The notes under the pieces are model-generated. The model searched no databases. It worked only from the letters and a program-made list of their open reading frames with translations, and was not told the origin of the DNA. DNA of 63,465 nucleotides, filler included, from Cercozoa sp. M6MM (Eukaryota > Protista > Endomyxa: Ascetosporea), in NCBI GenBank assembly GCA_040357565.1. It is 15 parts of 15 records of this genome, joined end to end, with 100 filler letters (N's around TTAATTAATTAA, not from the genome) between each part and the next. Parts side by side here need not be neighbours in the genome. Positions count along the whole stretch, not along the records: positions 17,220 to 21,926 come from JBDODJ010001071.1; 14 more parts are not named here. One strand, given 5' to 3'. Shown here one piece after another: positions 1 to 63,465 of the stretch; positions within the stretch are counted from its first letter, which is position 1, and each line of letters opens with the position of its first letter. Position numbers and translations under genes: made by a program.

Positions 1-2728
1 TGTGTTCTCTATTAAGCTGATTTAGGTCGGTCGATTCAAATTATTAAGCAATTTATTAAAGAAATTCTAGGGTAGTTGTCGTCAATTTTGGAATTTTCCG
101 AGAACGTATATACGTTTATAACACGTTTTACTTGTAGTAGGTTCCCCACCGTTGTGAATCCGAGCTGCCCGATACTCACATCGGACCATGTCATGGCAGA
201 TGCGGTCGAAGCAGTCCACCGAATTGCGTGGGAGCCCACGTTCGACCTCGGCACCGCTATTTGCACGAAGGAGAGCGGCCAACTGGGTGATGGTGAGACG
301 CCGGTATGTTGCACGTTCATACCCACAGTGGTAAAGACCCGTGCAGATACACGCTCGAGCGGTGATTGAACCAAACCGCTCGAGCCACCGAATCCGAAGA
401 GTGTAAGCCCATTCGCCGATCGATGCGAGCTACTCGCTGGGGTTGTGAAAAGAAGGAACAAAGAGGATTTGAAATTACTGGAATCGCGTCACTCTGTTGG
501 GAGCACCTGCTCCTCCATCGTCGTTCTCCACGAGCAGTCCAGTCGCCGTGCAAAATGAGGCCAAGTTGCGCAACACGAGCGTGCTACCGGTCGCAGCGGG
601 TCTCACACGGAATCCGCTTGAAGTGGCGTATTCCACTCTGGCTCAAGACAAACATGAAAGGTATCAAGGAAATCGACGAATAATGGTGCAGTGAAAGACT
701 GTAAATACCTTGTGTGCTGAATATGAGCGTCGGAAGTGCCGATAGTGACAGTGTTCATCACGGAGGTTGCAGGATCTGTCTTCGTCACGACGACAGGAGC
801 GCCAGGTCTTCCGTAGAAACGCACCGTCGAACCGGAGTTAAAACCAGGAGCGCCGCTGGTCATAACCAAAGTAGCCCCAGCGCCGACACAAAACGTGCCT
901 CCACTGCTGACAGTGATGCTACTCGGGTACGTGCAGACAGTGTTTTCTGGAATCACGCAGACTTGCCCCGAAGTGACCGACAGGGAACCTGCTGGATTGC
1001 AGCACTCCTTGGCCGGGGTGTTCGTGAATCCACTGCAGTCCAGCACCGGCGAGCACATGTTGGTAGTGAGATCGCACAGACTGCACGAGCGAAGAAGTTA
1101 CATTAAAATTGACAGCCAAAGCGAACGAACTCACCCGGACTGGCACTGGAGGTCTTCGTTGCACAGTTGACCGCCAACCGCCATGCAAATACCAAGTACG
1201 CAAACGGCGTTGCTGCCACAGTCGCTGTCGACGGTACACCCCGCTCCGAAGACGCACACATTATTCTGGCACACGTGACCGATAGGGCAGGGCTCAGTGA
1301 TGGCACCTCCACACGGGTCCAGAGTGGAGGGAGGTGGCACCGTGCACTTACCCGTTGCAGGATCGCAAAAGCCACTGGCGCACTGCGCGGAAGAGACGCA
1401 AGAGGCTCCCCCAGGCAGCTTGCACAGACCACCGTCACACGTGGCAGGCGGTGTGCACGGCGTCGACGTGCAGTCCAAAGATGAACCCGCCTGCAAGGTA
1501 ATTTGAGCGACCTGAACAACCAGCTTACAATATAATGTTCGTGTTTTACCGGAATGCTGCATTCGCCAGCGATGCAGTCACTCCCAGGAAGGCAGTGACA
1601 AGTGAGAGTGCAGCCAGTGGCTCCGGGACCCAGCTTCATAGACAAAAAACCAAACACGTCCGATCGTTGACCTTGTGCTGTAAGTTAAAGCTACCAGACA
1701 CTTGCCGACAAGTGAAGTGTCGTCGATGGCACCGAACATATCATCAAGACTCCCGACCAACAGCACCATGCAAGTACCTTGACTGCAGTCGTCGTTGCAC
1801 AGGCACGGACTGTTGAACGGCACCGTCGCAGAGGGTGCGAGCGCACACACATTCGAGTCGCCGAGGTCGCGCATCTGATCGGCCGTCACATCGAAACCGT
1901 CCGACGGTGCCGTGCCAAACAAGGAGTCGGCCACGTCAACAAGACATGTGCTCGTACACATCAGGTCTGGGTCAATGCAGTCCGGATCACTGATGCACTC
2001 ACCACCGAGACCGTTGTCCAACGTCGGCGTCGGTGATGCGAACAGTGTCTTTGACAGTGCGGAACTAAGCTGTAGCTGCGGCACGCAGGCACTTTTGCCG
2101 GGATCGCAGTGCCCCAGCCAAAAGCGCGATGAACAAAGCGCTGTGTCGCCGTTGCCAATCTAGAGTAGAAAGGACCGTAAATTGAATTATTATCCTGCGG
2201 TGTCGGTTCTGCAAAGTACCACCATACCAAACAGGGCTTGTCCGAAGGGCAAAGACACCTAGCAGCCAGTTTGCCGCCGTGAAAGTATGCGGGCTCTCCA
2301 CAGCGTACTCCAAAGAACGAGTCCTGCAGTGGTAAAATTTAGATTAATCCCATTGCAGGTTAAGTTAGTAGAAAACTAAATTACTGGCTTGCAAATGAAA
2401 GGTGCTCCGTCCACAGTCATGCGCATCAGAATAGAGGAAGTTTCGGTGGTAGAGACACACCCGTTGTCTTTGTCGCACACACCCGAGCAGCAAACAGAGG
2501 GGTCGATTTGGCCGAGGTCATTTATACACTTTCCTATACAGGGTAAATTAACCCAGCAGATGAATTTTGAATAAAAATAAAATTATATTTGAATTTTTAC
2601 GAGAAAGGAAACTTAAAAGAGACACTACCTAGTTGAGTACAAGTTTGTCTCATGACGTCCAACGGCACCAAGTTATCGGCGAGCACGTGGGTAACTTGCG
2701 CAAAAAAAGCGAAAAGGAACGCAATCAT
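1..2728 (-). CDS. Secreted Cys-rich repeat protein with a probable beta-helix region (multi-exon, probably 3' partial)
   Basis: Spliced start MIAFLFAFFAQVTHVLA looks like a signal peptide. Many CxxDxDC/CxSGxC modules occur in ORFs 1131-1562 and 1578-2084, followed by T/V/G-rich beta-strand repeats (603-1058, 36-461). Short GT-AG introns. Confidence 0.65.
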
Positions 2729-3377
2729 CTCAACTGTCAGTTCAGTTGACGCAAGGGTCCGAGACTCTTGAATTCCCCCTTTGATCCTGCAAAAAACGGT
2801 TGCGAGTATAAATGGCGTTTAATACGTTGTCGAAGTTCAGTACAACCGCATTTTCCGCATTTTCCGCATTTTCCGCGTTCCCACATTTTCAAAAAGAAAA
2901 AATACAAAAAATCGTTTTCCGCATTTCCCCCCAGGGGGAAAGAAAAAAAAAAGGCCTTTCCCACCACGACGTACAGCCGATGCAAAAGATTCATGACCGT
3001 GCTTCAGCTCGTGAGCCGGAATCTGTAGGATACTGTCCAAGGAAAAAAGCCTAAATATGTCTGAAGTCGCCCGCCGTAAAAATGTCTGAAGTCCAACACG
3101 TCAAAAAAACTATGAAAAAGGAGCTGTTGTCTATCGATGGCGCTGCTGGCTGAGTTCTTGGAGCTCCTGTAAGTTTAAATTCACTATTTTTGTCACCCTT
3201 GCAGTCTTGTCGCTTTCTTAATGTGCTCGCAACCGCGACGGGTATCTGTTTCTGTGTCAGTTTCTCTGTGTCTGTCTGAAGCTTGTTTACACGATGCAAC
3301 GTTAATCGTACGCTAGAAAATATAAAATCATGAGTCGCCCACGCGTTTGCAATTGCCCAAGGTGGTTGTCAGTTGGA

Positions 3378-4603
3378 TCATCGCGAGGAGTTCTGCATAT
3401 GCTTCCACCATTCACTCGGATCGTGCGGGGTTTGTTGGTACTGCTGCTCGCTGTTTCGAAGGCGTGCCTGCTCTTGCTTGAGTCGAGCGTTCTCTGCGTT
3501 CATGTCTGTGATCACGGACTCACGTTCCTGTCGCTGCTGCTGAGCCAACTGTTCGGCAAGACGAACGGCTTGCATTCGAATTTCGTCGTCCCGTTTCTGG
3601 CGGTCCTGGTACTCTCGCAGTCGCATCTCCTTCTCCTCGATCTGCTGTCGCTGTGCCAGAACAAAGGTTGCGAGCTGCTCTCGCGAAAAGCCTTTGAAGA
3701 ACTCGCGTTGTCCCTGCCGCTCGCCCAAGGTCTGACCTCGTCCGATAGCGAGGAGCTCACTGTATTCGCAATGAGGAAATCATTATTGCCCAAAGTTGAT
3801 CAACAGTCAAGCCGAAATGGAAAGGAACCTCTGCTTCCAGTGTTCGATTTCGGCTGCGTCGAGACGAGATTCGAATTCATTTTGCGCCTGCGTGCGCTTT
3901 TGGACCTCATCGGCAAGTTTCAAATTGTAAGTTCGCACGTAATGCTGCTCGGCAGCTATAATCTCACGTCGTTGGAGATCGATCTGGACGGCCAGTTGGT
4001 CCATTTCAACGCGTTGCTTGTCGTCAGCCAATCGCTCTTCTTCCTCTTGCTCTTTCGCCTTCATCTTCTCGTTCATTTGCTCGAGTACCCATCGTCTGCA
4101 TCGACAAAACAAAAAACGTGAAAGTGAACTCTATATTATTTAAAAACTCACCGCTGCTGCTCGCGTTGACGGCGCTGCCGTTCCTGAAAAGATGCGTCTT
4201 CCCCTTCGAAAGGCATGTCGGGAAAGGGTTGCTTTTTAAGCCACTCGGGGTCGTTGAGATCGTAGCAGTCGCATTTTTCTGCCTCAGCTGCAAGTTTCGC
4301 GTTGATAGAAGCACAACGGAGCTTCTCTTCGTGTCGCATCTGAGAATGAAGCTTGTGCAGTTTCGTTGCTTCAGCTGCCATAGCCATGCGCTCGCGATCT
4401 GCTTGGATACGTTCTCTCGCCTCTAGCTGCTTGGCCGCTTCTTTTTCAGACACCTGAAATGCCAAGTCCGCAACGTGTACCCCGATAATGCGACCTTTTG
4501 GATCGCCAAGGATTCGTTCTTTGCGAGCTTCTTCGACAGCGCGCATCCGCGCAATCTTTGCATCCACAAAGTCCTGTTCCGGAGGCTGCGCGAAGAAAGA
4601 CAT
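3378..4603 (-). CDS. RIB43A-like axonemal microtubule inner protein (3 exons)
   Basis: Family motifs RILGDPKGRIIGV, YDLNDPEWLKK, FEGED..ERQRRQREQQRRWVLEQ and FKGFSREQ. Two GT-AG introns join ORFs 4148-4603, 3807-4112 and 3378-3728 in frame. Confidence 0.85.
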
Positions 4604-4856
4604 CTCGAGACCGTGAATTATGTGCTAGCTAGCGAGCTTTGTACGGATTAAGGGCCACCCCTGGCTTTAAAAGAGCACAAAACAAAACATATCGTCACAT
4701 CGAGAAACTCACGTGTCGACTAGAAACGCTGTGAACTGAACAGCTGACAGACAAATGGAGGATTAGCAAAAATGAAAGTAACTGACTCGGAAAATTCTAA
4801 AATTAGTCCTGAAACAGAATTTCTTAAAATGGCGTGTTAGTCACGACTGACGATAC

Positions 4857-7800
4857 TTATGAAGAAGGTTCCTTGGCTCGAATGCGATCAAGACGTCGCA
4901 CGATGGCAGCGAAGTCTGGTCGCTGCGAGGGCAGCTTGTGCCAGCACTCGCGCATGAGTTTGATGTACTCTATGAAAGCAGGATCGTCCTCCAGCACAGG
5001 TGGAATGTCTGGACGTAAGTTTTCGTTGACCACTTGCACGACCACTTGCATGAGTTCCAACTCCTGTCGTTGTTCATTTCATTGACATCATAAACCTGGG
5101 TTGAAAAGAAACTGGACTGCAATACCTCGTACGGTTCGAGTTCGCACAGGATTTCGTACATCACAATGGCAAAGGAGAACACATCGGATTTTTCGTCGTA
5201 ATTTTCACCCAGTAGAACTAAAAGGTGTACATCAAAATATCTGCATTGAAATATGTAGAGTACCCTCAGGCGCCATGAAAATGGGCGTGCCGACTTGAGT
5301 CATGCGACGTCCGCGACGCGACTGGAAGAAGCGAGAAAGACCGAAATCCGAGACCTTGGCAGTCCAGTCCTTCGCGAGCAGAATGTTGTCGCTCTTTAAG
5401 TCTCGGTGTAGAATCGGAGGATTGCACTGAAAGTGCAAGAACTCCATGGCCTGAGCAATTTCGTACACGATCTGCTTGCGTCGTCGCAAAGGCAATCTGC
5501 GACCAGAAATTAAAAAATCGGCGACACTGCCACGCTCGCAGAATTCTGTGATGATCGACAGCTGACTCGGGTCAGTGACGACACCGCGAAGCTTCACAAT
5601 GTTTGGGTGGTCGAGCTGCATCTGCAAGGCTCCTTCGCTGCAGAAAGCTTCCACAGCTGCTCCGGACATTGACTACAGAGCAGCACAGGTCCTATTATCA
5701 AGTTGAGGTGGCTGAATCGTGGCGACAAGATACCTGAGTAAACAACCGCTTTACTGCGACGAACTTATCGGGCTCAGAGGTCAGTCGAGCCTTCCACACG
5801 GAGCCATAGGAGCCCTCTCCAATCACTTCGATGAACTCCAAATCCGAAATGTTGATTTGGAACGACGACACTCCGACGTTGTGCACATTCATTTGATGCT
5901 TCTGTCGCAGATACGACGCTGCAGACCGATCGATTGGGCGCGCTTGTTCCTGTGTCTCTTTGAGAACTCGAGCGATCTGTTCCGACCGACTCAGCGAGAG
6001 ACCAGCTTGAGTGCAGAACGCACGAAGCAGCTTGATGTCTGGCAGAGTGAGTTTCTTCTTGTGCGTTTCGTTCTGCAAGGCAATGGCGCCAACACACTTT
6101 GCAGGTTCGTCGCTGTGTTCGCTGTCTCCTTCACTATCGCCTTCTTCAACATCAGTCGAACGAGGTATCGTGATCGGAACGATCGCAAAGTTGTCCAATG
6201 CAGCGCCTTGGATTGAGTCGACCTCGGGGTCAAAGCAAGCGTGCCGCTGAGCATCTCTTTCGCACACGATCTCGCGTCTTTCGCCGATGCAATGGCCTGC
6301 GATACCCTTCGCCAGTGAAAAAGAGAGGCGTGACTGGTCGTTTACGTCGTAAAAGTAGCCGGGAGAGCTGTCGTCCACCAGGAACAAGCGGTAGTGATCA
6401 GCTTTTACAAGGTCCTTGAGTTGCGAGAGCATCACTTGAAGAATGTTGCCACTGCGTGCTCCCATGCCGTGTGTCACACTAAGCAGGAACTTGAGTTCTC
6501 GGATCTGAAGGTATGCACTGTTGAGCGCCTTCTCCGTCGCTTCGAAAAGGTTGCAGTTTCCGATTGCCACTGCTGTTTGCGACGCAAAGGCGCGAACGAG
6601 AGAAACGTCTTCCCCGGAGAAATTAATCACCGTGTTTTTTTCGGACAACTTGTTGATCACTTGAATCACTGCGACTACGTCGCCATCATTGTCCATGATC
6701 GGCATGCACATCACCGATTTTGTTCGGAAGCCTGTCAAGCGGTCCATCTTGCGATTGAATCGGTCGTCCTTGTATGCGTCATCCACGACAAAGCAGCGCT
6801 TCTCCATCACCGCAACTCCGACGAGGCCGGACGATTTAGGGAAACGTATCTTGTCTATGCAGTTCAGTTGGCTAAAGAAGTCTGAGATGAAAGAATAATC
6901 GTAGAAACGATACCTTCAACGTCGCGTTTGATTGGCAATTCCATTCCGACACCGCAAGACATTGCGGAGGTGGTGAACAAGTCGGTTCCGTCGACGACAA
7001 ACAAGGTGGCACGTTCTGAGTTGAGTAGCTGCTGAACTTCAGTCACAATGACATGTGCCAGCGGTCCAATCTTCAGCTGCTGTCCCAGAGCACGCGAAAC
7101 CTTCAGTAAGCTACGCGACTGCATGGCAGCGTTCTTGGCGGTGGAGTACAACTGCGCATTCGACACAAAGGTGGCCAGGTGCGCTGCGAAAGCCGAGAGA
7201 ATCTGCTCGTCATTTTTGTTGAAACCTCGTCCAAGCAGTTCGTTTTTGTTGATCGCTTGGAGCACTCCAAGCACCGACTCATCCTGAAATTGCGACGCCA
7301 ACACCGGAACTGCCAGCATGTTGCGCGTCCTGAGATTCGTGTCATCGCTCAACCCTATCGATCAAAGATCCAAAAGCGTCGAATTTAAAGGTTCTGCACT
7401 TGGTTGGGACTGTACCTTTAAAATGTCGCTGGTCTTCAGCAACATTGTGAACGAAAATGCTTTTGCCAGTTTTGACGACCTCTCCAGCGATTCCAACGAT
7501 GGGAATCACAAATTCGTCTGCTTCGCCGAATGGAAGTTCCTCCACAGGCTGGTGTCCCGACAGCCAGTCGCCAAAGGAACGTTGCATGCCACGCGACTCA
7601 CCTCGCTTTGCCACAAGCTTTTGCTCGCCGTCTGGTTCGGCTTTGAGCAAGAAGAACGTCAGACGCTCGGCGCCCAGTAAGGTAGCCATTCGGTACAACG
7701 AGTGAGAGAACTGCACATTAAAGTCCAAGGCAGAGGACAGCTCTTTTACGATGTGATTCAGCGAGTTCAATGAGGTCACGGTCTGCTGCAAGCAGCTGAC

Positions 7801-8698
7801 TTCGGAACTGTTGAGAGACGACATGAGAACCGAACCGAGGTGAGTGCCAGCAAAAGCGCAAATCGCATCAGTAATGCTGAGTTTGTCTGGTGTGAAGTTG
7901 CGCTTTCTTCCCACCACCTCGAGCACAGCGACCACTTGGTCGCGCCAGCGAATGGGAAACACGGTGCCCTTGTTGCTTTCTTGTATTTCGCCTGTCTGCG
8001 CAGCTTTTGCCTTGCTTCCGGTGAAGTCGCTCTCTTCCAGATCTGACGACGAATGCAGACTGTTCTCCGTCACAAAGAAAACCTCGCATTTGTCGCATGA
8101 CAGCACATCTCTAACCGACGACTTCAACTGCACATCACGCCAAGGAATTTACCTTGACGATCGACATCGCATTAAATACGCAAAGTTATTTACGGTCGCC
8201 AAGAATTGACTGAGATTCTGACTGGAACAACTCTGCGCGAGTCGTTGAATGCAACCCATTAGCACCGGCTGTTCTTCGCCTTGTCTGGAATTCCGAAAAA
8301 GCTCCTATACAAATCAAGAACGGAAGCTCAAAAGGTTTGGTACCCCAGCTTCTCTGAGTGGCTCGATCGCCGGCTGCGAGAGGTAAGCCTGCCAAACGAC
8401 AGTGGCATCAGATTGTACTTGAGCACCTGTGAGCACCTTATGTGCCTGTGCAGTTCGATCGTAGAAGCAAAGGCCAAACTGAGCGTTTCTTTTCGGAGAA
8501 GATGAAAACAAGAGCAAAAAACTGGGACGCACTTTGCTGTTTGGCTGGATGAACGCAGACACGGACAAGATTCGGTGAAACTCACAGTGGAAGTCGATGC
8601 AGCTTGATGGCAGCAGACCCGCGTGCAGTCGTTTTTGAAAAACTAAAACAATTCTCGTACAGGCCTCGAGAAAGCTGCGACAGACCCGCTCGAACCAT
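4857..8698 (-). CDS. Tandem GAF-domain TKL/Raf-like protein kinase
   Basis: PDE-type GAF motifs (RTRNMLAVPV..LGVLQAINK; DRLTGFRTKSVMCMPI..VIQVINK) followed by kinase motifs GEGSYG, VAVK, HRDLKSDN, DFG, GTPIFMAPE and DVFSFA. Start codon uncertain. Confidence 0.9.
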
Positions 8699-8996
8699 CG
8701 CTGCGATGGTGAATGTGGGTATGTCCCGATTCGATTGGCGTTAAAAAATCCGACCGCTTTGTGGGCTTTCCTAACGTAAGTAATCCTAAGTTTCTTGACG
8801 GACCTAATTATTTGCCCTTGGGTGTCGTGTCTGGTATGCTGTTTACTTTTTCCGGCAAAGCAAAAACACGCAACAGTGAGAATCGGAGGGTATGGCGGGG
8901 TTTTTCGAGGCAAAATCAGAATTATAGAGAGGTTAAGGGAGGTAAGGGGGCTAAAAGGGGCAAGGGGGCTAAAAGGGAAACAGGGGGGGGGGGGGG

Positions 8997-9096
8997 NNNN
9001 NNNNNNNNNNNNNNNNNNNNNNNNNNNNNNNNNNNNNNNNTTAATTAATTAANNNNNNNNNNNNNNNNNNNNNNNNNNNNNNNNNNNNNNNNNNNN
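8997..9096. other. Artificial scaffold-joining linker (N-run + TTAATTAATTAA + N-run); 14 copies in the window
   Basis: The same six-frame-stop 12-mer flanked by Ns occurs near 9041, 10630, 15736, 17164, 21971, 23788, 25008, 33056, 34309, 42516, 45110, 52197, 59920 and 61946. Confidence 0.98.
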
Positions 9097-10549
9097 TGAA
9101 ATCGACGCCGCTGTGCAGATTTACCCCCCTCTTTACCCCCCTGGTTACCCCCCGGGGTACCCCCCCGGGGGGGGCGGGGGGGGGGGGCGGGGCGCCCCCC
9201 TTCCACCCCACACCCCCCCCCCCCCCCCCCCCCCCGTTGACCTCCCTGCCTACCTAGGTTCGCGACCGACGTAACGATGCACTTCGTCGATACCGCACTC
9301 GGCTGCTGCCATCTACATGGGGAGGTAAAGGGGGTCAACAGGGGGGTAACAGGGGGGTAAATAGGGGGGTAAACAGGGGTAAACAGGGGGGTAACAGGGG
9401 GGTTAACAGGGGGGTAAACAGGGGGGTAAACAGGGGGGTAAAAACGCGCACCAGGTACAGCAGCGGCTTGCACACCGACTGCAGACAGAACTTGGTGTCG
9501 ACGTCGCCTGTGCTCCAGCGCTGGCCGTCCACCTGACAGGGGTAAACAGGGGGGGGGGGTCATGGGGTCGAGGGGACCCCCGGGGCCACGGGGGGGGGTT
9601 AAAAGCTACCGTGCAAAGCGCGACGGCGAACTTGGTCGGATCGACATTGGCGAGTCGCGGAATCTGTCCACACCGGTCCATATGTCCAGTCCATATGTAC
9701 AGTTCATATGTACAGTCCATATGTACAGTCAATATGTACAGTCCATATGTACAGTTCATATGTACAGTTCATATGTACAGTCCATATGGACGGGACATAG
9801 AGTCCAACTGTACGTAGGTTGCGACTTTGCCACTCGTGATCACACTCGCTTCGTCCTAGGGGGGTGAACAGGGGGGTGAACAGGGGGTAAACAGGGGGGT
9901 AAGTAGGGGGTAAACAGGGGGGTAAACAGGGGGGTAAACAGGGGGGTAAACAAAGGGGGGGTAAACAGGGGGGTAAAACGCACCGCAATCTCCTGCAGGT
10001 GCTGCACGAAGTGCGGAAAGTTCGGCAGCACCAACTTGCCGCTGAAGGCGCGGTACAGCAGCGTCTTGGCTACGTCGGACACACATACAACAAGACGACG
10101 AGAAAAACAACAAAAACAACAAAAACAACAACAAGAAAAACAACAAAAAACAACAACAAGAAAACAACAAAACAAGAAAACAACAACAAGAAAAACAACG
10201 ATAGGGACGAAAAAACAAAACAAGAAAAACACAACAAAACGCAACAAAACAACAAGAAAAAACAACAAGAAAAAACAACAAGAAAAAACAAGAAAAAACA
10301 ACAAGAAAAAACAACAAGAAAAACAACAAGAAACCGTGCGCGTCCTCGACGAGACTGCTGAACTCCTCCGACGTCAACTCGCGTTTCCGACCGTCCTGCC
10401 ATGCCATGCCAGGTACAAATGGACCAGTCGGTACAAACGGACACTGCCAGTCCGCAGTCGGTACAAATGGACCGACCAGTTGGACCGACTCACCTTTAAC
10501 GCGATTCGCAGTCGCGCCAAACGCGGATCGTCTGGTCGCAGGCCGACGC
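9097..10549 (-). CDS. Glutaminase (internal fragment, about 8 exons)
   Basis: Spliced peptide GLRPDDPRL...AFSGKLVLPNF...SGKVATY/IPRLANVDPTKFAVALCT/VDGQRWSTGD..FCLQSVCKPLLY, including the catalytic S-x-x-K. Confidence 0.93.
9325..9976 (-). repeat. Intronic minisatellites (TTTACCCCCCTG)n and (ATATGTACAGTCC)n in glutaminase introns
   Basis: Arrays read directly at about 9325-9442, 9679-9790 and 9858-9976. Confidence 0.9.
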
Positions 10550-10685
10550 CTGGAGGAGGGTTAATAGGGGGGTAAATAGGGGGGGNNNNNNNNNNNNNNN
10601 NNNNNNNNNNNNNNNNNNNNNNNNNNNNNTTAATTAATTAANNNNNNNNNNNNNNNNNNNNNNNNNNNNNNNNNNNNNNNNNNNN

Positions 10686-11127
10686 ACATACATACATACA
10701 TACATACATACATACATACATACATACATACAGACATACATACATACATGCAGACATACATACATACATACATACATACATACATACATACATACATACA
10801 NNNNNNNNNNACATACATACATACATACATACATACATACATACATACATACATACATCATACATACACACTACACACATGATATTGATACACTAAAATA
10901 TACTTGATTCTCATACTAGCTAGCTTAAGTACTGCAACCGACCTGAACATGTGGGATGCGGAGTTTCTCGGCATACTCATCGTAAGAAATTCGAGGTCCT
11001 TTGAGGCAATTCGGAACGGGATAAAACCCCACCAGGCTTGACAAGTTAACGGAATTTGTATGTTGTGCCAGTATTGCGCCCACTTCACTTGCCCTGGGAC
11101 GGTTAAATTACAATATGTTTATCTACG

Positions 11128-11169
<42 letters not shown>

Positions 11170-11291
11170 NNNNNNNNNNNNNNNNNNNNNNNNNNNNNNN
11201 NNNNNNNNNNNNNNNNNNNNNNNNNNNNNNNNNNNNNNNNNNNNNNNNNNNNNNNNNNNNNNNNNNNNNACACACACACACACACACACAT

Positions 11292-11366
<75 letters not shown>
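10686..11366. repeat. (ACAT)n and (AC)n microsatellites with internal assembly gaps
   Basis: ACAT array at 10686-10866 and AC array at 11129-11366. Confidence 0.95.
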
Positions 11367-11368
<2 letters not shown>

Positions 11369-11690
11369 GCAAGTTTACAAGTTATGCAGACGACTAGACA
11401 TGTTATCCATGCCGATGGAAACCAACATAGGCTGTCGCAGCTGTGGGGTATACCAGAGTGTTCGAACGAGAACACCGGCCACAAACGCAAAGACACACAG
11501 CAGCAGCTTCGCCGAACTTTCTGATTTCTGCATTGTCCAATCACTTTGCACTTTCAATTACGAAAGCAAAGCTACTCGTGCATCGTCCGCACTGAGCAGA
11601 AAGAGAAACTCCAAACTAAACTGAAGAAACTCCGGGATTAAGACTCTGAACAGTAGATATCGCGCATAAGGTGTTTCCACAATACTGACG

Positions 11691-14600
11691 ATGCGCAACT
11701 TTGACTTGAAACCCATCTACCCAACCAAACCGTCTGTACGACTCGTGCTAACAGCTTGTTTGGTAAAAAAGTCGAGATACTGTTTAAAGTTTACCTGTTT
11801 TGTTTACGGTTGCGTTTATTTAGTTGGCATGCATCTGGTCGTTAGTAGCATGGAAGCCTTCATTTCATGAGCTCACACAGCTTGGTGAGGATTCCCATGA
11901 GTGGGAGGACGTTGCAGACACATTGACGAAAGATGATATGCAACATCCACCTTACGAAACACACATTAAGAACAAAATCCTTCTCCTTCTAGATACGGGA
12001 GTGACTTCTTTGCACCGCATCCTGCCTGCGATTCGGTAAGTTCTCGCGGTTTCGTTGTTAGTGATGCCTTTTGCTCGCGGTTTAGTTCACTCGTACCGGT
12101 TTTGCAGGCACTTACATCGAAGAGGCGCCCCAGCTATGCTGCTCCATGCACACCGCTTCCCATACGCAGTGAAGCAGGTACATTCTGGACAGTGTTGCTA
12201 AACAAAGTACTACAAACGCGGCAACTGAACTCAATGACACTGTCTGTCAGTGGATGACGGCAGGTGCCTTAGGAGACACGATTGGATGGATTGAAGGTGG
12301 CTACCTTCTAAACGAGTGGTTACATGACGAAGAAACTATGCGCACGGTAAGCCGCAAGTTCCGGCGTGCACTGAAGGCGTACGATCGCGGCATTCGACTG
12401 CACAATCTCGCTATTGACGCAATGCTCCCTCAGGGCCACCACGATTTCAGTGACGCTATCAACTGGAAACTAGAACGACGGTACTGCATTTACGTTACTC
12501 GATGTTGTGCCACCAAGTCCGCCGCTGGCTGTCTCGTGATAAAAAGAGTCGATTCTTACTCCATTTTGCAGGTACCTATTGGATCGTGTGTGGGCCTTCC
12601 CGAACGAATGGTTTTCCCATGTCGCATCCCACAGAAGGGTAAACCAAATTTCGGACTTTAAATGACCTTGTGAGTGCGACGTTAAACATGCCACTTCGAC
12701 ACACAGGTTGCAGGAGCCAGAAGCTCGTTTGCGCCAGTGATCGACAAGCTGTGTGAGGATGTAAATTTAATGTCTGATCATTGAAGTGCAAAAACATAAC
12801 ATTAAATCTTACTGGGAAATGAACAACTTTATTGTTTTCCTGCGTTGAGTAGCTTGCTCTTGTCCTTCGAAAATCTCGACTGCGCGACAACAAGAACGCC
12901 CGCAAACTCGTGCAGGATGCAACTGCAATGAACTTCGCAGTGTCAACTTCAACTCTTGTCAGCGATTTTGCCTGCCGCGTGTTGAGTACAATTTTGTTCA
13001 CTATGTGCGTGCATTACATGAAACAACATCTTACCCCGATGCACGATAAAATTTTAAAAGATGCAAGTTCTGAAGAGCTCTTGACCATGCGCGACAATCG
13101 CTTTGGGATGCGCCACAAACGAGCCCCCATGCAAGTTGCGTTCAAGGCACTTTACATGGTAAACATTTAAACTGCAAACGTATAGTACCTTGTTGCCATC
13201 CGCTGATAGCATTGTAAATTTCTATCGTGAAGGTACGACTCGGAGCCTTGTTAGATCCACTCGCCCCAGAAAGTGGCTTGTTGTCGCTCGCAATGAGCGG
13301 GCATGCTGGAGGTAGTCTTGAAACACTAGGTCGCGTGGCTATGGTACAGCTTGTTGTCCTATCTGTTTGTCGTCAGTTCTAAATTTATCTGGTATTACTG
13401 TACACGGCCTAACTAGAGTATGGTTGCCAACGACACCGACGCGGCAATGCAACAAGAACGTGTGGAACAGACGCTCAAGCGGCTTGGCAATGAATCGCAC
13501 CTCCGAACCCCGTCTCAACCTGTTGTAATGTCTCGGTATAAGCTGTCTTCACTGCCAAATCGCGCTATTTGATGGTGTTCATTCTGTGCACGCGCTCCGG
13601 TAAATGTAGGGGAAAATACGAACCTGTGTCAATATGGGTGAATACGGACGACGATAGCAAAGTGAGTTTTGTGGGTACGGCTCGACAAACTAGCGTTCCT
13701 CGCCCTTTGAGTCGTTGTATTTTGTGTAGGTGCTGTTCGACAATCTTGCTCTTCATAGGCTCTTGCGCGGTATAGCTTTTACATCATGGTTGCTTGATAA
13801 GCCTGACAGAGCGGATTTCCGCAGACAAGAAAAAACAACAGCAGGACATGCCGTGGATTGCCGGGAGAGTAGTTGGTTCGTCACTCGGCCTGTTCACGCA
13901 GGTAAATTTTATGTTCCAAGCAAAAATACAATACGTCCATTGCAATACCGGTGCACATGATAGCAATACCTATAGGGCGTGTTGTCTATCGCACCACTGG
14001 AAACACTGTGGATGGCACGTGATGACTCTGACCCGACCTCGCCCGAACGCACACGTCTTCGCAAGGAGTGCATTCACCGATACCGTAGCTCAACCGTATG
14101 GGCCGCAGCAAAGACGGTTATGGATTTGTTTATTTTCGTCAGTTGAGTTTCCTTTTGGCGATTCGACGCAAAGCGAGTGCTTGAAGCGGCTGATATCAAG
14201 ACGCTACGACCACAATGTGGTACTGTGCCGGAACGCTGCACGGCGGTGAGACAAGTCATCCATTGTTGTTTAACACAGACCCAAGAGGGACCACTCGACA
14301 AGATAACTACGAAGCCCAAGCTCTCGTTTAAAGGTGTCGCCAATGACGATCCAAACGGTGGCATGCTAGCCGCACACAAGGAGAACACAACTGCTTGGAA
14401 CTGGCTTAAGGTACTAATTTAACGACATACCAGTATGAAATTAAAAACACAGTGCTTGACCTAATATCTGCACTGCGATCACAGGAAAATAGCCTTCCTG
14501 GATGGTTAACGCGGCGTCACGAAACGGTGCCCCTCATAACTGTACACCGACATGCATTCGCGGCTGAGGCAGAAGTGTTCTACGAATGCCAGACCAAGAT

Positions 14601-14930
14601 TGCGCGAATGTATGTGCAATGGAAGAATAATGATTCTCTCCTAAAACCGACGGTATCCCGTGCATTTACACGCGCCAACGCTCGTTCCGGCGGACGCAAC
14701 GACATCGCCATCCCTACCACTCTGCTGTCAGCTTGCTTGCGAAATAGCTTGATTCTATCGGACGGCAAGCGGCAGAAAAAGTACATTCACAGGATGTGTT
14801 TTTTGTTGCACTATCGCTTTTCGTCACGTATGCACCAATCCAGAAACGGTTCTTTGTACGGAGCAGCGCCTGTCGGGTGGGATGTTTTCGAGTAGACATT
14901 GGAGCCAGTTTAGATCTTATGGTGTTTTAA
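11691..14930 (+). CDS. Hypothetical multi-exon type II membrane protein
   Basis: Spliced start MRNFDLKPIYPTKPSVRLVLTACL/LACIWSLVAWK (N-terminal TM anchor), then chained exons through ORFs 11824, 12254, 12910, 13730, 14177 and 14452. No family motif recognised; 3' structure uncertain. Confidence 0.45.
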
Positions 14931-15791
14931 ACAGCTTTTAAATCAATATTAACGAGTGTCAGTAGTATAGATTCCTCTATCTAGCACTGTCCTCTTTCAG
15001 GCATTTTATTTTTACACGCAAATCGACAATGGCCCCGTACCATCGCTGCTCGCAACTACACTGCCCGTGCCAGGTGGCTCAATCAACCTACGGATTCGCT
15101 GCGACACCAAGTATCGTGTTATGTACGCAAGTGAAGCTTCACTTGCCATATAATGCTGGATATAAACTGAATGATCCACCGTTTTACATGCACTCCAGTT
15201 TCTGTTCTGACTCGCAACAGGCCCAAGCAACACGCGACTGAAAGTCAATACAGCGATCGGAATGCACTGCTTTCATACCAGCTCGAACTTGAGCAAATTC
15301 AAACTGTTCGATGGGCGCGTAATCAATCTCTGATTCATTCGCAATCAATGCTCAATTTGAACCCTACTGTGTATACTGTACACGTTTTTCGCCGCCTATT
15401 GTTGAGACTTCAATCGAACAATGTCGGAATACTCAACAATGGTAGTGCTGCACTCCTTTGCCACTGCTCGTGGCTGCACTGCACTGGCACCATATTAACA
15501 CGACGCATAACAAATGGGATACTCGCAACCATGCGCAGTCGGAGCAGAGTCAAACTTTACCTCCGGGCTCGTCGCCGATGTCAACGCAATGTCCTACACT
15601 AACTATCGTATGCAACGAATAGCCACACAGGGTCGCGTGTACGTACGATACTAAGACAGAGCTTCGCGGAGCCTCCGCAGCTGTTTTTTTTNNNNNNNNN
15701 NNNNNNNNNNNNNNNNNNNNNNNNNNNNNNNNNNNTTAATTAATTAANNNNNNNNNNNNNNNNNNNNNNNNNNNNNNNNNNNNNNNNNNNN

Positions 15792-16983
15792 CCCCAGACG
15801 AAACATAATTCGATTTTATATGGTGCAGCAGCTTAAAGAGTTCAAAGTTTCCGGAGCAACAGTGACGCGCCCGCTCATTCGCGCGGTACGGTTCACACGG
15901 GATCCGACTCAGTGTCCAAGTTTCACTTCTTCCTTTCACGTTGCAGACAACGGTGCTATTCCGAGAACGAACGCCTGTCAGACTGCAGCCTTTTGTCAGC
16001 GAGACTGGGTAAATTAAATTCTACACAGTTCCAGTAAATTAAACTTGTTGTTGAGGACTTGCAGGAGGCAGTTCTGTTGTAGTCCGGTTGTAGTCCAGCT
16101 GCTCTGTACTTACTGTATCATGCACAGGTTCGAAGAAGTCATGCACAAAAGACAGAGGCAGAGCGACATGTGCTTTCGTCGGAGAGATCGTGACACTTTG
16201 CGCAGAAATATCACGCTGCGACTGACGCTTTCGCACTTGACTACAATCGCCAAAGAAAAGCAGTAATTTACAGATACTTGTGCTTCCACTTGGTCGAGAC
16301 TATGTCTACACGGAACAATTGGTATTAGAGCTACAGTACAGTTTTCGCGAATGCTACCAGAATAAATTTGTTAACTTTGCTTAGGTGACTGATAATATAT
16401 GGACGTCCGACACTTACGTAAGAAGAATCTAAACAGATTCAAGGAGGTGTGCGTAAGTTGTTCCAGCAGATGGTACCACAAATGGCGACGGCGGTTTTCT
16501 CGGTCTGTCGGATGGCGCTTTCTGAATCGAAACCGACGGCCGCAGTTCCCGAACTTGTAGGACAACTATAGATATACGTGTGTGTCGGTGGGTATTTCTT
16601 AGCAACGAATCTTCTGTCAAAGATCGCGGATTTTGAGGTAAACTTGCGGTTTGCGCACAAGGAGACCGGTTTCGGCTCCGATGAGCTTTCGACGCAGCTT
16701 CGGTTGCTTGCTGAGGCGAAAGAACTGTTCATTAAAGCGGTACGGTCTTTTCGCTGGTTTACACGTGTGACATGTTGTATTATACCGCATGATGAAATAG
16801 AGCGACGTGTCATCGGAGTTGACTCTAGTGATTCAGCAGTGCGAGGAGGCTACCAATGTGTACGACGCGAAGTTGCTGTCAGTAGGGTCAACATCTGGTC
16901 AGACGGAAGACAGCGCGCAGTGGCAGCAGCGCTGGCAGGATCCGTCGCTTGTCGAGAGCTACCTCGCTGTGCTACAAAACCAA
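15792..16983 (+). CDS. Hypothetical protein fragment (multi-exon)
   Basis: GT-AG-bounded helical peptides such as IQGGVRKLFQQMVPQ, ETGFGSDELSTQLRLLAEAKELFIKA and WQQRWQDPSLVESYLAVLQNQ. Confidence 0.4.
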
Positions 16984-17071
16984 GTTAATGCGCGTACCGT
17001 ATCTCTCCTCTCTTCAGAAAATGTAGTTAGCTTTGCCAGTGCAATTTACTGTCTGTTGTCTTGCCTGACAC

Positions 17072-17119
<48 letters not shown>

Positions 17120-17324
17120 NNNNNNNNNNNNNNNNNNNNNNNNNNNNNNNNNNNNNNNNNNNNTTAATTAATTAANNNNNNNNNNNNNNNNNNNNNNNNN
17201 NNNNNNNNNNNNNNNNNNNGGGGTAGGGGGGTAAAGGGGGTGGGGTAGGGGGGCAAAGGGGTGGGGTAGGGAGTAAAGGGGTGGGGTAGGGGGTAATGGG
17301 AGGGGCGGGTAAGGAGGGCAGTGC

Positions 17325-19999
17325 CTTTGAGCAGCAGGAAGGAGTGCTGCGAGTCGAGATCGTCGGCGTCGAAAACGCGCTGCACGCTGCCGTGACACAG
17401 ATCGATCAGAACGGGACGGTTGTTCCGATCAGTGATCGCAGAGTGATCAAAGTGATCGCCACGTGACACGGTATCAGTGACACCGTCATTGGCACCGTCA
17501 CTGGCACACTCGCACGTCACCTCGTCGCACGTGTCCGTGGCCACTGCGCGCGCGAACTCCTGCGCAGACACGCCCTTAACAAAGAACAGGGGACACGTGC
17601 GCAGACACTGCGCAGTACCTGGACCGACGCAATGATGCGCACCGTGCCGGGTGCCGACTCACGGTGTATCAGCCACTGAGTCACAAGGTACCACACCGGT
17701 GCAAGAGGTACCACAGCACACAGACAGGGAGTACCCGCAGTGCCGTGTCGAGGTGCCGCACTTCCCGCGTGTGCTTCTGGGGGAGGGGTAAGGGGGAGGG
17801 GTAAGGGGGTAAGAGGAGTAAGAGGGGGGTAAGAAGGGGGGTAATAAGGGGGGTAAGAAGGGGGGTAAGAAGGGGGGTAAAACCTCCGACACACGCAGCC
17901 GACGCGCCAGAGCGTCGGACACGCGATCGACGTCGTCGTTGACGAGGCACGGCACACCGTCACTTGGCACGTGCGCACTCGTGGGGTCACTCGGGTGGTC
18001 ACCTGGCACGTGCGCACTCGTAGGGTCACTCGGGTGGTCACCTGGCACGTGTGACACCTGGTGTGACACGTGGTGTGACACGTGCGCACTGCGGCCTGTT
18101 GCAACAACACTCGTGTCGACGTAGACGAGCACTTCGTCCTCGCGGACCAGCAGGTGCGTGACCTGCGGGTCAATGTTGACAGTGCGGTCACTGCGGCCGC
18201 TGTCGTCCGCGCGGACAGCGGTGTTGTCCACGTCGATCAGCACCGGCACTGCGCTGTCGCGAAATGTCACAAGTCGCGCCAGTCGCACGCCACGTTCCGG
18301 CACGCGACTCTGGGTGGGTGGAGGGGGGTAAAGGAAGTAAGGAGAAGGGTGAAGGGTACCTGCATGCCCAGGCGTGTGCCCCAGCGCAGCAGTTGACAAA
18401 TAAAGTTGAGATTCGGATTCGCAAGCGATCGCTTCTTTCGCAGCAGCGCAAACGCCTGCACACAGAGCAAATACGCTTATTTGGACACTACTCGGGACAG
18501 GTGGACGGTCTGTTTGGACACATACCTGGTCAAAGTCGATCCGGAGGTGAAACATGAGGTAGGCGATCGCCATTGTGACACTTCTGGACACTCCTGTCCC
18601 ATACAGAATCGAATTCAGTGCAGTGCAGTCTCAACATTGCAAACATTGCCGCTACCTTTCTCGCAGTGCACTAGCACTCGTCCGCCTGAGCAAGGGGAAA
18701 AACGGGCGCTCAGCAAAACTGAACTGACACACGAATCCAAGCTTAGCTACCCTGCCGGCGGGCCTCTTCTATGAAATCGCAGAACGGATGTAGCAGGCAC
18801 AGCACATTCTCGTCGCTCCTGCGTAAAGGGTGTGACGAGACAAAACCAGAAATTTAAATTCGTGTGTGTTTTGTCGCCAAGCATGCGTGGGTGTGGCGTG
18901 GCATCAAAGTGTTTTAGCACTGTACCCACTGTCGCGCAAATCGATCGACCAGTACCTCACCGACCAGTTGTCTTCCTGTGACATACGGGAGAGTCAACTG
19001 ACATAGCGAGTAGAAACAGGAGGCAAGAATACGTCCGGCTCAGCGAAGCAGTCGCGACACACAGCACTGGCGCAGTTGGCCACGTGCGTTATCTTATGTG
19101 CCTTGAGCAAGCTCCTACAAGCACAGGCATTTAACACATTTTTCAGACATTCGCACAGGCAATACGGACAGACACACTTGTTTTCCGACGCGTACTTGTC
19201 ACCCAGAACGAGAAAGTCCAGCAGCGTACTAATGCGACCTATTTGCAAAATACTGTAACTTGAAAGTGTGCGAGTAACGCCAAACGTACCTCTGGCACGC
19301 CGCAAGGCAGTAGAGCGTCGCACCGACTCGTGTCCGTACCACCTGGAGCGAGATCGAGGCTGCAGGGGAGAAGCAAGCGTGAATGAGAAAAATACGGTGC
19401 AGTCGCACCTTACTCTATCAAGAGAAAATGGCACCGTCTGCTCAGTCCACGAGGCGTAGGACTTTGACTGATCGTTCGTCGGCCGAGTTGACACCGAGAT
19501 TGTCGGCGGACGCCATGTCTCCATCGAAACCCACAAAAACTGACTCGGTCCCCTACAGCAAAAGCGGAGCGATAACCGGGACCCAAAACCACACCACGTC
19601 CTAGTGTCCCGACTCACCTTGGTCCCAGTTTAAAGACAGCGCCTCGTGTCACAACAACAGGAAGACTCGGACTTTGATCGGGCACGTGGACGGCTCGGTG
19701 CGTTTTTTTTCGGTCGCCGATGATGACGGTTGGCCACTTTTTGAACCGCTCTTCTGGTTTCAATGGTACCTTATTGCCGCGCAGCGAGCTTCCAGTGCAT
19801 GCAAAAGCCCGCGCTCGATAGCAGGACGCCAACGGCCGTATTTCGAGTGTGCTTTTAATTTTTCTGCAATGAAGATGTGCGCTCCCGGCCACACCGTCTT
19901 GATTGAGACGCTCGCGAGTGCCGGGTGTGTACTAGGAGTTGCTGATAGTCTGGTAAGTGTGTGTGTGGTGCCTTTTGAGTCTCTATCGTTCGCTGGCAT
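17325..19999 (-). CDS. Dual-specificity MAPK phosphatase, plant MKP1-like (DSP + gelsolin-like repeats), 3' partial
   Basis: Spliced catalytic loop VLVHCEKG/VSRSVTMAIAYLM, plus ITHVANCA and ANPNLNFICQLL. The C-terminal VFDADDLDSQHSFLLL resembles the gelsolin-like region of plant MKP1. Confidence 0.88.
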
Positions 20000-20048
20000 G
20001 GCAATCTAGGTTTTTGGCGTTTCTCTGAGTGTGTTCAGCGCCGGTCCA

Positions 20049-20979
20049 ATGCCTGCGACGGCGTCATCGAGTGGCTACACACCGGTGTGCGAGGAGTGTC
20101 GCACGGCGCAGCACGTGCTCGCAGACTACCGGAGTGGACGGTGCCAAGCAGCCACACTCGTGTCAAGTGCAGTCAGTCCCTGACTGACTGAGTCACTGAC
20201 TGACTGAGTCGGTGCTCTGTGTGTGTGCTCAGATGGGTCTGCACTCACTGCGGTCTCCAGTGCGGCGGCCAGATCGTTGCCGAGGTGTCTTTCTGCCCTT
20301 CAGATGATTGTATATATGTAAATATATGTGTGTGTGTGAATATATATATATATATAGATCTAGATATATATACCTGGGAGTAGGGCAGCGAGTGGCGCAG
20401 CTTCGACGACGACAAGGGCGGCGCCGATCCTTCGCGTGTTGGTGGGGGGTAAACAGGGGGGTAAACAGGGGGGTAAAACGGCGTGTGTGATGTGGCAGGC
20501 GGACCGTCGGACGTGCTGCTGGGCGACCTGGATCTGCACACGACCATCAGCGCCGTGCGTGGTGCCGATGATGAGGTCGGCCTCTTCCTCTACCCTTCCT
20601 CTACCCTTCCTCTATCCTGCCTTTACCTCTCCTATCTTTGTCGATCCTTCCTCTATCGTTCCTGTATCCTTCCCGTACTATTCCTACATGTCTGCAGACA
20701 GGAGCATTGGAACGAGCGCACCGACAAACTGTGATGACTGCCGATGGTACCTTTGGTGGGGGGGGGGTAAGGTTCGTACCGGACGCGTGAACTCGAGGAG
20801 TCGTCCCATGTCGACAATGGTGCCGAACATGCGTCGCAGCAGTCGCTCTGTGCCACACACGCAGGAAGACATACCCCCCTTTACCCCCCCCCCGGTGACA
20901 AATACAGCGCGCGAAATCTACAAGTCCGTGCACGAGACACAGGTACATACACATTCATACCTGCCTACGTCCAGACATA

Positions 20980-21011
<32 letters not shown>

Positions 21012-21806
21012 TTATACACACCTATGTATAATCTGTGTGAACACAAAGGAACTCAAGACGACGGCCGACAAAACCGTGTCGCTCGTGATGCTTTACACTG
21101 CCGCCAACATTCAGGGCATCCGGTATCGTACATACATATGCATATGTATATATATATATATATACTTACAGATACATAACATGTATACTTACAGATACAG
21201 AACAATGTATACTTACAGATACATAACATGTGTACTTACACATAACATATGTGTGCACGTTACATGTACATGCACAATGTAGAGTGGAGTGGAAGAAACT
21301 CTGCGCACGCGCTGACGTCGAACTGCGGGTGAGTCTCCCCCCTTACCCCCTTACCCCTTTACCCCCCCCCCCACAGTCAGATATACCGGATTGCACAGGC
21401 CTTCAAAAAGGCGCACGGGAAACTCAAGGATCTCGTGCGACAGAGGTTTGTCACGCGCTGCCCCCCCCCCCCTATATACCCTCTGTTGCCCCTCCCTGTA
21501 GGAAAGTGGTGTTGCCTCGGAGAGCGGCGTCGGTGCTCGAAAGCTCCAGTTCCGACAAGTGCGTTTCTCTGCAAGTCACAGAGGGAGAGGGAAAGATAGG
21601 AGGGGAAAAGCGACACAACACACACATGTGGGTGAATGGACAGGGCCAAGAGTCACGTGCCGCGCATAGTGTCGCGCATGTCACTCAGTGAGGCGACACG
21701 GCAGGCGGCAGTGCACGTGGTGCGACGTGCCTACGAACTGCACAAGGTCGACGGACGCACACCGCAGGCCGTGGCCGCCGCCGCCATCCTGCTGGCCGCT
21801 CGCACT
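20049..21806 (+). CDS. Transcription initiation factor IIB (3' partial; one exon, 20780-20847, lies on the minus strand)
   Basis: Zn ribbon CEEC..DYRSGRWVCTHCG, B-reader GSEWRSFDDDKGGADPSRVGGP, and cyclin repeats including GRTPQAVAAAAILLAAR. Confidence 0.92.
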
Positions 21807-22026
21807 GTAGCCTCCTAATTCCTCTGACCCCTCTTTAGTCTCTTGACCCTTTTGACTCTTGCCCCGTGACCCTTTTGACTCTTGACCCTTGACCCTCTTG
21901 ACTCTTGACCCTTGACCCTCTTGACTNNNNNNNNNNNNNNNNNNNNNNNNNNNNNNNNNNNNNNNNNNNNTTAATTAATTAANNNNNNNNNNNNNNNNNN
22001 NNNNNNNNNNNNNNNNNNNNNNNNNN

Positions 22027-23600
22027 GCGTGCTGCTGCAGGGTACACTCTTACCCCCCACTTTGCCCCCCTTTTCCCCCCCCCCTTTTCCCCCCCCCCCC
22101 CCAGGAAACGTACCGACTGGTGTCGAGCAGCACGGCGGTGCAAAAGAAATTTTCGCGAAACCGCGCATCGCAGAGGATCTCTCGCCTACACAAAAGGTAC
22201 CACTGACTCCAGTTGGCACGTGCCACCTCTCCAACTGAGCACGTGCACAAGGTACCAGTGATCGCAGCGAGCCAATTCCGACAGTGCACGCAACAGCAGA
22301 CCTGCAAGAGTAGGTCAGAGGGGTCAGAGGGGGTCAGAGGGTCAGAGAGGGTCAGAGGGAAGAGGGGGTATGCGAGGTAGGGGGTAAAGGGGGTAAAGGG
22401 GAGGGAGGTAAAACGCACCGATAGGGTTGCCCAGTATGAGGAGTTCCTTGTGCTGCAAATGCCGATGCAACAAAATAACGTCGTCCAACACGGCATTTAC
22501 TCCGCTGCGCCACTGTCGNNNNNNNNNNNNNNNNNNNNNNNNNNNNNNNNNNNNNNNNNNNNNNNNNNNNNNNNNNNNNNNNNNNNNNNNNNNNNNNNNN
22601 NNNNNNNNNNNNNNNNNNAAGGGGTAGGGGGTAAAGGGGTAAGGGGTAGGGGGGAAAGGGGTATGGGATGGGGGCATAAACTACGCAACAGCGATAAACG
22701 CGCGAAAGCGTCGCTCAACGCAACCGCGCGGTCCAGTTTCGCGTCTGCCAAAAATACAAGGTGTGTGGGTGTATAAGGGTAAAGCGGTAGAAAAGAAACC
22801 AAGTGCATCGCCGGTTTCGCCTGCGTCCGCGCGGACAGTGACGGCGCGGTGCAGCGCCAGCAAAGCGGCGCATCGGTCGCGCTGCAGCGCAAAGTCGCTC
22901 AGCCACTGCAGCTGCCGCACCTGTCACTCCAACAGGCAAAGTTATTTCGACTCAACTCAACTCAAAGCAAAGCCCTTTCGACTCAAAGCTGCTTCAATTC
23001 AACTCAAAATCAAAGCAGAGCGAGTTTCGACTCAACTCAAAGCTAGTTCAACTCAGCAATTTCAACTCAAAGCAGCGCAATTTCAACTCAAAAAAGAGCT
23101 CTATCAACTCAAAGCAAAGCGATTTCAACTGAAAGCAAAGCTATTTCAACTGAAAGCAAAGCTATTTCAACTCAAGTCAAGTCAAGTCAAGTCAAAGCAA
23201 AGCTGTACCAGCTGAAAGTGTTCGTGTTCGGTGAGTCGCGTCAGCGCGTGTCGACACTGCGCCAGCACGGCGAGCCACGTGCCACACAGTGCCTGCCCAC
23301 CAACAAGTCTGTCCGACCGTGTGACCAACCAGATTGTTCCTACCATGATGGTCACGAGTATCTGCGGCACTGGCAGAGGCGAGTACTCCGCGAACAACAA
23401 CTGTGGGGGGGGGGGGGAAGGGGTAAGGGGGTAGGGTAGGGTAAAGGGAGAGAACGGCAGAACAGCCCACCAAGTACGACACAAAGTCGAAAAGATCGAG
23501 CTGCAGATCGCGCTCCGTCACGTCGCCGCCACGCTCGTTTTTCCGACGACGGTTTTCGCCACTGCGTTCCGCGCGGCCGATCTCCCTGCGCACGTGGCAT
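22027..23600 (-). CDS. Hypothetical helical protein fragment (multi-exon)
   Basis: In-frame spliced exons, e.g. LQLDLFDFV, LLFAEYSPLPVPQILVTIM and LGNPIG/LLLRALSELARCDHW/REILCDARFRENFF. One intron carries a (TTTCAACTCAAAGC)n array at 22945-23200. Confidence 0.55.
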
Positions 23601-23843
23601 CACTCAGTCACTCAGTCGGCACGTGCTCACTCTGCCACTCAGTTGGCACGTGCTCACTCTGTCACTCAATCAGATAGTGTGTACCTATCCAGTGAGTGCA
23701 GTAGTCGCGCGTTGGCGCCCTGTGGCAGTTGGGGGGGGGGGGGNNNNNNNNNNNNNNNNNNNNNNNNNNNNNNNNNNNNNNNNNNNNTTAATTAATTAAN
23801 NNNNNNNNNNNNNNNNNNNNNNNNNNNNNNNNNNNNNNNNNNN

Positions 23844-24158
23844 CAGCTGCAAAGCCTAGTGCCAGAGGAGCCGGCGAAGGACGAAAGTGACGTGATTGAA
23901 CTGCACCTGCGACTGCCGAACGGAGCCTCGGCCCGCCGACGCTTCCGTCTGTCGCACACGATCGAGCAAGTGCGCGCCTTTGTCGAGGTGCACCACGGCA
24001 CGCACTTGGTGGCGCCGTCCGACGACAGGGCCATTGAGAACTGGGCGCTCTTGCAGAACATGCCGCGGCACGTCTTCAACGACCTCCAGCAGACGCTCGG
24101 TGACGCCGGTCTGCGCCGCGCCGCGCGACTCTTCGTGCAGGAGCAGTTCGATGCGTGA
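23844..24158 (+). CDS. UBX-domain protein, C-terminal exon
   Basis: VPEEP..IELHLRLPNGASARRRF..LLQNMPRHVF..TLGDAGL..LFVQE is a typical C-terminal UBX domain. Confidence 0.88.
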   Translation, partial: QLQSLVPEEPAKDESDVIELHLRLPNGASARRRFRLSHTIEQVRAFVEVHHGTHLVAPSDDRAIENWALLQNMPRHVFNDLQQTLGDAGLRRAARLFVQEQFDA

Positions 24159-24887
24159 GTTCCGTTCCGTACTGTGTTCACTCAGTTCACGTCATTTAGT
24201 CTTTTAGACTTCGGTCGAGTTTAATTATCCATTGCATCAACCATGATCCACAAACCTCGCTCAGACTCGACTCGTACTTTAAGGAAGACGCGATTAGTCC
24301 GAGGCGAGCACAGCCTGGATGCGGAGGATTAGAAGACATACCCTTGTAGAAAAGGTCGTCGAAAGCTCGAAGGCTTGTTGATGGCAAGTACCTTCGCTTG
24401 CTTTAAAACCTAATAACTGACTCAGTGGGTTGCTGTTGCTGTAGCTGGATACTTTGCAGAGAAGCAGAAAGCTCCTTCACTGCTTCAGCCTGGTCAGCTC
24501 ATTGGCTGGTTTCCATTCCACTCACTTCGTAGTGTCTTTCTTAAACCTTGGTCGAGATCCAGTGGGATCACTTCGAGACCCAACTCAGTGACGACTTATC
24601 TTACTGATGAGCAATTGACACCAGCATTAAAAACTGCAAACACTCTGCCTGAAAACAGAGGCAAGGACTTGCCGTCCCTTTCGGTCGTAAGTTAGACGAA
24701 AGCACTTTTGTGCACTCAACTGGGCGGTTCGACGCACACTAAGCTTAATGTGGACGCTTAACGAGCAACTAACAAAGTCAAAAGAATCAACTGAACTTGA
24801 ACTGCAATTAACGTCGACGCTTTTTGCCTCGGTTGCGCTGGTTAGCACGCATCGCAGCTTTCTGCGGACAGAATGATAACACAACCA

Positions 24888-24952
<65 letters not shown>

Positions 24953-25063
24953 CGTAGTGAGCCNNNNNNNNNNNNNNNNNNNNNNNNNNNNNNNNNNNNN
25001 NNNNNNNTTAATTAATTAANNNNNNNNNNNNNNNNNNNNNNNNNNNNNNNNNNNNNNNNNNNN

Positions 25064-26074
25064 TGCCGTGCACGACCCAAACCTCGCGTACCTTTGCTCA
25101 TGCCGTGTTTGATTTGTTACGTCACGCTGCCCGCTGTGACTTACTGATACACTGTTTGACACCTCGACATAGGGCTTACCGAGTGGGTGAGCCAGCCTCG
25201 CCAGGGATTAAATTGATGTCTGAAACAGGCGCTCCGGTATGTCTCCTGTCAATGAGGTTAGGTTGCTTTCCATGACCATGTACCGTTAAGTACGGTACGG
25301 TGGCAGGGCACACTCGTCGACGAACTCAAGGCAATAAATGCCACGGTGGCAGCTCACAAGTAAGATGTCGACAAGCCCGAGGATACTGTACTTAGTGAGC
25401 AATTGTGTGTTTGTTGAACAGCGCACCCCTCCGCACGGACTCAAACCCTGCTGGGGTAGACTTTACCGTCTGTCTTCGCGAACGTACCACCGACAATACG
25501 TGCAATTGACATCACAAATTTACTTCCGCTTCTATACTAACCCCCTGACCAACCGGCAGAGGACGCTCTCTCGGTCTTCTCAATGATTGCCCCTTCGCCT
25601 GACTGTAAGGAGGACTTCGTCGCGATTGGGGACTTGTAAACTTATATCCTCGTGCTCCACGCATCGAGCAGGGTTCTTGTCGATTACAATCGATGGAGCC
25701 GACCTGACGGATAGCTCTGGCAACTGGATGGACAAGCGCACCTTTGACATGTCGGACCCGCTGTACCAGTATGATGCTGGTACGCTTTCTTTCTCGACAG
25801 TATACTCGTGATGCGCTTGCCGCTGTGTGTTGTGTCCTCTCACCCGCGGCATCATTTTCCCCGCTCGCAGGCACGGATGCAGGTCTGAACTTCAAAAGTA
25901 CAGATTCGCCGATCCCCGTGAATAGCACCGATCGCGTGGTACGCTGAGGCTGTTGACTCCCCCGAGCCACCCTGAACATATCGATAATATAGGTCAAGAT
26001 GCTGCAACGAGCCGGCAACGACATCACCTCGTTAAACCCTCCTGTATTCTTCAGTCTCACTTGCTTATGTTGTT

Positions 26075-26123
<49 letters not shown>

Positions 26124-26350
26124 GACAGGTCGGCGAATGGCGTCCTCGTCGAACGGATAAAACCCGAGATGCACCGTACGTCGCAAAGACGTCGTCTGCG
26201 AGCACTTTGCGCGGAGTAAGCACAATTTGTTGTATTGCATTATTGATAGGTGTTTTTTGGGCACAACTCGCTGCACATGCCTCAACGTTGTACATGCAGT
26301 CCGCACTGCTGACAATGTCGCTTTTGCTTCTCACTCGCTTCCTTTCGTAA
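25064..26350 (+). CDS. Spondin_N-domain protein with hydrophobic C-terminus (5' partial)
   Basis: SMIAPSPD and LYQYDAG/TDAGLNFKS match the Spondin_N signature motifs. The hydrophobic tail ALLTMSLLLLTRFLS* suggests a GPI or TM anchor. Confidence 0.8.
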
Positions 26351-26816
26351 CCACTGAAAGACCACACATTCCAGCCCGAAAACTCAGGAAGTTGAGTTAC
26401 GGTACGGTGCTCGGCGCGCAATCCCTTGTTGCTGCCTTCCCAGCACTGAGAGCCTTTTTATGCCCACCTTCTCCTTCCTTCCTTCTTCTGACCACTGCCA
26501 GGCATCTCTTCCTTCCAGATCAGTCTATCCTGTACCTTGCCGACCCTATCTTGGGGTAACTACATCAGAACTAACTGACTACGTCCACCTCCTTTAATAC
26601 TTACTTCATGTAGATTCTATTTGTTTCTTTACTCTTTTCCTGGCATCGTACTCTTTTTACCCTTGCCCTGTCAAAGCCTGAATTACTCGAGGCTGTGTGC
26701 GGTAACAGGGTACTCGGGTACTCGCTGAAACCGAGATGAACGTGCACACTACAGCGTGACGTGTCTATTGTTACGCTCTACGTGATGGATCATGATGGAT
26801 TGCATCGGTGGATTAA

Positions 26817-27887
26817 TCAATCGACGTCGTCGTCGGGCAACTCGTAGTGCACGTCGAGCACGTCGAGCTGCAGGATATCGGCACGTGTGCCGAGCAAGTC
26901 GCCCAGTGACGGTGATGTGCGACCTGCGCACATACCACGTGTAAGTCACATGGTTCTACCAGTCTGGAACTGATGTATAAAGTACCTCGATCGCCATGCA
27001 CTAGCTCCTTGATGTAGGTACCTACAGCGACATAGTTTACGCCCTTCCCCCGCCCAGCCTTATCCCAAGGAAGAAAGTACCAGCCTGTGCGACGACGTCG
27101 ACGACGAGGTAGCACGGCGACAGCGACTGAAACGAGAGCGAGAAGACCTTCTTGTTGCGCACCATCGGGGCACTGCAAGGCATGGATCTTTTAGCCTCCG
27201 CCCAACCCCATACACCTCCTTAATTCACATCCTTTACCCCCTAAAGAAGAGAGGAGATACCGACGGTGCAGCACGCGGAGAGGCGTTCGTTGTGCCACGC
27301 TGAGCGGCGTTTCCGGAGTCACACGTGCCGCCGCCGTCGCTAGCGTTTCTTGCGACACCGCCGAATTGAGTCGCTGCATTACTCCCCATTTACCCCCTTT
27401 CATTATACCCCCCAGCAGAGAGAGGCTACAACGAGACAGCGGTAGGACTTGCGTTTGCGCTGCTCGCCTTGCTTCAGCGCGTCGAAGGCGTCGCTGCTGC
27501 CGAGACGAACCGCGCGGACCGACACCGGCGACGCACCTTTAAGAAACACGGGGGGGGGGGTAAAGAGTCAAAGGAATAAAACGGTCGGGCAAAAGGAGCA
27601 AAGCTCCGACTACCCTTGTTGTGCCGCTCAGCCAGCGACTGCAGCAGCGCGTGCGTTTGATCATAGGCCTCCCGATCGTCCGCGCGGAAGGCCAGGTCAC
27701 GACGCGCGTTTCGCACTTCGCACACAAAGGGCCGCCCGCCGCCCGATGCGCCCTGCGCGTTAAACCAGACCGTGTGGGGGGGGGGGGNNNNNNNNNNNNN
27801 NNNNNNNNNNNNNNNNNNNNNNNNNNNNNNNNNNNNNNNNNNNNNNNNNNNNNNNNNNNNNNNNNNNNNNNNNNNNNNNNNNNNNNN

Positions 27888-27935
<48 letters not shown>

Positions 27936-30720
27936 AACACACCAGCATGCGAACGTCGGCGTCCTCGCGACCGGCAGCGTGAAACTTGACGTACTCATAC
28001 TCGTCATCGAACTGCTCACAGTAGCCACTTTGTGCACATGGACTGGACATACATACGGTACATATGTACAGTACGAATATACCTGGTACACGTAGTCGTC
28101 CGAGAAAGTACCCGGGGCACTCGCTTTTGTCAACGTGCCTCTGCGCAAACACCCGGGGGGGGGGGGGGTAAAGGTGTGTGCGTGTGCGCGTGTGTATGTG
28201 GGGGGGGGGGGGGGGGGTAAAAGTGTAGGAGTACTCGTTGACGAGTCGCTGGCGCGTGCGGCGCTGTTTCCGGCGCTGCAACACGTTGGCCCTGCACAGG
28301 TGGAGTTATACGCCCCACCTAACATCAACATCCCTTCTTGCCCCTGGATACCGCTGGGCCTCGGTGATCTGAGGCGGCTCAAACAGGGGCGCCAGCGCAC
28401 TGCAGACCTCCTCCTGCACCGATGTGGGCGTCTTGCGAGCACCACCCACCGTCAGCGTCCAAGGCGTCTGTGACACGGCCTACGTGCATGGGAGGGGGTA
28501 AACAGAGGGGGAAACGGGGGAGGGGTGTGAATGAGAAGGCCTACACGTGACATCTTGGTGTAGTTGCCCATGATGTAGACAGGCGCACGCGTCACTTGCA
28601 CCGCCGCCTGGCCAGACACCTCGGGCGCCTTGGGCGGAACACCTGCGCACTCGCATCGAATGCAACACAAGCAATATCACAGACGTTCGCAACGATGCGA
28701 CACGCACCGATCTGCTGCTTGGCGAGCGCGCAAAACGACTCAAACGGCAGCAGTTGCAACTGCACGAACAACAAACACTCAGCAGAAAAACCACAGCACA
28801 CCCAGACAACTCGAAACCTACCTGCTTGCTAATCGAACCGGACGATGTGGCATGCTTTCTCTTACTATATCAACACACGCGTGAACACAGTCAGCTGCCC
28901 AAACAATCACACACCTCACGAATTGCAAAATCAAAAAACAAAAATTTTGAGTGGGGGTTGGCACTGCCATGGTTGCTCTCAAGCGTCAGTGTCACATAGT
29001 GACTCGGCTGGATACATGAAATATGACAGCGGCAAGGAGCAGTTTCGCGCAGTCTCAACGTCGGGCGAACCCGACGGAAACACAGCAAAGTTCGCTCGAC
29101 CCGCGTGCGGTTGTACGACCTTGGCCCTCGCAACATACGCCACCAGAAGCAGTGCGCAGGATTAGCCCCATGTGGGGTGGACACGCACGTGCCGTCGCAC
29201 CTTAGGATGCCGGCCGACACGTGCTCGGTCGATTACAGTGTGAACCAGAAGCGAGCCCAGAAATTTCACGAAATCAAATCAAGTTGCAAAATCGAGTCAT
29301 GGGCCAAAATATTGTTCATCACAAAAACAATCAAAAGTAGCGTTCGACACCAGAAAATAAGTCAAAATCCAGTTTAGGGACGAAAAAAGTGGCCCACAGT
29401 CGAGCGCACCAACAAAAACAAAAACACAAATAAAACGAGACAATGAAAATAAAAAGGTGGTATACGCTCTTCTAGGTGCCATGTTCTGCATCGATTTCGC
29501 CATGAACTGACACTCATTTGACGAATCTGTGCACAGACAAACAGTTCAAGCAAGCAAGGCACTGGAAGCAAGAGATACATGCCTCAGGCAAGCAAGGCAT
29601 ACCCCCATGCGCGAGTTGGACCTGCACGGTGATGGCACCGTTTCGCGCATCAATCACCTTTGCAAAGACACAGTAAAGTGAGTAAACGATCCACATCAGA
29701 CAGGGCAAGCAACATCAAAAGGTACCGTCGGAGAGTCGGACTCAAAAGGTTTCTCTAGCGAGACGGACAAGCGATGTGAGAGACGCCACTTGAGCACCTC
29801 CTGGAGGCACACCAAAAACAGTGCGAACAAGAAGACTTGTCACAAAGTGAGTACCTTGACACTCACGATTTGATCATCGACCTGCAAAACCAATACTCTC
29901 ACATTATGAACAGTATAGATCAGCCAGGAAAAAACCTTGTTCAGCGAGAAGAGAGGAACGTTCGGATAGGTTAAACGCAGATGTGCCTGTATTGCTTTGG
30001 TTCACAATAGCCCGGATAGAGTGTAAAAATGTACCCACAACGCTTGACGTCGAACCAGAATCGAAGGCGGTAGCGACACTAAAGATACACATAGATACAC
30101 ATCCTAAGTGCAAGTATCTTATTCGAAAAATAAATGCTTACACGCCAGTGTGAAACAGCGGAACTCGAAACGCGATTCACGGACGTAGTCGGTTACCTGC
30201 AGTGACAGTTCGTCTTGACCCTTTTCTGCTAGTGTAGGTAAAACACACAATACTGACTGCTCAACTCGGTCTCTAGCACAAGACACACCATCAGCACTGT
30301 CCTCAAGAAAGCCCAGACACGCAGGGCAAGGTTTCGTCGACGTTGACGATGGCAGTGTCAACTCCCATTCCGCGAGACGGCTCTGCACACCTGCAACAGA
30401 CACATAAAGCTGAGAAAGACGAAGCACCATCAGAAGGATCGATACACTCTTCGGATGACACGTAGAAGTCAGAGACGCGGTAGTTCACGAATCTCAGGGC
30501 GCATCTATCAACATCAAAGAGGTCAAATGCGGCGCACATAGAGCACAAAGTACACTACCTGGCACACGCGCCTGCATCGAGCAACGTCTGCAAAGAGGAT
30601 AATCAGGTGTGTCTGCCAATTGGTGGGGCGTCATAATTATTGGAAAAATGATTGCGTGCAGCCTACCTGAGCTGCTTTGTGGCGTTCGCTGCCGCTTTCA
30701 AATGGTGTTTTAAATTCCAT
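26817..30720 (-). CDS. PUS10: tRNA pseudouridine synthase Pus10
   Basis: CxRC..CxxC N-terminus, GNYTKMSRAVSQTPW, FHAAGREDADVRMLG..GRPF, QRTPLRVLHRR and AGTYIKELVHGDRGRTSPSL..ADILQLDV. Confidence 0.95.
28949..29260. ncRNA. Candidate structured ncRNA (~310 nt) within the 601-nt PUS10 intron; unclassified
   Basis: GC-rich unique island with AT-rich flanks. Terminal pairing of 28956-28966 with 29236-29246, a perfect 7-bp hairpin at 29059-29076 (UUCG loop on the minus strand), and a T-tract/AATTTTTG just downstream on the minus strand. Confidence 0.45.
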
Positions 30721-30982
30721 GCGCACCTCAAGACAAACAAAACACGACAGACAAGGCAGGTGTTCTGTTAGTCGGCTCCGGCTCGAATAGTTTGGGCTCA
30801 CACAAAAACCCGACGTCTCCAGCGCAGTGAGTGTACTAGGATCGCCAGACGCAATCTATTGTTTAATAGATACGCGCTCCAGGGCTCGTGGATTGGGGCT
30901 TTAGCACAACGATTTGGTGAACCTCCGTCGTTGAGCCGGGCTGGAAGCTCCGGGCGCGAAGCACACAGGGTGGGGTACTGTG

Positions 30983-32995
30983 ATGTCAGGCGATTCGCGG
31001 GATACGTGGCGCCGTGATCCGCGATCATCTGACAGGTGCATTCCGATGATACCTTTCGTTTCAGTGATTTGTATCCATGAACTGGGCTGCGCTGGGTGAC
31101 AGGAGGCTGTATCACCGACGCGAACGCAGCAGGAGCCGTGATCGCGGCGACCGTTCCCGAAGGAATCATCACTCGCGAGGTACAGTATTCTTTTGGGTAT
31201 TGTCCCGTCGGAAGCTGATTTGTATTTTACCTGTCCAGGTGACTCAATGCTCACGCAAAAGAGTCCGACGAAACGCATCGTTCGCGTTGTTCGCAAGCGC
31301 ATTCGACCAAAGACTCCAAGCCAAAGAGCTGCAGCGCCCTCACTCAACCCAGGTGCATTCTTTCCAAGTGGTACATACCACTGTGCGTTGGATGATGGAT
31401 GGGTGGGTTCGGTGCAGTGAAACTAGTGGTTTCGACTCTGGAGGACACGAAGACAGCGGAAACGGCACGCGAGCATAGCGGCAAGCCTATAAATACCGCC
31501 AAAGCAAAGTCGCTGGAAAAACCGTCGCACGCTGCGAGTGAAAAAGCCGCGATTTCGCAGGGGATACCGGCGAACGCAGCGACTGTGCCGGCGAGAACAG
31601 TGAGTGTTCCACTTCGGCCAGTCGGCCAACTCAGCGCACTCATGATTGGCGCTGACTCCTCATCTTCCGGTATCTGTGATTTTTTATGCAGTGTTTTTCA
31701 TTGCATTTTTTTGTCTGCAGATCTCAGCTCGGACGAAGATATGCCCGACCGGCCAAAGAGTCGCTTCGGCAGCTTTGCGAAACCGTCTGGATCGCAAAGT
31801 AGCGAAACCAAGAGTAGCGAAACTAAAACTGAAACTGCGCGAAAGCCAGAAGCGAAAGACGCAATTGAAGACGAAAGCAGCAACAGCGATAGCAGCAGCA
31901 GCAGCGATGACGAGCCATTGCTCCAGAAGCCACAATCAACGGCTAAACTGCCATCAAAAGCGCTGCAATCGAGCAAAAGCGGCGAAGCACTCGCGAAACA
32001 TCGCGTTCCTACACCAAGCGTGTTAAAACAAGTCGTTCCAAAGCAAGTCTTTTCACGGCAAGTCCCTTCGCAGCAAGTCCCTTCGCAGCAAGTCCCTCCG
32101 CAGCAAGTGCCTTCTGACCAAGTCGCTCCAAAGCAAGAGGTTTCACTGTCGACCGCTTCAGGACAAGTTGTCTCCCAGCCAAGCCCGGCGAGGCACGACC
32201 CGTCGAAGCAAAGCACGTCAGAGACGAGCACTGCGGAAGCAAACGGTGATTCAGCGAATGAGTCGAGCGAGAATTCTCCAGTTCCGAGTCGCGACACTGA
32301 GGACTCGCGCGGAGTGCGGCCGAGCGGGAGCACTCACTTCTCGGCCGAGCAGCTGACGGCGATGCAGGCCACGCTGAACAAGAGCGACTCGCCGACGTCT
32401 GCACAAGTGGCCTCGCTGGCGCACGAGCTGTCGCTGCCGCTGTCGTCGCTATCGCGCTGGTTCAATCGGCAGAAGCGACTGCGCAAGCAGCGTGTGATCG
32501 AGGAGACGAGACGTGCAGCCATGGCTGCCGGCATCGCCGTCGACATGCCGCCTCGGCTGCGTCGTCGACGCCGCGACGCCTACACCACGCCGTCAAGTTC
32601 CTCCGACAGCAGCGACGGCGAGTTCCTGTTGCGCAAGTACTTTACCCTTCCCTATCTTCCGACTCTTTTCACCCACTCCCCGTGTCTTTAGATCGGAACC
32701 ACCGGCGAAACGACGGCGCATTGTGAGTCCGGCCGAAAGCAGCGAAAGCAGCGACAGCGACGAGGAATTGCTGGTGAGGCGTCGAGTGGTATTTTCGCCT
32801 TGTACTTGCCGGTTACCCTCTCATATGCCCGTTTAAGCAGGAGGAACGCACGTGGACACGTCAAGAGGACGAGGCACTCAAGAAGGCCTTTCGCGCCTAC
32901 CACAACGCCGTGCCGCACTTGTGGAAGCACGCGCTGTCGTCGAAGGGATTATTGTCGCACCTGCAGCGCACCAACACGCAGTGTGCTCGTCGCTG
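30983..32995 (+). CDS. Homeodomain protein with long low-complexity regions (3' partial)
   Basis: THFSAEQLTAMQ..PTSAQVASLAHELSL..LSRWFNRQKRLRK is a homeodomain. RS-rich N-terminus and QQVPS repeats. Confidence 0.8.
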
Positions 32996-33363
32996 GTAGC
33001 CCCCCCCCCCCNNNNNNNNNNNNNNNNNNNNNNNNNNNNNNNNNNNNNNNNNNNNTTAATTAATTAANNNNNNNNNNNNNNNNNNNNNNNNNNNNNNNNN
33101 NNNNNNNNNNNTACAGCTAAATGCAGTGAAGTTGGCCGATCAAAAATAGTCCTATGTACAGGGCAGTAGACGAGATTCTGTCTGTACAAATTGATTAAAG
33201 CAATTTTTGCACAAGCCTGACCTGAAGCGATTGGGGGTTCAGGTGCTCTAGATCTCAGAATTTCCAGGAGCCGGGCATTGAGTCGGAATTGAGTCGATGC
33301 AGAGCACAACAACTGGCCAAGGTCTTAGTCCTAACGTGAAGCTGTCTATAGGTGTGTAACTAC

Positions 33364-34221
33364 ATGGGCAAGGGACCTGGACGGCCTAGCAATCGCGATC
33401 GTGGCAGGTGTGAAACCCTCAAGAAGGCCAGGGCCGTGAAGGCGGCTCTCGCCGAATACAGGGCTGCTTTAGCCGATTCTATGCCCGCGGAGCCGCCCAA
33501 ACCAAAGAAGAAAGTGGTTACCTCTGCTAGAAAGCGAACCAGGTCGGCACGCGCCCTTAGTGCGGACCGTTGCGCCGTTGAAATGGCGGACCTGGACGAG
33601 CCGCCACCTGCACGGCAAGGGCGCACGCAGCGCTCCATCTCTCGCGCGGTACTACGCTCCATTTCGTGCTGTTTGTTTGTCTGTAAGTACTGCACACTTG
33701 CACTGAAGGCACTGGAGTGTGCCAAGCACCTGTGGCGCACATTGCTGCCGACTCTAGCGATCGAACAGGCGCGCATGTTGTACTTGCCTCGTCTTCACTC
33801 TTTCGCTCTCCGCGCAGCGACGCTGCGGTTCTTCAATCCAATGACGGGCGTGACGTACGGCTTGGACACGATCGCTCAACAACTCAAGGTGTTGTTCCCG
33901 ACAAGGTGCCGTCGGCATGACTTCGCAACGGTCAGCACGCTACGAAGAAGCTTGTCTGCAAACTTCCCAAGCATCTTCAAGAAGGAGACATGACTTGACG
34001 ATCTTGCGAAGTCTTTAAACTTCACAGTGCTGTGGCTTCCGAAGTTTCACTGCGACCTCAATGGCATTGAGTTCTTCTGGGCTTATGTGAAGAGCAAGCT
34101 CAGGTCTTCGGAGGTGAAGGGCAATTCCGGACTCGCTGCCTTCCGAAGACGATGTGCCAAAGTCGTGAAGAGCGTTGGTACTTTCTCCGCGTCTCATCAC
34201 TCTCTATCCACGCTTCTTTGA
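33364..34221 (+). mobile_element. Decayed IS630/Tc1-mariner-type DDE transposase
   Basis: LWLPKFHCDLNGIEFFWAYVKSKLR is the motif around the catalytic E. In-frame TGA at 33991-33993; the two catalytic D segments are not recognisable. Confidence 0.75.
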
Positions 34222-34399
34222 TAGCATACGATTTGCTGGATGCTACGGCACGTGGTTGAGGTGGNNNNNNNNNNNNNNNNNNNNNNNNNNNNNNNNNNNN
34301 NNNNNNNNTTAATTAATTAANNNNNNNNNNNNNNNNNNNNNNNNNNNNNNNNNNNNNNNNNNNNCCCCCCCCCCCCCCCCCCCCCCCCCCCAAAAGCGC

Positions 34400-37300
34400 A
34401 GTACACTGCTGCATGCGGAAGCGGCGCAGAATGTGGCCACTGCGCGGATGCACCTCCTTGATCACGTCGCCCTGTGCACGTGCCAGCCCACAGTGACACG
34501 TGCCAACCCAGAGTGACCACGTGTCAACCCAGAGTGACCACCCAAAGTGACCACCCAGAGTGACCACCAAAGCTACCTGCAGTCGCACGCTACGTTGATC
34601 GGTCGCCGCGAGTTTCTGTTTCTGCTCGTCGCGCTCGAACGCGTCCGTCGGGCACAGGTACACCTAGGGGGGGGGGGGGGGGGGGTAAAGGGGTGGGACG
34701 GGGAGGGGGTAAAACTACCGCCACCTGCAGTCGCCGACTCGCCGAGGCCTGGCCGCGCTCGTTCTGCAGAAACGTCGCCGCCGCCAGCGCCGCTCTCTCG
34801 GCGCGCGAGAACGGCACCGTGTGCCGCAACTCTTCCCTCTGTCCAGGGTCAACAGGGGGGTAAACAGGCGGGTCAACAGGGGGTTAACAGGCGGGTAAAT
34901 AGGCCGGTAAATAGGCCGGTAAACAGGGGTAAACAGGCCGGTAAACCGGCGGGTAAAGAGGTAAACAGCAGGGTAAAGAAGAGGTCAACAAGAGGAGGGG
35001 TAAGGGGGAGTAAAGGAGGGGGGGTAAAGGGGGGTAAGTACCGACAGCACACGCAGCGGACGCAGCAGCGCGCGCGACCGAGCGACCGGCCACAAGGCGG
35101 CCGTCGAGTACTCCAGACCGTACTCCACGTGCTCAGTGTCATGATCGCCAGTGACACCGTCCGTGTAGCCAGTCTGACCCTCCGTGTAGCCACCTGTCTG
35201 ACCGTCTCCTGTCTGACCGTCCGTGTGGCCACCTGTCTGACCGTCCTTGTCGTCGTCCGACTCGAGCGTCCTCTGCGCCGACACCGGCGTCGGCTCCGGC
35301 ACCACGAAGGAGTCTGGGGGGGGGGGTAAAGGGGGGGGGGTTAGGGGGCAAAGGGGGGGGTAAAGGGGAAAGGGAAAGGGGGGGGGTAAAGGTGGTGCCG
35401 GCCCGCCCGCTGAGATGCGGTGAAGGGGAGGGGTAAGGGGAGGGGTAGGGGGGGTAAAGGGGAGGGGTAAGGGGGGTAAAGCACCAGTCCGATCGCGCAC
35501 GCGACGCACGGCGTGTCTCGAAATCACCGGCTCAGCACGGTCCGAATGGTCCGAGTAGTCCGAATCTGACTCCGACTCAGACGCGTCCGGCAGCGCCGGT
35601 TTCCGCAGGCGGCGTCGCTCCTGCTGCGCCACGTCGCCCGCCGACTTTATCACCACCGTGCGCGGCTTGCGTCTGGGGGGGGGGGGGGGAGGGGGGGGGG
35701 AAGAGAGGGGGGGGGGGGTGGGAGGGGGGAAGTGCGTGGAACGGGGCGAGGAAGGGGGAAGGGGGGTGGTAAGGGGGGGGGGGTAAAGCTACCGTGCAGA
35801 CTGTCTCCGCACCGGTCGGCGCGCGCCATCGACGGCCGTGTTGACCGATCGGACCGGCGTTTCTCCACTGCACACACGCACGTGACTGTGACCACCCTCT
35901 CAGTGACCCAAAGTACCCAGTCGACGGTCTCGGCGACGCGTCGTCGTCGCCAAAGAGAAACGACATCGCTCGCACCGCCCAGGACTATCAAAACACGCCC
36001 CTTTAATCATTTCGATCTCCCCTTTAATCACAGCGCTCCCTTAAGAAACACCCTCTTAACAAAAACCACACTCAGATACCGACTCGTCCGGCGGCGGCGT
36101 CATGTCGACGCTCTCGATCTTCTTGCCGTCCAGTATGAACTCCTGGGGGGAGGGGGGTATAAAGAGGGGTAAGGGGGGGGGGGGTAAAGGGGGGTAAGGG
36201 AAGGAAGCACCTCAGCACGGTCGGCAAAGTCCGGCGCGAACTGCAGCAGCAGCTTGAGCGTGCGACGACGAAAGTTCGGCACCGATGCCAGCGGATTGCC
36301 ATCCAGCCACAGTGCTGCCCATGTCCATGGGTTGACAGGGATCAACGGGGGGAAGGTAAAGGAAGAGGGTAAACTACATTGCAGACACGGCAGACGCGCC
36401 AGCAGACGAATCTCGTCGAAGGACGCCAAACGATTGGCACCTAGGTCCAGTGCCTGCAAGGCAGGGCCGAGCGAGGAGATCAAAGCAGGCAACGAGGAGG
36501 TCGAAAGAGGTAAAGGCACCTGGAGCGAGTACATCTGGTCCAGTCCGTCGACACTTGAGATACTGTTGCCTCGCAGCACGAGAGTCGACAGCATGCCAAA
36601 GTGCATGCGCAGCTTTCGCATGTCCTGCAATCGGTTGCGCGAGAAATTCGCGTACCGCAGTTTCTCCAGTTTCTCGGTTTCACTGATGCGCGTCATTTGA
36701 TTGTCACTGCAGTCCAAGAACTCCAGTTGCGGCAGCAGGCTCAGCGAGTCATCTGCCCAGCCAAAACACAAAACCGATCGAAACTGCAAAAACGAAAAAA
36801 CACAAAGTCCAACTCGTGCCCTACCCAGCTCGGTGATGTTGCAGCCGCGTAGTGCCAGCACACGCAGTGCCTCCTGTGCAACACACGGAGCAATCAATGG
36901 GAAAAACTCAGTGAACTGATAAAACAAAAGCTGATCACAGAAAACGCGTTTGAACGAAACCAATAATAGAGCGTGTTTAAACTGGCAAAAACTAACCCAA
37001 GGTGAGTCATCCGGCTTGCCACGTCCGTAGTCCTTCCTGTCAAAACGAGCAAAATAAAAGCGAGCCGGAAACGACTGACTGGAAAAGCAGTTACGCCAGC
37101 AACATGCGCGGTGACGAGACCAAAGGAGTCGAAACTACTCACAGACCCATTTGATACGGCAAAACTAATGCTTGGCCGAAACCAAAAGCTGCACCTGTGA
37201 GTTTTTGAACGCGTTTCTTGAGCGTGCCGATGTTTCGAATGCCTCGCACGCCAATGTTCATGAACTGCACCACGCGTGCGTTTGGAAACATGGCAAAGTC

Positions 37301-37874
37301 TAGCAACGGTGACGACTTCTTCTCTCTAAAGCCGATCAGACAACCAACAGTGCTTGTCTCGAAGTTCCTTTTTACAGCCGATTCTGTACCTGGCACCGGT
37401 CACACGGAGCCATGACACCTACGCACGAGACTGTGACTCAACTGACTCACAAAACAAAACAGAAAGTACAGCAGCCAAAAGTGGCAGCAGATGCTCGAAC
37501 TCTTCGCGTTGAATTCCTTGCAGGTCTAGACACAGGTAGCATTGAGCAACTATCGATTTAAAAAGAAAAATGATCCCCAGCACATACCAGTCTTCGACTT
37601 GAGACGCACAAATGCACTTTCGTCGAATTCACGTGCCTTCTCGGGCAGTTTAGAATCCTGCAAACGTGCCGCGCGGAACTGATCGCTGAGAAACGCGGCT
37701 GTTCGACAAAAACGGGAAAACTCGAGTAGCAGCGGGTCTCCAAGTGAATAGTTCAGTTCTACCGGCAGACGCATCGAGATCCAGTGGCTTGGTGCCGTCC
37801 AAGAACGGCTGAGCGTGCTGCATCAGCCTTTGGAGCAGGAACTTCACCAAACCATGGTCGTCGACTCGAGGCAT
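34400..37874 (-). CDS. Leucine-rich-repeat protein, STK11IP/nischarin-like (3' partial)
   Basis: LRRs LEFLDCSDNQM, LRYANFSRNRL, LSTLVLRGNSI and LDLGANRL, LRR cap LWLDGNPL..NFRRRTL, and distal GDVIKEVHPRSGHILRRF. Confidence 0.7.
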
Positions 37875-38256
37875 CACCCAGCACGTCCTGCAACACGTCC
37901 TGTTGTTTGATCAACTTGTGAATAAACCAAACTCGTCTGGACGTTTGAAAACTAAGCGCACCCAGCGTGTGTGTACACTTGTCTCGCGTCGTCTGTACAC
38001 CTCGAAGCGGCGTATGATGTGTGGCAACCGCAGCGATCGATGCTCCCCGAGAGCTGATCTTTGTGGCGAGCCGGTGCTCTCTGGCTACTGCGGTACAAAA
38101 CACACCCGGCTGCCAGCAGCTGACCTACAGCAGTTCAATGCTGAAGGTCAGCAAGCGCAGCTACTACTCTGTAGTATTTTTCTCCGGCTGACTGAAGTTT
38201 CGAGATTGCATTGTGTAGTAAGATTTGGAAGTCGCTGACCCGCAAAGTACTTCACT

Positions 38257-41200
38257 TTAAGCCGCCTGTTCGGCAGCGTCGAGCACCTGCAGCTGTCGCA
38301 GCGACGTGCCGAGCTCGGCGATCTGCGCCTGGTACTCAGCCAGCTTGGCCTGGTCCTGCAGCTTCTGCGCCTCGGGCGCCTTCTCCATGTACTTGGCGTT
38401 CTGCATGCGGCAAAGCATCTCAGAGCGTGAAACACAGAGTGTGTGCGCGTACCTGGAACTTCTTCTCGAGCTTCTCGCAGATCTTCTGCAGCTTGGACTG
38501 CTTCTTGGCGACCTTCTTGATCTCGGCGGCCACGTTGAGACCACAGCCGGCCACGTGCGTGTACCTGAACGGAGATCAAAATGAAAAGGACGGGGAATAG
38601 GGGGGGCAGGGAGCGAGGCTACAGCGACAGCGACGACGACACCACCGAGAGCGCGCACTGGCGCAGACGTTCGTCGCTCTCGTCGGTGAGCACCTCGAGC
38701 GACGACGCCGACGCCAGCGTCGACACCGAGTCCGTGAGCGGCGCCAGTTGCGTCGCCATCTCCTCGCTCTGGCACAGCGCGAACAGCTGCGGACGCAGCC
38801 TGCTCAGTCACACACCGACGTACACCTACCACCTGCTATATGCCCCAGTGCCAACTACTTATTGTCCAGGTTGAGCGACTCGCGCGTCGAACGCGCCGCA
38901 CCGGCCACCTTCTGCTCAAACACAACACCAGTACATCAACAAACCAAGAACACGGAACAGGTAGGGAAGGGACAGAGCAAGCGTGTACCTGGGCCAGAGC
39001 AAGCGATGCCTCGGCAGCGTCGTCGACAAGCGACGCCCACTGCGCCGACTGCGGGTACGTCTCCAGCATCAGCGGCGCCGCCTCGGCACGCTACAACATA
39101 ACACCATATGTACACACACACATGCGCGCAGACACACATACACACATAGAATAGCACAGAAGCTACCTTGGGCAGGAAGTGGTACAGCTCCTCTGCAGAC
39201 ACAACGTAGATTACACAACACGAGGAGAATAGAGAGTCTCTACCAGTCACGAAGGGCATCATCGGGTGCATCAACAGCAGCGACGTCTCCAGGCACAGGA
39301 ACAGCGTCTGCACACAGACATCAGCCCAATGGCATTAAGGGCACAATGGCATCACACCCCAGCACAAAAACACAGAGCAGGGAGGAGGCAACCTGCTGAG
39401 CGGCCAGCTGGGCGGCCGGCGAGCCCGACGTGAACACCGGCTTGAGCAACTCGAGGTACACGTCGCACAGCTCCGTCGTGAAGAACTGATGTATACTCAT
39501 ACCCATAGAGACACGTACAATACCTCAGGTACAAGGAGTCTACCTGGTACACAGCCGACGTCGACTCGGCAAAGTGGTACGTCTCAAAGGCCGTGTTCAC
39601 TGCATACAGATATGCAAAGGGACACACCAACGAGAAGGCGAATAACACCAGTCTCGACGCACTTGGCCAGACGCGACAGGATCCACCTGACAGCACACAA
39701 GGTAACGAGGGGGGGGGGGCCAAAATGTTTGGTAAGCAATGACACTTGTCCGCAACGGAAAGCGTCGACGTGTCGAGCTCCTCGACAGCCACTACACATC
39801 CGAGAATAACACATTTCGAGAATAACACATCCGAGAATAACGGGGCCGGGGGGGGGGGGGGGGGGTAAAGCTACCCGGCTCGAAATCCTCGGCAAAGTTG
39901 CGCAGTGAGAAACGCGTGGCGTTCCTGTGAAAGGCGAAAGGGTTTTACAGAGGTGTCGGCGGAGAAGGAGGAATGGTAACTACCAGATCTTGTTGCAGAA
40001 GTGACGCGTGCCAATGACGCGGTTAATGTTGAGGTTCACATTGCGGCCGGTTGGCGTTGTGAACTCCTATTATGGGGAGAGGGTAACGGGAGTAGGGTGG
40101 GGAGGGGAGGGGTAAGAACAAGCGCTACCAGCAGGCCGAAGCGCAGTGCATCGGCACCGCAGGTCGGAATGCCCTTGGGGAATTCCTTCTTCTTGGCCTT
40201 CTGTGCCTTGACGACCTCCTTCTCGGGCAGGTTGCCGTTCTCCAGCTCCGACAGCAGCGTCTCCAGCGACACACCTAACAACATACCGTTGGGTAACTGA
40301 TGTCGGGGTGGGGCAAAAACATACCGTTGATGATGTGCAGCGGGTCGATGACGTTGCCCTTGGACTTGGAAATCTTGGCGCCGTCCTTGTCGCGCACCAG
40401 CGGGTGCAGGAACACCTGCTTGAACGGCAGCTGCTCGGTCAGCATGATGCCCATCATCACCATGCGCGCCACCCAGAAGAACAGAATGTCGCCGCCCGTC
40501 TCCAGCAGCGTGTTCGGGTAGTACTTCTGGAAATCCACGCCTACACAAACAACATACAAATGTCCTCAATACAGACGTCCTCAAGTTAGGTCTTAAAGAA
40601 CTGCTTACTGTCCTGCTCCGGCCAGCCGAGCGACGAGAACGGCAGCAGGCCTATTCAAATACAACACACCTCACACTCACACACTCACACTTGAATCAAA
40701 GCAGTTTGCACAACAAGAAAGCAATTCTACCCGACGAGAACCACGTGTCCAGCACATCCGGATCCTGCTCTAGCTGCAGCTCGCGGCCCGGGAAGCGCTA
40801 CACCAAGAAAGACAATTTTAAAAAAACAAGTTAGTCCTAACATTAAAAAAACTCCGAAAATGACAACTGAACGGCGAAAACCTTGCACATACCTCAGAGG
40901 CGATCTTCAAGGCCTCCTGCTCGTCGTGGGCAATGACCCAGTGAGTCTGATCACAGTCATCTTCCGCGCGGACGCCTGCAGACACAAAAATAAAAACGGC
41001 AAAGACACGACCAAGATCATGAAGCTTTTCGTCTACCGTCAACAATGACGCGCCACGCCGGGATGCGGTGACCCCACCTTTGTAAAAAACAAACATGATA
41101 GATTTTCAGTTCGCTTTCTCAGATAACCAATCGAGAAGAAGAATTGGCCAAAACAAATCTACCAAAGCTGACGCGAGACGCACCACGGGCGGATCTTGCC

Positions 41201-42169
41201 AAGCCTGCGAATCCGAAAACACTCCGATGCACGGAAACACAGAAAAAAAAAGTGGCCAAACCAAGTGTGCACAAAGTCACGCTTGCCAGTGTCCTAAGGA
41301 TATCCACAGGTGTCAGGTGGTTGCAAGGCAACCCCACATATCCTTAACGGCATGTACAGGCGAGATCTGCAAGTCGCCCGACTCGACGTAGCTGAAAAAA
41401 GGTTGAAATCCACGAACACGCACACGCAGTGGGCAGAGCACAGAGTGAGACTTACTCGATGGCGCGGGCAGCAGCGTCGGCGCAATCGACGTACCTTTAA
41501 AGAGTTTGACAAAGATAAAAAGTGAGACAAAGATAAAAAGGCCAGACGCAGAACAGAGCGAGTGAAAGCTGTACCACTGCGGCTTGACGCGCGGCTCGAT
41601 GACGTCGCCCGAGCGTGAGCAGACCGGGAGCTCCATCTCGTTCTTCTCCTTGCCCATGAAGAGACCCTCGGCCTCGAGCGCCTCGATGATCTTGTAGCGC
41701 GCGTCAAAGCGCATCATGCCGGCGAAACTACGTCACACAGAATTAAGGCTGCGTGAGTTTAGTTAAGGGGGCACACAGAGTACCGGCCGCCGTTGTCGTT
41801 GATGCGACCGTCGTCGGTCAGAACGTCGATCTGCTCGAGGTTGTGACGCTTGCCGCACCTGGGGATTGTTGTGTCAGTGGATTTTGTGTCAGTATTTGTG
41901 TCAGTTGCAGGGGTAGGTGTGTGAGGGGGTTAAGTCTCAAGCTACTCAAAGTCATTGTGATCGTGAGCCGGAGTGATCTTGACACAGCCTGTGCCGAACT
42001 CCATGTCCACCAGTTCGGCATCCGTGATGCTGCGCCATAGGTAGGGGGTAGACAGGAGAGTGGGGGCAAGGGGGGCAAGAAATACATCGGGATCTGCCGA
42101 TCGCAGAACGGGTGCTGCAGCAGCTTGCCGTGCAGGTGCTTGTAGCGCTCGTCCTCCTGTACAAAGCGG

Positions 42170-42206
<37 letters not shown>

Positions 42207-42372
42207 AGACAGGAACACGGCCTACCGGATGCACAGCGACAGCAACGTCACCCAGCATGGTCTCGATACGCGTCGTACCCTTAAAAAACGCAGTCTTAAA
42301 TAAGACCGACCCTCTCTCAGTCCAAATGTACCACAATGACCATCTCCTCCGGGTTGTCCACCAAACGGTAGG
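38257..42372 (-). CDS. VARS1: Valyl-tRNA synthetase (5' partial, more than 25 introns)
   Basis: [81 protein letters not shown] and a C-terminal coiled coil. Confidence 0.97.
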
Positions 42373-42571
42373 CTGCACCGTACACACACGGGTAAATCGA
42401 AGTAAAGAAAGGGGCAAACACGGGGAAAGAGGGGGGTAAACAGGAGGGTACAGGGAGGGTAAAGAGAGGGTNNNNNNNNNNNNNNNNNNNNNNNNNNNNN
42501 NNNNNNNNNNNNNNNTTAATTAATTAANNNNNNNNNNNNNNNNNNNNNNNNNNNNNNNNNNNNNNNNNNNN

Positions 42572-42616
<45 letters not shown>

Positions 42617-42684
42617 ATATGGACTGTCCATGTGTATATAGTCTAGATGTACATGTGTACAGTCCATATTTACGCCAATGGTAG

Positions 42685-44200
42685 GTACGAACGCATCTTT
42701 GAGACGCTCAGTTTCGCGTGCGGCGACCGTCGCACCGTCAATCCGCGTGCTGTCAATTTGATGCTGCAGAGGTTGTTTTTGCCCTTTTACTCCCTCTTTA
42801 CTCCCTCTTTACCCCCTCTTTACCCCCCTCTTTACCCCGCTCTTTACCCCCTCTTTACTTCCTCTTTATTCCTTGTTTTCCCTTGGTATTCCCACTGTAC
42901 AGAAGTAGGTCGTTTGGAACGCAAGTGTTGCACTCGATTCTCACGTTGCCGGATGTGCGTATCACTGTAATCCGCTGTTTACCTCTCCCCCCCCCCCGTT
43001 TTCCCCCCGGGTACCCCCCCCCCCGTTGGCAGAAGTCGTCAGTGAGCGAGCGTGTGCGACAGATGCTGCCGTCGCAGAGTGCCTTCTTCCTGGAGGAGAG
43101 CGACCCTGGAAAGGTGGCCGTGGGCGGACACCGCGTCGTGTGCGACGTGCCGTCGCTGCGTCGACTTCAGCGGCGTCGCAGTCAGCACATGCTGGGTGAT
43201 GACGCTACCCAGGGGACCGGCAGAGTCATTGTGCCGCAGGTGAGTTTTACTCCTGCTCTTTTAACCCTCCCCTTTACCGCCTCCCCCAATTAAATAGACC
43301 GTCCGGGAAGATGCGCACTTGCTGACGGAAGTGTGTCCTAAGATTCGACTCTACCGGCACAAGGTACACCTACATTGCCCTGCTTTATTTCCCCCTTACC
43401 CATCGCTTGCCGCCCGCAGGATTGCACGGAAGTGAACAACGAAAAAGTGCCGACTAGCGTTGATTTCCGACTGTGGATTGGGTGGCTTTACCCCTTTAAC
43501 CCCCTAATCCCCTGTAACCCCTTAATCCCCTTTAACCCCCTTAATCCCCTTTAACCCCCTTAATCCCCTTTAACCCCCTCAACTACCTCTTTTGACCCCC
43601 TTTACCCACAGAATGGAACGAAAGGGTCACCTCGCTCGGATGCGCTTCGTCGACGCCGTCGTTCGGCACACGTTTGCTTTGTTGGTAACTTTACCCCCCC
43701 CCCCCCTCTACACCCTTTACCCCGCCCACCCCCCCTTTACCCCTTGCTCTTTACCCCTTACCCTACCCCTTACCCTCCCCCCCCACAGGTACAGACGGCA
43801 CTGTTGCTGCGTCGAGGCGACAAAAGCGACGACTGCGTTGAAGCTGACGGTCGCTGCTTGTCGGCCAAGGAGGCCACGGCCGCCATCCGAGAGGTTGCCT
43901 CCTCACCCCCTTTCCTCTCTTTCCCCTTTACCCCTCCCCCGCAGTGCGAAAAGGCAGGCGTGTTCACGATCGACACGTCATTGCCCGAGCCAGTGGAAGT
44001 TGATACCAACAAGAAAAAGAAACGCACGAGGATTGTTGTGCAAGTACTGTCGATAGCAGCTTTTTTGTTTTTCATTTTTGTATTCTCTTGTTTAGGAACA
44101 ACCGGTCCCCGCGGACCAAGCTGAAGTGGAAACTGCTGAACCCAGTCCGAAACGGCGACGCACGAAGCAAGAAACTGTAGATGAAGATGATCTCCTGTAG
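42685..44200 (+). CDS. Hypothetical protein, probably nuclear (5' partial)
   Basis: About nine GT-AG-joined exons ending in NLS-like KKKKRTR and SPKRRRTKQETVDEDDLL*. Confidence 0.55.
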
Positions 44201-44349
44201 ATGAAGATCATCCCAACAACTTGAGTTGATAAAACACCACGCTGAGTTGAGACGGAATATTCGGCTAGAGTTAGATTTAGCCAGCGTACGCCGTGCCACA
44301 GGCCTACCACTAGTGGCACAACGTGTGTGCGCACGTTTGATAGGCCAAA

Positions 44350-44847
44350 ATGGACGCAGGCGAGATCGAGGCCATGGGCGCAGCGCTCGATGCGGCGCGA
44401 GAAGGTGCGCGATCGTGTGCTAATACAGTGTTCTATGGTTGTTGTGAGTATGAGCAGCTTTAATGACTGTTTTCAGATCTCCTGGGTGGCCAGTTGGACG
44501 CTGCTGACACAATTTTGGAGAAGGTGTGATAGCTTTGTTTTTCCTTCTTTCACAGTCGACACGCACTGTGCTGACAGACCTGGCGTCAGCTGAAAAATCA
44601 TGTGCGAGTTCGCGACCCGAAAGGTACCTCACCAAGAAAACACTCAGTTTTGTTTGCAGCTTGATGTTTCTGCCTGCGCAGAAGTGCCGAACATTCCGGA
44701 CGAGGTGACGCAGCTTGCGCTGGTACCTTGTTCTGTTCTGACAGGTTTGTGTTAATCCTGTTGACATTGTCGTGTGTTGTTGCGAAAACAGAGAGTGTGC
44801 GCACTCCGCATGCGTCTGTTCACGCATCAGCGCGACCGAGTGCAGCA
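44350..44847 (+). CDS. Hypothetical protein, N-terminal exons (3' partial)
   Basis: Five in-frame spliced exons: MDAGEIEAMGAALDAARE/DLLGGQLDAADTILEK/TWRQLKNH.../RVCALRMRLFTHQRD. Confidence 0.55.
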
Positions 44848-44860
44848 GTACAGATCCATT

Positions 44861-45065
<205 letters not shown>

Positions 45066-45419
45066 NNNNNNNNNNNNNNNNNNNNNNNNNNNNNNNNNNN
45101 NNNNNNNNNTTAATTAATTAANNNNNNNNNNNNNNNNNNNNNNNNNNNNNNNNNNNNNNNNNNNNCCACGCGGACGAGTCAGAGCAATGATTACTGAAAA
45201 TGTGCAGTAACAGATACAATAAGTAGTAAGTAACATCACATAGTAAGTAACATCCGGCCAAATTCCGTGAGTGTCTTGCTCCGTGAGTTTCTTGCTGTGC
45301 CGCCCGTATCGCGTACACTCGCCAGTCAAGTTTCGTTCGCTCTCGTCTCGCACCGATGCTCCATCGATTCAGTTCGTTTTCAGTCAGGCAGAGTTGGGCA
45401 GCCGTGTGCTCAGTTGGTT

Positions 45420-45822
45420 TCACTCTCGGTTCTGTGCCAGGAACTGCTCGAGTGCCTTTTCAAAGTTGCCGCCACTCTGCTGCATCAGCGCGACTGCCTG
45501 GTCTTGTGCGCAGCCCAATTCAACCTGCAACAGTTTGATCAACTTAATCACTGAAAGAAGCGCAGTGCATTAAGCGAACGCACCAGATTGGCGACATTGG
45601 CGTCCGGCACGAACTGTGGCACCTGCTGCTGCTGCGAGCCTTCCACATCGGCCTCGTTGTCGTCGTCGAACACGTGCACCGTGGCATGGAGCAGCGGGCC
45701 GAACGAGTGCCACTGCAGCGAGCGATCGTCCAGGTACGACAAGCGGTACGTCAGACGGCAACTATAGCCACGGTGATTCAATTCGAGCCAAGTGTGTGTG
45801 GTGTGTGGTGTGTGTGTGTGTG

Positions 45823-45880
<58 letters not shown>

Positions 45881-46377
45881 GAGTCAAAGGTACGTCGTGG
45901 CATGACGCGGCGTCGTCAGACGCACGTGGATTGGCACGACTTGCGCCGGGCGCACGATGCCATCACCGCCCAGGTTGAGTCGAATCTTGTCGTTCAGCGC
46001 GGCCAGTTGTTCGCTCAGTCCGTGCGTGTCCTGCAGCTCGAGTCGCACCTGCGTTGGCCAGTTGTCCAGAAACGACGTGTTCTTCACGACCCAGCCCTTC
46101 AGCACGCTGCCTTGAGAACGTCCGGTGCGCACATCCGCGCGGCCCTCGTGGCGCACGAAGCGTGCACGCTACACACACACTTCATCTCATGCAACTAAAC
46201 ACACGCACACGCACACACACACGCACGCACAAACAAGTCTCTGATACCGGAGTGCGCGTGAACAGATTCTCTAGTTTCTGCTGCTTCGGCTGCTCCACTT
46301 CGTTCGTCGCCTGCGGTGCCTGCTGCTGCTCCTACCAACACAAGACACAGACACAGTACAGACACGAAATACAACGA

Positions 46378-46426
<49 letters not shown>

Positions 46427-46436
46427 NNNNNNNNNN

Positions 46437-46513
<77 letters not shown>

Positions 46514-47653
46514 CTGCTGAGCAAAGAGTTTGCGAATGGACGAGGCCGTCTGCGCAAGCCACTTGGACAGGTCGAACTTCTCGCCGCTCGGCCAACGGTT
46601 GCCGGCAATCAGACGTGCCAGGAAACGGTCCAGCTCGATCTTGGGGGCCTAAGTTTCAATCAAGTGAAGAGTATGGAACGGTATGGGAGGATTTGAAGAG
46701 TATGGCAAGGTATGAAAGGATCTGAAGGCAAATACATTGAACAGACGCGCCAGCACAGAGAGCGCTGAGCAGAGTTGCGGACACTCGGTACGTACGGCGG
46801 CGAGGCCGCGACGCACGCACACGAGGATCTCCTCCTCGCTGAGCGCCAGGAAGTGGTCCTCCAGCATCTCCACCGACTCGCCCGACGTGTCGGCCTTGGC
46901 CAGCACGTTGGTGGCATCGCGCGACGCGAAGAACGGAAAGGCGTTGTTCACAAAGATCGACACGGCGTCCGTCAGCTGTAGTCGCTCAATCTCGCTGCAC
47001 AGAAGCGATGACACAACGATGCGTGCTTCGTTCGGCACATGTCGGTACAGTCCCTGCAAGAACTCGGCGCGTTCATTGTCTTCGACGGAAGCTTCGCTCT
47101 CGTCGATTGCTGATTCGGCCTCTTTCGGCCCTTCCTGCGACTCGTCGTCGATCTCGCCTGCAGCAGCTACGTCTGCTTCGACAGCAGACTTCAAAGCAGC
47201 GACTTCACCCTCGTCCTCAGCTTCCTTGTGCTCATCGACTTCCTCCGGGATCGAAAGGCCATCAATGTGAACTAGGAACTTGGGAGCACGATCCTCGCTT
47301 GCGAACACGTGCAAAACTTCCTGTGTGAGCAAAACAAACCGAGATCACGTAGCTGAGAAAAAACTCAGCAAACACACCTGCAACTCGGACGGACTTCCGA
47401 CTAGCACGTTATCGCCGTCCTCATCCTTGTAGATGAGTTTGGTGACCGTTCCAGGCGCTGCCAAGCGGCGGAGATTGTCGCACAGCTCGTCCCAAAGAGC
47501 ATCCTGGGCATAAATCAGGAATGTGAGAAAACTGAGAATTGACCCGAACTGACCCAAACCACAAGCCACACAAAACAAAACGCATACCTCATGCGTCTCG
47601 TTGAGCGAAAGGCGACGCCACTCCTGGCCCAGACGAACTTTGATCTTCAGCAT
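45420..47653 (-). CDS. NBR1-like selective autophagy receptor (PB1, FW/Ig-like and UBA domains)
   Basis: PB1 MLKIKVRLGQEWRR..LIYKDEDGDNVLV; FW domain VLKGWVVKNT..NWP..YRL..SFGPLL; UBA LVELGC..ALMQQSGGNFEKALEQF. Confidence 0.8.
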
Positions 47654-48015
47654 TGACTGTGACAGTTGTGGGTCGCAAAACAGAAAACTACACAAATGAG
47701 TTGTGGGACACTCTTGAGGCTAAATCTGATGAGCAGAAGCTTGCTGAGCACAATCTGCAGAATCCGATCGTGAGCATAAAAACGTGGCTACGGACAAGTC
47801 GATCGAAAAACCTATGACGGTTTATCTATCGTGCCCCTCTTTTTGCCAATCGGCTCCGGCGGCGCTTCCAACGTTTTCCAACCAGTAGCTGCTGCCACGG
47901 GCGCAGATTTCTGGTTTTGCGTCCACGAGACCTGACGTGCGCACGCTTCCCAATTAACTTTGGGGAAACGTTCAAAAAAAAAATCGACGAGTCAGAAGTA
48001 GTTGTGTGTTGAATA

Positions 48016-50359
48016 ATGTCGTCCGTCGAGCCACCGTTTCCGGACAGTACGGTCTTTCTTTTCGTACACGTCTAAGCTTTAGATTTCTGTGTTTAGTGCC
48101 GTCGCTGACACCGCAGCTTCGACCGTCTGCGAGTTCTTCTGTCTTGCAGACACTCCAAGCATTGCAACGTCACCTCGATATTGAGGTAAACGATTTGGCT
48201 TGTTGCAGAGTGTTTATAGGTGCGGTAAAAATACAGGGTGTTAATGTGCGCGATCTGATGATGCGTGAACACGGCTTCAGTCCCGACGAAGTCACGGTGA
48301 CTTGTTCTTTCCGTCAGTTCCGTCGTTTATCAGGCGTGTTTAATGCACAGAGAATGCACCCAACAGTGTCGAAACCACCTTCCGAAAACGGCGGCGAAAA
48401 ACGCAAACTCGTGTGTTTTCATTTCAAAACCACCCGATTTTTTCTTTTTGCAAATTGAGCTTTCGTTTGCAGCTCGTTCGGCTATTGCGTCATTTCTTGC
48501 GCTCATTTCTGCGAAGTTTCGCCGTCGGATGGACCTTCAAATCGACGCTTGGGTAGTCTAGGGTGTTCCCAGTTGGTTAATTGTGTTTCATGGTGTGAGT
48601 TGTGCAGACTGCTGGCAGGTCTGTTCAACAAGAAGGCGTTTCGCAAGGGCTACCTTCGTCGAGTGTTTCTGAGTGAGGACTCGCTTCGCTTTGGACAGTT
48701 CCTGGGACTCACCAATGCAATCTACCAGACCACTTGCAGGTCAGTTCGCTGCCTTGTTTTGCGTTCGTTTACTTTTCTTTTTCTGTTGTAGTGTGTTCGC
48801 TGAGTCATTCGGAAGTTGCTCCGCGCGGATGCATGCTGTGGCCGCAGCTTTGGCTTCGACCGCTCTGCTGGTGGATTCGCCGTCTCGTGCACCCACAGTA
48901 AGCTTAATTAGGTCTAATTAAGTCTGTGTGAGCGTATTCTGGGAGTAGCTTGGTGTCTACGTGCTGGTGCGTGCGTTGGACGAGCTGATTCGATTGCGCG
49001 TTCATGAAGGTTAATTTTGAGAGAGAAATTTCGAGAAACTGAAAGTTTCGCTGTGAAAAGCAAAGTTTAACGATTGTTTCGGCTGCTAAAACAGGTCGCT
49101 GGCGTCGCGTGCCGCACTTCGTGTCGATCGTATTCGCGTTGTGCCAAGCGCCGATCATGTATGCCTACCTGCTGCGACCGGGTGCTTTGGACCGTGCGTA
49201 CTACCGCTGGATCCTCCGCATGGGCAACTCGACCGACAAACAGCACGAGCAGATTCACCGTTGCACGGATCGATTCGTGCCCTGTCGTAAATCACATGAG
49301 CTTTCTTTTTTCTTTGATTCGTTCATCGTTGGGTTTGTTTGTTGGAGTGCAGAGAACTTGATGCACAAGGGACCGTGCTGGAAGTATCATGTGCGCGACT
49401 GGCTGTATCCTTGTGTCTTACCTTGTCACCTACGTTCCCTACCCCTTCTCCTACCCCTTTTCCTACCCCTGGTGACAGAGCAGGCGTGTCGCGTGGTCTG
49501 GGCATTTATATTCCGGTGCACTTTCTGCCGACGGCGCTGTTCCGTCCGCAGGTGCTGCTGGCACAGCCGGGTGTCATCGTGTCGCGCGTGCTGTCCAACG
49601 CCTTCTGGTCGTCGCTCTTTATCACGTCGTATCAGGTAATCCTACCTGTGTCCGATATCTCACTAGCTTGATAATCTGTGTGCAGACTGGCATGAAAACT
49701 GTCGTGTGTCACACGCGCAATCTGCTGAAACGTGATCCGGTACTCCCTTGAATATGTGTCAGCTTTCAATGTACAACTAGTTAAGCTGGCTTACACGTAG
49801 TGGTATGAGCCTGTGCTGGGTGGTCTGGTTGCCGGCTCGGCCATCCTGATCGAAGACCCGCGACGTCGCAGCGAGTTGACGCTGTACGTGTTGCCGCGTG
49901 CACTGCAGGTGCTGCTCAATCTGAGTCCACGACTGAGTCGTCTAACTCGCCGTCTGGGACGATTTGTACGCTTTGTTTCTTTTTCCGTGTACCCAAACGA
50001 GCCTCCAAACTACCTCCCACCTTCAGGGACCCTGGGCTATGTTCTGCATCGGCCTGTCGCTCTTCATGTACGTGCGCAACCGACGCGTCAAGACGGCGAT
50101 GCTATTCCCGACGACGTCTAGCACCAGCGCCGACAGTAGTGACCAGTCCGAAGATAAGGCCGAGAAGAAACGACCGAGTGCGCGCTCGCGCGCCTCGCGA
50201 CTGCTGCGCGCAGCGCTGCACCTCGTGGCACGCCAGGGACAGCCGCTGCCCACGATCGCGAGTGCCGAGCACTACCACCGACGCATGCGCAAGATGAACG
50301 GCACCGTGCTCGATGTCGTGTTCGGCGCGCCACTCAAGCGACACGACGTGCTGGACTAA
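48016..50359 (+). CDS. TMEM135-family (Tim17-like) membrane protein
   Basis: FLRSFAVGW, DSLRFGQFLG, YVLVRAL, APIMYAYLLRP..YYRWI, IYIPVHFLP and GGLVAGSAILIEDPRRRSELTLYVLPRAL. Confidence 0.85.
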
Positions 50360-50680
50360 CTGAACTCATCGCAGAATTGTCACCGGTGTCAGCATTCGTG
50401 CTGCTGCTTTGCGTTGTCTGTGGGTCGAAGCCTCGGAGGAGTAAACTGGCAGATCGAGTCGAGGCTTTTTTTTTCATTCCGAAACGAAAATCCATCCACT
50501 CCACTGAATACCTTCAACTTCGTTCATATACCGTACCTGTATTAATAAAATGATGCTCACATTAATCTTTACGTTTAATGGCTATCCTACGTCCTAACCG
50601 CAATCAGTATGGGAGAGCAGCCATACATCCATGTACACCTACGGTAGGGTTGAATCCGGAGACTAAACTAACTCGATTAA

Positions 50681-51920
50681 CTACTCGCTGTGGTCACTGT
50701 CGGACTGATCAGACTGCAGGTCGGACGGCAAGTCGGAGTGCTCGAGACACCAGAGGCGAATCTGGCGTCGCAGCTGCGGCACTTCCTCGACCTCGTCGAG
50801 TCGCAGCGGCACGCGGCAGAACGGGTCGTTCGGTGTCTGTTCACATAATATATTTATATATATACATACAGATATATATATATATATAGATAGATATATA
50901 TATATATATATATCGATATATATATTTTATCTATATAGACATAGACATACTGATACCTGCGAGGACAGCAGATGCCGCAGCAGCGTGTCTCGATCGATCA
51001 CCTGCCGTGACGCCGGCAGTCGCACCGGGTCGCGCATCAACTGTCCCAGGGGGGTAAAGAAAGGGTAAAGTGCGAGGAGGGTATAAACGCGCACCTCATC
51101 CGTCAGCGGGTCCACGAAGTGCGCCGGCGGCGTTCGCGAATCCGCCGCGCTCCGCCTGCACTCGCACAGATACCAACAACAACATACAACAAACAACAAC
51201 AACAACAACAACATACAACAAACACAACAAAAAAGAAAAACAACAAGAAGAAAAAACAACAAAAAAGAAAAAACAACACCAAAAAAAAACAAAAAAGAAA
51301 AAACAACACCAAAAAACAACACCAAAAAACAACAAACAAAAAAAAACAACAACAACAAACAAAGTTGTTGTTGTTGTATTTTTCCAAGGTACTCTGCCTG
51401 ATCCATCGAAGTCTCCAGTCGCGCGAATTCGTGCAGCACTGCGTCAAGCCAGAGTTTTACCCCCCTGTTTACCCCCCTCCCCTTCCCCTGTTTACCCCCC
51501 TCCCCCCACCCTCTCCTGAAAAAAGCGGCCCTACAGAAGACTCCTCTGGTGACGAGCATGGCGTGACTCGGTCTCACCTGCCAAAAACAACAACAACAGT
51601 GACCGCAAAAACAACAAAACCGACCTGCTTGTTCGCACCTGTCGCTCCGGTCGCAACAGAGTTCGCGCCGTCACCTGCCACACCGCCGCTCTCTCTGCCC
51701 GCAGGGGGGTAAGGGGGGGGGGGTAAGGGGGGTAAAGGAGGTATGGTAGTAGGGTACAAACCCACCTGCAGCCACATTTCGACACTGCGCGATCACTTCG
51801 TCGCGTCTGCACCCATCCGCGCGGACACATTTGAATACGAAAAATACAGAAAAGAGAAAAATAAACAGATACGACAGCTCCGTTCGCGAGCGCTCTTTTT
51901 CGATCGCCGATTCCACCAGC
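50681..51920 (-). CDS. U-box ubiquitin ligase (UFD2/UBE4-like), C-terminal part
   Basis: PPAHFVDPLTDE/LMRDPVRLPASRQVIDRDTLLRHLLS..NDPFCRVPL..VPQLRRQIRLW. Confidence 0.88.
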
Positions 51921-52384
51921 TGTTTTTTCAGACAGGCAGGTTAACAGGGGGGTAAATAGGGGGTAAATAGGGAGCAAAAAGGGGAGTAATAAGGGGGTAA
52001 GGTGAGTAAAAAGGGGGTGTAAAAAGGAGAGTAAACAGGGATTAAAGGGGAGTAAACAGGAGGTAAACAGGGGATAAACAGGAGGAAAAAACAAGCAAAA
52101 AGGGGAGTAAAAAAACAAGCAAAAGGGGGCAAATAGGGGGGGGGGGGGGGGGNNNNNNNNNNNNNNNNNNNNNNNNNNNNNNNNNNNNNNNNNNNNTTAA
52201 TTAATTAANNNNNNNNNNNNNNNNNNNNNNNNNNNNNNNNNNNNNNNNNNNNTAAACAGGGGGGTAAACAGGGGGGGGTAAATAGGGGGGTAAACAGGGT
52301 GGTAAGCAGTGGGTAAACAGGGGGTGAACAGGGGGGTAAACAGGGGGGTAAACAGGGGGGGTAAACAGGGGGGTAAAGACATAG

Positions 52385-53920
52385 TACAGTCTGCTCAAAG
52401 TGCAGCAGCACTTCGAGACACTTGCGCCGACCCAGCGCGGCAGCTACATTACCGGGATACGGGGGGGTAAAGGGGGGAAAAGGGGCATAGGGAGGGGGCG
52501 AGGGGGGTAAAAGGGGGCTAAGGAAGGGGGGGTAAAGGGATAAAAGTGCTACCAAACATAGTGAGCGAGCAGAACGGCATCTGTAGAGCTTGCCCCTCGC
52601 GCAGTTTCCCTGCAGATAAAACAACAGCATAAGCTCCCTTAAGAAAGGTCAAAATTCCTACCTTGCTTCGTCAGGTCAAAGATGCGTTGTGTGAAAGCGT
52701 ACAGTTCGCACATGAGCGGATGTTTGTCGGCCTCAGTAGGCTCTGAAAGGCAAGGCATGCTGATCATACCCACCCGGTATTGGAGGTACCCCCGCCCGTC
52801 TTGCGCTGCTGTCGTCCCTCTGGCGTCGAACCGTCGAACACTTGCGATGCCTGTTGCACGCCCTGTCGAATCAGCGGCTGCAGCAGCGTGTACTGCTGTC
52901 GCCACTCCATCGGCACATCGTCCAGTGCCAGAATGACCTACCTCCATCCGCACTGTACAACTTGCACTAACCGGCCACTTTGCCCTTACCTGACCCGGCG
53001 ATCGACCCGCAGGCAATCTCGACTGCACCCGCAGACAACATTGCGTCAGCAGACGCTCGCGATCTGCCCTTCCAGACGCATAGATTCTTGCGCTCAACCA
53101 AACAACCTGCGTACCTTGAAATATCGCAAGTGCCGCGTGCTTTTGAAAGCGCAGATTTTCCGCCATGTCTAACAGCTGCTGTAGTAGCGCACTGAAGCAC
53201 ACGTTTTTTCTCAAAAATGCTCTTACAGCTGTTATTGACTCCTTGGGCTCTCCGGGTCTGGGGCTCAGAAAAATCAATCGCGTGCTCAAGAGGGATTACT
53301 GCTGCAGTTTTCGGGTTGTCAAGACGTGCACACTGCCACGAAAGTGATCTACGCTGTAGCTGCAGCTAGAAGAGGCAAGCAACCCATCAAAACGTTTTTG
53401 CCGCCCCTACTGCCGGTTCTGACCAGTCAGTGAGCCTGGAGCTGATCTTCCGGCTGTAGCACAGCCAACGATGCCAGGAACCACGGTTTTGACGCCGCTT
53501 GCGGCGCGTAAGTCTGTGTCCCTGCGTTTGAGACCGCGAACTGTGGTACAATCAGATACCACCCGCGCGGATGCAGAACCCAAAACTGAACTGCATTTAA
53601 CTGCTCTGATGCGGGTGTAGGATGAGCTTTTGGCACTTGTGCTGGATACAACTGGTCTGAGAGACGATGGTAGTGTGCTCTTGTTCAGTTCTAAGCCGAC
53701 ACTTCAGTTTTCGCTTCCGCTGCATCAGGGAACTTGCGTGTGGTGTGCTTGAGGAGTGGCCGAGTGTTGGAAAAGCGTCAAATGCTGCCGCCGCCTGCTG
53801 ATGCTGTGAGAATTGTCTGTCGATTTGTGCATATGGCTTCAAACTCTTAGTTTTACCTAACAGAGGCCAGCGGCGCCGCTCAGAGCAGGTGCTGTTGGCG
53901 TGCGTGCCTCGCATGGAGAG
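52385..53920 (-). CDS. Hypothetical helical-repeat (ARM-like) protein fragment
   Basis: Spliceable exons such as LRFQKHAALAIFQ/NLCVWKG..AGAVEIAC and GNVAAALGRRKCLEVLL. 5' structure uncertain. Confidence 0.4.
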
Positions 53921-54204
53921 GCCGAGTTTTTGATCATCAACTGCGAAGCGCCGGTTTGGATTTTTATGAATCTGAGCTTTGTATTCTGAATAGTTTTGGT
54001 TAAAGCAGAAGAACGACGATAATGTGATGGCAACGCTGGCTCAGCGAGACGCGGAACTGCAGCAGGAGCGACTCGAGCTGCGACGTGTGTCAACTGCGTT
54101 GGAGGAGGTTTCTTGTCTTCAAGCTCGCTGTTGGCTGAGGTTATATGATTAACTGACTGCCTTAGGCCAATATTCGAGTGCAACAACTCGAGTCGCAACT
54201 CGAA

Positions 54205-57200
54205 ATGCGCATGTCAGAGGGTGCGAAAGACGCTGGCTTTGTAAGTTTGTAGCTTTCCGTTTGCAAGGCATCTGTTTGAGGGTTTGTTTAAACTGTTGTT
54301 GCTTCGTCTTGCAGGAAGGCGAAACCGAAGAGTCCGTGCTGCAGAAAGTGAAAGCTCAGCTGAACGACATGGAGAATGTGCTTCACGCTGACGTGACCGA
54401 AAGAGATTCTCCTTTTGCGAGATTGCACATTCGACGAATGGTGAAACATCCCTCTTTCTCTGGTTTAAATCGGGAGTATGTTTGTGTTTGTTGGAACACA
54501 GGAAGCGCGTGTTGCCGCAATGCAAGAATACCTTCTAAATGTAGGCGTACTTTTGACTTGTCTGTTGAAAGTGATAATTTTGGCTCTGCAGGTTGCCGCT
54601 GCGAGCGATGACTTTGCCGCGCAGGCAGAGCGTTTGTCAGCTTGCACCGACGCTCTCGCTCGCCCGCTGCTTGCGTTGACAAACGACAACATCGACGATG
54701 ACGGTATCTGACTCATGTGTCTCACCAATGGCCTAATAAGCCTCTCTATTTCTTTGTCAGAATACAACTGTATTGAACCGGCGAGTTTGCGCGGAGAGCC
54801 GCTCTCAGTGTCGCGCCACTTTGGCCGATTGGTACTCTCTATGTCCAAACGCCGCATTTGCGATTTATATTTTTGCGCATAGGGCACAGTGCTCAAGGAT
54901 ATCCAAGGCGCCATGTCGCTCCTGTCGCACGCCTTCCGGCACACAATGTCGCAGGAGCTGCGCCGACTCGTGGAGCAGCACTGCGCACCCTGCAAGGAGC
55001 GAGCGCGTACCCTGGCGACCCAGGTACCTTGTGTTCGTGTCTGTGGTTCTGGTCTGTGCTACCTTTGTCTGCGTGTAGTTGGCTCGTTTCGAAGCAGCGC
55101 AGGCCAAGTTCCTGTCGACGAAGCGGCCGACGGACAGCAGCGGCAGCAGCAGTCACCAGCACCATCACCGACAGGGCAGCGGCTCGCAGCAGCAGCAAGA
55201 GGCGCAGCACTTTGCCTCGCAGAGTGACCGCGATCAGTACGCGGTGATGCACTCAGCCAAGGCCGACTACGAGGAGCTACGATACGAGGTACCATACGCG
55301 TAAGGTCGGTCACACTAGAGGGCAGGGATGTACCGTCTCTGTAGCACATGAGACAACTGAACGAGACTCTGTCGCTGCAGCGACTGGCACTGAACGAGGC
55401 TCTCAGTGGCGCCTTTCTGGCTATTCGCGGCAGCATCAAGATGTGCGACACCTCACTCGCCACTGCCGAGGTGCGTTTGTGAGAAGCATAGCTGCATGTG
55501 TGCCTCACGCGAAACGAGTGTGTTGCAGCCTGCGATGCTGGCCGTGCAAGAACATTCGAGTCGCGTGCGGAAGGCACTGCAAGTGGAGATGAAACAGCTT
55601 GACGCTGCGCGCAAACAGCAGCTGCAGGAGGAGGCCTCTGTAACTGCGCATACATTGTTGGGTGTGTTGAGTGTGTTGGGTGTTACCACGTTGCACAAAC
55701 AGAGTGCGCCGTTGCAAAAGAAGTCGTCGTGGCGACCGCCTGCCGTGGACCAGCAGCACCCGGTGACTGATGCCACGGAGCACGCCGGATGGTTCCTCAA
55801 GCAGAGCAGTGGCGTGCGCAAGGACTGGAAGCGACGATACTTTTCTTTGCGTGATGGTCCCTCGTCCCATATGTCCTGTCGGATTTGTTGTATTGTGGGT
55901 TGTGATTGAGCAGGCGCACTGTACTATTACCGTCCACTGGACTCGCGGAAGGACCGCAAGGACACGCACAGCAAGAAGGGCGATCTCACGGCGGTACCGC
56001 AGCCGCAGCACGTGGTGAACGTTCTGACGGCGACGCCGCGACTGGCGCGCGACTCGGAGCTGCGCAACGTCGTCGAACTCATCTCACCCAACAAGCGCGT
56101 CTACACGCTGCAGGCCGAGTCGCAGCAGGACCTCATCCTGTGGATCACGTACTTCCCCACTCTGCCCCCTCCCCATCATCTTGATATCCCTCCTCTCATG
56201 TGTAGTGTAATTAACAACGCCATTGCTGCCGCACTCAACAATCAATCCGTGCAGCGACCTAACTCTGCCAGCAACGAGGAGCGCGACCAGAGTCTAAACA
56301 ATGTGAGATATCAGGCATACCATCTAACCACCTGTTTGCTACAAACTCGTTGTCAACAGAAGAAGCGACTGATGGCCATGAACCCGGTGTGTGCCGACTG
56401 TTGCAAGCCCGAGCCGACATGGATGTCAATCAACCTTGGCATCTTCGTGTGTCTTGTACCGTCTTCTCCTTGTCTACCTTGCCTTGTTTAACCGGCCCCC
56501 TCTTGCTGCAACAGGAATGCAGCGGCATCCATCGCTCGATGGGCGTGCACATCACCAAGGTGCGCAGTGCGCAGCTGGACGGCGTGGACGACAGTCTAGT
56601 GCCCATGTTCGAGGTATCTATCTCTGTCCCTTCGAGTGGAAAGTATACTCCCATGTGTGCAGCACCTCGGCAACACGCGCGTGAACGAAGTGCTCGAGTC
56701 GGCACTGCCGCCGAACACCAAGCCTCGAGAGGACGCCTCCCGTGCGCAGAAGGAAACCTATGCTCAGGTAGGCTATACCGGTAGATGTGCACATTTGCAT
56801 GTTTGCATACATGCATAGGCATGTGTATGTGTGTACATGTGCTGCAGGAGAAGTACGTGGCTCGAACTTACCTGGACGATAACAGGTGGTTGGCAGGTGT
56901 CGACCCCTCGCAGTACACCTTCCTTATTCCATGGCAGTTATAGTAAGCACACTGTGCATCCCGCTAGGTCCATGCACTTGGGTCGCCTGCTGATCCACGC
57001 GGCCGCCGCCAACGACCTGCCGACCATGCTGGCGGCCGTGCTGCGCGGCGCTCAGGTCGGCTTCAGCGACAACAGCAACGGCCACTGGACGGCGCTGCAC
57101 ATCGCCGTTGCCCACGGTACTCACTCAGCACAGACATGTATGTCGATGCTTGTGTGTACATGGTGTACATGTGTACGTGTGTGGACAGGTCACATGGCAG

Positions 57201-57440
57201 CCGTGGTCTTCCTGTTGCAGAACGGTGCCGACGTAATCTCGGCCACGCAGCCCGTGACGGCCTCCAGCAACCAAACCGCGCTCGACATTGCGCAGGACTA
57301 CCAGCAGCATGAGGTGCGCCCATTCCCCCTCACCTTATGTATCTGTGGCACCTGTAAACTACGTGTAGGTGGCCGCTTACCTCCGAAGGCGCGGCGCACT
57401 CACTGCCGATGAACTGCACGACAAGCAGCTCCAGCGATAG
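54205..57440 (+). CDS. ACAP/centaurin-beta-type ArfGAP (BAR-PH-ArfGAP-ankyrin)
   Basis: BAR DSPF; PH GWFLKQSSGVRKDWKRRYF..YTLQAES; ArfGAP CADC..PTWMSINLG..ECSGIHRSMGVHITKVRS; ankyrin WTALHIAV and TALDIA. Confidence 0.95.
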
Positions 57441-58062
57441 ATTCCCTGCTTTCGTCTGCGAGTGCGGCTGCCAGTTATCCAGTCGTTTTTACTGTAGTTA
57501 TCCTGAGTATTTCACGTTAAAGTGTGCGGTCACATGCTCGCGGCGGCGGCACAGTTGCACTACTGTTAGAGCATGACCAGCCCCACGAGAACACCTTGTA
57601 GAACTTCTGCACCAAAAGTTCTGGACTCGATAGACTGTCGAGGCGTTCGAGGCTGTCCAGGATATCTATGCGGTCCAGAGAACAGACTTTCATCCGTTTC
57701 TTGATTGTTGTATCACACTGGCAAGTACCCTTAATACACCAAGAACTGATCCCTATCTTAGAGGACTGCGGTGTCCCTATCTTAGAGGACTATTGGGCAT
57801 AAATCTAATTACTGCGCGCACAAGCGGTTGAAACGAACAAAGCTGACTTCATGAAACGCCTTCTGTAGCCACCAAGTTTCGCAGGAGCGCGCGCGGAAAA
57901 CTCTCTGTGACGCTGTGCGCAGGTGATCGCACATCTGGCGGACTGCGGACATTATTTTCGCGCTGTTCTAGCGTACGTTGGCGAGTCAGATGATTTGTTT
58001 TTTTATTATTTGGTGATTCGGCGCTTCGTTTCCGCGCGGATCAATTCTGTGATTTGTAGTGT

Positions 58063-59784
58063 ATGATGTCGCGCCTCGTGCGTCTTCGGGCCGCTGCGGT
58101 TTTGGCCGGCGAGGAGGTATCCACATGCGTTGTAGATCTCATGAACCGAGTAAGCACGTGTGCGTAGCGGTTCCTGGTCCTGCGGCAAAAACTCGCCAAG
58201 GGCAAACGGCTGTCCAAGCACGAGTTGAAGGTACAGGAGGCTAAGAGAGTTTGAACGTGTGCGCGTAGTATGTGGTTCCCGTATAGGCCGCCAGGAAGCA
58301 CTTCCGTCTGCAGGTCGACGAGCATGCTTCTGAGGTGTTTACTTTTCAGTTTTTATTTGGGTTTGTGAGATGATGCGTTTGGCCGCAGATGCTGGAGGCT
58401 CCGGCTCACTACGACAGCACGCAGTTGGTACAGTCGGATGCACTACCTTGGTGTGTGGGTACGTGTGTCTGTTGGCAGGTGGCGCAACTGAAGCACGGTG
58501 CCGACATGGAGACGCTGGACTCGGCACTCGCTCAGGTGTGTATTGAGTCAGTGTGAGTGTGTGCGTTGTGTCATTCGGGAGTTGGTGTTGCAGGTGCCGC
58601 GTCTGGCCTCCTTCTCGGTGGCGCGCCGCATCCCGCTGCCGCTGGGTACCCCCCTACATGTATATATATATACATATATATATATTTATATTTATATTTA
58701 TATTTATATTTATATTTATATTTATATATATGTTTAAAATACCTACCTCTATGGGCAGGCGGTGCACCGCCACCGATGGAGACGGTGGAGAAAGGGTACT
58801 CTGATTACAGGACTGAGGAAGGATGTGTGTCTATGTGTATATAAAAATAAAAATATATGTATATCTGTATATGTATATGTGTCTGCAGCAAGGGCGGCGG
58901 CAAGTGGTTCCAGAAGAGCAAGCGCTCGCCCGAGCAGCTCGAAGTGGCGCGCCACGCGGCCACGTCGCTCAACGCCGAGATTGCGCAGTACGTGGACGAC
59001 TTCATGGCCACAGGTACCTTTGCCTCTGGCTACATGTACACATGGGCTTGTATACATGGGGGCTCCAGCGCGTATATATGGGCTCAGTGTGTATATATGG
59101 GCTCAGTGTGTATATATGGGCTCAGTGTGTATATATGGGCTCAGTGTGTATATATGGGCTCAGTATGTATGTATGGGCTCTGTGTGTACAGGTGCTCTGG
59201 ACCTGGAGCAGGCGCCGGAGGAGGCGACGTTCGCGTTGCGACTGGCCTCGGAGTTTCACACCTGCCGCGTCGACACGCGCCTGCTGTTCGAGCAGCTGCG
59301 GTGCCCCCCCCCCTTTACCCCCCCACCCCCCCCCCTTTACCCCCCCTGTGAGTGCAGACCGGCGATCCGCGAGCGACTGGAGGGCAAGGCGGCGTTCCAC
59401 CGCAAGGAGTCGGCGCGACAGGTGTTCGCTCTCAACGTCGACATCGGCGACGCCTACGCCTACGTCGCCGCCGATCGCTTCGACTGCGAGGACGGCTGTG
59501 TGCGTTTACCCCCCCCCCCCCCGGGGTGCCCCCTACCTTCCCCCCCCCCCCCCCACAGAGCACAGGCGACGTGCAGGCCAAGCCGCAGCGAGTGCTGCTG
59601 ATTCCGCCGGTACACGCAGCCTTAATTAAGTGTGTATGGGCTGTCCACCCGGACTCTGTACACCCGGACTCTGTATCGGCTCTGTGGACAGGGCGAACTC
59701 TGGCTCAAGGGCGGCAATCGCGAGCTCCTGCTCAGTGGGTTCGCCGACAACGTGCGCGCCAAACTCGGCGCCAAGGCCAAGCGC
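58063..59784 (+). CDS. ThiI-like protein with duplicated NFLD/THUMP module (3' partial)
   Basis: A first module (VPRLASFSVARRI..EATFALRL..LNVDIGDAYAYV) is followed by RVLLIPP/GELWLKGGNRELLLSGFADNVRAKLG, matching the ThiI N-terminal GExxLKGxNR signature. The catalytic domain lies beyond the contig end. Confidence 0.6.
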
Positions 59785-60035
59785 GTGCGGCGTAGTTTTA
59801 CCCCCCTGTTTACCCCCCTGTTTACCCCCCCTATTTACCCCCCTGTTTACCCCCCTATTTACCCCCCCCCCCCCTNNNNNNNNNNNNNNNNNNNNNNNNN
59901 NNNNNNNNNNNNNNNNNNNTTAATTAATTAANNNNNNNNNNNNNNNNNNNNNNNNNNNNNNNNNNNNNNNNNNNNCCCCCCTGTTTACCCCCCTGTTTAC
60001 CCCCCCTGTTTACCCCCTCCCCCTGTGTACCCGCA

Positions 60036-61772
60036 GGACGGCACGGCGTTCCTGCAGACGACGAATCTGGACGGCGAGAGCAATCTCAACCTGCGGCGAC
60101 CGCTGGCGCAGACGCAGGAGATGAGTAACACGGGCGTTGAGACCTTTGCCGGTACAGATGGACCCCTTCCCGTACGGTACATATGGACTGCCGTACGGTA
60201 CATATGTACAGGTGTGATCGAGTGCGCTGCACCCAACGCGTCTTTGTACAAGTTCGACTCGCGCCTGTGGCTCGAGTCGTCCTTCTCGCATGGTGCTTTA
60301 CCCCCCTTACCCCCTCTTACCCCCTCTTACCCCTCCTACCCCCTCTTACCCTCTCCTTTTACCCCCTCTTACCCTCTCCTTTTACCCCCTCTTATCCCCC
60401 TCCTACCCCCTCTTACTCCCCCTCCTACCCCTGGTTAGACGTGCCGGTGTCGGAGCCGTTGTCGCTGTCGGCGGACCAGTTGCTGCAGCAGGTGGGTTGT
60501 GTCCATATGGACTCGTGGAACTAGTTAAGGGGGCAAGACTGGTTAAGGGGGCAAGACTGAAGGGGGCTAGACTGGTTAAGGGGCAAGACTGGTTAAGCGG
60601 GTGTGTCTCTGCAGGCAACGACGCTGCGCAACACGGAGTGGATCTACGGCGCCGCTGTCTACACGGGCAACGAGACCAAGTTCGGCAAGAACAAGGGCGA
60701 CACGCCGCAGAAGTACCCCCCCCCCCCCGTTTACCCCCCTGTTTACCCCCCTGTTTACCCCCCTATTAACCCCCTATTAACCCCCCCTATTTACCCCCCC
60801 TGTTTGCCCCCAGGTGGACGCGTACGGACGTGCTGATCAACAAGTTGTCGGTGATTCTGTTCGTGCTGCAGCTCGGTCTCGTCGTGGTGTTCGGCACCGT
60901 TGGTAGTTTACCCCCCTTTACCCCCTCTTTACCCCCCAGTTTACCCCCCTGTTTACACTCCTGTCTACCCTCCTTGTCTACCCCCTGTTTACCCTCCTGT
61001 TTACCCCCTTGTCTACCCCTTGTCTACCCCTTTGTTTACCCCTTTGTCTACCCCCGTCTACCCCCTGTCTACCCCCTGTTTACCCTCTTATTTGCCTATC
61101 TATTTACATACATATTACTCCGTGTGTACCCCTCTATACTCCGTTTACCCCCCTGTTTACCCTTGACCTCCCAGGTGAGATCTGGCGCGCCATGAACGAC
61201 GACGAGCACTCGTATCTGCAGTACTCGCTGACGGAGTCGGAGTGGTATGTGCCACGTGGTCACTGTGACTGACTGACTGACACGTGTGCTCACTGACACA
61301 CGTGCTCACTGTAGGTACACCTTCCTGATCGTGCCGGCGCGTTTCTTGCTGCTGATTTCGACGATCATTCCGATCTCGCTCAAGGTGCGTTGTATACCCC
61401 CCTGTTTACCCCCCTGTTTACCCCCCTGTTTACCCCCCTGTTTACCCCCCTGTTTACCCCCTGTTTACCCCCCGTTTGCCCCCTGTTTGCCCCTGTTTAC
61501 CCCCTGTTTGCCCCCCTGTTTACCCCCCTGTTTACCCCCCTGTTTACCTTCCTGTTTGCCCCCCTGTTTACCCCCCTGTTTGCCCCCCACAGGTGTCGCT
61601 AGACGTGTGCAAGCTGTACTACGCACGCTTCATAAACTGGGACACCTCGATGTACGACGGTGAGCGCACGCACAAGTTCGCGCACTGCAACAACACGGCC
61701 ATCAGCGAGGACCTGGGTCAGATCGAGTATGTGCTGTCCGACAAGACCGGCACGCTGACCAACAATGAGATG
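60036..61772 (+). CDS. P4-type ATPase phospholipid flippase, ALA2-like (internal fragment)
   Basis: TNLDGESNL, LRNTEWIYGAAVYTGNETK, IIPISLK/VSLD and NTAISEDLGQIEYVLSDKTGTLT. Confidence 0.96.
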
Positions 61773-62009
61773 GTATACCCCCCTCCTCCTCCTTGCCCCC
61801 CATCTTAACCCCCATCTTACCCCCATCTTACCCCCCCATCTTACCCCCATCTTACCCCCCCCCATCTTACCCCCATCTTACCCCCCATCTTACCCCCCAT
61901 CNNNNNNNNNNNNNNNNNNNNNNNNNNNNNNNNNNNNNNNNNNNNTTAATTAATTAANNNNNNNNNNNNNNNNNNNNNNNNNNNNNNNNNNNNNNNNNNN
62001 NAAGAGGCT

Positions 62010-63362
62010 CTACCGCAGCTGAAGATCGGCATCATCGTCCAACTCGCCGGCGGCCTCGCCGTCGTTGTTGTCGTTCACGAAAGTGTCGTAGGCCAACAAT
62101 ACGCTCTTTTCGATCTCGTTACTGACCTGCGCGTTTCCTCGCGGATGGCACAAATACAGAAAAATGGAAAAAGCACAACGGAAACGGAAGGCACCATTTC
62201 GCGCATCATTTCAATGTCGCGACGAGCGGCCTTTTGCGCCAGACGCGCTTCGTTGTGCGCCTTTCGTCGCATGTCGCTTTCGTCGTCGGACCAGGCGATC
62301 TTGAGACCTGTACCGACAGTGTTTGGAGCGATCACGAAGCATCAATCCAGAGAGAGCTGAGGCTACAGTAGAGCAGGCCCATGCCACAGCCAATGGCAAC
62401 CGCAAGACGCGTGATGAACGAAACAGTGATGTCATCATCGACCTCCTGGTACAGACCTACCATTTTCAAAACACAAACAATTATACACAATCTTTAATGT
62501 GGCTGCAAACACTGTACCGCCTTGTTTCGGCACGGCGAACACGGCCAACCACGGGTCTTTCCGCAGCACGCGATCGACATCGTCCACCAGTGCAACGAAC
62601 GTGTAGGGTCGGTCCACAGCACGCGGCACCTCGGCCACCTCCACCGAGTCGCTGACTGTCCCAGAAATATGATCAAACAGATAAAGCTTCTGTTTTCTGC
62701 TTTGGCACGAAAGCAAACTGAGCTTGCGACATACACCCGGACATATCGATATCGTCCTCGTCATCGCCGTCAGCGTCCACACTGGGCAGTAGGTAGCCCG
62801 CCTGGCGCAGGAAAGTCACCGTGTCGCTCACCACAGGGTCCGACACCTCATCGCCGTAGACAACTCTGACATCACACGCATCCATAACAATATTTACGAA
62901 AACAACAAAGAGCAAAACAGACTTACGACTGAATCTCCAGCGGAGTCAGCTCGAACGGCGTGCCCTACGCAACAACACCACAGCACGAATGTGTGCATAT
63001 GCTATCACTCAAGAGAAAAGCGACGTTACATCCGAATTGAACAAATCGCCGGCCAAGAAACGCCCCGATCGCTGCAGCAGGAACAGACGTTTCTTGGGCG
63101 AGGTTCGCAGCCTGCAGTTTTAACAGCGTTGAGTAGGATACTTTGCAGACGTACTGAAACGTGAAGGAACATACTGCGTCTGTCGCAGCACATCGTGGAA
63201 CACGCCGAGTCGAATATCGACGGCAAAGACGCCCATGACGTACTTGCTCTATAGATGTAAACCTCTCGACAAAAGTACCAGCAGGTGCATGCATTTTCAA
63301 AAGAAGTCTACTGCGACAGTGTCGTAGACGCTGTTGTTGCGACCGATGCCAGAGTTGCTCGG
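62010..63362 (-). CDS. Hypothetical protein internal fragment (multi-exon)
   Basis: Spliceable exons, e.g. GTFVERFTSIEQ/YVCKVSYSTLL, VVSDTVTFLRQAGYLLP and GLKIAWSDDESDMRRK. Confidence 0.5.
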
Positions 63363-63465
63363 GTCGATAAGAGGCGTGCTAGATACACATACAAATACAA
63401 ACAAAAAAATATATTTATATACATGTATAAATGAACAAATATAAATAAATAAATAAACAAAAAAA

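Follow-up and report, generated by a model that had tools for sequence, protein, structure and literature searches.

A TFIIB exon lies inverted within a predicted imperfect stem-loop in the draft genome of the marine amoeba M6MM, probably through an artefact of draft making

The window analysed here, a stretch of 63,465 nucleotides with filler included, contains at positions 17220–21926 one complete scaffold (JBDODJ010001071.1, 4707 bp) of the 2024 draft genome of strain M6MM. Cercozoa sp. M6MM is a marine amoeba of the Apofilosa (Rhizaria) that has since been named Lemnamoeba sinaloensis and has been in culture since 2000 (PMC13746701). The draft was produced from 0.6 ng of DNA with 10x Chromium linked reads, NovaSeq sequencing, assembly in Supernova 2.1.1 and scaffolding with ARBitR (PMC11069148), and its 2244 scaffolds are broken at simple repeats (PMC11069148, PMC13746701). 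A chromosome-level PacBio HiFi assembly of M6MM has also been published (GCA_040357565, SRX30991339); in that study, M6MM has 13 introns per gene with a mean intron length of 82 nt, GT/AG borders are found in 99.5% of introns, and the HiFi k-mer profile is >99% homozygous and was interpreted as probably haploid (PMC13746701). Both ends of our scaffold lie inside simple repeats, with G-rich TAA[G]n variants on the left (17220–17310) and a CTTGACC-like repeat on the right (21815–21926, within the intron that follows the last exon described below), which agrees with the authors' remark that draft contigs start and end in such sequence.

The TAA[G]n motif has been reported at some M6MM contig ends and also in contig interiors (PMC13746701). 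In this scaffold there are 13 exact copies of GGGGGGTAA, where 0.02 would be expected. Units of the motif lie at 17220–17310, 17780–17880, 18310–18360, 20442–20480, 20758–20770, 20871–20893, 21335–21372 and 21462–21475, in the introns of a TFIIB gene (in both orientations) and in the gaps between the coding-looking stretches of an upstream gene on the minus strand. Judged by eye, this upstream gene (17300–19300) resembles a dual-specificity phosphatase, with ..VLVHCEKG and VSRS..AIAYLM joined across an intron into the HCxxGxxRS signature. Its further upstream exons read ..FLVLGDKYASEN.. and ..KITHVANCA.., and after the gene comes a His/Ser/Pro-rich repeat region at 17940–18080.

The TFIIB gene occupies 20049–21806 in 12 short exons, 11 of them colinear on the plus strand and one, exon 6, on the minus strand, and it leaves the scaffold after exon 12, within cyclin repeat 2. 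Exons were searched singly and were concatenated solely for a local phase check; each was also placed alone, without gaps, on a bird TFIIB (P0010), and a nematode TFIIB (P0002) was used in translated searches. The exons are as follows.

20049–20140, plus strand: exon 1, with the start codon and the first CxxC of the zinc ribbon; assigned by frame and GT donor, its TFIIB homology not being significant alone
20233–20284, plus strand: exon 2, with the second CxxC of the zinc ribbon and AG/GT sites; bird TFIIB residues 31–47, score 36
20384–20441, plus strand: exon 3, GSEWR..DPSRVG of the B-reader region; bird TFIIB residues 48–66
20499–20575, plus strand: exon 4; bird TFIIB residues 68–92
20698–20746, plus strand: exon 5, ending ..TVMTAD in phase 1, with a GT donor at 20747; bird TFIIB residues 95–110
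20780–20847, minus strand: exon 6, the first helix of cyclin repeat 1; bird TFIIB residues 111–132
20895–20942, plus strand: exon 7, VTNTAREIY.., with no AG acceptor as now oriented; bird TFIIB residues 133–148
21049–21122, plus strand: exon 8; bird TFIIB residues 149–172
21283–21328, plus strand: exon 9, assigned by splice sites; bird TFIIB residues 174–188
21381–21445, plus strand: exon 10, as in our own model; its ungapped placement on bird TFIIB is ambiguous
21502–21558, plus strand: exon 11, assigned by splice sites and phase and by ungapped placement on bird TFIIB
21653–21806, plus strand: exon 12, the start of cyclin repeat 2; bird TFIIB residues 213–263

The predicted product has the features that define TFIIB. 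An N-terminal zinc ribbon is encoded by exons 1 and 2 and the B-reader/linker sequence GSEWR..DPSRVG by exon 3, which alone gives tblastn E values of 5e-6 against the nematode protein and 1e-5 against the bird protein and shares 13 of 19 residues with the latter. Two cyclin-like repeats follow, exons 6–11 tiling repeat 1 of bird TFIIB and exon 12 falling in repeat 2. Exon 12 matches the Pfam TFIIB repeat (PF00382) with an E value of 3.5e-9 and human TFIIB chains in the PDB with an E value of 4e-10, at residues 217–263 of the full-length chain. All nine introns outside the inverted segment are GT..AG and measure 52–160 nt, two of their boundaries having been set by hand. Upstream of the TFIIB start codon, at 19870–19952 on the plus strand, a short open frame (MKMCAPGH..) ends at a strong GTAAGT donor; it is out of frame with exon 1 via the nearest acceptor and could represent an exon of the 5' UTR or an upstream open reading frame.

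The introns of this gene are rich in simple repeats. Several are made up for the most part of TAA[G]n units, in either orientation. Some consist of little more than a donor, TAA[G]n repeats and an acceptor, and in its C-rich sense orientation the repeat supplies a branch-point-like CTTAC and a pyrimidine tract at the acceptor, as in intron 9 (21329–21380). Intron 3, before exon 4, carries three G6TAAAC units, and intron 4 (20576–20697) is made of short tandem CCTTCCTCTA-like units. Tracts of (AT)n and (GT)n and a TACTTACAGATACA-like unit occur in the introns at 20285–20383, 20943–21048 and 21123–21282. Long inverted repeats are formed across exons by pairs of the (AT)n tracts, which dominate a whole-scaffold scan for inverted repeats.

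In the assembled record, exon 6 is inverted relative to the rest of the TFIIB gene. The exon is 68 nt long and is read on the minus strand from 20847 to 20780, with a CAG acceptor before it and a GTACG donor after it. It also closes the reading phase exactly: exon 5 contributes one leftover base, and the end of exon 6 is in phase 0. Exon 7, which starts at 20895, is preceded by a run of C and a G, with no AG. Helix H1 opens cyclin repeat 1; in a scan with a position-specific matrix of this helix, built from 19 TFIIB/TFB homologues, the window 20848–20780 on the minus strand ranked first among the 5208 stop-free windows of the scaffold. A tblastn search with residues 67–91 of nematode TFIIB likewise found minus-strand positions 20848–20774 (E 0.028, 40% identity). 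The best ungapped placements of exons 5, 6, 7 and 8 on bird TFIIB abut one another (95–110, 111–132, 133–148 and 149–172), so that exon 6, read on the minus strand, fills exactly the slot that is missing between exons 5 and 7. A hidden Markov model of mixed TFIIB/TFB sequences, run on six-frame fragments, placed exon 6 at profile positions 112–135, before exon 7 at 133–150, with scores that are not significant. Pfam and PDB searches with the short exons, exon 6 included, gave no matches, these exons being too short for such searches. The matrix scan found no plus-strand copy of exon 6 elsewhere in the scaffold. A second TFIIB-like gene on the minus strand was also considered and is ruled out, as neither tblastn nor the HMM found further minus-strand TFIIB exons. 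The inversion had been proposed in a first-pass annotation of this sequence, with exon 5 ending at 20746, exon 7 starting at 20895 and the minus-strand exon at 20847–20780; all of these coordinates hold, and the inversion itself is borne out by matrix rank, tblastn, tiling on bird TFIIB and exact phase. The stretch of human TFIIB given there for comparison is the same as the bird sequence apart from one residue.

The flipped piece of DNA is larger than the exon, and its geometry involves two opposed TAA[G]n units:

20751–20894, minus strand: inverted segment of 144 nt, comprising, in gene orientation, the last 47 nt of intron 5, all of exon 6 and an intron 6 of 29 nt
20758–20770, plus strand: left arm of a perfect 13-nt inverted repeat (G10TAA), one TAA[G]n unit
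20881–20893, minus strand: right arm of the inverted repeat (TTAC10 on the plus strand), a TAA[G]n unit
20748–20897, no strand: predicted imperfect stem-loop in which 20748–51 pairs with 20894–97; inward of this pairing lie a 6-nt bulge (20752–57) and then the 13-bp core, and exon 6 sits in the loop of about 105 nt

The 13-nt perfect repeat had been noted earlier and is indeed part of the structure, but the proposal that its arms are the breakpoints does not hold. When only the sequence between the arms (20771–20880) is re-inverted, exon 7 still lacks an AG: a gap of 23 nt (GT..CG) remains between it and exon 6, with a frameshift if the gap is retained. Re-inverting 20751–20894 instead produces GT..AG introns on both sides, of 51 and 29 nt, with correct phases. 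The restored intron 5 consists of GTAC plus 47 nt and ends in CACAG, and the restored intron 6 reads GTACGAACC, TTAC10 and ACCAAAG. Because there is no AG at exon 7, the right breakpoint must be at the exon 7 boundary; the AG of intron 6 must then come from the left side, and since the only CT in 20749–20779 is at 20751–52, the 20751–20894 solution is unique. The existence of a canonical solution is by itself weak evidence, as one CT dinucleotide within about 30 nt is likely by chance. Flips with a right breakpoint to the left of 20862 were set aside, as they would make the C-rich repeat coding, which is less parsimonious than an intronic repeat of the kind seen in intron 9.

The ends of the inverted segment carry a 3-nt inverted microhomology (ACC at 20749–51, GGT at 20894–96), and the breakpoints at 20751 and 20894 coincide with the base of the predicted stem, which implies that the entire stem-loop was flipped, bulge included, and not merely the loop between the perfect arms. 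The stem-loop comes from a minimum-free-energy DNA fold whose overall z-score is not significant, and the centroid structure keeps only the 13-bp core. In an invertible switch, recombination between the arms would interconvert two functional states; here the 20771–20880 flip leaves the 23-nt gap.

One deposited gene model overlaps the segment:

20808–21815, plus strand: MES1915908.1 (P0001, MHM6MM_007791), hypothetical protein of 177 aa, starting at an ATG inside the inverted segment

The first 29 residues of MES1915908.1 are the plus-strand translation of 20808–20894, which runs antisense through exon 6 and the C-rich repeat before continuing into exons 7–12, and the model lacks exons 1–5 and with them the zinc ribbon and B-reader. 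Its acceptors at two later exons also differ from ours and are probably wrong: at exon 10 the site used is 18 nt further downstream, which skips six residues conserved among homologues, and at exon 12 another acceptor is used and the model then reads into the intron past 21806. MES1915908.1 is thus a faulty model, and its 29 antisense residues indicate that it was built on the inverted form and left uncorrected by transcripts. This form is compatible with a failure of transcript alignment across the flip, although it is no proof of that.

We favour a model in which the flip arose while the draft was being made, probably as a fold-back or assembly-bubble artefact, and in which TFIIB is most likely colinear in the living organism. 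TFIIB is essential, and as the exons now stand, no canonical cis-splicing can include helix H1. Given an essential gene, the integrity of all its parts and the report of a haploid genome, an artefact is favoured over a real inversion allele. The intact colinear exons, the splice sites of exon 6 and the preserved frame are unlike a long-standing lesion in a dead gene, and in a genome that is >99% homozygous and probably haploid there is little scope for carrying a null allele. The rule that 99.5% of introns obey GT/AG is satisfied only by a flip of the whole hairpin (20751–20894), and this flip ends at the stem base, as expected for a fold-back. The breakpoints thus lie at the base of a hairpin-capable repeat (20748–51/20894–97) in an amplified short-read assembly (10x, Supernova and ARBitR). 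The first-pass annotation had listed mis-assembly as a serious alternative; we agree and rank it first, above both a real inversion and programmed rearrangement or splicing.

Fold-back chimeras can arise in 10x libraries, and Supernova, which uses K = 48, forms bubbles and writes out pseudohaplotypes. From the arrangement of the two junctions, we infer an artefactual flip by the following snap-back and bubble route. With the telomere-like TAA[G]n units of intron 5 and intron 6 facing opposite ways, single-stranded DNA would be able to fold as a hairpin, and such single strands would come from the isothermal random-primed amplification of the 10x Chromium procedure. A strand ending at the stem base would prime on itself and snap back, which would generate exactly both observed junctions: on the top strand, the end of intron 6 would be joined to the reverse complement of exon 5, and on the bottom strand, the start of intron 5 would be joined to exon 7. 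If chimeric junction reads survived pruning, Supernova would form a bubble between exons 5 and 7, with the segment on one branch and its reverse complement on the other, and its pseudohaplotype output, which keeps either branch, would in this case have kept the inverted one. The case resembles the known class of fold-back chimeras and inversion bubbles in having its breakpoints at a hairpin base, junctions as from self-primed top and bottom strands, and an origin in the de Bruijn assembly of linked reads from a library made by isothermal amplification of little input DNA. It differs in that fold-back chimeras are normally rare reads that are pruned, whereas here the inverted path stands in the final scaffold. 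A literature search on small inversions in Supernova assemblies returned nothing specific.

Some observations count against an artefact. With 13 perfect bp, or about 18 bp if the bulge is counted, the arms fall well short of a K of 48, so plain graph ambiguity cannot explain the flip, and an artefact would need enough chimeric reads at both junctions. In addition, clean and reciprocal junctions that share 3 bp of microhomology also have the look of a real mutational event. Finally, the restored intron 6 is only 29 nt long, compared with 52 nt for the next shortest intron of the gene and the genome mean of 82 nt.

The first two of these points are also the main arguments for a real inversion, which we consider unlikely but clearly the strongest of the alternatives. 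Here, template switching or recombination at the hairpin would have flipped the 144 bp in vivo in one allele, in one of two gene copies or in part of the culture, a colinear copy would supply TFIIB, and Supernova would have reported the inverted branch. A fold-back switch can occur in vitro, during 10x amplification, as well as in vivo, during replication. Real small inversions typically show reciprocal junctions and microhomology, here of 3 bp, at the foot of an imperfect inverted repeat, arms this short leave no de Bruijn ambiguity to appeal to, and the strain has been cultured since 2000 (PMC13746701). Inversions at short inverted repeats or quasi-palindromes by replication template switching share the flanking imperfect repeat, the microhomology at the stem base and a bulge moved between the arms; the difference is that here the event would strike an essential gene, in a genome reported to be haploid, and the cell would have to tolerate it. 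The HiFi k-mers, which indicate a haploid or fully homozygous genome (PMC13746701), speak against a second allele. With exon 6 and every splice site intact, the inversion would also need to be of very recent origin. As for another gene copy, no TFIIB paralogue was found, and no second TFIIB of M6MM appeared in two protein searches of limited sensitivity, one of 1.84 billion proteins with exon 12 and one for homologues of MES1915908.1. The exon 12 search returned MES1915908.1 (100% identical) and distant TFIIB/TFB proteins, ten of which were checked by name and belong to other organisms; the homologue search returned MES1915908.1 alone, and a scan of JGI metagenomes with the same protein found no relative.

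Far less probable than either of these is the reading, raised in the first-pass annotation, in which the inverted state is normal and germline-like and full-length TFIIB is made by ciliate-like DNA unscrambling or by trans-splicing of exon 6, as in Drosophila mod(mdg4). Exon 6 does have its own minus-strand acceptor and donor, and an in-frame AG at 20863–64 could serve as the acceptor for exon 6, provided that the protein tolerated a proline-rich insert of 10 residues. However, that insert would fall where TFIIB homologues are gapless, and there is no AG directly upstream of exon 7. Trans-splicing of an antisense exon calls for an acceptor before every joined exon; exon 6 has its CAG, but exon 7 has only the C-run and G. 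Like mod(mdg4) and the split genes of Giardia, this locus has an antisense-strand exon with its own splice acceptor, but in those systems a common 5' part is joined to alternative 3' exons, whereas here trans-splicing would have to occur twice to bring in an internal exon, and no AG adjoins the downstream exon. The likeness to the scrambled germline genes of ciliates (Oxytricha, Stylonychia) lies in an inverted coding segment between its neighbours and in short junction repeats. Ciliate-type scrambling requires pointers at the junctions, and the 5-bp CCGGT direct repeat across the junction had been put forward as a joining pointer. It is needed only under the 20771–20880 flip; the 20751–20894 flip gives two GT..AG introns and a fully canonical gene in one step, with neither pointer nor excision. 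In contrast to ciliates, M6MM has no known nuclear dimorphism, the segment carries normal splice sites and intron sequence, and one flip restores the gene without DNA elimination. Nuclear dimorphism, scrambling and trans-splicing go unreported for M6MM in its two genome papers (PMC11069148, PMC13746701), and the deposited model shows no sign of transcript-based correction. Nothing that we found points to a programmed process.

The least credible reading is that the minus-strand exon is a chance open frame, in a gene that either has no helix H1 or uses the AG at 20867–68 as the acceptor for exon 5: the 22-residue match is weak on its own, Pfam and PDB gave nothing, and 27 of 200 scaffold shuffles reached its matrix score somewhere in the 4.7 kb, but the window ranks first of 5208 and sits precisely where the helix is missing, in exact phase and with canonical splice sites at both ends, and on each of two different TFIIBs its best placement adjoins those of exons 5 and 7.

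If the flip is an artefact, as we think probable, then MES1915908.1 is a wrong protein model, with 29 antisense residues and its N-terminal half missing. Opposed TAA[G]n units in short introns would then be a recognisable trap for linked-read assemblies, and more single-exon flips may exist in this draft. If the inversion is real, an essential eukaryotic gene would here have one of its internal exons on the opposite strand, which is rare, and inverted telomere-like intron repeats would represent a mutational or regulatory mechanism in Rhizaria. Should the inverted form, against our expectation, be the true and sole genomic state, with full-length TFIIB produced nonetheless by DNA flipping or trans-splicing, this rhizarian genome would contain a class of flippable micro-exons marked by opposed telomere-like TAA[G]n repeats in introns.
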